From: the human T2T-CHM13v2.0 reference genome, Homo sapiens | Assembly (NCBI RefSeq): GCF_009914755.1 | Contig: NC_060935.1 | DNA length: 64,000 nt | Reading direction: 5' to 3' (one strand) | In this document: positions 1 to 64,000 of the stretch, one piece after another | How the letters are laid out: every line of letters begins with the position of its first letter | How positions within the stretch are numbered: position 1 is the stretch's first letter | Notes under the pieces: model-generated | The model's input: only the letters and a program-made list of their open reading frames with translations | Databases searched by the model: none | What the model was told of the DNA's origin: nothing | Position numbers and translations under genes: made by a program

Positions 1-660
1 GTGCAAAATCAGTGTTTCCAAACTGCTGAATGAAAAGAGGGCTTTAACTCTGTGAGATGAATGCACGCATCACAAAGCAGTTTCTCAGATAGCATCCTTC
101 CAGTTTTTATCCTGGCATATGTGGTTCTTGGCCACTGGACTCAATGAGTTCCCAAATGTCCATTTGCAGAATGGACAAAAACAGGCTTTCCAAACTGCTG
201 AATCAAAAGACAGGTTTAACTCTGTGAGATGAATGCAGATATCACAAAGAAGTTTACCAGAAAGCATCTTTTTAGTTTTTATCTGAAGATATTTACTTTT
301 TCACCTTAGGCCTCAATCCGTTCCCAAATATCCCTTCACAGATTCTGCAAAAACGGTGTTTGCAAACTGCTGCATTAAAAGAAAGGTTTAACTCTGCGAG
401 GTGAATGCACACATAACAAAGCAGTTTCTCAGATAGCTTCCTTCTAGTTTTTATCCTGGGCTATTCACTTTTTTGCCTTTGGCTTCAATGAGCTCCCAAA
501 TGTCCATTCGTTGAAAGAACAAAAACAGTGTTTCCAAACTGCTGAATCAAAAGAAAGGTTTAACCCTGTGAGATGAATGCACACGTCACAAAGCAGTTTC
601 TCACAAAGCTTTTTTCTAGTTTTTATCTGAAGATCTTTTCTTCAGATAAGATCATAGGCA
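1..660 (-). repeat. Alpha satellite (ALR/Alpha), divergent monomeric, reverse orientation
   Basis: ~171-bp periodic TGAGATGAATGCACACATCACAAAGCAGTTTCTCAG motif, the reverse complement of the alphoid core. Confidence 0.97.
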
Positions 661-668
661 CGTGTAGA

Positions 669-3600
669 TGCCTATGATGAAAAAGAAAATATCTTCAGAT
701 ACAAACCAGAAAGAAGCTTTGTGAGTAACTGCTTTGTGATGTGTGCATTCATCTCACAGAGTTAAAACACTCTTTTGATTCAGTAGTTTGGAAACACTGA
801 TTTTGTGTATTCTGCAAATTGGCATTTGGGGGCTCATTTAGGCCAAAGGTGAAAAAGCAAATATCCCAGGATAAAAACTAGAAGGATACTATCTGAGAAA
901 CCACTTTGTGATGTGTGCATTGATCTCACAGAGTTAAACCTTTCTTTTGATTCAGCAGGTAGGAAACCCTGTTTTGGTACATTCTGGGAATGGACATTTT
1001 GGAGCTTGTTGAGTCCTACAGTGAAAAATAAAATATCTTCAGACAAAAAGTAGAAAGAAGATTTCTGATAAAGTGCTTTGTGATGTGTGCATTCATTGCA
1101 CAGTGTTAAACCATGTTTTGATTCTTCAGTTAGGGAACACAATTTTTGTGCATGCTGCGAATGGATATTTGGGAGCTATTGGGGTCAATGCTGAAGAAGT
1201 AAATATCCCATGGTAAAAACTAGAAGGAAGCTCTCAGAGAAACCACTTTGTGCATTCATCTCACAGAGTTAAAAGTTTCTTTAGATTCAGCAGTTTGGAA
1301 ACACTGTTTCTGTAGAATCTGTGAAAGGAAATTTGGGACCACATTGAGGCATATGGTGAAAAAGAAAATATCTTCAGGTAAAAACCAGAAAGAAATTTCA
1401 GAAAAACTGCTTTGTGATGTGTGTATTCATGTCACAGTGTTCAACCTTTGTTTTGATTCAGTAGTTTGGAAAAACTGTTTTTGTACGTTCTGCAAATGGA
1501 CATTTGGGAGCTCATTGAGGCCTATGATGAAAAAGAAAATACCTTCAGATAAAACTATAAAGAAGCTTTCTGAGAAATTGCTTTTTGATGTGTACATTCA
1601 TCACACAGTGCTAAATCTTCCTTTTGATTCAGCACATTGGAAACACTGTGTTTGTAGAATCTGTGAATTGGCATTAATTAGCTCATTGAAGCCAAAGTTG
1701 AAAAAGAGAATATCCCAGGATAAAAACAGAAGGAAGCTATCTCAGAAATTGCTTTGTGATATGTGCATTCATCTTGCAGAGATAGACTTTCTTTTGATTA
1801 AGCAGTTTGGAAACACTGTTTTTTAGAATATACCAATGGGCCTTTTTTTTTTAGCCCATTGAGGCCTTTTTTGAGAAAGAAAATATCTTCAGATAAAAAC
1901 TGGAAAGAAGCTTTCTGTGAAACTGCTTTGTGATTTTAGCATTTATCTCACAGTTGTACACCTTTCTTTTGATTCAGCAGTTAGTAAACACTATTTTTTT
2001 CCTTCCTGCTAATGGACATTTGGGAGCTCATTGAGGCCAATGGCAAAAAAGTGAATATCCCAGGATAAAAACTAGAAGGAAGCTATCTGTAAAACTTCTT
2101 TGTGATGTGTGTATTCACGTCACAGAGTTAAACCTGTCTTTTCATTCAGCAGTTTGGAAACACTGATTTTGTAGAATCTGTGAAGGGATATTTGGGAGCA
2201 CATTGAGGCCTATGGTGAAAAAGAAAGTATCTTCTGATAAAAAATAGAAAAAAGCTATCTGAGAAACTGCTTGTGATGTGTGCATTCATCTAACATAAGT
2301 AAACCTTTCTTTTCTTTCAGCAGTTTGGAAACACGGTATTTGTAGAATCTTCAAAGTGATATTCGGGAGCATATTGAGGCCTATGGTGAAAAAGGAAATT
2401 CCTTAATATAAAAACTAGAAAGAAGCTTTCTGAGAAAATGCTTTGTGATGTGTGCATTCATCTCACAGAGTTAAACCTTACTTTTGATTCAGCAGCTTGG
2501 AAACAATGTTTTTTTCCATTCTGTGAATGGACATTTGGGAGCTCATTGAGGCCAATGGCAAAAAAGCGAATATTCGAGGAAAAAAATTCTGAGGCAGCTA
2601 TCTGAGAAAATGCTTTGTGATGTGTGCATTCATCTCACAGAGAGAGACGTTTCTTTTCACTAAGCAGTTTGAAAACACTGTTTTTGTAAAATATGAGAAG
2701 GGATATTTTGGACCACATTGAGGCCTAGGGTAAAAAGGAAAATATCTTCAGATAAAAACAAGAAAGAAGCTTTTTGAGAAACTGCTTTGTGATGTGTGCA
2801 TTGATCTCACAAGGTAAATCTTTCTTTTGATTCAACAGTTTGGAAACACTGTTTTTGTCCATTCTGAGAATGGACATTGGGAGCTGTTTGAGGCCAATGT
2901 CAGAAATGCAATTATCCCAGGATTAAAAACTAGAAGGAAGGTATCTGATAAACTACTTTTGGATGTGTGCATTCTTCTCACAGAGTTAAAACTTTCTTTT
3001 CTTTCTGCAGTTTGGAAACACTGTTTTTGAAGATTCTCTGAAGGGATATTTGAGAACTCATTGAGGTCAACGGTGTAAAAGGGAATATCCCTGTATTAAG
3101 TAGAATGAATCTATCTGTGAAACAGCTTTGTGATGTTTGCGTTCATCTCACAAAGTTAAACCATTCTTTTGATTCAGCAGGTGGGAAACAATGTTTGTGT
3201 AGAATCTTCAAATGTACATTTGGGAGCATATTGATGCCTGTGGTGAAAAAGGAAATATCTTCCAATGAAAACAAGAATGAAGCTTTCTGATAATCTGCTT
3301 TGTTATGTGTGCATTCATCTCAGAGTGCTAAACTTTTCCTTTGATTCAGCAGTTTGGAAACACTGTTTTTGTCCATTCTGTGAATGGGTATTTGGGAGCT
3401 CATTGAGACCAATGGCAAAAAAGTGAATATCCCGAGGTATAAACTAGGAGGAAGCTATCTGAGAAACCACTTTATGATGTGTGCATTAATCTCACAGAGT
3501 TAAAACTTTCTTTTGATTCAGCAATTGGGAACCGCTGTTTCTGTAGGATCTACAAATGGACTTTTGGGTGCGTATTGAGGCATATGGTGAAAAAAAATCT

Positions 3601-6600
3601 TCAGATTAAAAGGAGGAATCAGCTTTCTGATAAACTGTTTTGTGCTGTGTGCGTTCAGCTCACACAGGTAAACCTTTGTTTTCATTCAGCAGTTTGGAAA
3701 CACTGTTTTTGTGCAATCTGCAAAGCAATATTTGGGAGGGCATTGAGGCCTTTGGTGAAAAAGAAAATATCTTCATGTAAATACTAGAAAAACGGCTTTG
3801 TGATGTGTACATTCATCTCACAGTTAAACCTTCCTTTGATTCAGCAGTTTGGAAACACTGTTTTTCTCCATTCTACCAACGAACACTTTGGAGTGCTGGA
3901 GGCCTATCGTGTAAAAGGAAAATATCTTCAGATAAAAACTAGAATGAAACTATCTGAGAAACTCCTTTGAGATGTATGCATTCACCTGTCAGAGTTAAAT
4001 CATTCTTTTCATTCAGCAGTTTGGAAACACTGTTTTTGTAGAACCTGTGAAGGGATATTTGAGAGCACGTCGAGGCATATGGTAAAAAAGAAAATATCTT
4101 CAGATAAAACATAGAAAGAAGCTTTCTGAGAAACTGCTTTGTGATGGGTGCATTAATCTCACAAAGTTAAACCTTTTATTGATTTAGCAATTTCGAAACA
4201 CTGTTTTTGTCCATTCTGCAAATGTACTTTTCAGAGCTCATTGAGGCCAATGGCAAAAAAGCACATATGCCAGGAAAAAAACTGGCAGGAAGCTGTCTGT
4301 GAATCTGCTTTGTGATCTGTGCATTCATCACGTACAGTTAAACTTTTCTTTTGAATCAGCAGGTTGGAAACACTGCTTTTGTTGAATCTGAGAAGGGATA
4401 TTCAGATAAAAACTAGAAAGAAGCTTTCTGAGAAACTGTTCTGTGACGTTTGTATTCATCTCACAGAGTTAAACATTTCTTTTGGTTCAGCAGTTTGAAA
4501 ACACTGTTTTTGTCCATTCTGTGAGTGGACATTTGGGAGCTGATGGAGGCCAATGGCAAAAAAGTGAATATGCCAGGATGAAAACGAAATAAAGCTATCT
4601 GAGAAACTGCTTTGTGATATCTGCATTCATCTCACAAAGTTAAACTTCTCTTTTCATTCAGCTGTTTGGAAACATTGTTTTTGTAGAATCTGCGAAGGGA
4701 TATTTGGGAATGCATTGTGGCCTGTTGTGAAAAAGAAAATGTCCTCTGATAATAACTAGAAAGAAGCTCTCTGAAAAACTGTTTGTGTTGTGTGCATTCA
4801 TCTCACAGAATTAAGCCTTTCTTTTCATTCAGCAGTTTAAGAACCACTGTTTTTGTCCATTCTGTGAATGGATATTTGGGAGCTCATTGAGGCCAAAGGC
4901 AAAAAAGCAAATATCCCGAGATATAAACTAGAAGGAAACTATCTGAGAAACCATTTGTGATGTGTGACTTCATCTTGCAGATTTAAACCTTTCTTTTGAT
5001 TAAGCAGTTTGGAAACACAGTTTTTGTACTTTGTGTGAATGGACACTTGGTAGCCCCTTGAGGCCCATGGTGCAAAAAAATACCTTCTTTTAAAAGAAGA
5101 AAGAGGCTTTCTGAGTAACTGCTTTGTGAAGTGTGCATTCAAATCACACAGTTAAACTTTCTTTTGACTCAGCAATTTGGAATGAACTGTTTTTCTACAA
5201 TCTGCAAAGGTATGTTTGGGAGCACATTGAGACCTATGGTAAAAATGAAAATATCTTCAGAAAAAAGCTTGAAAGAAGCTTTCAGAGAAAATGCTTTTTG
5301 ATGTGTGCATTCATCTCACAGAGTTAAAACTTTCTTTTGATTCAGCAGTTTGGAAGCACTGTTTTTGTCCATTTTGGGAATGGATATTTGGGAGCTCTTA
5401 GAGGCCAATGATGAAAAAGTGAATATCTCAGGATAAAAAGTTGAAGGAAGCTATCTGAGACAAGGCTTTGTGATATGTCCATTCATCTCATAGAGACAAA
5501 CTTTTCTTTTCATTCAGTCATTTGGAAACACTGTTTTTTAGAAACTGCAAAGGAATATTTGGGAGCTCATTGAGGCCTGTGGTGAAAAAGAAAATGTCTT
5601 CAGATAAAAACTAGAAAGAAGCTTTCTGAGGAACTGCTTTGTGAAGTGTGCATTAAACTCACACAGATAAAACTTTCTGTTTATTCAGCAGGTTGGAAAC
5701 ACTGTTTTTGTGGAATATGTGAAGGGATATTTGGGAGCACATTGAAGACTATTGTCAAAAAACATATATCCTCAGATAAAAACTAGAAAGGAGCTTTCTG
5801 AGAAACCAATTTCTGATATGTGCATTCATCTCACAGAGTTAAACCTTCCTTTTGATTCTGCAGTTTGGAAATGGTGTTTTGTACATTCTTCAATTGGACA
5901 TCTTTGAGAGCATTGAAGCCTATGGTGAAAAAGAAAATATTTTCTGAGAAAAATTAGAAAGAAGCTTTCTGAGAAACTGCTTTGTGATATGTGCATTCAT
6001 CTCACAGAGGTAAACCTTTCTTTTGATTCAGAAGTTTGGAAAAACTTTGCTGTAGAATCTGAAAAGGACAATTGGAGCACAGTGAGGCCTATGGTGAAAA
6101 AGAAAATACCTTCAGATAAAAACTTGAAAGAAGTTTCTGAGAAACTGCTTTGTGATGTGTGCATTTATGTCACAGGGTTAAACTTGGTTTTGATTCAGCA
6201 ATTTGGAAACAGTGTTTTTGAAGAATCTGTGAATGGACAATTGGGAGCCCATTGAGGCCTATCTTGAAAAAGAAAAATCTTCAGATAAAAAGTAGAAAGA
6301 AGCTTTCTGAGAAACTGCTTCATGATGTGTGCATTTATCTCACAGTGTTAAACCTTTCTCCTGATTCCACACATTGGAAACATTGTGTTTGTAGAATCTG
6401 CAAATGGACATTTGTGAGCTCTTTGAGGCCAAAGTCAAAAAAGCGAATATTGCAGGGTGAAAAGTAGAAGGAAGCTATCCAAGAAACCAGTTTATGATGT
6501 GTGCATTCATATCACAGAGTTCAACTTTTCTCTTGATTCAGCTGTTTGGAAACACTGCTTTTCTAGAATCTGTGAAAGGACACTAGGGAGCCAGCTGAGG

Positions 6601-9600
6601 CCTATGGTGAAAAAGAAAATATCATCAGATAAAAACTAGAAAGAAGCTTTCTGAGAAACTGCTTTGTGATGTGTGCATTCATCTCTCACAGTTCAAACTT
6701 TGTTTTGATTCCGGAATTTGGAAACACTGTTTTTGTACATTCTGCAAATGGATATTTGGGAGCTAATTGGATCCAATGCAAAAAAATGAATATCCAAAGA
6801 TAAAAACTAGAAGGAATCTATGTGAGAAACTCCTTTGTGACGTGTTTATTCATCTCACAGAGTTAAATCTTTCTTTTGACTCAGTAGTTTGGAAACACTG
6901 ATTTTTAAATTCTGTGAAAGGATATTTTGGAGTGTCTCAAGGCCTATGGTGAAAAAGTAAATATCTTCTGATAAAAAGTAGAAAGAAGCTTTATGAGAAA
7001 CTGCTGTGTAATGTGTGTTTTCATCTTATAGTGTTCAACCATTCTTATGATTCAGGAATTTATAAACACAGTTTTTGCCCATTCTGCAATTGGACATTTC
7101 GAAGCTCATTGAAGCCAATGGCAAAAGAGTGAATATCCCATGATAAAAAATAGTAAAAAGCTATCTGAGAAAATGCTTTGTGATGTTTCCATTCATATCT
7201 AGAGTTAAAGGATTCTTTTGATTCAGCAGTTTTGAATCACATTTTCTGTACTATTTGCAAAAGCATATTTGGAGTGTCTTGAAGCCTATGGTGAAAAAGA
7301 AAATATCTTCATCTAAAAATAAGAAGCTGTCTGAGAAGCTGCTTTGCGATTTGTGCATTCATCTCACAGAACTAAACCTTTCTTTTGTTTCAGCAGTTTG
7401 GAAACCCTGTTTTTGTACGTCCTGCGAACGGACGTTTCAGAGCTCATTGAGACCAATGGTGAAAAGTGAACATCCCAGGATAAAAACTAGAAGGAAGCTA
7501 TCTGAGAAACCGCTGTGTGATGTGTGCATTAATCTCACAGAGTTAAATCTTTCTTTATATTGAGCAGTTTGGAAACACTGTTTTAGTAGAATCTGCAAAG
7601 GGATATTTGGGAGCACATTGAGGCCTATTGTGAAAAAAGAAAAATCTTCAGATACAAACTAGAAAGAAGCTTTCTGAGAAACTGCTTTGTGAAGTGTGCA
7701 TTCATCTCACAGAGTTAAATCTTTCTTTTCACTCAGTGAATATCCCAGGACAAAAACTAGATGGATGCTATCTGAGAATCTGCTTTCTGATGTGTTCATT
7801 CATCTCTCAGAGTTCAACCATTGTTTTCATTCAGCAGTTTGGAAACGTTATTGTTTTCAGAATTTCTGAAGGGATATTTGTGAGCTCATTGAGGCCAATG
7901 GTGAAAAAGCAAATATCCCAAGATATATACCAGCAGGAAACTATCTGAAAACTGCTTTTTGATGTGTGCCTTCTTCTCACAATCTAAACCTTTCTTTTGA
8001 TTCAGCAGTTTGGAAACACTGGTGTTGTAGAATCTGCAAAGAGATATTTGAGAGTGCTTTGAGGCCTATGGTAAAAAAGAAAATATATTCAGATAAAAAC
8101 TAGAAAGAAACATTCTGAGAAACTGTGATGTGTGCATTCATCATATGGAGTTAAACATTTCTTTTGATTCAGCAGTTTGGAAACACTGTCTTTGTCGATT
8201 CTGCAACTGGACATTTGGAAACTCATTGAGGCCAATGGTGAAAAACCGAATATCCCAGGAAAAACTAGGAGCAGCCTATCTGAAAAACAGCTTTGTGATG
8301 TGTGCATTCATCTCACAGAGTTAAACTATCTTTTCATTCAGCAGTTTGGAAACACTGCTTTGTAGAATCTCTAAAGTGATATTTGGGAGCTCATTGAGGC
8401 CAATGGCAAAAAAGCAAATATCCCCAGATAAACAAGAAGGAAGATATCTGAGAAACCGCTTTGTGATGTGTGCATTAGTCTCACAGAGTTAAACCATGCT
8501 TTGTCTCGCAGAGTTCAACCATTCTTTTGATTTAGCGGTTTGGAAACACTGTTTTTTTCCCTTCTGTGAACAGACATTTGGGAGTGCTTTGAGACCAATG
8601 GTAAAAAAGAAAATATCTTCTGAGAAAAAGTATAAAGAAGCTTTCTGAAAAACTGCATGGGGGTGTGTGTATTCAACTCACATAGTTAAAACATTCTTTT
8701 AATTCAGCAGTTTGGACTCACTGTTTTTTTAGAATCTGCATAGGGATATTTCAGAGCACATTCAGGCCTATGTTGAAATAGAAAATATCTTCAGATAAAA
8801 AGTAGAAAGAAGCTTTCTGAGAAACTACTTTGTGAATTGTGCATTCGTTTCTCAGAGTTGTAGTTTTATTTTCATTCTGCATTTTGGAAACACTGGTTTT
8901 TTTTTTTATTCTGTGAATGGACATTTGGGAGCTCATTGATGCCTTTCTCAAAAAATTGAATATCCCAGGATAAAAACTAGAAGGACGCTATCTGAGATAC
9001 TGGTTTGTGATGTGCACATTCATCTCACGGAGCTAAACCTCTGTTTTCATTCAGCAGTTTGGAAACACTGTTTTTGTAGTATATTTGAAAGGATATTTGG
9101 GAGGGCATTGAGGCCCATGGTGAAAAATAAAATATCTTCTGATAAAAACTAGAAAGAAGCTTTCTAGGAAACTGCTTTGTGATGTGCGCATTCATTTCAC
9201 TGATTTAAACTTTCTTTTGATTCAGTGGTATGGAAACACTGTTTTTTTAGAATCTGCAGGAGAATATGTGGGAGTGCATTGAGGCCTATGGTGAAAAAGA
9301 AAGTATCTTCAGGTATGAAGTAGGAAGAAGCTTTCTGAGAAACCGCTTTGTGATGTGTGCATTCATCTCACAGAGTTAAAGACTTCTTTTCATTCAGCAG
9401 TTTGGAATCACTGTTTTTGTCGGTTGGGTGAATGGAGTTTTGAGAGGGCATTGAGGCCAAAGGCAAAAAAGCGAATATCCCCAGATAAAAACTAGAAGGA
9501 AGCTATCAGAGAAGCCCTTTTTGATGCGTGCATTCATCTCACAGAGTTCAACCTTTGTTTTCATTCAGCAGTTTGGAAACACTTATTTGGCAGAATCTGC

Positions 9601-10716
9601 AAAGGGGTATTTAGTAGTACATTGATGCCTATGGTAAAAAAGAAAATATCTTGAGCTAAAAACTAGATATATGCTATCGAGAAACCACTTTGTGATGTGT
9701 GCATTCATCTCACAGAATTAAACATTTCTTTTCAGTCAGCAGTTTGTAAACACTGTTTTTGTAAAAACTAAGAAGGGATATTTGGGAGTGCATTGAGGCC
9801 TATGGTGAAAAAGAAAATATTTTCAAAGAAACAGTAGAAAGAAGCTTTCTGAGAATATGCTTTGTGATGTGTGCATTCATATCACAGAATTAAACCTTTC
9901 TTTTCATTCAGCAGTTTTGAAACTCTGTTTTTGTACATTCTGCAAATGGAAATTTGGAAGCTCATTGATGCCATTGGTGAAAAAGCAAATATCCACAGAG
10001 AAAAACTAAAAGGAATCTATCAGAGAAACCAGTCTGTGACGTGTGCATTCCCTGGCAGAGGTAAACCTTTCTTTTGATTCAGCAGTTTGGAAACTGTTTT
10101 AGTCCATTCTGTAAATGGACATTTGGGAGCTCATTGAGGCCATTGGAGAAAAAGCGAATTGAGGCCATTGGAGAAAAAGCGAATTTCCCAGGATAAAAAC
10201 TTGAAGGAAGCAATCGAGAAACTGCTTTGTGATGTGTGCTTTCATCTCACAGAGGTAAACCATTCTTTTCATTCAGCAGTTTGGAAACACTGTTTTTGTC
10301 CATTCTGTGAATGGACATTTGGGAGCTCATTGAGGTCATCGGAGAAAAAGTGAATATCCCAGGGTAAAAACTAGAAGGAATCAATCTGAGAAACTGCTTT
10401 GTGATGTATGCGTTTATCTTGCAGTGGTAAACCTTTGTTTTCATTCAACTGTTGGAAACACTGTTTTTGTAAAATAGACACAGGGATATTTGGGAGCACA
10501 TTGAGGCCTATGGAGAAAAAGAAATTGTCTTCAGATAAAAGCTAGAAAGAAGCTTTCTGAGAAACTGCTTTGTGATGTGTGCATTCATCTCACAGAGTTA
10601 ACTTTTCTTTTGATTTAGCAGTTTGGTAACACTGTTTTTGTCCGTTCTGTGAATGGATATGTGGGAGCTCATATAGGCCTATAGTGAAAAAGATATTATC
10701 TTCTGATAAAAACTAG
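669..10716 (+). repeat. Alpha satellite, old divergent array of two loosely alternating monomer types
   Basis: About 59 monomers with CTGAGAAACTGCTTTGTGATGTGTGCATTCATCTCACAGAGTTAAA. Variants GCCTATGGTGAAAAAGAAAATATCTTCAGATA..AAAGAAGCTTTCTG and GCCAATGGCAAAAAAGTGAATATCCCAGGATA..AGGAAGCTATCTG alternate. No CENP-B box seen. Confidence 0.98.
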
Positions 10717-11318
10717 AAAAATATAGCTGAATTCTTTTTCTCAGCAAGGAACATCCCTGAGAAAGGGAATATGTTTTCAAGAGGAGGTCTCTGAAATGGC
10801 TGCTTTGGGAAGGTCTATCTTTTATGGTTGTAGATAAGGGATGAAATAAGCCCCAGTCTCCCATCATGCTCCCAAGCTTATTAGGATGAGGAACTTCCAG
10901 CCTAATAAATTTTGGTCAGACTGGTTGTCTGCTCTCAAACCCTGTCTCCTGATAAGATGTTATCAATGACAGTGCGTGCCCAAAATTTCATTAGCAATTT
11001 TAATTTCACCCCGGTCCTATGATCTCACCCTGCCTCCATTTGCTTTGTGATATTTTATTACTGTGTGCAGCATGTGATCTCTGTGATGCACACCTTATTC
11101 ATACACTCCATTCCCTTTTGAAAATCGCTAATAAAAACTTGCTGGTTTTGTGACTCAGGGGGCATAATGGAACCTGCTGACATATGATGTCTTCCCCGGA
11201 CACCCAGCTTTAAAATTTCTCTCTTTTGTACTCTTTCCCTTTATTTCTCAGACAAGCTGACACTTAGGGAAAATAGAAAAGGACCCACGTGAATATCAGG
11301 GCCTGGTTTCCCCTGATA
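10717..11318 (+). repeat. 5' LTR (MER11), lacking about the first 457 bp
   Basis: Aligns to 17608-18208 of the 3' LTR. AATAAA at 11130-11135. Ends GGTTTCCCCTGATA, followed by a TC spacer and the PBS. Confidence 0.93.
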
Positions 11319-11320
11319 TC

Positions 11321-11396
11321 TGGTGTCCAATGTGGGGCTTGAACCCACTACCCTGAGATTAAGAGTCTCACGCTTCATCAACTAAGCTATTCGGTT
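11321..11396 (-). pseudogene. Full-length reverse-transcribed copy of tRNA-Lys(CTT) with encoded CCA, occupying and extending the proviral PBS
   Basis: The + strand reads TGGTGTCCAATGTGGGGCTTGAACCCACTACCCTGAGATTAAGAGTCTCACGCTTCATCAACTAAGCTA. This matches the complement of tRNA-Lys(CTT) without gaps (45/50, and 58/69 overall, by hand). Anticodon complement AAG at 11361-11363. The last ~7 nt are uncertain. Confidence 0.93.
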
Positions 11397-12156
11397 TCTC
11401 TACCTTTTCCTCAGCCTTCCACTCCCACACTGCCCTCGTTATCTCATTAGCCTCTCCCTTCAGCTACACCTCCCCTACCTAACAATGCTGAAAATTCATT
11501 GTCTAACTCCGATGACTTTGGCTTAACATTACCCCTTACCTATCTTACTTCTTTTCATGAAGAGCCAGTACTTGAAGCTCCTGTGGCCCTGACTCACACA
11601 GCCTGGGACCATAGATATGCTAATTCTTCTCTCTTCAAACCTCCAGGATCAGCTAATGGTTCTGGGATGAAACTACAATTTACCTATAATTCTCCAGGTC
11701 CTCCCCCATCCACTACAGCCCCTCACCCTCCTGTCATTTCAGTTCCTCAACCTGTCTGCATCATTATGTACCTCTGAATCTTACCTTTTTAAAGCAATTT
11801 AAGGATGTTTGTACTCAGTATGGTCCTACTTCTCCTTATGTTAAAATGGTAATACAAACTTTTTGTACTGAAGTTGTTTTGCTTCCTTTAGACTTGGATC
11901 TTTTGGCAAAAAGCTTTTCTAACCCCATCGCAGCCTGGTGGGCAGTGGAAGCCCATTTGCAGGCTCAGCTAAATTGGACTAATGACATTCTAATTACTCA
12001 GGCTCAGCTCACAGTCTCTGATAGTTTCTCTGATGTTTATGCCCAATTAAACTTTGATGCTCTTACCACATAACAAGTAACAAACGTGTGTATGATTGCT
12101 TGGGAAAAATTATATGCCCAGGCCAAGCTCCTGTTTCTTTTACTACTGTTAAACAA
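11397..12156 (+). pseudogene. gag: gag remnant (Pro-rich region and capsid N-terminal part; leader, MA, MHR and NC missing)
   Basis: Translates to LKQFKDVCTQYGPTSPYVKM, DLLAK and AAWW, resembling betaretroviral CA. No MA start or CCHC zinc knuckles visible. Confidence 0.8.
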
Positions 12157-12503
12157 ATTCAATTGCTTTTACTACCTAATATCATTTTAAACAAAGGAGA
12201 TAAGACACATGGCCTTGGGATGGGCCCTGGTAGTGAGAAAGCCACTTATTGGATTAATGTTATTTCTAAACAATGGCCCACCTGCATTGTACACATTCAA
12301 GGGAAAAAGTTTTGAGAGCCTAGTAGATACTGAGGCTGAAATTAATATTCCACATAACTCTTATAGTGCTCCCAGTCAGCATATGATGGAAAACATGGGG
12401 TTGGCTCCTGGGATCAGTCTTGGTCTAAAGGCATGAAAAGATTACTAAACCCTTCCCAGTTACTGTAAAATAAGACAGGGCTGGTTTAGATGATCATTTT
12501 TAG
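12157..12503 (+). pseudogene. pro: pro remnant: dUTPase C-terminus, protease N-terminus and G-patch
   Basis: IQLLLLP; KATYW..PTCIVHIQGKKF; LVDT(E)A active-site remnant; YSAPSQHMMENMGLAPGISLG G-patch. Confidence 0.82.
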
Positions 12504-15132
12504 TGGCAGCCACTGCCACACCTCCTGATCCTATCCCCTTACAATGAAAATCTGACACACCCATTTGGATTCAGTAGTGGCCACTTTCTAAGCAAAAACT
12601 GGAGGCTTTAACTCACTTGGTTTCTGAACAGCTACAACTTGGAAATGTGGAACCTTCTCTTTCCCTCTAGAATTCTCCTGTGTTTCTAATGAAAAAGAAA
12701 TCAGCCAAGTGGCAGATGCTAACCAATTTAAGGGCCATTAATGCTGTAATTAAACCTATGGGGGCCATCCAACCTGTCATGCCTGCCTCTTCTTTAATAC
12801 CTAAATTTTGGCCTCTCATAGTTATTGATCTTAAAGATTTTTTCACATTGCTTTACATAAATAAGATTCTGAAAAAATTGCTTTTACTGTACCACCTGTC
12901 AATAATCAGGAGCCTGCAACTCGTTATCATGGAAAGTACTTCCTCAGGGAATGCTGAATAGCCCTACAATCTGCCAGCTTTATGTTGGACAGTGCTTTCA
13001 GCAGTTGAAGCCCAATTTCTCCAGGCGTATATTCTTCATTATATTGATGATATTTTAATTACTGCCCCCACTGATAAAGAATTAATTGACTGTTATCAAA
13101 TTTTGAGGCCCCATGTTACAGAGGCTGGATTACCCATCACTCACGATAAAATTCAACTGACCACTCCTGCTCAATATTTAGGAATGGTGGTTGATAAACA
13201 ACGTATTTAACCTCAAAAAGTTCATATTAGGAGAGATTCCTTAAAAACTTTAAAAGACTTCCAAAAACTTTTGGGTAACATTAATTATTTAAGACCTATT
13301 TTAGGTATTCTGACCTATGCACTGTCTAACTTGTTTTCTACCCTGTGGGGAGATTCCAACCTCTGCAGTCCCAGGACTTTGACACCTGAGGCTTCACTAG
13401 AACTGGAATTCTTAGAGGAAAGAATCCAGGCCACCCAGTTATCTAGAGTACAGCCACTTCAGCCTTTTCAGCTTCTGGTTTTCCCTTCATTACATTCCCC
13501 TACTGGACTAATAGTTCAAAATAATGCTTTAGTGGAGTGGTGTTTTCTTCCTCATTCTGTGTCAAAAATTTTGTTTATCTCGACCAAATAGCCATCTTAA
13601 TTGGACAGACTTAGTGTAGAATACTTCAAATTTCCAGATTTGATCCGAATTTAATGGTAGTTCCTTTAAATCAGCTCAAAGTTCAAGCCGCTTTTCAACA
13701 TTCCATAGTGTGGAAAATTCACTTGGCTGATTTCTTTGGTGTTATTGACAATCATTATCCAAAGAACAAATTGTTTGAGTTTATGAAAATGACGTCTTGG
13801 GTTGTCCCTCAATTAACCAAAGATCAGCCCATTCCTGAGGCAGTTACAGTGTTCACTGATGGCTCTAGTACTGGCAATGCTGGTTATGTAGATCCTACAG
13901 ACAAGCTTATTTCTGCCTCTTATACATCTGCTCAAAAGGCAGAGTTAATTGCTGTGATTACTGCCTTACAGGATTTCCCCCAAACCTATAAATATTGTAT
14001 CTGACTCTGCTTATGTTGTACATGCCACTAAAAATATAGAAACTGCTACTATCAAATATGTTGATAATTCTGAACTGGTTTCTTTATTTTCAAGGTTACA
14101 ACAGGCGGTTCACCAACCTAGATACCCTTTCTATATTACATATATTAGATCTCATACCACTTTACCAGGACTCATGTCTGCTGGTAACCATAAAGTTGAC
14201 TGTTTGGTCTCTTTTGCAACCCAAGAAGCTAAGGAGTTCCATAATCTCACTCATGTCAATGCTGCTGGATTAAAAGATAAATTTGCTCTTACCTGGAAAC
14301 AGGCTAAGTTTATTGTTCACAGCTGCCCTCAGTGTCAGGTCTTTGTACTTCCAAATCAGGAACCTGACATTAATCCCAGAGGCCTAACTCCTAATGGTTT
14401 ACAGCAAATGGATGTGACTCATGTTAGCTCCTTTGGCAGACTGTCATATGTGCATGTTTCTGTAGCTACCTTCTCAGGTTTCATCTGGGCTACTTATCAA
14501 ACAGGGGAAGGCATGGCCCATGTTAAAAAAATCTGTTTTCTTCTGTTGCAGTTATTGGGCTTCCATATCAAATAAAGACAGACAAGGTCCCTGGATATGT
14601 TAGTAAGGCTTTTGATTTATTTATGCAACAGTGGGGAATTTCCCATATTACTGGAATCCCTTATAATCCTCAGTGACAAGCTGTGGTGGAATGGGCCAAT
14701 CACACTTTAAAAACCCAATTGTCCAAACAGTCTGAACAACAAAAACATAATTTAACTAACCCCCACTCCCAATTACATTTAGCATTGTTTACTTTAAATT
14801 TTTTAAATGTTCCTAAAGATAATAATCTAACTGCAGCCAAACGCCATTATACAGGCAAAAAATTCTCCCTAAACAAAGGCAACCCAGTGTTATGGAAAAA
14901 CTCCCAAACTAATACTTGGGAACCTGGCACAATTATAACGTGGGGAAGAGGCTATACTTTTGTTTCACCAGGAGATCATCAATCCCCTTTCTGGGTACCC
15001 ACCAGGAGCCTCAAGCTTCGGGTGTATACTGACAATGAAAACCACAGGGAAAAGACGTCCATGTCAGAGACTGCCCTCAGACATGGTGAGATCTGTGACG
15101 ACTCCTCAGAAGCAGGCACACCAAATCACTGA
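12498..15132 (+). pseudogene. pol: pol (RT, RNase H, integrase), disrupted
   Basis: [28 protein letters not shown] (13040-13051), VFTDGSS, SAQKAELIA, HNLTH..CPQC zinc finger, QMDVTH, WGRGY. Confidence 0.95.
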
Positions 15133-15311
15133 TTCAATCCTCCCTGATGTCAATGTAGACCCATCTAACTAATCCCACTTCTCCTGATTACCTTTTCTTT
15201 TCTTCTTACAAACCTAAAAATCTCACCATTTCTATTGGCCTGAAAATAACATCCCTCTGTTCTTCTCTTCCTCCTTTAGCATTCAATCTCACTTACAATG
15301 GGTTTTATTTA

Positions 15312-17133
15312 ATGATTCTCCTCCTTATACTTTCTATCTTACCAGTTTCCTCTCACAATGGTTTACCTGCTACACAAAATTATTCTTTTTGGGCTTATGT
15401 GCCTTTTCCTCCACTTATTCGACCTCTCACCTGGATAGATACTCCTGCAGAAATCTACACTAGTGATAGTGTGTGGATGCCTGGAGCTACAGATGACTTT
15501 TGCCCTGCTCAACCAGGAGAAGAAAGTACTGCATTTAATATTACCATGGGTTATAAATACCCCACTCTGTGCCTCAGACATGCACCTGGTTGTATCCATC
15601 TAGAAACTCAAGTCTGGGCTGTTTATCTTCTGGAGAGATCAGCTAGAGGAACCAGGACCTTTGGTCTCTAGCCTCTCCCTTTCTCCTTTAATACAAACGA
15701 AAGGGGGATTAATGGGAGATACCCCATACTTTCAATATAAACCTGTAGGAAAACCATGCCCTAAAAATTTTGAGGGCCCATCTAAAACCTTAATTTGAGA
15801 AGATTGTGTTAACTCACATGCGGTAATATTAAAAAATGACTCATATGGTTCAGTAATAGGCTGGGCACCAAAGGGCTATTTAAAAAACAATTGCTTCTCT
15901 GGCAGAAAGGAATGCCTGTAGGCTACTTATTTTATTTCTTAACAGGAGAACTAGAATCATCATTCTACTTTGCATAGGAGGTGTAGTTAATTCTTTCCCT
16001 TAAAATGGGAAGATAAAGTCATTACCCCCCTGAGGCCTTGTATGATACTCCCCATTCTGAGCCCAGAACACCCAGAACTTTGGAAATTGGCTATTGCCAT
16101 GTCTGGACTGCGAATTTGGGAAGGGGAAACTATTCTGCTATTCTGTCTGTTGTCCCCACTACTGTCCCCCTCTCTCAGTATCAATATAGATCCAGACATT
16201 CTACTTTACTTACCTCCAACCTGACTGTTCCCATACAAAGTTGTGTTAAGCCTCCTTACATACTGTTAGTGGGAAACATCAAAATTTGGACAAACAATCA
16301 AACTGTCCAATGCATTAATTGTCATTTATACACTTGTATTAACTACCATTTTGACTCCAGGAAAAGTGTAATGTTGGTTAGAGCTAGAGAAGGAATCCGG
16401 ATTCTGGTAAGTTTGCTTAGACTTAGGAATCCTCTCCCACAACACATTTAATTAATGAAGTGTTACAGTGAATTCTAAAAAGATCTAAGAGATTTGTTTT
16501 CACTTTAATCACTGTGATCATGGGCCTAATTATAGTCACTGCAATGACCACCACTGCCAGAATAGTGTTACATCAATCTATTCAAACAGCTCATTTTGTT
16601 AATGATTGGCAAGCCAATTCCACCCAAATGTGGAATTCTCAACAAGGCATTGATCAAAAATTGGCTAATCAAATTAATGATTTAAGACAGTCTGTTATTT
16701 GGCTTGTAGATCGGGTAGTGAGTCTTGAACATAGCATGAAAATGCAGTGCGATTGGAAAACACTGGATTTCTGTATCACCCCATATTCCTATAATGAGAC
16801 TGATCATTCATGGAAAATGGTCAAAGGACAACTTCTGGGTAGGGAAGATAATTTATCACTGGACATAACTAAATTAAAGAAACAAATTTTTGGAGGCTCT
16901 CAAGCTCACTATTCCATTGTGCCTGGAGCTGAGGCATTAGATCAGGTGGCAGATAATCTTTATGGAATAAACCCCACGACTTGGATTAAGTCTATTTGGG
17001 GCTCCACTGTAGTAACTTTTGGAATTATGTTTCTCTGTTTAATCAGCTTGTTTTAGTGTGCTGGACCAGTCAAAGAATTCTGCATCAAAATCGATAGAAT
17101 GAACGAGCCTTCATTGCCATGGCACATTTATAT
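15312..17133 (+). pseudogene. env: env (SU/TM), disrupted; true start probably further upstream
   Basis: Hydrophobic signal segment, WAYVPFPPLIRP, CVKPPY, furin site RSKR/FVF at 16481, [24 protein letters not shown], transmembrane segment. Confidence 0.93.
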
Positions 17134-17150
17134 AAAAAGAAAGGGAGAGA
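17134..17150 (+). other. Polypurine tract (plus-strand primer)
   Basis: AAAAAGAAAGGGAGAGA immediately before the TG start of the LTR. Confidence 0.92.
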
Positions 17151-18208
17151 TGTTGTGGGAATTAAGGGACACCGAGTGGAGGGACCAGCGGAAGCCATGG
17201 CAGAAGAACTTAAATTGTGAAGATTCCATGGACAGATTTTAGTTCCCCAAATTAATACTTTTATAATTTTTTATGCCTGTCTTTACTGCAATCGCTGAAC
17301 ATAAATTGTGAAGATTTCATGGACACTTATCACTTCCCCAATCAGTACTCTTGTGATTTCCCATGCCTGTCTTTACTTTAATCTCTTAATTCTGTCATCT
17401 TCATAAGCTGAGGGTGAATGTTGCCTCAGAACCATGTGATGATTGCGTTAACTGCAAAAATTGTTTAAACAATATGAAATCTGGGCACCTTAAAAAAAGA
17501 ACAGGATAACAGCGATGTTCAGGGAAAAGGGAGATAACCTTAAAGTCAGGCTGCCTGTGGGCTGGGTGGAACAGAGCCATAGTTCTCTTCCTTCAGAAGC
17601 AAATAGCAAAAATATCACTGAATACTTTTTCTAGCAAGGAACATGCCTGAGAAAGAGAATGTGTTCCCAAGGGGAGGACTCTGAAATGGCCACTTTGGGA
17701 ACGTCTGTCTTTTATGGTTGTACATTAGGGATGAAATAAACCCCAGTCTCCCATAGTGCTGCCAGGCTTATTAGGATGAGGAACTTCCCGCCTAATAAAT
17801 TTTGGTCAGACCAGTTGTCTGCCCTCAAACCCTGTGTCCTGATAAGATGTTTTCAATGACAATGCGTGCCCAAAACTTCATTAGCAATTTTAATTTCACC
17901 CTGGTCCTGTGATCTTGCACTGCCTCCATTTGCCTTGTGATATTTTATTACCATGTGTAGCTTGTGATCTCTGTGACCCACATGCTATTTGTACACTCCC
18001 TCCCTTTTTGAAAATCACTAATAAAAACTTGCTGGTTTTGCAGCTCAGGGAGCATCACAGAATCTGCCAACATGTGATGTCTCCCCCAGCAACCCAACTT
18101 TAAAATTTCTCTCTTTTGTATTCTTTCCCTTTATTTCTCAGACAAGCTGACACTTAGGGAAAATAGAAAAGGACCCACGTGAATATCAGGGACTGGTTTC
18201 CCCCAATA
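17151..18208 (+). repeat. 3' LTR, complete (~1058 bp), MER11B/C-like
   Basis: TGTTGTGGGA start. Internal ~91-bp repeat (TAAATTGTGAAGATT at 17211 and 17302). AATAAA at 18020-18025. Ends CCCCAATA, then satellite TGCATTCATCTC. Confidence 0.93.
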
Positions 18209-21200
18209 TGCATTCATCTCACAGAATTAAACCTTACTTTTCATTCAGCAGTTTGGAAACAGTGGTTTTGTAGAATCTGTGAAAGCATATTTTAGAATGC
18301 CTTTAGGCCTATGGTGAAAAAGAAAATATCTTCAGATAAAAACCAGAAAGAAGCTTTCTCAGAAACTGCTTTGTGATGTGTGCATGTCTGTCACAAAGTT
18401 AAACCTTTCTTTTGATTCAGCAGTTTGAAAACACTGATTTTGCAGAATCTGAGAAGGGATACTTGGGAGTGCATGGAGGCCATGGTGAAAAAGAAATTAT
18501 ATTCAGTTAAAAACTAGAAATATCCTTTCTGAGAAACTGCTTTGTGATGTGTGCATTCATCTCACAGAGTTAAACCTTTATTTGGATTCAGCAGTTTGGA
18601 AACACTCTTTTTGTCCATTCTGCGAATGGACATTTGGGAGCACTTTGAGGCCAATGGCAAAAAAGCTAATATCCCAGGATAAACACTAAAAGGAAACTAT
18701 CTGAGAAACTACTTTGAGATGTGTGCATTCATCTCACAGAGTTAAACCTTTCTTTTCATTCACCAGCTTGGAAATAGAGTTTTGATAGAATCTGCAAAGG
18801 GATATTTGGGAATGCATTATGCCTATGGTGAAAAATAATATATTTTCAGGTAATAACAAGAAAGATGTTTACTGAGAAACTGCTTTGTGATGTGTGCTTT
18901 CATCTCACAGAGTTAAACAATTCTTTTGATTCAGCCAAGTGAAAACACCATTTTTGTAGAATCTGTGAAGGGGCATTTGCAAGCACATTTAAACCTTTTG
19001 TGAAAAATAAAATATATTCTGATAAAAACTGGAAAGAAACTTTCTGAGAAACGGCTTTGTGATGTGTGCATTCATCTCACAGAGTTAAATCTTTCTTTGG
19101 ATTCAGCAGTTTGGAAAAACTGTTTTTGTCCATTTTGTGAAAGGACATTTGGAACTCATTGACGAAATGGAGAAAAAGCAAATATCCCATGGTAAAAGCT
19201 AGAAGAAAACTATCTGAGAAACTGCTTTGTGATGTGTGCATTTATCTGACAGAGTTAAACCTTTCTCTTCATTCAGCAGTTTAGAAACACTGTTTTTGTA
19301 CAATGTGGGAAGGGACAGTTGGGAATGCATTGAGGTCAACGGTGAAAAAGAAAATTTCTTCAGATAAAAAATAGAAAGAAGCATTCTGAGAAACTGCTTT
19401 GTGATGTGTGCTTTCATCTGACAGAGTGAAACCTTTCTTTTGATTCAGCAGTTTGGAAACACGGTTTTTGTAGAATCTCCAAAGGTGAATTTGGCAGGTC
19501 ATTCACACCAATGGCAAAAAAGGGAATATCCTGAGATATAAACTATAACAAAACTGTCTGACAAACTGCATTGTAATGTGTGCATTCATCTCACAGAGTT
19601 AAAGCTTTCTTTTGTTTCAGTAGTTTGGAAACACTGTTTTTGTACATTCTGTGAATGGACATTTGGGAGCGTGTTGAGGCCTACAATGAGAAGGAAGATA
19701 ACTTCTGATAAAACTAGAAAGAAGCTTTCTGAGAAAGTGTTTTCTGATGTGTGCATTCAACTCACAGGTTTTAAACTTTCTCTTGATTCAGCAATAAGGA
19801 AAAGCTGATTTTGTAGAATCTCCAAAGGGATATTTGGGAGCGCATTGTGGCCCATGGTGAAAAAGAAAATATCTTCAGATAAAAACTACAGAGAAGTTTT
19901 CTGAGAAACTGCTTTGTCATGCGTGTATTCATCTCTCAGTTTTAAACCTTTTTTGATTCAGCATTTTGGAAACACTTCTTTTGTCCATTCTGCGAATGGA
20001 CATTTGAAAGAGCATTGAGGACATTGGCCAAAAAGTGAATATCCCAGGATAAAAACAAAAGTAATCTATCAGAGAAAATGCTTTGTTATGTGTGCATTCC
20101 TCTTGCGGAGTTAAACCTTTTTTTTCATTCAGCAGGGTGGAAACACTGTTTTTCTAGATTCTGTGAAAGGATAATTTTGAGTGCATTGAGGCCTATCTTG
20201 AAAAAGGAAGTAGCTTCAGGTAATGCTAGAAAGAAGCTTTCTGAAGAACTGTTTTGTGATGTGTGCCTTCATCTCACAGATTTAAAACTTTCTTTTTATT
20301 CAGCAGTTTGGAAACACTATTTTTATTCATTGTTGGAAAGGACAACTGGGAACTCATTGAGGCCAAATGCGAAAAAGAGAACATCCATGGAAAAAAACTA
20401 GAAGGAAGCTATCTGAGAAACCACTTTGTAATGTGTGCAATCATCTCACAGAATGAAACCTTTCTTGTCATTCAGCAGTTTGGAAAAAATGTTTTTGAAG
20501 AATCTGTGAATGGACATTTGGGAGTGCATTGAAACCTATGGTGAAAAAGAAAGTATCTTTTGATAAAAACTAGAAAGAAGCCTTCTGAGAAACTGATCTG
20601 TGATGTGTGCATTCCTCTCACTTAGTTAAAACACACTTTTATTCAGCTATTTGGAAACACTGTTTTTGTAGAATTTGTGAAGGGATATTTGAGAGTGCAT
20701 TGAGGGCTATGGTGAAAAATAAAATATCTTTAGATAAAAACAAGAAAGAAGCTTTCTGAGAAACTGCTTTGTGAAGTGTGCACTCACCTCACCGAGTTAA
20801 ACCTTTCTTTGGATTCAGCAGTTTGGAAACAATGTTTTTGTCCATCCTCCAAAAAGACATTTGGGAGCTCGTTGAGGACAAAGGCAAAAAAGCAAATATC
20901 CCAGTGTAAAAACTAGAAAGAAGCTATCTGAGAAACTGCCTGGTCATGTGTGCATTCATCTCACAGATTTAACGTTACTTTTCTTTCAGCAGTTTTGAAA
21001 CACCATTTTTGTAGAATCTGTGAAGGGATTTTTGGGAGCACATTGAGGCCTATGGTGAAAAAGCAAATATCTCCTGATAAAAACCATAAAGAAAGTTTCT
21101 AAATAAATGCTTTGTGATGTGTGCATTCATCCCAAAAATAAACATTTCTTTTTATTCAGCAGTTTGGAAACACTGTTTTTGTCCATTATATGAACAGGTA

Positions 21201-24200
21201 TTTGGGAGCTCATTCTAGCCAATGGCAACAAAGTGAATATCCCTGGATAAAACCTAGAAGGAAGCTATCTGAGAAACCGTTTTGTGATGCGGGCATTCAC
21301 CCCACAGAGTGAAATCATTCTTTTCATTCAGCAGTTTGGAAACACTGTTTTTGTAGGATCTGTGAAGTGATATTTTGTAGCTCACTGATGCTTATGGTGA
21401 AAAAGAAAATATCTCCTGATAAAAACTAGAAAGAAGCCTTCTGAGAAACTGATCTGTGATGTGCGCATTCATCTCACTTAGTTAAAACACACTTTTATTC
21501 AGCTGTTTGGAAACACTGTTTTTGTAGAATTTGTGAAGGGATATTTGAGAGTGCATTGAGGGCTATGGTGAAAAATAAAATATCTGTAGATAAAAACAAG
21601 AAAGAAGCTTTCTGAGAAACTGCTTTGTGACGTGTGCACTCACCTCACCGAGTTAAACCTTTCTTTGGATTCAGCAGTTTGGAAACAATGTTTTTGTCCA
21701 TCCTCCAAAAAGACATTTGGGAGCTCATTGAGGACAAAGGCAAAAAAGCAAATATCCCAGTGTAAAAACTAGAAGGAAGCTATCTGAGAAACTGCCTGGT
21801 CATGTGTGCATTCATCTCACAGAGTTAAATGTTACTTTTCTTTCAGCAGTTTTGAAACACCATTTTTGTAGAATTTGTGAAGGGATTTTTGGGAGCACAT
21901 TGAGGCCTATGGTGAAAAAGCAAATATCTCCTGATAAAAACCATAAAGAAAGTTTCTAAATAAATGCTTTTTGATGTGTGCATTCATCCCAAAAATAAAC
22001 CTTTCTTTTTATTCAGCAGATTGGAAACACTGTTTTTGTCCATTATATGAACAGGCATTTGGGAGTTCATTCAGGCCAATGGCAGCAAAGTGAATATCCC
22101 TGGATAAAACCTAGAAGGAAGCTATCTGAGAAACCGTTTTGTGATGTGTGCATTCATCCCACAGAGTGAAATCATTCTATTCATTCAGCAGTTTGGAAAC
22201 ACTCTTTTTGTAGGATCTGCGAAGTGATATTTTGTAGCTCACTGACGCTTATGGTGAAAAAGAAAATATCTCCCGATAAAAACTAGAAAGAAGCCTTCTG
22301 AGAAACTGCTTTGTGATGTGTACATTCATCTCACAGAGTTAAACCTTTTTTTGGATTCAGCAGTTTGGAAAAACTGTTTTTGTAGAATCTGCAAATGGAC
22401 ATTTTGGAGCACATAGAAACCTATGGTGAAAAAATATATCTTCAGATAAAAACTAGAAAGAAGCTTTCTGAGAAACTCCCTTGTGATGTGTGCATTCATC
22501 TCACAGAGTTAAACTTTTCTTTGGATTCAGCAGTTTGGAATCATCCTTTTTGTCCATTCTGCAAAAGGACATTTGGGAGCTCATTGAGGACAATCACAAA
22601 AAAGTAAATATCCCAGTGTAAAAACTAGAAGGAAGCTATCTGAGAAACTGCTTTGTGATGTGTGCATTCATCTCACAGAGTTAAACTTTCTCTTCATTCA
22701 GCAGTTTAGAAACTCTGTTTTTGTACAACATGGAAAGGGATACTTGAGAGAGCACTGAGGTCTATGGTGAAAAAGAAAATAACTTCAGGTAAAAACTAGA
22801 AAGGAGATCTCTGAGAAACTACACTGTGATGTGTGCATTCACCTGACAGAGTTAAACAATTTTTTTGATTCAGCAGTTTGGAAACATGGTTTTTGTAGAA
22901 TCTCATAAGCAATATTTAGTGACTCATTCAGGCCAAAGGTGAAAAAGAGAATATCCTGAGATATAAACTATAATGAAACTATTTGACAAACTGCATTGTG
23001 ATGTGTGCATTCATCTCAAAGAGTTAAAACTTTCTTTTGATTCAGTAATTTGGGAACACTGTTTTTGTACATTCTGTGAATGGACATTTGGGAGCATATT
23101 GAGGCCTACAATGAGAAAGAAAATAACTTCTGATAAAACTAGAAAGAAGGTTTCTGATAAAGTGCTTTCTGATGTGTGTGACAATCTGTGCAACTCACAG
23201 ATTTACAACTTTCTTTTGATTCAGCAGTTTGGAAACACTGAATTTGTAGAATCTTCAAAGGGATATTTGGGAGTGCATTGTGGCCCACGGTGAAAAAGAA
23301 ACTATCTTCAGTTAAAAACTAGAAAAAATCTTTCTGACAAACCTCTTTGAGGTGTGTGCATCCAACTCACAGAGTTAAATGTTTCTTTCAATGCAGCATT
23401 TGGAAACAGTGTGGTTCTCCATTCTATGAATGGACACTTGAGAGCTCATTGAGGACAAGGGCAAAAAAAAATCTAATATGCCTGGATAAAAACCAGAAGT
23501 AATTTACCTGAAAAACCACCTGGTCATGTGTGCATTCATCTCACAGAGTTAAACGTTACTTTTCTTTCAGCAGTTTTGAAACACCATTTTTGTAGAACCT
23601 GTGAAGGGATTTTTGGGAGCACACTGAGGCCTATGGTGAAAAAGCAAATATCTCCTGATAAAAACCGTAAAGAAGGTTTCTAATGAAATGCTTTGTGATA
23701 TGTGCATTCATCCCAAAATAAACGTTTCTTTTGAGTCAGCAGTTTGGAAACACTGTTTTTGTCCATTATATGAACAGGCATTTGGGAGCTCATTCAGGCC
23801 AATGGCAACAAAGTGAATATCCCTGGATAAAACCTAGAAGGAAGCTATCTGAGAAACCGTTTTTTGATGTGTGCATTCATCCCACAGAGTGAAATCATTC
23901 TTTTCATTCAGCAGTTTGGAAACACTGTTTTTGTAGAATATTAGAAGTGATATTTTGTAGCTCACTGATGCTTATGGTGAAAAAGAAAATATCTCCTGAT
24001 AAAAACTAGAAAGAAGCCTTCTGAGAAACTGCTTTGTAATGTGTGCATTAATCTCACAGAGTTAAACCTTTCTTTGGATTCAGCAGTTTGGAAAAACTGT
24101 TTTTGTAGAATCTGCGAATGGACATTTTGGAGCACATAGAAAAGTATGGTGAAAAAAATATATCTTCAGATAAAAACTAGAAAGAAGCTTTCTGAGAAAC

Positions 24201-27200
24201 TCCCTTGTGATGTGTGCATTCATCTCACAGAGTTAAACCTTTCTTTGGATTCAGCAGTTTGGAAACACCTTTTTGTCCATTCTGCAAAAGGACCTTTGGA
24301 AGCTCATGGAGGACAATGACAAAAAAGCAAAATCCCAGTGTAAAAACTAGAAGGAAGCTATCTGAAAAACTGCTTTGTGATGTATTCATTCATTTCTCAG
24401 AGTTAAACCTTTCTTTTTATTCAGGAGTTTAGAAACACTATTTTTGTACAATGTGGGAAGGGATATTTGAGAGCACATTCAGGTCTATGGTGAAAAAGAA
24501 AATAGCTTCAGATAAAAACTAGAAAGAAACTTTTGAGAAACTGCTTTGTAATGCTGCATTCATCTCACACAATTAAAATTTATTTTGATTAAGCAGTTTG
24601 GAAACACTGTTTTTGTAGAAACTGTGATGGCATATTTGTGAGAACACTGAGGTCAATGGTGAAAAAGCAAATATGACGTGATAAAAACTAGAAGGAAGCT
24701 GTCTGAGAAACCACTTTGTGACGTGTGCATTCAACTCAGAGAGTTAAAACATTTCTTTAATTGAACTGTTTGGAAACACTTTTTTGTTAAAAGGGAAATA
24801 TCTTGAGATAAAAACTAAGAAGAAGTTTTCTGAGAAACCACTTTGTGATGTGTCCATTCATCTCACAGAGTTAAACATTTCTTTATTCCACAATTTGAAA
24901 ATGCTGTTTCTTTCCATTCTGTGAATGGACATTTGGGAGCTCATTGAGGCCAATGGTGAAAAAAGGGATATCCCAGGAAAAAAACTAGAAGGAAGCTATC
25001 TGAATAACTGACTTATGATCTGTATATTCAATTCACAGAGATAAACCTTCCTTTTCATTCAGCAGTTTGGAAACACTGTTTTTGTAGAATCTACGAAGGG
25101 ATATTTGGGAGCACATTGAGGTCTATGATGAAAAAATATCTTCAGACAAAAACTAGAAAGAAGCTCTCTGAGAAACTGCTTTGTGATGTGTGCATTCATC
25201 TCAAGGAGTTAAACCTTCCTTTGGATTCAGCAGTTTGGAAACACTGCTTTCTCCATTCTGCGAATGGACATTTGGGAGCTCATTGAGGCCGATGGGAGAA
25301 AAGCAAATACCCCAGAATTAAAACTAGAAAGAAGCCATCTGAGAAACTTCTTTGTGATGTGTGCATTCATCTCGCAAAATGAAATGTTTTTTATTCATCA
25401 GTTTGGAAACACTGTTTTTATAGAATATGTGAATGGATATTTGGGAGCATATGGAGGCCTATGGTAACAAGAAATTATCTTCAGATAAAAACTACAAAGA
25501 AGCGTTCTGAGAAACTGCTTTGTAATGTGTATTTTCATCTCACAGAGTTACACATTTCTTTGGATTCAGCAGTTTGGTAACACTGTTATTGTCCATTTTG
25601 TGAATGGACATTTGTGACCTCATTGTGGCCAATAGTGAAAAAGTGAATATCCCAGGTTAAAAACTAGAAGAAAGCTGTCTGAGAAACTGCTTTGTGATGT
25701 GTGCATTCATCTCGAAAATTAATCTTTCTTTTCAATAAGCAGTTTGGAAACACTGTTTTTGTAGAAATCTCCAGAGGGATATTTGGGAGTGCCTTGAGAC
25801 TTTTGGTGAAAAAGAAAATATCTTCAAATAAAAAGAAGAAAGAAGCTTCCTGAGGAACTGCTTTATGATGTGTGCATTCATCTCCCAAAGTTAAAATGTT
25901 CTTTGGATTCAGCAGTTCCAAAGACTGTTTTTGTCCATTCTGCGAATGGACCTTTGGAAGCTCATTGAGAAAAATGGTGAAAAAGTGAATATTCCAGGTT
26001 ATAAACTAGAAAAAGCTATCTGAGAAACCTCTTTGCTATGTGTGCACTCATTTCACAGAGTTAAACTTTTCTTTTCATTCAGCACTTTAGGAAAATTGTT
26101 TTCGTAGAATCTGTGAAGGGATTTTGGGACACACTGAGGCCTATGGTGGAAAAGGAAACATCTTCAGATAAAAATTAGAAACTTTCAGAGAAACTTCTTT
26201 GTGATGTGTGCAATCATCTCACAGAGTTAAACCTTTCTGTGGATTCAGCAGTTTGGAAACACTGTTTATGTTCGTTGTGTGAATGGACATTTGGAACATT
26301 TGGTGAAAAACAGAATATCCCAGGAAACAAACTAGAAGGAAGCTATGTGAGAAACCTCTTTGTGATGTGCACATGCATCTCACAGAATTAAACTTTTCTT
26401 TTCATTCAGTACTTTGGCAAGAGTGTTTTTGTAGAATCTACAATGGGATATTTGGGAGTGACTTGAGGCTTGTGGTGAAAAAGAAAATATCTTCAGATAA
26501 AAACTAGAAGGAATCATTCTGAGAAACTGCTTTGTGATGTATGCATTTGTCTCACAGAGTTAAACATTTTGTTGGATTCAGCAATTTGGAAACACTCTTT
26601 CTGTCATTTCTGTGAATGGACATTTGAGAGATCAATGAGACCAATGGCAAAAAAGTGAATATCCCAGGATAAAAATTAGAAGGAAGCTATCTGAGTAACC
26701 CCTTTTGGTGTGTGCATTCGTCTCACAGAGTTGAAACTTTCGTTTCATTCAGAAGTTTGGAAACACTGTTTTTGTAGAATCTGTGAAAGGTTATTTAGGA
26801 GTGCATTAAGCCTATGGTGAAAAAGGAAATATCTTCAGATAAAAACTGGAAAGAAGCCTTCTGAGAAACTGATTTGTGATGTGTGCATTCATTTCACAGA
26901 GTTAAATCTTTCTTTGGATTCAGCAGTTTGGAGAGGCTGTTTTTGTAATTCTGTGAAGGGACCTTTGAAGCTCCTTGAGGCCAATGGTGAAAAAGTGAAT
27001 ATCCCAGGATAAAAACAAGAAGGAAGCTCTCTGAGAAACTGATTTGTGATATCTGCATTCATCTTGAAGAGTTAAACCTTTCTTTTAATTCAGCAGCTTG
27101 GAAAAATTGTTTTTGTAGAATCTGCAAAGGGATATTTGGGAGTGCTTTTAGGCTTATGGGGAAAAAGGAAATATCTTCAGATAAAAACTAGAAATAAGCT

Positions 27201-30200
27201 TTCTGAGAAAATGCTTCATAATGTTGCATTCATCTCACACAATTAAAACTTTCTTTTGATTCAGTAGTTTGGAAACAGTGTTTTTGTAGAAACTGTTGAG
27301 AGATATTTGTGAGAACATTGAGGTCAATAGTAAAAAAGGAAATATCTTCAGGTAAAAACCAGAAAGAAGCTTTCTGATAAACTTCTCTGTATTGTGTGCA
27401 TTCATCTCACACAGTTAAACCTTTTTGCTTATTCAGAAATTTTGAAGCACTCTTTCTGTCCATTCTACAAATGGACATTTGGGAACTCATTGAGGCCAGT
27501 GGTGAAAAAGAGAATATCCCCATATAAAAATTGGAAGGAAGCTATCTGAGAAACTGCTTTGTGATGTGAGCATTCATCTCACAGAGTTAAACCTGTGAGA
27601 ATCTGTGAAGGGATATTCGAGAGTGCATTGAGGCCTATGTTGAAAAAGGAAATGTCATCAGATGAAAACTAGAAAGAGGCTTTCAGAGAAACTGTTTTAT
27701 GAGGTGTGCATTCATCTCAAAGAGTTAAACATTTCGTTGGATTCAGTAGTTTGGAAACACTGCTTTTGTAGGATCTGTGAAGGGATATTTGGGAGTGCAT
27801 TGAGACTTATGGTGGAAAAGGAAATATCTTCAGGTGAAAACTAAAAAGAAACTTTCTGAGAGACTGCTTTGTGATGTGTGCATTCATCTCACAGGGTTAA
27901 GACTTTCTTGGGATTCAGCAGTTTGGAAACACTGCTTTTGTAGAATCTGCAAAGGGATGTTTGTGAGGTGATTGATGCCAAAGTTGAAAAAGCAAATATC
28001 AAAGGGTAAAAACTAGAAGGAAGTTATCTGAGAATCCGGTTTGTGATGTGTGCATTCATCTCACAGAGTTAAACCTTGGCTTTGATCCAGCAGTTTGGAA
28101 ACACCGTTTTTGTCCATTCTGTGAATGGTCAATTGGGAGCTGAAAGAGGCCAAGGGAGACAAAGTGAATATTCAAGGATGAAAATTAGAAGGAATCTATC
28201 TGAGACACTGCTTGGTGATGAGTACATTCATCTCACAGAATTAAACCTTTCTTTTCATTCAGCAGTTTGGAAACACTGTTGTTGTAGAATCTGTGAAGGA
28301 ATATTTGGAAGAGCATTGAGGCCTATGGTGAAAAAGGAAATAACTTCACATAAAAATGAGAAAGAAGCTTTCTGAGAAACTGCTTTCTGATGTGTGCATT
28401 TTTCTCACAGATTTTAACCTTTCTTTGTGTTCAAGAATTTGGAAACACTGTTTTTGTACATTCTGTGAAGGGACATTTTGGAGGTTATTGAGGCCAAAGG
28501 AGAAATAGCGAATATCCCAGGAGAAAAACTAGTAGGAAGCTATCTGGAAATCACTTTGCAATGCGTGCATTTATGTCACAGAGTTAAACTTTTCTTTTCA
28601 TTCAGCAGCTTGAAAATGCTGTTTTGGTAGAATCTGTAAAGGTATATTTGGAAGCACATTGTGACTTTGGTGAACAATGAAATATCTTCAGATAAAGACT
28701 AACAAGAAGCTTACTGAGAAACAGCTTTGTTGTATGTGCATTAATCTCACAGAGTTAAATATTTTTGTTCATTCAGCAGTTTGGAAACACTGTTTTAGTG
28801 GAATCTGTGAAGTTATACTTCGGAGCACATTGAGGCCTATGGTCAAAGAGGAAATATATTCAGATAAAAACTAGAAAGAAGATTTCTGAGAAACTTCTTT
28901 GTGATGTGTGCATTCATCTCATAGAGTTAAACCTTTTATTGGATTCAGCAGTTTGGAAACATTGTTTTTCTCCATTCTGCGAATGGACATTTTAGAGTTC
29001 ATAGAGGCCAATGGTGAAAAAGTGAATATTCCAGGACAATAACTAGAAGGAAGTTACCTGAAAAACCACTTTGTGATATGTGCATTCATTATGCAGGGTT
29101 AAGCCTTTCTTTTCATTCAGCAGTTTGGAAACACTGTTTCTGTAGAATCTGCAAAGGGATATTTGGGAATGCATTGAGTCCTACGGTGAAAAATTATCTT
29201 CAGATAAAAACGAGAAGGAAGCTTTCTGAGAAACTGCTTTGTGATGTGTGCATTCATCTCACAGCGTTAAAACTTTCCTTGGATTCACCAGTTTGGAAAC
29301 ACTGTTTTTGTAGAATCTATGAAGGGGTATTTGGCAGCTCATTGAGGTCAAAGGCAAAAAAGTGACATCCGAGGATAAAAACTAGAAAGAAGCTTTCTGA
29401 GCAACAGCTTTGTGATGTGTGCATTCATCTAATAGTGTTAAACGTTTCATTGGATTCATCAGTTTGGAGACACTTTTTTAACCATTCTGAGAATGGACAT
29501 TTGGGAGCTCATTGAGGCCAATTGTGAAAAAACGAATATCCCACATTAAAAACTAGAAGGAAGCTATTTGAGAAACTGGTATGTGTTGTGTGCATTCGTC
29601 TCATAGAGTTAAGCTTGTATTTTCATTCAGCAGTTTGGAAACACTGTTTTTGAGAATCTGCGGATGGATATTTTGGAGCAATTTGAAGCCTATGTTGAAA
29701 AAGAAAATATCTTCAAATAAAAACTGGAAAGAAACTTTCTGAGAAATTGCTTTGTGATGTGTGCATTCATCTCATAGTATTAGACCTTTCTTTTGATTCA
29801 GCAGTTTGGAAACACTGTTTTTGTAGAATCTGCAATTGAATATTGGGTAGCTCATTGAGACCAAAGGGGAAGAAGTGAATATCTGACTGAAAAAACTAGA
29901 AGGAAGCTATCTGAGAAACAACTTTGTGATGTGTGCATTCGTCTCACAGAGTTAAAACTTTCTTTTCATTCAGCAGTTTGGAAACACTGTTTTTGTAGAA
30001 TCTGTGAATGGATATTTGAGAGCGCATTGATTCATATAGTGAAAAAGGAAATATTTTCAGATAAGAACTAGAAAGAAGCTTTCTGAGAAACTGCTTTGTG
30101 ATGTGTGCATTCATCTCACAGAGTTAAACCTTTCTTTGGATTCAGCAGTTTGGAATCACAGTTTTTTCCATTTGTTGAATGGACATTTGGAAGGAATTTG

Positions 30201-33200
30201 AGGCCAGTGGTGAAAAAGCAAATATCCCAGTAGAAAAACTAGAAGAGAGCTATCTGAGAAACTGCATGGTGATGTGTGAATTCATCTCGGTGAGTTAAAC
30301 CTTTCTTTTTATTCAGCAGTTTGCAAACAGTGTTTTGTAGAAACTGTAAAGGGATATTTGGGAGCGTATTGAAGCCTAAGGTGAAAAAGTAAATATCTTC
30401 AGATAAAAACTGGAATGAAGGTTTCTGAGAAAGTGCTTTGTGATATGTGCATTCATCTCACAGAGTTAAAACTTTCTTTTGATTCAGCAGTTTCAAAACT
30501 CCTTTTTGTAGGATCTGTAAAAGGGATATTCGGGGGCTTACTGAGTCCAAAGGTGTAAAAGCAAATATCCCAGGATAAAAACTAGAAGGAAGCTAACTGA
30601 CAAACAGCTTTTTGATGTGCACATTCATCATGCAGACTTAAACATTTCTTTTCATTCAGCAGATTTGAAACACTGTTTTGGTAGAATCCGTGAAGGGATA
30701 CTTGGGAGCTCATTGAGGCCTATGGTGAAAAAGGAAATATTTTCAGTTAGAAACTAGTATAAAGCTTTCAGAGAAAATGCTTTGTGATGCTTGCATTCAT
30801 CTCACAGAGTTAAAAATTTCTCTGGATTCAGCAGTTTGGAAATACTGTTTTTTTCCATTATGCTAATGGACATTTCAGAGCTCCTTGACACCAATGGCGA
30901 AAAAGCAAATATCCCAGGGTAAAAATGAGAAGGAAGCTATCTGAGAAACTGCCTTGTAATGTAAGCATTCTTCTCACAGATTTAAAACTTCCTTTTCATT
31001 CAGTAGTTGGGAAATACTGTTTTGGTGGAATCTGTGAAGGGATATTTGGGAGTGCATTGGGTCCTATGGTTAAAAAGGAAATATATTCAGAAAAAAACTG
31101 GGAAGAAGCTACCTGAGAAACTGTTTTGTGATGTGTGCATTCGTCTCACAAAGTTAAGCCTTTCTTTCAATTCAACAGTTTGGAAACACTGTTTTTATAC
31201 AATCTGTGAAGGGATATTTGGGAGCTCGTTGAGGCCAAAGACCAAAAAGAGAATATCCCAGGATAAAAACTAGAAGGAAGCTATCTGAGTAATTTCTTTG
31301 TGATGCGTGCATTCATCTCGCAAACTTAAACCTGTCTTTTCATTCTGCAAATGGGAAACTGTGTTTTGGTGGAATCTGCACAAGGATATTTGGAAGCATA
31401 TTGAAGCCTATGGTGGAAAAAGAAATACCTTCAGATAAAAATTAGAAAGAAGCTTTCTGAGAAACTTTTTCGTGATGTTTGCAATCATCTCACAGAGTTA
31501 AATCATTCTTTGGATTCAGCACTTTGGAAACACTGTTTTTGGAGAATCTGCAAAGGGATGTTTGGAAGCTCATTGAGGCCAAAAGTAAAAAAATGAACAT
31601 CCCAGGATAAAAACTAGAAAGAAGCTTTTGAACAAAATGTCTTGTGATGTTTGTATTCATCTCATAGGGTTAAACCTTTTGTTGTATTCATCAGTTTGGA
31701 AACTTTTTTTGTCCATTCTGCTAATGGACATTTATGAGCTCATTGAGGCCAATGGCAAAAAAGTGAATATCCCAGGATAAAAACTAGAAGGAAGCTATCT
31801 GAGTAACAGCCTTGTGATGTGTGTATTCATCTCGCAGAGTTACACATTTCTTTTCATTTGGCAGTTTGGAAACACTGTTTTTGTTGAATCAGTAATGGGA
31901 TATTTGGGAGTGCATTGAGGCCTATTATGTAAAAGGACGTATCTTCAGATAAAAACTAGAAAGAAGCTTTCTTAGAAACCGCTTTGTGATGTGTGCATTA
32001 ATCTCAGAGTTCAACCTTTCTTTGTATTCAGCAGTTTGGAAACACTGTTTTTTTCCATTCTGTGAATGGACATTTGGGACCTCATTGAGGTCAATGGTGA
32101 AAAAGGGGATACCCCATTATAAGAAATACGAGGAAACCACTTTGTGATGTGGGCATTCATCTCGCAGAGTTAAACCTTTCTTTTCATTCAGCAGTTTGGA
32201 AACACTGTTTATGTAGTATATACAAAGGGATATTTTGGAGGGCATTGAAGTCTATGGTTAAAAAGGAAATACTTTTAGAAAAAAACTAGAAAGAAGCTTC
32301 CTGAGAAACTGCTTGGTGATGTGTGCATTCATCTCACAGAGTTAAACCCTTTTTGGATTCTGCAGTTTGGATGCACTGTTTTTGTGCATTCTGTGAATCA
32401 ACATTTCGAAGTTCACTGAGACCTATGGCAAAAAAGTGAAAATCCCAGGATAAAAACTAAGTGGAAGCTATCTGAGTAAATGCTTTGTGATGTGTGCCTT
32501 CATCTGACAGAGCTAAACCTCTCTCAGAAATCAGCAGTTTGTAAACTATGCTTTTGTAACATCTGCATGGGGGTATTTTGTAGCACACTCCGACCAATGG
32601 TGAAAAAGGAATTATCTTCAGATAAAAACTAGAAAGAATCTTTCTGAGAAACTGCTTTGTGATATGTACATTCATCTGACAGAGTTCAACCTCTCTTTGA
32701 ATTCAGAAGTTTGAAAACCCTGTTTTTATAGCATCTCCAAAGGAATATTTGGGAGCTCATTGAGGCGAAAGTCGAAAAAGCAAATATTCCTGGATAAAAA
32801 CTAGAAGGAATCTATCTGAGAAACTGCTTTGTGATGTGTGCATTCATCTCACAGAGTTAAACCTTTCCTTTCATCCAGCAGTTTGGGAACACTCTTTTTT
32901 TAGAATCGGTAACAGATATTTTGGAGTGAATTGAGGCCTATGGTGAAAAAGGAAATATATTTAAACAAAAACTAGAAAGAAGCTTTCTGAGAAACTGTTT
33001 TGTGATGTTTGCATTCATGTCACAGAGTTAAACCTTTCTTCAGATTCGGCAGTTTGGAAAAACTGTTTTTGTCCATTCTGTGAATGGATATTTGGAGACC
33101 AAAGGTGAAAAAGTGAATATCCCAGGAAAGAAACAAGAAGAAAGTTATTTACGAAACAGCTTTGTGATGTGTGCATTCATCTCACAGAGTTAAATCTTGG

Positions 33201-33395
33201 TTTTCATTTAGCCATTTGGAAAAACTGTTTTTGTAGAATCTGTGAAGGGATATTTGGGAGCACATTGAGGCCTATGGTGAAAAATGAAATATCTTCAGAC
33301 AAAAACTAGAAAGAAGCTTTCTGAGAAGCTGCTTTGTCATGTGTGCATTCCTCTCACAGAGTTAAACCTTTCTTTGGATTCGGTGGCTTAGAAAC
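18209..33395 (+). repeat. Alpha satellite, divergent array with nested multi-monomer duplications
   Basis: Continuous ~171-bp alphoid periodicity. Confidence 0.98.
20563..22274 (+). repeat. Recent tandem duplication of a 5-monomer (856-bp) alphoid block
   Basis: CCTTCTGAGAAACTGATCTGTG..CACTTAGTTAAAACACACTTTT at 20581 and 21437, with private variants shared throughout; roughly 97% identical by eye. Confidence 0.92.
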
Positions 33396-34373
33396 TGTTG
33401 TGGGAAGTCAGGGACACTGAACAGAGGGACCTGCTGAAGCCATGACAGAAAAACATAAATTTTGAAGATTTCCTGGACATTTGTCATTTCCCCAACCAAT
33501 TCCCTTGTAATTTCCTATGCCTGTCTTTAACCTCTTAGTCCCATCATCTTCCAAAGCTGAGTATGTATGTCACCTCAGGACCCTGTGATGATTGTGTTAA
33601 TGCACAGATTGTTTGTAAAGCATATGTGTTTGAACATTATGAAGTCTGGGCACCTTAAGGACAGGATAACCGTGATTTTCAGGGAACAAGGGAGATAAAG
33701 TCTGGTTACCTATGGACTGGGCATGACAGAGCCGTATTTCTCTTATTACTGAAAATGAATAAGAGAAATATCACTGAATTCTTTCCAAGTAAGGAATATT
33801 AATATTTAATGGCATGGGAAAAGAATACATTCCCAGAGGGGGCCTCTAAAATGGCTGCTCTGGGGATGTCCGCCTTATCCTGTTTCAGATAAGGGATGAA
33901 GCATGCCCTGGCATACTGCAGCACCCCGAGGCTTGCTAGGATTAGGACATTCCTGCCTGCCAAATTGCAGTCAGACCAATTCTCTGCTCTTGAACCCTGT
34001 TAAGATGTTTACCAATGAAAATGCATGCACAGCAGGACATGAAACTTCATTAGTAATTCTAGCTTTGCCCTGACCTTGTGATCTCGCCCTGAACTTCTGC
34101 TTTGTGATCCTTTGTTGCCCTTGATGTATGAGATCTCTGTGACACACTACCTATTCATACACTCTCTCCACCTTGAAAATTGCTAATAAAAACTTGCTGG
34201 TTTTAAGGCTCTAGGGACAATACAGATACGGCTGACATGTGATGTTTCCATCATACACCCAGCTTTGAAATTTCTCTCTTTTGTACTCTTCCCCTTTATT
34301 TCACAGACTGGCTGACACTTACTGAAAATAGAAAAGAACCTATGTTGAATTATCAGTGGTGGATCCTCCAATA
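33396..34373 (+). mobile_element. Solo MER11 LTR (MER11A-like), 978 bp
   Basis: TGTTGTGGGAAGTCAGGGAC start and CCTCCAATA end. AATAAA at 34185-34190. TSD (A/G)GAAAC at 33390-33395 and 34374-34379. Satellite phase is continuous across it. Confidence 0.93.
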
Positions 34374-36891
34374 GGAAACACTGTTTTTGTCCATTTTGTG
34401 GATAGACATTTGGGAGCTCATTGATGCCAATGGTGAAAAATAAAAATCCCAGGATAAATACAAGAAGGAAGCTATCTCAGAAACCACTTTGTGGTGTGTG
34501 CATTCATCTCAGAGAGTTAAAGCTTTCTTTGGATTTAGCAGTTTGGAAACACTGTTTTTGTAGAATCTGCAAAGGGAATTTGGGAGCTCATTGAGGCCAT
34601 GGCAAAAAATAAAATAGTCCAGAATAAAAACTAGAAGGAAGGTATTTTAGAAATCACATTGTGATGTGTGCATTCATCTCACAAAGTTAAATCTTTCTTT
34701 TATTGCACCATTTTGGAAGCACTGTTGTTTTTTTTTTTGATTCTGTGAATGGACATTTGGGAGCTCATTGGGAGCAATGGAGAAAAAGTTAATATCCCAG
34801 GATAAAAACTACAAGAAAGTTATCTGGCAAACCTCTTTATGATGTGTCTATTCTTCTCACAGAATTAAACCTTTCTTTTCATTCAGCAGCTTGGAAACAC
34901 TGTTTAGGTAGAATCTGAGAAGGGATATGTGGGAGCTCAATGAGGCCGATGGTGAAAAAGGAAATATCTTCAGATAAAAACTAGAAAGAAGTTTTCTGAG
35001 AAACTACTTCATGATGTGTGAATTCATTTCGCAGAGCTAAACCTTTGTTTTGATTCAACAGTTGGGAAATACTGTTTTTGTGGAATCTACAAAGGAATGT
35101 TTGATAGATCATTGATACCATAGGTGAAAAAGCAAATATCCCAGGAAAAAAACTGGAAGGAACCTATCTGAGAAACAGCTTTGTGATGTATGCATTCATC
35201 TCACAGAATTAAACCTTTGTTTTCATTCAGCAATTTGGAAACACTGTTTTGGTAGAATCTGAAAAAGGAATTTTGGGATCACATTGAGGCCTATGGTGAA
35301 AAAGGAAATATCTTCAGATAAAAACTAGAAATATGCTTTCTGAGAAACTGCTTTGGATGTGTGCATTTATCACACAGAGTTAAATCTTTCTGTTAATTCA
35401 GCAGATTGCAAACACTGATTTTGTGCATTCTGCAAATGGATCTTTGGGAGCTCATTGTGGCCAATGGAGAAAAAGTGAATACCCTAGGATAAAAACTACA
35501 AGGGCTCTCTCTCTGAGAAACCGCTGTATGATGTGTGACTTCACCTCACAGACTTAAACCTTTCTTTTCATTCAGCAGTTTGGAAACACTGTTTTGGTAG
35601 AATCTTTGAAGGGATATTTTTGAGCACATTGAGGCCTATGGTGAAAAAGGAATTATCTTCACATAAAAGCTGGAAGGAAGCTTTCTGAGAAACTGCTTTA
35701 TGATGTGTACATTCATCTCACCCAGTTAAAAATTTCTTCCATTCAGCAGCTTGGAATCTCTGTTTTTGTTCATTCTGTGAATGGACATTTCAGACCTCAT
35801 TGAGGCCAAAGGCAAAAAAGCGAATATCCCAGGAGAAAAACTAGAATAATGCCATCTGAGAATCCACTTTGTGATGTCTGCATTCATATTGCAAGTTAAA
35901 CCATTCTTGGGATTCAGTAGTTTTGAAACACTGTTTTTGTGTTATCTACAGAGCAATATTTTGGAGCTCATTGACGTCAATGGTGAAAAAGTGAATATCT
36001 TAGGATAAATACCAGAAGGAAGTTAACTGAGAAACCACTTTGTGATGTGTGCTTTCATCTGGCAGAATTAAACATTTCTTTAGATTCAGCAGCTGGAAAC
36101 ACTGTTTTTGTCCATTCTGTGAATGAACATTTGGGAGGTCATTGAGGCCAATGGAGAAAAAGTGAATAGCCCAGGATAAAAACGAGAAGGAAGCTATCTG
36201 AAAAACTCCTGTGTGATGTGTGCATTCATTTTACACAGTTAAACCTTACCTTGTATTCACCTGCTTGGGAACATTGTTTTTGTCCATTCTGCGAATGGAA
36301 ATTATGTAGCTCATTGAGTCCAATGGCAAAAAAGAGAATATCCCAGGATAAAAACTAGAAGAAAGTTGTCTGAGAAAACTCTTTGTGATGTGTGCATTCA
36401 TCTCACAGAGTTAAAACTTATTTTTCATTCAGCAGTTTGGAAAAACTGTTTTGGTATAATCTGTGAAGGGATATTTGGGAGCTCACTGAGGGCTATGGTT
36501 AAAAGGAAACATCTTCAGATAAAAATGAGATAGAAGCATTCTGAGAAATTGTTTGGTGATGTGTGCATTAATCTCACAGCCTGAAACCTCACAGGCTTAA
36601 ACATTTCTTTGGTGTCAGCAGTTTAGAAGCACTATTTTGCAGAATCTGCTAAGGGATATTTGGGAATTCATTGATGTGAAAGTCAAAAAAGTAAATATCT
36701 CAGGATAAAAACCACAAGGAAACTAACTGAGAAACCACTTTGTGATGTGTGCATTCACTTCTCAGAGTTAAACCTTTCTTTTTATTCAGCAGTTTGGAAA
36801 CTCTGTTTTGTTAGAATCTGTGAAGGAATATTTGGGAGTGCAATGAGGTCTATGGTGTAAAAGGAAATATCTTCAGATAAAAACTAGAAAG
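34374..36891 (+). repeat. Alpha satellite, divergent
   Basis: ~171-bp alphoid periodicity. Confidence 0.98.
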
Positions 36892-37588
36892 CTTGATTGC
36901 ACTGTGGTCTGAGAGTTAGTTTGTTATAATTTCTGTTCTTTTACATTTGCTGAGGAGAGCTTTACTTCCCTGTATGTGGTCACTTTTGGAATAGGTGTGG
37001 TGTTGTGCTCAATGTATATTCTGTTGATTTGGGGTGGAGAGTTCTGTAGATGTCTATTAGGTCTGCTTGGTGCAGAGCTGAATTCAATTCCTCAGTATCC
37101 TTGCTGACTTTCTGTCTCGTTGATCTGTCTAATGATGACAGTGGGGTGTTAAAGTCTCCCATTATTAATGTGTGGGAGTCTAAGTCTCTTTGTAGGTCAC
37201 TCAGGACTTGCTTTATGAATCTTGGTGCTCCTGTATTGGGTGCATATATATTTAGGATAGTTAGCTCTTCTTGTTGAATTGATCCCTTTACCATTATGTA
37301 ATGGCCTTCTTTGTCTCTTTTGATCTTTGTTGGTTTAAAGTCTGTTTTGTCAGAGACTAGGATTGCAACCCCTGCCTTTTTTTGTTTTCCATTGGCTTGG
37401 TAGATCTTCCTCCATCCTTTTATTTTGAGCCTATGTGTGTCTCTGCACATGAGATGGGTTTCCTGAATACAGCACACTGATGGGTCTTGACTCTTTATCC
37501 AATTTGCCAGTCTGTGTCTTTTAATTGGAACATTTAGTCCATTTACATTGAAAGTTAATATTGTTATGTGTGAATTTGATCCTGTCAT
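36892..37588 (-). pseudogene. L1 ORF2 endonuclease domain (inverted arm), frameshifted near its end
   Basis: [33 protein letters not shown]; the arm ends at SDHSAIK. Confidence 0.95.
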
Positions 37589-37651
37589 TATGATGTTAGC
37601 TGGTTATTTTGCTCATTGGTTGATGCAGTTTCTTCCTAGTCTCGTTGGCCT

Positions 37652-38674
37652 TTACATTTTGGCATGATTTTGCAGTGGCTGGTACCGGTGGTTCCTTTCC
37701 ATGTTTAGCACTTCCTTCAGGAGCTCTTGTAAAAGGCAGGCCTGGTGGTGACAAAATCTCTCAGCATTTGCTTCTCTGTAAAGGATTTTATTTCTCCTTC
37801 ACTTATGAAGCTAAGTTTGGCTGGATATGAAATTCTGGGTTGAAAATTCTTTTCTTTAAGAATGTTGAATATTGGCCCCCACTCTCTTCTGGCTTGTAGG
37901 GTTTCTGCCGAGAGATCCACTGTTTGTTAGTCTGATGGGCTTCCCTTTGAGAGTAACCTGACCTTTCTCTCTGGCTGCCCTTAACATTTTTTCCTTCATT
38001 TTCACTTTGGTGAATCTGACAATTATGTGTCTTGGAGTTGCTCTTCTCGAGGAGTATCTCTGTGGCATTCTCTGTATTTCCTGAATCTGAACGTTGGCCT
38101 GCCTTGCTAGATTGGGGAAGTTCTCCTGGATAATATCCTGCAGAGTGTTTTCCAACTTGGTTCCATTCTCCCCATCACTTTCAGGTACACCAATCAGACG
38201 TAGATTTCGTCTTTTCACATAGTCCCATATTTCTTGGAGGCTTTGCTCATTTCTTTTTATTCTTTTTTCTCTAGACTTCCCTTCTCCCTTCATTTCATTC
38301 ATTTCATCTTCCATCGCTGATACCCTTTCTTCCAGTTGATTGCATTGGCTCCTGAGGCTTCTGCATTCTTCACGTAGTTCTCAAGCATTGGCTTTCAGCT
38401 CCATCAGCTCCTTTAAGCACTTCCCTGTATTGGTTATTCTAGTTATACATTCTTCTAAATTTTTTTCAAAGTTTTCAACTTCTTTGCCTTTGGTTTGAAT
38501 GTCCTCCTGTAGCTCAGAGTAATTTGATCATCTGAAGCCTTCTTCTCTCAACTCGTCAAAGTCATTCTCCATCCAGCCTTGTTCCATTGCTGGTGAGGAA
38601 CTGCGTTCCTTTGGAGGAGGAGAGGCGCTCTGCTTTTTAGAGTTTCCAGTTTTTCTGTTCTGTTTTTTCCCCAT
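37652..38674 (-). pseudogene. L1 ORF1, disrupted
   Basis: MGKKQNRKTGNSK; SLQEIWDYVKR; ARREWG; split across several ORF fragments. Confidence 0.95.
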
Positions 38675-42491
<3,817 letters not shown>

Positions 42492-42613
42492 ACAATGCTA
42501 ACGCTAGATGACGAGTTAGTGGGTGCAGCGCACCAGCATGGCACATGTATACATGTGTAACTAACTTGCACAATGTGCACATGTAGCCTAAAACTTAAAG
42601 TATAATAATAAAA

Positions 42614-43246
42614 AAAAACTAGAAAGTGGCTTTCTGACAAACTGCTTCATGATGTGTGTATTTGTCTCACAGAGCTAAATCTTCGTTTGTATTCAGAAGT
42701 TTGGAATCACTGTTTCTTTCCATTCTGTGAATGGACATTTAGGAGTGCATCGAGGCCAATGGTAGAAAAGTGAATATCCCAGGATAAAAACTAGAAGGAA
42801 GCTATCTGAGAAATTGCTTTGTGATGTGTGCATTCATCACACAGAATTAAACCTTCCTTTTCATTCAGCAATTTGGAAACCCTGTTTCTTTTGGATCTGT
42901 CAAGGGATATTTGAGATCTCATTAAGCCAAAGGCAAAAAAAAAAAAGACTATTCCAGGATAAAAACTAGCAGGAAGATATCTTAGAAACTGCTTTGTGAT
43001 GTGTGCATTCACCTCACAGAGTTATACCTTTCTTTTCATTCAGTAGTTTGGAAACACTGTTTTTATAGAATCTGCTATGGGATTTTTGAGAGTGCTCTGA
43101 GGTCTATGGTGAAAATAAAATATCTTCAGATAGAAACCAGAAAGAAGTTTCTGAGAAAGTGTTGGTGATGTGTGCATTCATATCACAGAGTTAAAACTTT
43201 CTTTTTATTAAGCAGTTTGGAAAAGCTCTTTTGGTATAATCTGTGA
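42614..43246 (+). repeat. Alpha satellite, divergent
   Basis: Alphoid monomers up to ..TATAATCTGTGA. Confidence 0.96.
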
Positions 43247-43247
43247 T

Positions 43248-46200
43248 GTTTTTATCTTATGATATTCATTTTTTCACCTATGGAATCAATGAGCTCCCAA
43301 CTCTCCCTTCGCTCATCCTTCAACAACAGAGTTTCCAAACTGCTGAATCCAAAGACAGGTTTAACTCTGTAAGATGAATGCACACGTCATAAAGAAGTTT
43401 CTCAGAAAGTTTATTTCTTGTTTTTATCTGAAGATATTTCCTTTTGGAACATAAGCCTCAATGTTCTCCCAAATATCCGTTGGCAGATTCTACAACAGTG
43501 TTTCCAAACTGCTCAATCCAAAGAAAGGTTTATATTTGAGAGATGAATGCACACATCACAAAGCAGTTTCTCAGAAAGCTTCATTCTAGTTTTTATCTGA
43601 AGATGTTTCCCTTTTCACCACAGGCCTCAATGTGCTCTCAAATATCCCTTCACAGATTAAAAAAAAACACAGTTTCCAAACTGCTGAATGAAAACAACGT
43701 TTTAACTCTGTGAGATGAATGCACACATCACAAAGAGTTTTCTCAGATAGCTTCCTTCTAGTTTTTATCCTGGGATATATGATTCTTTGCCATTGGCCTC
43801 AATGAGCTCCCAAATATCCATTCGCAGATTGGACAAAAACAGTGTTTCTAAACTGCTGAATCCAAAGAAAGTTTTATCTCGGTAAAATGAATGCACACAT
43901 CACAAAGCAGTTTCTCTAAAAGCTTCTTTCTAGTTTTATCTGAAGATATTTCCTTTTTTACCTTAGTCCTCAATACGCTCACAAATATCCTTTTGAGGTT
44001 TCTACCAAAGCAGTTTCCAAACTGCTGAATGAAGTAAAAGGTTTAACCCTACGAGGTGAATGTAGGGTTAAAGTTTTTCACTTTTTCACCTAGGGACCCA
44101 ATGAGCAATCTAATATCCATTCACTGATTCTTCAAAAACTGTGTTTACAAACAATGGAATACAAAGAAAGGTTTAATTCAGTGAGTCAAAGGCACACAAC
44201 CAGAAGTACTTTCTCTGAAAGTTTTTTTGAGTTTTTATCTGAAGACTTTTCCTTTTTCCCCTTAGGCCTCAATGAGCTCCCAAAAATCTCTTGGCAGATT
44301 CTACAAAACAGTTTTTCCAAACTGCTGAATGAAAAGAAAGGTTTAACTCTGCGAGGTGAATGCCCACATCACAAAGCAGTTTCTCAGATAGCTTCCTTCT
44401 AGTTTTTACCCTGGGATATTCCCTTTTTCACTTTTGGCCTCAATGAGCACCAAAATACCCCCTTGCAGTTTCTACTAAAACAGTGTTTCTGAATTGGTGA
44501 ATCCAAAGAAATATTTATCTCTGTGAGATGAATGCACACATCACAAAGCAGTTTCTCAGAAAGCTTCTTGCTTGTTGTTATCTGAAGATATTTCCTTTTT
44601 CACCATTGTCCTAATGCTCTCCCAAATACTGCTTCACAGATTCTACCAAAACAGTGTTTGCAAACAGCTGAATGAAAATAAAGGTTTAACTCTGTGAGAT
44701 GTACGCATACATCACTAAGAGGTTTCTCAAATAGCTTCCTTCCAGTTTTTATCCTGGGGTGTTCAAGTTTTCACCAGTGGCCTCAATGAGCTATCAAATA
44801 TCCCTTCACAAATTCTACAAAGCAGTGTTTCTAAACTGCTGAATCACAAGAAAGTTTTAACTATGTGAGAATAATGTACACATCACAAAGCAGTTTCTCA
44901 GAAAGCTTCTTTCTAGTCAGTATCCAAAGATATTTCCTTTTTCAGCATAGGATTCCATGCAATCACAGATATCCCTTCACAGATTATACAAAAACATGGT
45001 CTCCAAACTGCTGAATAAAAGGTTTAACTCTGTGAGATGAATGGACACATCTCAAAGCGGTTTGTAAGATAACTTCCTTCTAATTTTTATCCTGGGATAT
45101 AGGCTTTTTCACCTATGGCCTCAATGAGCTTTCAAATATCCCTTCACAGATTCTATCAAAACAGTGTTTCCAAACTACTGAATGAAAAGAAAGTTTTAAC
45201 ACTGTGAGATGAATGAGCACATCACAATGCTGTTTCTCAGATAGTTTCCTTCTAGTTTTTATCCTGGGATATTTGCTTTTTCACCATTGGCCTCAAAGAG
45301 CTCCCAAATGTCCATTCACAGAATGGACAAAAACAGTTTCTCCAAACGGCTGAAACCAAACAAAGTTTTAGCACTGTGAGATAAATGCACACACCACAAA
45401 GCATTTTCTCAGAAAGCTTCTTTCTTCTTTTTGTCAGAATATGTTTCCTTTTTCATCATAGGACTCAATGCACTCCCAAATATCTCTTTGCAGATTCTAC
45501 AAAAGCAGTGATTCCAAACTGCTGAATGAAAAGCAATGCTTAACTCTGCGATGAATGCACTCATTACAAAACGGTTTCTCAGATAGCTTCCTTCTAGTTT
45601 TCATCTTGGGATATTCACTTTTCTCTTTGACCTCAATGAGCTCCCAAATATACCTTGACAGATTCTACAAAAACAGTGTTTCCAAACAGCTGAATCCAAA
45701 GAAAGTTTTAACTCTGTGACATGAGTGCACACATAACAAAGCAGTTCCTCAGAAAGATTTTTTCTAGATTTTATTTGGAGATATTTCCTTTTTCACCACT
45801 GGCCTCAGTGCGCTCCCAAACATACCTTCACAGATTATAACAAAACAGTGTTTCCAAACTGCTGAATGAAAAGAAAGTTTAAGCTCTTTGAGATGAATGC
45901 ACACACCACAAAGTAGCTTCTCAGATAGCTTCTTTCTAGTTTTTATTCTGTGATATTCACTTTTTAGTTTTGGCCTCAATGAGCTATCAAATATGCTTTT
46001 GCAGTTTGTACAAAAACAGTTTTTCCAATCTGCTGAACTCCAAGAAAGTTTTAACTCCGTGAGATGAATGTACACATCACAAAGCAGTTTCTGAGAAAGT
46101 TTCTTTTTAGTATTTATCTGAAGATATTTCCTTTTCCACCATAGGCCTCCATGGGCTCCCAAATATTCCCTCACAGATTCTACCAAAACAGTGTTTCCAA

Positions 46201-49200
46201 ACTGCTGAATTGGAAAGAAAGTTTTAATTCTGTGAAATGATTGCACACATCTCAAAGTGGTTTCTCAGATAGCTTCCTACTAGTTTTTATGCTGTGATAT
46301 TCACCTTTTTGCCTTTGGCATCAATAAATTATAAAACATCCCTTTGAAGAGTCTACATAAACAGTATAGCCAAACTGCTGAATTTAAAGAAAGGTTTAAT
46401 TCTGTGCAATGAATGCACTCATCACAAAGCAGTTTCTCAGATAGCTTCCTTCTAGTTTTTCTCCTGGAATATTTGCTGTTTTGCCATTGGCCTCAATGTG
46501 TTCCCAAATATCCATTCACAGAATTGACAAAAACAGTGTTTCCATTCTCCAGAATGAAAAGAAAGCGTACCTCTGGGATATGAATGGACACATCACACAG
46601 TGGATTCCCAGATAGCTTCCTTCTAGTTTTTATCTTGGGATATTTGCTTTGTCTCCTATGGCCTCAATGAACTCCCAAATATTCCTTCGCAGATTCTACA
46701 ACTACAGTGTTTCCAAATTGCTGAATCCAAAGAAAGGTTTAACACTGTGAGATGAATGCACACATCAAAAAGCATTTTCTCAGAAGGCTTCTTTCTAGTT
46801 TTATCTGAAGATATTTCCTTTTTCACCATTGTCCTCAATGCACTTGCTAATATACCTTCGCAGATTCTACAAAAACAGTGTTTCCAAACTGCTGAATGAA
46901 AAGACAGGTTTAACTCTGCAAGATGAATGCACACTTCACAAAGCAGTTTCTCAGATAACTTCCGTCTAGTTTTCTGGGATATTCTCCTTTTTGCTACTGG
47001 CAGCAAAGAACTCAGAAATGTTCCTTCACAGATTCTACAAAAACAGTGTTTCCATATTGCTGAATCCCAAGAAAAGTTTAACTCAGTGAGATGAATGCAT
47101 GCATCAAAAAGTGGTTTCTCCGTTAGCTTACTTCTAATTTTTATCCTGGGATACTCACTTTTCCCCCTATGGCCTAAAGTCACTTCCAAATATTCCTTCA
47201 CAGATTCTACAAAAACAGTGTTTCCAAACTGCTCAATCCAAACCAAGGTTTTTCTTTGTGAGATGAATGCACACATCACAAAGCAGTTTCTGACAAATCT
47301 TCTTTCTAGTTTTTATCTGAAGATATTTCCTTTTTCACCATAGGCCTCAATGAGCTCCCAAATATCCCCTCACATATTCTACAAAAACAGTGTTTCCAAA
47401 CTGATGAATGAAAAGAATTTTTCTCTGTGAGATGAATGTACACATCACAAAGTGGTTTCTCAGATGGCTTCCTTCTGGTTTTTATCATGGGGTATTCACT
47501 CTTTGCAATTGGCCTGAATGAGCTCCCAAATGTCCATTCACAGAATTGACAAAAGAGATTATTTCTGAAGAGCTGAATGCAAAGAAATTTTTAACTCTGT
47601 GAGATGAAGGCACACATCACAAGGCAGTTTCTCAGAGAGCTTCTTTCAAATATTTATCTGAAGATATTTCCTTTTTCACCATAGACCACAAAGCGCTCCC
47701 AAATATCCCTTTACACTTTCTACATAAATAAAGTTTCCATACTGCTGAAAGAAAAGAAAGGTTAACTTGGTGAGAAGAATGCACACATCACAAAGCAGTT
47801 TATCAGTAAGCTTTTTTGTAGTTTTCATATAAAGGAATTTCCTTTTCACCAGAGACCTCAAAGCACTCCCCAGTATCTCTTAAAAGATTTTACCAAAACA
47901 GGGCTTCCAAACTGCTGAATGAAAAGAAATGTTTAACTCTGTGAGATGACTGCATACATCACAAAGCAGTTTCTCAGATAGGTTCCTTCCAGTTTTTATC
48001 TTGGGACATTCACTTTTTCACCTTTGGCCTCAATGAGATCTCAAACGTCCATTAACAGAATGGACAAAAACAGTGCTTCCAAACTGCTGAATCTGAAAAA
48101 AGGTTTACCTCTGTGAGATGAATGCACACATCACAAAGCAGTTTCTTAGAAACTTTCTTTCTAGTTTTATCTGAAGATATTTCCTTTTTCATAAAAGACC
48201 TCAATGTGCTGCCAAATACCTTTTTGCAGATTCTACAAAAACAGTGTTTCCAAACTGCTTTATGAAAAGAAAGGTTAACTCTGGGAGCTGAATGCAACAC
48301 TTAATAAGGCAGTTTCCCTGATAGCCTCCTTCTAGTTTTTATCCTGGGATAGTCACTTTTTTGCCTATGGCCTCAATGAGCTATGTAATATCCCTTGACA
48401 GATTCTACTAAAACAGCCTTTCCAAACTGCTGTATCCAAGGAAAAGTTTAACTCTGTGAGACAAACACACACAACACAAAGCACTTTCACTGAAAGATTC
48501 TATCTTGTTTTAGCTGAAAATATTTCCTTTTTCAGCATAGGCCTCAATGCACTCCTAAATATCCCTTCACAGACACTACAAACACAGTGTTTCCAAACAG
48601 CTAAATGAAAAGTTTATATCAGCAAGATGAATGCACCCATCATGATGAAGTTTCTCAGATAGCTTCCTTCCGGTTTTTAATTCAGCAATATTTACTTTTT
48701 CGCATTTCACCTCAGTTAGCTCCCAAATATCCCTTCGCAGATTCTCCAAAAACACTGTTTCCAAACGAGTGAATCCAAAGAAAGTTTTATCTCTCTGAGA
48801 TGTATGCATACTTCACAAAGCAGTTTCTCAGAAAGCTTTTTTTCTAGTTTTCATCTGAAGATATTTACTTTTTCACCATAGGACTCAGTGCCCTCCCAAA
48901 TATCCCTTCACAGATTCTACCAAAACAGTGTTTCCAAACTGCTGAATGAAAAAGAAAGGTTTAGCTCTGTGAGATGAATGCACACAACACAAAGAAGTTT
49001 CTCAGATAGCTTTCTTTTTGTTTTTATCTTAGGATATTCACTTTTTTGTCTCTGGCCTCAATGAGCTCCAAAATGTCCATTTGCAGAATGGACAAAAAAA
49101 GCAATCCAAACTGCTCAATCCAAAGAAAGTTTTAACTCTGTGAGATGAATACTCAAATCACTAAGCAGTTTCTCAGAATGCTTTTTTATGGTTTTTATCT

Positions 49201-49621
49201 GAAGATATTTCCTTTTTCACCATATGCCTCGATGCATTCCCAAATATCTCTTAGCAGATTCTACAAAACAGTGTCTTCAAACTGATGAGTGAAAAGAAAG
49301 GTTTAACTCTGTGAGATGAATGCACACATCACAGAGTCATTTCTCAGATAGCCTCCTTCTAGTTCTTATCTTTGGATATTCACTTTTTCACCTATGATTT
49401 CAACAAGGTATCAAATATCCCTTGGCAGATTCTACAAAAACAGTGTTCCCAAACTGCTGAATGAAAAGAAAGGTTTAGGTCTTTGAGATGAATACACACA
49501 TCATAAAGCAGTTTCCCAGATAGCTTCCTTCTAACATTTATCCTGAGATATTCTCCTTTTCGCCTAAGGCCTTAATGCACTATTTTATATCTCTTCACAG
49601 GTTATATAAAAACATTGTTTC
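43248..49621 (-). repeat. Alpha satellite, divergent, reverse orientation
   Basis: Reverse-complement monomers starting at GTTTTTATCTTATGATATTC. Confidence 0.97.
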
Positions 49622-50650
49622 TGGGTGGAGCCAAGAAGGTCGAATGGGAAGAGCTCCAGTCCACAGCTCCCACCATGAGTGATGCAGAGGACGGGAGATT
49701 TCTGCAGTTCCAACTGAGGTACTGGGATCATCTCACTGGGGATTGTCGGACTGTTGGTGCAGGACAGTGGGTGCAGTGCAACGAGCATGAGCCGAAGCAG
49801 GGCAAGGCATCTCCTCACCTGGGAAGCACAAGGGGTCAGGGAATTCCCTTTCCAAGTCAAAGAAAGGAGTGAAAGATGGCACCAGAAAAATTGGGTCACT
49901 CTCACCCTAATACTGTACATTTCCAATGGTCTTAGCAAACGGCACACCAGGAGATTATATTCTGTGCATGGCTTGGAGGGTCCTATGCCCACAGAGCCTC
50001 ACTCATTGCTAGCACAGCAGTCTGAGATCAAACTGCAAGGCGACAGCAAGGCTGGGTGAGGGGTGCCCGCAATTGCTGAGGCTTGAGTAGGTAAACAAAG
50101 CGGCCAGGAAGCTCAAACGGGGTGGAGCCCACCACAGCTCAAGAAGGCCTTCCTGTCTCTGTAGACTACACCTCTTGGGGCAGGGCATAGGCAAACAAAA
50201 GGCAGCAGAAACCTCTGCAGACTTAAATGTTCCTGTGTGACAGCTTCAAAGAGAGTAGTGGTTCTCCCAGCACACACCTTGAGATCTAAGAATGCACACA
50301 CACTGCCTCTTCAAGTAGGCCCCTAACACCCGAGTAGCCTATGTGGGAGGCACCCCCCAGTAAGGGCAGACTGACACCTCACATGGCAGGGTACAGCTCT
50401 GTGACAAAACTTCCAGAGGAAAAATCAGGCAGCAATATTTGCGGTTCACCAATATTAGCTGTTCTGCAGCCTCTGCGGCTGATACCCAGGTAAACTTGGT
50501 CCGGAGTGGACCTCCAGCAAACTCCAACACACATGCAGCTGAGGGTCCTGACTGTTAGAAGGAAAACAAACAAATAGAAAGGACATCCACACCAAATCCC
50601 CATCTGTATGTCACCATCATCAAAGACCAAAGGTAGATAAAACCACAAAG

Positions 50651-51671
50651 ATGGGGGAAAAAGCAGAGCAGAAAAACGGAAACTCTAAAAATCAGAGTAC
50701 CTCTCCTCGTCCAAAGGAACACAGTTCCTCACCAGCAACAGAATAAATCCGGATGGAGAATGCCTTTGACGAGTTGACAGAAGAAGTCTTCAGATGATCA
50801 AGCTACTCTGAGCTACAGGAGGAAGTTCGAACCCATGGCAAAGAAGTTAAAAACCTTGAAAAAAGATTAGTCAAATGGCTGGCTAACTAGAATAACCAAT
50901 GCAGAGAAGTCCTTAAAGGACCTAATGGAGCTGAAAACTATAGCAAGAAAACTACTAGATGAATGCACAAGCCTCAGTAGCTGATACAATCAACTGGAAG
51001 AAAGGGTATCAGTCCTGGAAGATCAAATGAATGAAATGAAGCGTGAAGAGAAGTTTAGAGAAAAAAGAATAAAAAGAAATGAACAAAGCCTCCAAGAAAT
51101 ATGGGACTATGTGAAAAGACCAAATCTACGTCTGATTTGTGTAAGTGAAAGGGATGGGGAGAATGGAACCAAGTTGGAAAACACTCTGCAGGATATTATC
51201 CAGGAGAACTTCCCCAATCTAGCAAGTCAGGCCAACATTCAAATTAAGGAAAATCAGAGAGTGCCAAGAAGATACTCCTTGAGAAGAGCAACTCCAAGAC
51301 ACATAATTCTCAGATTCACCAAAGTTGAAATGAAAGAGAAAATGTTAAGGGCAGCCAGAGAGAAATGTCGGGTTACCCACAAAGGGAAGCCAATCAGACT
51401 AACAACTGATCTCTCGGCAGAAACTCTACAAGCCAGAAGAGAGTGGGGGCCAATATTCAACATTCTTAAAGGAAAGAAATTTCAACCCAGAATTTCATTT
51501 CTGGGCAAACTAAGCTTCACAAGTGAAGGAGAAATAAAATCCTTTACAGCCAAGCAAATGCTGAGACACTTTGTCACCACCAGGCCTGCCCTAAAAGAGC
51601 TCCTGAAGGAAGCACTAAACATGTAAAGGAACAGTCAGTATCACCCACTTCAAAAATATACCAAATTGTAA
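50651..51671 (+). pseudogene. L1 ORF1, disrupted
   Basis: ATGGGGGAAAAAAGCAG start; 199-aa fragment with SLQEIWDYVKRPNL and ARREWG; frameshifts and stops. Confidence 0.93.
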
Positions 51672-51734
51672 AGACCATCGAGGATAGGAAGAATCTGCAT
51701 CAACTAATGAGCAAAATTGCCAGCTAACATCTTA

Positions 51735-54700
51735 ATGACAGGATCTAATTAACACATAACAATATTAACCTTAAATGTCAATGGGCTAAATGCTCCAATT
51801 AAAAGACACAGACTGGCAAATTGGATAAAGAGTCAAGACCCATCAGTGTGTTGTATTCAGGAAAACCATCTCATGTGCAGAGACATACATAGGCTCAAAA
51901 TAAAGGGATGGAGGAAGATCTACCAAGCAAACGGAAAATAGAAAAAGGCAGGGGTTGCAATCCTAGTCTCTGATAAAACAGACTTTAAACCAACAAAGAT
52001 CAAAAGAGACAAAGAAGGCCATTACATAATGGTAAAGAGATCAATTCAACAAAAAGAGCTAACTATCCTAAATATACATGCACCGAAAACAAGAGCACAC
52101 AGATTCATAAAGCAAGTACTTAGAGAATTACAAAGAGACTTAGACTCCCACACAATAATAACGGGAGACTTTAACACCCCACTCTCAACATTGGACAGAT
52201 CAACGAGACAGAAAGTTAACAAGGATACCCAGGAATTGAACTCATCTCTGAACCAAGCGGACCTAATAGACATCTACAGAACTCTCCAGCTCAAGTCAAC
52301 TGAATATATGTTCTTTTCAGCATCACACCACACCTATTCCAAAATTGACCACATAGTTGGAAGTAAAGCACTCCTCAGCAAAGGTAAAAGAACAGAAATT
52401 ATAACAAACTGTGTCTCAGACCACAGTGCAATCAAACTAGAACTCAGGATTAAGAAACTCACTCAAAACTGCTCAATGACATGGAAACTGAACAACCTGC
52501 TCCTGAATGACTACTGGGTATATAACGAAATGAAGGCAGAAATAAAGATGTTCTTTGAAACCAATGAGAACAAAGACACAACATACCAGAATCTCTGGGA
52601 CACATTCAAAGCAGTGTGTAGAGGGAAATTTATAGTACTAAATGCCCACAAGAGAAAACAGGAAAGATCTAATATTGACAGCCTAACATCACAAATAAAA
52701 GAACTAGAGAAGCAAGAGCAAACACCTTCCAAAGCTATCAGAAAGCAAGAAATAACTAAGATCAGAGCAGAACTGAAGGAAATAGAGACACAAAAAACCC
52801 TTCAAAGAGTCATTGAATCCAGGAGCTGGTTTTTTGAAAAGATCAAGAAAATTGATAGACCGCTAGGAAGACTAAAAAAGAAGAAAAGAGAGAAGAATCA
52901 AATAGACGCAATAAAAAATGATAAAGGGGATATCACCAACAATCCCACAGAAACACAAACTACAATCAGAGAATAGTCTAAATGCCTCTGTGCAAATAAA
53001 CTAGAAAATCTAGAAGAAATGGATAAATTCCTCGACACATATGCACTCCCAAGACTAAACCAAGAAGAAGTTCAATCTCTGAATAGACCAATAACGGGCT
53101 CTGAAATTGAGGCAATAATTAATAGCTTACCAACCAAATAAAGTCCAGGACCAGACTGATTCACAGCCGAATTTTTGCAGAGGTACAAAGAGGAGCTGGT
53201 ACCATTCCTTCTGAAACTATTCCAATCAATATAAGAAGAAGGAATCCTCCCGAACTCATTTTATGAGCCCAGCATCATCCTGATACTGAAGGCTGGCAGA
53301 GACACAATCAAAAAAAGAGAATTTTACACCAATATCCCTGATGAACATCGATGCAAAAATCATCAGTAAAATACTGGCAAACCGAATCCAGCAGCACATC
53401 AAAAATCTTATTCACCATGATCAATTGGGCTCTGTCCCCGGGATGCAAGGCTGGTTCAACATATGCAAATCAATAAATATAATCCAGCATATAAACAGAA
53501 CAAATGACAAAAACCACATGACGATCTTAATAGATGCTGAAAAGGCATTTGACAAAATTCAACAGCCCTTCATGCTAAAAACTCTCAATAAATTAGGTAT
53601 TGATGGGACGTATCTCAAAATAATAATAGCTATTTATGACAAACCCACAGCCAATATCATACTGAATGTGCAAAAACTGGAAGCATTCCCTTTGAAAACT
53701 GGCACAAGACAGGGATGCCCTCTCTCACCACTCCTGTTCAACACAGTGTTGGAAGTTCTGGCCACGGCAAACTGGCAGAAGAAGGAAAGAACGGGTATTC
53801 AATTAAGAAAGGAGGAAGTAAAATTGTCCCTGTTTGCAGATGACATGATTGTATATCTAGAAAAGCCCATTGTCTCAGCCCAAAATCTCCTTAAGCTGAT
53901 AGGCAACTTCAGTATCTCAGGTTACTTCAACTTCAACTTCAAAATCTCAGGATACAGAATCAATGTGCAAAAATCACAGGCATTCTTATACACCAATAAC
54001 AGATAAAGAGAGAGCCAAATCATGAGTGAACTCTCATTCACAATTGCTTCAAAGGAATAAAATATCAAGGAATCCAACTTACAAGGGATGTGAAGGACCT
54101 CTTCAAGGACAACTACAACCAAATGCTCAATGAAATAAAAGAGAATACAAACAAATGGAAGAACATTCCATGCTCATGGGTAGGAAGAATCAATATAATG
54201 AAAATGGCCTTACTGTCCAAGTTAATTTATAGACTCAATGCCAGCCTCATCAAGCTACCAATGACTTTCTTCACAGAATTGGAAAAACTACTTTAAAATT
54301 CATATGGAACCAAAAAAGAGCCCGCATTCCCAAGTCAATCCTTAGCGAAAAGAAAAAAGCTGGAGGCATCACGCTACCTGACTTCAAACTATACTACAAG
54401 GCTACAGTAACAATAACAGCATGGTACTGGTATCAAAACGGAGATATAGACCAATCGAATAGAACAGAGCCCTCAGAAATAGTGCCACATGTCTACAACT
54501 AGCTAGTATTTGACAAACTGACAAAAACAAGAAATGGGGAAAGGATTCCCTATTTAATAAATGGTGCTGGGATAACTGGCTAGCCATATGGAAAAAACTG
54601 AAACTGGATCCCTTCCTTATACCTTAAAGGAAAATTAATTACAGATGGATTAATGACTTAAATTTTAGACCTAAAACCATAAAAACCCTAGAAGAAAACC

Positions 54701-55580
54701 TAGGCAATAGCATTCGGGACATAGGCGTGGGCAAGGACTTCATGTCTAAAACGCCAAAAGCAATGGCAACAAAACCAAAATTGACAAATGGGATCTAATT
54801 AAACTAAAGAGCTTCTGCACAGCAAAAGAAACTACCATCTGAGTGAACAGGCAACCTAGAGAATGGGAGAAAATTTTTGCAACCTGCTCATCTGACGAAG
54901 GGCTAATATCCAGAATCTACAATGAACCCAAACAATTTGACAAGGAAAAACCAAACAACCCCATCAACAAGTGAGTGAAGGATATGAACAGACACTTCTC
55001 AAAAGAAGACATTTTTGCAGCCAAAAGACACATGAAAAAATGCCCATCATCACTGGCCATCAGAGAAATACAAATCAAAACCAGAATGAAATTCCATCTC
55101 ACACCATTTAGAATGGTGATCATTAAAAAGGAAACAACAGATGCTGGAGAGGATGTGGAGAAATAGGAACACTTTTACACTGTTGGTGGGACTGTAAACT
55201 AGTTCAACCATTGTGGAAGTCACTGTGGCGATTCCTCAGGGATCTAGAACTAGAAATACCATTTGGCCCAACCATCCCATTACTGGGTATATACCCAAAG
55301 GATTATAAGTCATGCTGCTGTGAAGACAGATGCACACGTATGTTTGTTCTGGCACTATTCACAATAGCAGACTTGGAACCAACCCAAATGTCCATCAAAG
55401 ATAGAGTGGATTAAGAAAATGTGTCACATATACACCATGAAATACTATGCAGCCATAAAAAATGATGAGTTCATGTTCTTTGTAGGGACATGGATGAAGC
55501 TGGAAACCATCATTCTCAGCAAACTATCACAAGGACAAAAAACGAAGCACCACATATTCTCACTCATTGGTGGGAATTGA
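51735..55580 (+). pseudogene. L1 ORF2, disrupted
   Basis: [29 protein letters not shown]; many stops and frameshifts. Confidence 0.95.
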
Positions 55581-55659
55581 ACAATGAAAACACGTGTACA
55601 CAGAAGGAGAACATCACACACTAGAGCCTGTTGTGGGGTTTCGGAATGAAACCCTACAG

Positions 55660-55701
55660 AAATATCCCAGGATAAAAACTAGAAGAAAGCTATCTGAGAA
55701 A
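55660..55701 (+). repeat. 42-bp alphoid fragment in opposite orientation, captured in a junction
   Basis: AAATATCCCAGGATAAAAACTAGAAGAAAGCTATCTGAGAAA lies between the truncated L1 and the reverse-oriented array. Confidence 0.85.
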
Positions 55702-55707
55702 GCGTCA

Positions 55708-58700
55708 GAGACTCTACAATAATAGTGGTTTCAAACTGCTGAATGAAAGGAAAGGTTTAACTCTGTGAGATGAACGCACACATCACAAGCACTTTCTCTG
55801 ATATCTTCTGCCTCGTTTTTATCCTGGGATATTTACTTTTTAGCCTATGGCCTCAAAGTGGTATCAAATATCCCTTCGTAGTTTCTGCAAAAACAGTGTT
55901 TCAAAATTGTTGAATCTAAAGAAAGGTTGAAATCTGTGAGGTGAATGCACACATCACAAAGCAGTTTCTCATAAAGATTCTTTCCAGATTTCATCTAAAG
56001 TTATTTCCTTTTTCACCATAGGAGTCAATGTGTTAACAAATATCCCTTTAAAGATTCTACGAAAACGATGTTTCCAAATGGTGAATGAAAAGAAAGGTTT
56101 AACACGGCCAGATTAATACACACATCACAAGGCGGTTTCTCAGATAGGTTTCTTCTAGTTTTTATCCTAGGATATTTCCTTTTTTGCCTTTGTCCTCAAT
56201 GACCTCCAAAATGTCCATTTGCAGAAAGCACAAAAACAGTGTTTCCAAAGTGCTGAATCTAAAGAAAGGTTTAACTCTGTGAAATGAATGCACTCATCAC
56301 AAAGCAGTTTCTCAGAAAGCTTCTTTCTAGTTTTTATCTGAAGATATTTCCTTTTCCACTATAAGCCTCAATGAGCTCCCAAATATCCCTTAGAAGATTC
56401 TACCCAAAGAGTGTTTCCAAACTTCTGAGTGAAAAGAAGGATTTAACTCTTCAAGATGAATGCACACATCACAAAGCCATATCTCAGATAGCTCCCTTCT
56501 AGTTTTTATCCTGGGACATTATCTTTTTCACATATAGCCTCAATGATCAATAAAACATCCCTTCACAGATTGTGTAAAAACAGTATTTCCAACTGCTTTA
56601 TCCATAGAAATTTTAAATCTGTGAGATGAATGCACACATCAAAAAGTACTTTCTAATGAATCTTCTTTCTAGTTTTTATCTGAAGATATTTCCTTTTTCA
56701 CCAGAGGCCTCAATGTGCTCCTAAATATCACTTCACAGATTGTAGCAAAACAGTGTTTCCAAACTGCTGAATGAAAAGAAAGGTTTAACTCTGAGAGATG
56801 AATGCACATATAACAAAGTGGTTTCTCAGATTGCTTCATTCTATTTTTTATCCTGGGATATTCACTTTTTCCCCTTTGGCCTCAGTGAGCTCCCAAGTGT
56901 CCATTCACTGAATCAACAAAAACAGCATTTCCAAACTGTTGAACCCAAATAAAGATTTAACATTGGGAGATGAGTGCACACGTTACAAAGCTTTTTCTCA
57001 AATTGCTTCCTTCTAGATTTTATCCTTGGATGTTCACTTTTTTGCCGTTGGCCTCAATGAGCTCCCAAATGTCCATTCACAGAATAGACAAAAAGAGTGT
57101 TTCCAAATTGCTGAATCCAAAGAAAGGTTTAACTCTGTGAGAGGAATGCACACATCACAGTGCAGTTTCTCAGAAAGATTCTTTCTAGTTTTTAATCTGA
57201 AGATATTTCCTTTTGCACCATAGGCATCAATGTGTTCCCGTATATACCTTCACATATTCTACCACAGCAGTGTTTCCAAAATGCTGAGTGAAAAGAAAGG
57301 TTTACCTCTGTGAGCTGAATGCAAACCTCACAAAGATGTTTCTCATCTTGCATCCTTCTAGTTTTTATCCTGGGATATTCACTTTTTCACCTATGGCCTG
57401 TATGAGCAATCTAATATCCCTTTGCAGATTCTACAAAAACAGTGTTTCCTATCTGCTGAATGAAAAGAAAGTTTTATCTTTGCATCATGAATGCACAGAT
57501 CACAAAGCTGTTTCTCAGAAAGATTTCTTCTAGTTTTTCTCCTGAAATGTTCACTTTTTCGCCTTTGGCCTCAATGACCTCCCAAATGTCCTGTCACAGA
57601 TTGTACCAAAACAGTGTTTCCAAACTGCTGAATGAAAAGACAGATTTAACTCTGCGAGTTTAATGCAAACATCACAAAGCAATTCCTCATACAGCTTCCT
57701 TCATTTTTATTCTGTGATAGTCGCTTTTTCACCTATGTCCTCAATGAGCTGTCTAATATAAATTTTCAGATTCTACAAAAATGGTGTTTTCAAACTGATG
57801 AATCCAAAGAAAGTTTAACACTGTGAAATGAATGCACACATCACAAAGCAGTTTCTCAGAAAGGTTTTTCAAGTGTTTGTCTGAAGATATTTCATTTTTC
57901 ACCATAGGCCTGAAAGTGCTCCCAAATATCCCTTTGAAGATTCTGCCAAAACTGATTTCCAAACTGCAAAACAAAAGAAAGGTTTAATTCTGCGAGATGA
58001 ATGGACATATCACAAAGTGGTTTCTCAGATAGCTTCCTTCTAGTTTTTATTCAGTGATATTCACTTTTTCACCGATGGCCTCAATGACCTATCTAATTTC
58101 AATTTGTAGATTATACTAATAGAGTGTTTCCAAACAGCTGAATGAAAGAAAGGTTTAACTATGCAAGATGAATGGAAACATCATAAAGCGGTTTCTCAAA
58201 TTGCTTCCTTCTAGTTTTTATCCTGGGATATTCACCTTTTCGCCTATGGTCTCAATTAGTTATCTAATATCCCTTTGCAGACTCTACAAAAACAGTGTTT
58301 CCAAACTGCTGAATGAGAAGAAACGTTTATATCAGTGACATTAATGCACATATGACAAAGCGGTTTCTCAGATAGCTTCCTTCGAGTTTTTATTCAGGGA
58401 TATTCACTTTTTTGCCTTTGACCTCAATGAACTCCCAAATATACCTTTGCAGATTCTACAAAAACAGTGTTTCCAAACTGCTGAATCCAAAGTAAGGTTT
58501 AATTCAGTGAGATGAATGCCCATATCTCAAAGCAGTTGCTAAGAAAGCTTCTTTATAATTTTCATCAGAAGATATTTCCTTTTTCACAATTGGCCTGAAT
58601 GCGCTCCCACATATACCTTTGCAAATTCTACCAAAACAGTGTTTCCAAACTGCTGAATAAAAGAAAGGTTTAACCCTGAGAGATGAATGCACATATCACA

Positions 58701-61700
58701 AGGTGGTTCCTCAGATAGCTTCCATCAAGCTTTTATCCTAGGATATTCTCTTTTTCCCCTATGGCCTCAAAGAGCTGTCAAACATCTCTTCACAGTTTCT
58801 ACAAAAAGTGTTTCCAAACTACCGAATGCTAAGAAAAGTTTAACTCTGTTAGATTAATGCTCACATCATAAAGCTGTTTCTCAGAATGCTTCTTTCTAGT
58901 TTTTATCTGAAGATATTTCCTTTTTCACCAAAACCTCAATATGCTCCCAAATATCCCTTTGCGATTCTACCAAAAAAGTGATTCCAAATTGCTGAATGAA
59001 AAGAAAGGTTTATTTCAGCGAGATGAATGCACACACCAAAAAACGGTTTCTCAGACAGGTTTCTTCTAGTTTTTATTCTGGGATATTCACTTTTTCACCT
59101 TTGACCTCAATGAGTTCAAAAATGTCCATTCACTGAATGGACAAAAACAGTGTTTCCATACTACTGAATCCAAAGAAATGTTTAACTCTGTCAGATGAAT
59201 GCACACATCACAAGGCAGTCTCTCAGAAAGATTCTTTCTAGTTTTCATCTGAATATATTTCCTTTTTCACCATAGGTCTCAATGCACTCCCAAATATCCC
59301 TTCACAGTTTATTCCAAAACAGTATTTCCAAACTGCTGAGTGTAAAGAAGGGTTTAACTATGCGAGATGAATGCATACATCCAAAGCGGTTTCTCAGATA
59401 GCTTCCTACTAGTTTTTATCCTGGAATATTTACTTTTTGGCCTATGGCCTCAATGAGCTATAAAATATGCCTTCACAGATTCTACAAAAACGGTTTTTCT
59501 AAATTGCTGAATCCAAAGAAAGTTTTGACTCTGTGAGATGAATGCACTCATCTAAAAGCAGTAGAAAGCTTCTTTCTACTCTTATGTGAAGATACTACTT
59601 TTTCACGATAGGCCTGAATGAGCACCCAAGTACCTTTTCATACATTCTGCCAAAACAATGTTTCCACACTACTGAATGAAAAGAAAGGCTTAACTTTGTG
59701 AGATGAATGCACACTTTACAAAGCATTTTCTCAGATATCTTCCTTCTAGATTTAACCTGGGATATTCGTTTTTTCTCCTTTGGCCTCAGTGAACTCCTAA
59801 ATATCAAGTTGCAGAATGGACAAAAGCAGTGTTTCTAAACTGCTGAATACAAAGAAATGTTTCAATCTGTGAGATGAATGCACACATCACACAGCAGTTT
59901 CTCAGAAAGTTTTTTTTGAGTTTTTGTCTGAAGATATTTCCTTTTTCACCATAGGACTCAATGTGCTCCCAAATATCCCTTTGCGGATTCTGCCCACATC
60001 ACATAGCGGTTTCTTAAATAGCTTCCTTTGGTTTTTATCCTGGGATATTCACGTTTTTGTCTTTGGCCTCAATGAGCTCCCAAATATCCCTTCGCAAGTT
60101 CCACAGAAATAGTGTTTCCATACTACTGAATCCAAAGAAAAGTTTAACTCTGTGAGATGAATGCACTTCACAAAGTTGTTTCTCAGGAAGCTACTTTGTA
60201 GCTTTTCACTGAAGTTATTTCCTATTTCAACATAGGCTTCAATGCGATCCTAAATATCACTTCATAGATTGTACCAAAACAGTGTTTCCAAGCTGCTGGA
60301 TGAAAAGAAAGGTTTAAATCTTAGAGATGAATGCACACATAACAAGGCAGTTTCTCAGATAGCTTCGTTCTAGTTTTATCCTGGTTTATTCTCCTTTTCC
60401 CTTATGTCCTCAATGAGCTATCAAATGTCCTTCATGTATTCTACAAAAATAGAGTGTCCAAAAAGATGAATCCAAAGAAATGTTTGGCCCCATGAGATGA
60501 ATGCCCACATCACAAAGCAGTTTCTCAGAAAGCTTCTTTCTGTTTTTTATCTGAAGATATTTTCTTTTTCACCTAGGCTCCAATGCCCAACAAAGTATCC
60601 ACTTTCAGATTCTGCCAAAACAGTTGTTCCACACTGTTGAATGAAAAGAAAGCTTTAACTCTGTGAGAGGAATGCACACATCACAAACAGGTTTCTCAGA
60701 TAGCTTTCTTCTAGTTATCATCCTGAGATATTCACTATTTCACCTTCAGCCTCAATGACCTCTCAAATGTCCATTCGCAGAATGGACAAAAACAGTGTTT
60801 CCAAACTGCTGAATCCAAACAAAGGTTTTAACTCTGTGAGATGAATGCACACATCACAAAGCAGTTTCTCAGAAATCTTTCTAGTTTTTATCTCAGGATA
60901 TTTCCTTTTTACTTTAGGCCTAAAAGTGCTCCCAAATATCCCTTTGCAGATTCTACAAAAACAGTGTTTCCAAACTGCTGAATGAAAAGAAAGGTTTAAC
61001 TCTGCAAGAAGAATGCACACATCACAAAACAGTTTCTCAGATAGCTTCCTTCTAGTTTGTATCCAAGGATATTCACTTTTTCGCCTATGGCCCCAATGAG
61101 CTATTTAATATCCCTTCGCAGATTCTACAAAAACAGTATTTCCAAACTGCTGAATCCAAAGAAATGTTTGCCACTTTGAGATGAATGTACACATCACAAA
61201 GTAGTTTCTCAGAAACATTTTTTTCTAGTTTTTATCTGAAGATATTTCCTTTTTCACAATAGGCCTCAATTTCCTCCCAAATATCCCTTTGCAGATTGTA
61301 CAAAAACAGTGTTTCCACACTGCTGAATGAAAAGAAAGTTTTAACTCTGTGAGATGAATGCATACATAAAAAATCGGTTTCTCAGATAGCTTTCTTCTAG
61401 TTTTTATCCTGGAATATATGCTTTTTCGCCATTGTGCACAATGAGCTCAAAATGTTCATTTGCAGAATGGACAAAAACAGTGTTTCCTAACTGCTGAATC
61501 AAAAGAAATTTTAACTTTGTGAGATGAATGAACACATCACAAAGCAGTTTCTCAGAAAGCTTCTTTCTAGCTTTTGTCTGAAGATATTTTGTTATTCACC
61601 ATAGGTCTCATTGAACTCCCAAATATCCCTTCTCAGATTCTACCAAAATGGAGTTTCTAAACTGCTGAATGAAAAGAAAGGTTTAACTCTGCAAGATGAA

Positions 61701-64000
61701 TGCTCACATCACAAGGCAGTCTCTCAGATAGCTTCCTTTTAGTTTTTATCTGGGAATATTCACTTTTTCAACTTTGGCCTCAATGAACTCCCAAAGATCC
61801 CTTCACACATTCTACAAAAACAGTGCTTCCACACTACTGAATCCAAAGAAAGGTTTGACATTGTGAGATGAATGCACACATCACAAAACAGTTCTAAGAA
61901 AGCTTCTTTCTAGTTTTCATCGGAAGTTATTTCCTTTTTCACCTTAGGATTCAATGCACTCAAAAATGTCCCTTTGCAGATTCTACCAAAACGGTGTTTC
62001 CAAACTGCTGAATGAAATGAAAGTTATAACTCTGAGAGGTGAATGCCAACATCATAAAAGGGTTTCTCAGATAGTTTCCTGCTAGTTTTTATCCTGGGTT
62101 ATTCAGTATTTCCCCTATGGCCTCAATGAGCTATAAAATCTTCCTTCACAGATTCTACAAAAACAGTGTTTCCAAAGTGGTTAATCTAATGAAAGTTTTA
62201 ACTCTGTGAGATGAATGCACACATCGCAAAGCAGTTTCTTAGAAAGCTTCATTCCGGTTTTTTTCTGAAGATATTTCCTTTTTCACCTTAGGCCTCAATG
62301 CACACCCAAATATTTCTTCACAGATTCTGCCAACACAGTGTTTCTAAACAGCTGAATGAAAAGAAAAGTTTACCTCTCTGAGATGAATGCACACTTCACA
62401 AAGCAGTTTCTCAGATAGAGTTCTTCTAGTTTTTATATTGGGATATTCGCTTTTTTCCCTATGGCCTCAATGAACTACAAAATATAACATTGCAGATTCT
62501 ACAAAAACAGTGTTTCCAAACTGCTGAATCCAAAGAATGCTTTAAGTCTGTGGCATGTATGCAAACATCACAAAGAAATTTGTTGGAATGATTCTTTCTA
62601 CTTTTTATTTGAAGATATTTCCTATTTTACCACAGGCCTCAATGCACTCCTAAATATTCCTTTGCAGATTCTATGAAAAGAATGTTTCCAACCTGCCAAA
62701 TGAAAAGGAAATTTAACTCTGTAAGATTAAGGCACACATGACAAACTGGTTTCTCAGAGAGTTTCCTTCTAATTTTTATCCTGAGATATTCACTTTTTTG
62801 CCTTTGACCTCAATGAGCTACCAAATGTCCATTTGAAGAATGAACAAATACAGTGTTGCCAAAATGCCGAGCCCAAAGAAAAGTTTAACTCTATGAGACG
62901 AATGCATACATCACAAAGCAGTTTCCCAGGAAGATTCTTTCTAGTTTTTATCTGAAGATATTTCCTTTTTCACCATTGGCATCAATGTTCTAGCAAATAT
63001 CCCTTCACAGATTCTACCAAAACAATGTTTCCAAACTGCTGAATAAAAAGAAATGTTTAATTTTGCGAGATGAAAGCACACATCACAAAGAAGTTTCTCA
63101 GATAGCCTGTTTCTAGTTTTTATCCTGGGATATTCACTTTTTTGCGTTTGGCATCAGAGAGCTCCCAAATTATTCCAGAAGAGTTTACATACTACAGAAT
63201 CCAAAGAAAAGTTCAACTTTGTAAAATGAATACACACATCACAAAGCAGTTTCTCAGAAAGCTTCTTTCCAGTATTTATCTGAAGATATTTCCTTTTTCA
63301 TCATGGGCCTCTATGCACTCCCAAATATCCCTTCCCAGATACTATCCAAACACAGTTTCTAAACTGCTGAATAAAAAGAAAGGTTTATCTCTGTGAGAAG
63401 AATGGACACATAGCAAAGAGGTTTCTCAGATTGGTTTCTTCCAGTGTTTATACTGGGATATTTCCTTTTTTGCATTTGGCCTCAATGACCTCCAAAATGT
63501 CCATTGGCAGCATGGACAAAAACAGTGTTTCCAAACTGCTCAATCCAAAGAACTGGTTTAATCGGTGAGATGAATGCACACATCACAAAGCAGGTTGTCA
63601 GAAAGCTTATTTCTAGTTTTTATCTGAAGATATTTCCTTTTTCACCATAGGCCTCATTGTGCTCCCAAATATCCCTTCGCAGATTCTACAAAAACAGTGT
63701 CTCCAAACTACTGAACCTAAAGAAGGGTTTAATGCTGTGACATGAATGCAAACATCACAAAGCAGTTTTTCAGAAAGCTTCTTTCTCATTTTTATCTGAA
63801 GATATTTCCTTTTTCACCATAGGCCTCATTGCACTCCCAAATATCCCTTCGCAGATTCTACAAAAACAGTGTTTCCAAACTACTGAACCTAAAGAAAGGT
63901 TTAATGCTGTGACATGAATGCAAACATCACAAAGCAGTTTTTCAGAAAGCTTCTTTCTCGTTTTCTTCTGAAGATATTTCCTTTTTCACCATAAGCCTCA
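55708..64000 (-). repeat. Alpha satellite, divergent, reverse orientation
   Basis: ~171-bp reverse-complement alphoid periodicity to the end of the window. Confidence 0.98.
63617..63960 (-). repeat. Recent single-monomer (172-bp) tandem duplication
   Basis: The private variant ACTACTGAACCTAAAGAA..TTTAATGCTGTGACATGAATGCAAAC is repeated at period 172 with about 5 mismatches. Confidence 0.9.

What the first reader, a model, noticed from the sequence alone, without database searches (positions are those of the whole stretch)
11319..11420. Provirus has captured its whole primer tRNA: ~76-nt anti-tRNA-Lys(CTT) in place of an 18-nt PBS, fused to mid-gag
Seen: after the 5' LTR and a TC spacer, complementarity to tRNA-Lys(CTT) does not stop at 18 nt. 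It runs ungapped through the T arm, the anticodon arm (CCCTGAGATTAAGAGTCTCA is a perfect match) and the D arm, 58/69 by hand, with mostly transition mismatches. The sequence then enters a Pro-rich gag region with no leader or MA. Established: plus-strand strong-stop DNA normally ends at m1A58 of the primer tRNA, which limits the PBS to 18 nt. CCA is not encoded in eukaryotic tRNA genes, so this copy came from a mature tRNA. Inference: RT read through a hypomodified primer to its 5' end, and the over-long strong-stop DNA then transferred to a downstream site in gag. One event would explain both the tRNA capture and the leader/MA deletion. Whether this is unique or marks an amplified HML-8 sub-lineage cannot be told from this window.
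Basis: partly seen in the sequence, partly recalled or inferred. Interest (0 to 1): 0.9.

Follow-up and report, generated by a model that had tools for sequence, protein, structure and literature searches.

The report
Provirus that copied its whole primer tRNA
An ancient human endogenous retrovirus carries a full backwards copy of the lysine tRNA that primed its DNA synthesis, fused to its gag gene, a fossil of a copying error already known from defective HIV proviruses.

Summary
Bases 11321-11396 are an ungapped antisense copy of mature tRNA-Lys(CTT), including the complement of CCA. It sits where the primer binding site (PBS) belongs, two bases after the 5' LTR.

The host is the HERV-K(HML-8)/MER11B provirus listed as 11q11, lying in 171-bp satellite. 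Three intact-leader relatives show about 15 bases of tRNA complementarity, then a leader and a Gag_p10 matrix domain. Here about 570 bases (leader plus matrix) are replaced by 58 further tRNA bases, and the junction lies within 3 bases of the tRNA 5' end.

Best explanation (0.85): plus-strand strong-stop synthesis ran past A58 to the end of the primer, then resumed in gag. This is the "deferred second-strand transfer" described for 44 defective HIV-1 proviruses (PMC12657518).

The chimera is unique in this genome. The error itself recurs: ten other loci in three LTR families carry 63-76 bases of the same tRNA after an LTR end. The base opposite A58 is a transversion in 3 of 11 loci (P about 3e-4).

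I found no report of this in endogenous retroviruses. Interest is moderate.

The parts
7000..10718 (.). 171-172-bp tandem satellite array flanking the provirus on the left
   Evidence: Tandem Repeats Finder gives periods of 171/172/343 and 71-78% matches. The array phase shows that at least 32 bases of the repeat unit are missing at the left breakpoint relative to the right flank.
10717..11318 (+). 5' LTR (MER11-type), lacking its first ~457 bases
   Evidence: It is 88.4% identical over 602 aligned bases to 17608-18209. The full LTR, defined by 28 family copies, is 17150/17151-18208. The two LTRs are sisters in a tree of 31 LTR pieces, support 0.88.
11319..11320 (+). TC spacer between the LTR end and the primer binding site
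   Evidence: Read directly. The same TC precedes the PBS in relatives L008, L012 and L021.
11321..11338 (+). First 18 bases of the tRNA complement: the normal PBS position
   Evidence: Relatives show only about 15 bases of complementarity here, followed by a T-rich leader.
11339..11396 (+). 58 further bases complementary to tRNA-Lys(CTT) positions 58 to 1 (read-through part). The whole tRNA copy is 11321-11396, with tRNA sense on the minus strand
   Evidence: ARAGORN; Rfam 39.5 bits; 61/74 ungapped identity to a genomic tRNA-Lys-CTT gene plus CCA.
11394..11398 (+). tRNA/gag junction zone
   Evidence: Alignment with 9 family gag copies. Clear gag homology starts at 11398, and the last certain tRNA base is 11394. 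The three T's between fit neither parent exactly, so microhomology is at most 1-3 bases.
11397..12073 (+). Remaining gag: Pro-rich region after matrix, and the N-terminal capsid domain
   Evidence: ORFs. Pfam Gag_p24 at E 6.5e-14 on ORF 11690-12073. Homology to family gag copies.
12058..12436 (+). Second internal deletion zone: mid-capsid runs into a protease-like sequence; nucleocapsid is missing
   Evidence: ORFs read; no Pfam match. It probably corresponds to the recurrent gag-pro deletions (938 and 219 nt) that PMC10194239 reports in several MER11B/C proviruses (passage). I did not measure it.
12671..15132 (+). pol remnants (reverse transcriptase, thumb, RNase H, integrase), broken by stops and frameshifts
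   Evidence: Pfam RVT_1, RVT_thumb, RNase_H, Integrase_Zn, rve and IN_DBD_C.
15159..17056 (+). env remnants
   Evidence: Pfam HERV-K_env_2 at E 1.8e-22 and GP41 at E 7.3e-19.
17151..18208 (+). Complete 3' LTR (~1060 bases)
   Evidence: Extent defined by 28 family LTR copies. No tRNA-derived bases follow it.
18209..21988 (.). 171-172-bp tandem satellite array on the right
   Evidence: Tandem Repeats Finder: period 172, 22 copies.

Best explanation
This is a dead HERV-K(HML-8)/MER11B provirus that was already defective when it was made. It has no present function that I can see; it is a fossil of a reverse-transcription error.

1. Minus-strand DNA was primed by tRNA-Lys(CUU).
2. Plus-strand strong-stop DNA then copied U3-R-U5 and went on into the primer tRNA, which was still attached to the minus strand.
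3. Normally this synthesis stops after 18 bases, at methylated A58. Here reverse transcriptase went on to the 5' end of the tRNA, or within 2 bases of it.
4. The over-long 3' end no longer matched the minus-strand copy of the primer binding site. It resumed, with at most 1-3 bases of microhomology, on minus-strand DNA at the end of the matrix-coding part of gag.
5. The plus strand therefore carries LTR-TC-whole antisense tRNA-gag and lacks the leader (about 138 bases) and the first 431 or so bases of gag.
6. After integration, the strand difference was resolved in favour of this version.

SHOWN: the anatomy, the identity and orientation of the tRNA, the size and edges of the deletion, the family, and the single-copy status in this genome.

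INFERRED: the order of events during reverse transcription, the heteroduplex step, and integration by integrase. The target duplication is lost, because a later deletion removed the first ~457 bases of the 5' LTR and some flanking satellite.
For: - The tRNA is called by two programs, with 61/74 ungapped identity to a genomic tRNA-Lys-CTT gene plus CCA.
- It starts exactly at the PBS position after the TC spacer and is antisense. Only plus-strand copying of the covalently attached primer predicts this.
- It is the family's own primer. Relatives L008, L012 and L021 have about 15 bases complementary to the same tRNA at the same place.
- Homology to 9 of 9 family gag copies resumes at 11398, within 3 bases of the tRNA 5' end.
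- The copy does not run on into anything like a tRNA gene flank.
- In relative L012 the replaced stretch is 1639-2207, about 569 bases. In L008 this stretch encodes Gag_p10 at E 3.5e-23, while none of the 13 window ORFs tested (11451-17056) has it.
- The two LTRs are sisters in the family tree (support 0.88). The control pair from one chrX provirus scores 0.96.
- The same architecture and explanation are in print for HIV-1: 44 proviruses with tRNA-Lys3 inserts of 7-54 bases that define the deletion junction (PMC12657518, passages). m1A58 is needed for the strong stop in vitro (PMC8599865, abstract).
- Ten further loci in this genome show 63-76 bases of the same antisense tRNA after an LTR end.
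- The base opposite A58 is a transversion in 3 of 11 loci, against 10 of 764 at all other positions (P 3.4e-4). This fits copying of a modified RNA, not of a gene.
Against: - The process itself cannot be observed.
- No target-site duplication can be checked, because the 5' LTR is truncated.
- Microhomology at the junction is weak and obscured by three T's that fit neither parent.
- The tRNA part is more diverged than the LTR pair predicts: 8 of 62 non-CpG sites, against an expected 5.5% per lineage (P 0.02). With the 0.077 terminal branch of the 5' LTR, about 4.8 changes are expected, so the excess is weak.
- Sister support for the LTR pair is moderate (0.88), and the two LTRs are no more alike (88.4%) than each is to the closest other family copies (up to 89.6%).
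- No other primate genome could be searched.
Confidence: 0.85

Rival explanations
1. Two separate events. The provirus first had a normal or extended PBS region. A later chromosomal deletion then happened to remove everything from the tRNA 5' end to the end of matrix.
For: The locus lies in unstable satellite and did suffer at least one later deletion, of the 5' LTR start plus flank. The provirus has another internal deletion in gag-pro.
Against: One deletion edge would have to fall within 3 bases of the tRNA 5' end by chance. A full tRNA copy followed by an intact leader is not seen in any of the family copies examined: 0 of 3 with leaders, and no such hit in the junction search. In HIV-1 the tRNA insert itself marks the deletion junction.
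Confidence: 0.05
2. A separate LTR-plus-tRNA unit (an over-long strong-stop DNA, like locus L070) inserted in the same orientation into the gag of an older HML-8 provirus. The older 5' part was deleted later.
For: Free LTR+tRNA units do seem to exist in this genome (L070 and L063). The 5' LTR is truncated and has no target duplication. The two LTRs are only 88.4% identical, no closer than to some unrelated copies.
Against: The 5' and 3' LTRs are sisters with a shared branch (support 0.88). This reading needs an insertion in the right orientation plus a deletion of about 2 kb ending inside the new LTR, so it takes more steps than the one-event model.
Confidence: 0.05
3. DNA-level repair or gene conversion. 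A break at the PBS was repaired using a chromosomal tRNA-Lys-CTT gene as template, through the 15-18 bases of shared sequence.
For: The PBS and the gene share a stretch of identity that could seed such repair.
Against: The copy ends at the mature 5' end of the RNA rather than running into a gene flank. Across 11 loci no copy extends past tRNA position 1. The A58 position carries excess transversions, as expected for a modified RNA template. There is no homology on the gag side to complete a conversion.
Confidence: 0.03
4. Independent retroposition of a tRNA (LINE-1-mediated, with or without a tail) that landed by chance on the PBS.
For: Such copies exist in this genome. L082 is a CCA-bearing tRNA-Lys copy next to a long A/T run, and L083-L088 are partial copies without LTRs.
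Against: There is no poly(A) and no target duplication around the tRNA piece. The piece is in perfect register with the PBS, in the orientation and position of the primer, and it is the cognate primer. The same arrangement recurs at 10 other LTR ends.
Confidence: 0.01

Closest known systems
Defective HIV-1 proviruses with a tRNA-Lys3 insert at the deletion junction ('deferred' or aberrant second-strand transfer; Hardy et al., Commun Biol 2025, PMC12657518; passages read)
   Same: 5' LTR, PBS, further antisense primer-tRNA bases, then a downstream viral sequence on the same strand, with the tRNA insert marking the 5' edge of an internal deletion. Same explanation: read-through of the A58 stop, then transfer downstream. 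A change opposite A58 was seen in 5 of 44 sequences there and in 3 of 11 loci here.
   Different: Those are somatic proviruses of a living lentivirus primed by tRNA-Lys3, with inserts of 7-54 bases. This one is a germline-fixed betaretrovirus-like HERV-K(HML-8) element tens of millions of years old. It was primed by tRNA-Lys(CUU), and the copy runs to the very end of the tRNA (58 bases beyond the PBS).
[quoted passage not shown]
   Same: Endogenous retroviruses that keep primer-derived bases because the tRNA primer was handled abnormally during plus-strand synthesis. About 6.5% of complete mouse proviruses are said to show it.
   Different: In the passage I read, the extra bases are the 5-base linker and the PBS at the right end of the element, with no internal deletion. 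Here a whole tRNA sits after the 5' LTR and replaces the leader and matrix.
Circular retroviral DNA with a tRNA sequence between the LTRs
   Same: A cloned murine leukaemia virus DNA in which the primer tRNA had been copied beyond the PBS next to U5.
   Different: That was an unintegrated circle from an acute infection, not an integrated, inherited provirus with a gag fusion.
Tailless or poly(A)-bearing tRNA retropseudogenes made by LINE-1 (Schmitz et al., Genome Res 2004; recalled, not read)
   Same: DNA copies of mature tRNAs that include CCA.
   Different: They are not in register with an LTR and PBS. The example found here (L082) lies next to a long A/T run and has no LTR.

Membership tests
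Provirus made by primer-tRNA read-through with aberrant plus-strand (second) transfer | Antisense copy of the tRNA begins with the complement of CCA at the PBS position, directly after U5 and its spacer | tested here: met
   TGG at 11321-11323, two bases after the LTR end at 11318.
Provirus made by primer-tRNA read-through with aberrant plus-strand (second) transfer | The tRNA is the family's own primer species | tested here: met
   3 of 3 intact-leader relatives (L008, L012, L021) have about 15 bases complementary to the 3' end of tRNA-Lys(CTT) at the same place.
Provirus made by primer-tRNA read-through with aberrant plus-strand (second) transfer | Complementarity continues without a gap beyond base 18 (past A58) | tested here: met
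   Ungapped to position 74-76; 61/74 identical.
Provirus made by primer-tRNA read-through with aberrant plus-strand (second) transfer | The tRNA insert marks the 5' edge of an internal deletion, and the sequence after it is downstream viral sequence on the same strand | tested here: met
   Homology to 9 of 9 family gag copies resumes at 11398. About 569 bases of L012 (1639-2207) are absent. The matrix domain is present in L008 and absent here.
Provirus made by primer-tRNA read-through with aberrant plus-strand (second) transfer | The copy never extends beyond the 5' end of the mature tRNA (RNA template, not gene) | tested here: met
   It ends within 2-3 bases of position 1. The same limit holds in all 11 loci.
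   The base opposite A58 is the faithful T here. 3 of the 11 loci show a transversion there, so both routes may occur.
HERV-K(HML-8) with MER11B LTRs | Listed locus and LTR type | tested here: met
   The table in PMC10194239 lists 11q11, plus strand, chr11:54758703-54766192 (7490 bases), MER11B, 42.8 My. The window provirus spans 7492 bases on the plus strand (10717-18208) of the same chromosome region. This match rests on place, size and strand, not on a lift-over. Relatives L008/L006, L012 and L021 lie near listed HML-8 loci Xp21.1, 2p14 and 12q23.3.
HERV-K(HML-8) with MER11B LTRs | Betaretrovirus-type gene order and domains | tested here: met
   Gag_p24, RVT_1, RVT_thumb, RNase_H, Integrase_Zn, rve, IN_DBD_C, HERV-K_env_2 and GP41, in that order.
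HERV-K(HML-8) with MER11B LTRs | Direct match to the Dfam/Repbase HERVK11-int and MER11B consensus | not testable with these tools
   No repeat library is on hand.
LINE-1-mediated tRNA retropseudogene | Own target-site duplication and/or poly(A), at a place unrelated to an LTR | tested here: not met
   No A-run or direct repeat brackets 11321-11396. The piece is in register with the PBS.
Functional tRNA-Lys gene | Intact cloverleaf, and CCA not encoded | tested here: not met
   The Rfam match is local (model 8-63 of 71), the acceptor stem has decayed, and CCA is encoded. 0 of 10 real genes encode CCA.

The most novel reading that the evidence does not exclude
The human genome holds a fossil series of primer-tRNA read-through products from at least three HERV-K-type LTR families (11 loci found).

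Two things would follow.
- Some apparent solo LTRs were never proviruses. They would be over-long plus-strand strong-stop DNAs (complete LTR plus 63-70 tRNA bases) that entered chromosomal breaks without integrase. L070 sits in an Alu with no target duplication, and L063 is flanked by a 54-base duplication.
- The substitution pattern and end points of these copies record the modification state of germline tRNA-Lys tens of millions of years ago: transversions opposite A58, and ends clustered at tRNA positions 11-14 and 1-2.
Probability: 0.4. Interest if true: 0.7.

Novelty: new member of a known kind. Interest (0 to 1): 0.55.

Why it matters
It shows that a reverse-transcription error now being catalogued in HIV-1 reservoirs also happened in the primate germline about 30-50 million years ago and was inherited. 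That error is reading through the A58 stop of the primer tRNA and restarting downstream.

For annotation, it explains why a tRNA-Lys pseudogene is called inside a catalogued HML-8 provirus, and why that provirus lacks its leader and matrix.

For retrovirology, the recurrence at 11 loci in three LTR families gives natural data on three points: where ancient reverse transcriptases stopped on a modified tRNA, how often A58 was misread, and what the cell did with the aberrant DNA. The outcomes seen are downstream transfer, transfer back into the LTR, transfer onto a plus-sense template, and apparently integrase-independent insertion.

It does not reveal a new mechanism.

Tried and rejected
- **Amplified sub-lineage.** Rejected for this genome. 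With window 11200-11520 as query, only the window itself covers 1-321, among 40 scored of 1438 candidates. With the junction query 11286-11400, all 21 candidates were scored and only the window covers 1-115. The search scores only the best candidates and skips very common words, so this is not an exhaustive scan.
- **The family reference already contains the tRNA.** Not supported. 3 of 3 copies with leaders lack it. I could not see the Dfam or Repbase consensus.
- **APOBEC-type editing of the tRNA piece.** I considered this only by looking at the mismatch list. The C-to-T changes have no consistent neighbour, so I dropped it without a formal test.
- **Excess divergence of the tRNA piece as a sign of error-prone copying.** Weak (P 0.02 against the LTR-pair rate), and explained by the long terminal branch of this locus. 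Not claimed.
- **tRNA-Lys(TTT).** The query I gave was shifted by 8 bases into the gene flank. Of 12 scattered hits fetched, one (L108) has the complement of CCA and about 50 antisense bases. I did not examine its upstream context, so nothing is claimed.
- **Literature.** Eight full-text searches gave no paper describing a whole or extended primer tRNA in a HERV. PMC10194239 has no occurrence of 'PBS' or 'tRNA' in its main text. The HML-8 preprint 10.1101/2022.02.10.479833 analyses only 18 bases in three proviruses. I did not open supplements of these papers or of Vargiu et al. 2016; they may list PBS calls for this locus.
- **Papers of little or no use.** PMC12220202 (abstract only) concerns a tRNA-Gly insertion at the 3' end of HIV proviruses and is a different case. 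PMC1170264 (Ty plus-strand transfer) is not held.

Full report
**1. The observation**

ARAGORN finds one tRNA in the whole window: tRNA-Lys with anticodon ctt at 11321..11395 on the minus strand. Rfam's tRNA model scores 39.5 bits against a gathering score of 29 (E 2.4e-6). The match is local, model positions 8-63, so the acceptor stem has decayed.

I took real tRNA-Lys-CTT genes from the same genome and compared them without gaps.
- The window matches the isodecoder with the A-U pair in the anticodon stem, plus the complement of CCA, at 61 of the first 74 positions.
- Of the 13 mismatches, 11 are transitions and 5 are in CpG context. Positions 75-76 also differ.
- The three bases flanking the 3' end of the ten best-matching genes are never the complement of CCA (0 of 10).

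The copy begins two bases (TC) after the LTR end at 11318, which is where a primer binding site belongs.

**2. The host element**

BLAST within the window pairs 10717-11319 with 17608-18209 at 88% identity.

Twenty-eight LTR copies of the same family, fetched from the rest of the genome, show that the complete LTR is 17150/17151-18208, about 1060 bases. The 5' LTR therefore lacks its first ~457 bases.

Both flanks are 171-172-bp tandem satellite. The repeat phase does not continue across the element, so a later deletion took the start of the 5' LTR together with some flank. No target-site duplication can be read.

Between the LTRs, Pfam finds Gag_p24, reverse transcriptase, thumb, RNase H, the three integrase domains, HERV-K_env_2 and GP41 in betaretroviral order, all broken.

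The table in Scognamiglio et al. (PMC10194239) lists an HML-8 provirus '11q11', plus strand, 7490 bases, MER11B, 42.8 My. The window element spans 7492 bases (10717-18208) on the plus strand in the same region. Three relatives used below lie near listed HML-8 loci Xp21.1, 2p14 and 12q23.3. This is a match by place, size and strand, not a lift-over, and no repeat library was on hand.

The two LTRs differ by K2P 0.128. This gives about 30-49 My at 0.21-0.13% per site per My.

In a tree of 31 LTR pieces the two LTRs are sisters (support 0.88). The two LTRs of the chrX provirus, used as a control, pair at 0.96. I left out L003 because it is the window's own 3' LTR.

**3. What is missing**

Three family proviruses with intact leaders (L008, L012, L021) show the same order of parts after the same TC spacer:
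- about 15 bases complementary to the 3' end of tRNA-Lys(CTT);
- a T-rich leader;
- a gag start about 155 bases after the start of the PBS.

In L008 the stretch between the PBS and the point that corresponds to the window's junction encodes the matrix domain (Gag_p10, E 3.5e-23). None of the 13 window ORFs tested (11451-17056) has it.

Aligned with nine family gag copies, the window's gag homology starts at 11398. The last certain tRNA base is 11394. The three T's between fit neither parent exactly.

In L012 coordinates, bases 1639-2207 are replaced by 58 tRNA bases. That is about 138 bases of leader and 431 bases of gag. Microhomology at the junction is 1-3 bases at most.

A second deletion, from mid-capsid into protease, probably matches the recurrent gag-pro deletions reported for MER11B/C proviruses (passage). 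I did not measure it.

**4. Mechanism**

The orientation is antisense, the register is exact (complement of CCA against the spacer), the tRNA is the family's own primer, and the copy ends at the RNA's 5' end. Together these fit one process: plus-strand strong-stop DNA copying the primer tRNA that is still joined to the minus strand, without stopping at A58, and then restarting downstream.

This has been described for HIV-1. Hardy et al. (PMC12657518, passages read) report one provirus and 43 GenBank sequences. In these, 7-54 tRNA-Lys3 bases follow the PBS and define the deletion junction. They call it a deferred second-strand transfer, and they note a change opposite A58 in 5 of 44.

Fukuda et al. 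(PMC8599865, abstract) show that m1A58 is needed for the strong stop in vitro.

For endogenous elements, Blanco-Melo et al. (PMC5930517, passages) found linker/PBS bases after the 3' LTR in about 6.5% of complete MuERV-L proviruses, and suggested poor removal of the primer.

Whether the primer was undermethylated cannot be told: the base opposite A58 is the faithful T.

**5. Rivals**

- **A later chromosomal deletion.** It would need an edge within 3 bases of the tRNA end by chance.
- **A separate LTR+tRNA insertion into an older provirus.** The sister LTRs argue against it, though support is moderate. The pair is also no more alike (88.4%) than each LTR is to its closest unrelated copies (up to 89.6%).
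- **Repair templated by a tRNA gene.** This does not explain why the copy stops at the mature 5' end, nor the A58 signal described below.
- **LINE-1 retroposition.** This is excluded by the lack of a tail or duplication and by the register. True examples look different (L082 and L083-L088).

**6. Is the chimera amplified?**

No other place in this genome has the same junction.
- With window 11200-11520 as query, 40 of 1438 candidates were scored and only the window covers 1-321.
- With the junction query 11286-11400, all 21 candidates were scored and only the window covers 1-115.

These searches score the best candidates only, so they give lower bounds. No other primate genome was available.

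**7. The error recurs**

The same searches and one with the real tRNA gene (46 candidates, 40 scored) turned up ten further loci. In each, the complement of CCA (TGA in one) and 63-76 antisense tRNA-Lys(CTT) bases follow an LTR end.

The loci fall into three LTR families.
- MER11-type: L070 and L078.
- An LTR of about 990 bases: L072, L067, L071, L066, L063, L064 and L068. This is probably old HML-2, because L066 and L068 lie near the listed HML-2 loci 16p13.3 and 19q13.12b. I did not verify this.
- A third family whose copies mostly end at the same base: L062 (670 candidates).

The structures differ.

| Locus | Structure |
|---|---|
| L070 | Complete LTR plus 63 tRNA bases inside an Alu; the target is contiguous, with no duplication |
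| L063 | Flanked by a 54-base direct repeat of the target |
| L064 | LTR, tRNA, then the last 49 bases of the LTR again, with a perfect 6-base target duplication |
| L072 | The LTR's last ~395 bases and the tRNA repeated, with a 5-base duplication |
| L066 | LTR, full tRNA, then gag in antisense |
| L068 | Full tRNA with 13 LTR-end bases inside pol |

Over all 11 loci the tRNA-derived parts are 711/775 identical to the genes. The position opposite A58 is a transversion in 3 of 11, against 10 of 764 elsewhere (binomial P 3.4e-4). No other position has more than one transversion.

Copy ends cluster at 63-66 bases (4 loci), 70-71 (2 loci) and 74-76 (5 loci). I judged the extents partly by eye.

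**8. Verdict**

- The element is a new, germline and complete example of a known kind of defective provirus. It sits in a catalogued HML-8 locus whose published descriptions do not mention it: none in the main text of PMC10194239 or in the preprint's 18-base PBS analysis. I did not see their supplements.
- Eight literature searches found no report of such captures in HERVs.
- The wider pattern is the more interesting lead. It is only partly followed up here.

Noticed in passing
L070 (= L002/L032), own genome C7:98.37 Mb: A complete MER11-type LTR followed by TC and 63 antisense tRNA-Lys(CTT) bases sits inside an antisense Alu. The Alu continues on the other side with no duplication and no loss beyond about 3 bases. 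This looks like an over-long plus-strand strong-stop DNA inserted without integrase.
   Followed up: partly
L063 (= L048), own genome C19:55.0 Mb: A ~990-base LTR plus about 70 tRNA bases is flanked by a 54-base direct repeat of the target. The LTR start lacks 2-3 bases. The base opposite A58 is T>A.
   Followed up: partly
L064, own genome C18:46.28 Mb; L072/L073 (= L033/L034), C1:39.37 Mb: Here the tRNA lies between LTR sequences. L064 is LTR, tRNA (~71 bases), then the last 49 LTR bases, with a perfect 6-base target duplication. L072 is LTR, tRNA (66 bases), then the last ~395 LTR bases, repeated twice, with a 5-base duplication. This suggests transfer of the over-long strand back into the LTR.
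   Followed up: partly
L066 (= L044), own genome C16:2.95 Mb: An LTR and a full 75-76-base tRNA copy are followed by gag in the opposite orientation, from the nucleocapsid zinc knuckle back through capsid to matrix. This is as if the over-long strand switched onto a plus-sense template. The base opposite A58 is T>G. The locus lies near the HML-2 locus 16p13.3 listed in PMC3228705.
   Followed up: partly
L068, own genome C19:38.12 Mb: A full 76-base antisense tRNA-Lys(CTT) with only about 13 LTR-end bases sits inside pol, between the protease/G-patch end and RNase H. The base opposite A58 is T>A.
   Followed up: partly
L067, L071, L078, L062 (C5:26.30 Mb, C15:93.55 Mb, C7:12.73 Mb, C1:54.84 Mb): Four more LTR ends are followed by 63-76 antisense tRNA-Lys(CTT) bases and then by non-viral sequence. 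I saw no clear 5-6-base target duplication for L067 and L071. I did not look for one at L062. L062 belongs to a third LTR family with at least 670 candidate copies.
   Followed up: partly
L008, L012, L021 (HML-8 proviruses at C23:34.39 Mb, C2:63.99 Mb, C12:105.26 Mb): In all three intact-leader copies the complementarity to tRNA-Lys(CTT) stops after about 15 bases and is followed by T's where the tRNA predicts GGC. A normal 18-base strong-stop end would then be mismatched at its last three bases in this family. Whether this favours aberrant transfer is speculation.
   Followed up: no
L008:1840-2040: The matrix-coding region of these HML-8 copies contains a tandem duplication of about 100 bases. 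Pfam reports two Gag_p10 stretches.
   Followed up: no
window 33835-34356: A third, more distant copy of the LTR's 3' part: 72.7% identity to the 5' LTR over 535 aligned bases.
   Followed up: no
L108, own genome C2:61.65 Mb: The complement of CCA is followed by about 50 bases resembling antisense tRNA-Lys(TTT). The upstream context was not examined, so it is unknown whether an LTR precedes it.
   Followed up: no
L097, L101, L103, L105 (C16:79.30 Mb, C17:61.66 Mb, C3:15.21 Mb, C19:52.53 Mb): tRNA-Lys(TTT)-like copies without CCA share about 30 bases of similar sequence on the 3' side of the tRNA. They look like a small dispersed repeat or duplicated gene family.
   Followed up: no
L082, own genome C5:168.92 Mb; L083-L088: L082 is a CCA-bearing tRNA-Lys(CTT) copy next to a long A/T run (LINE-1 type). 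The other six are partial copies of the 5' part of the tRNA without any LTR. They served as contrasts to the LTR-linked class.
   Followed up: partly
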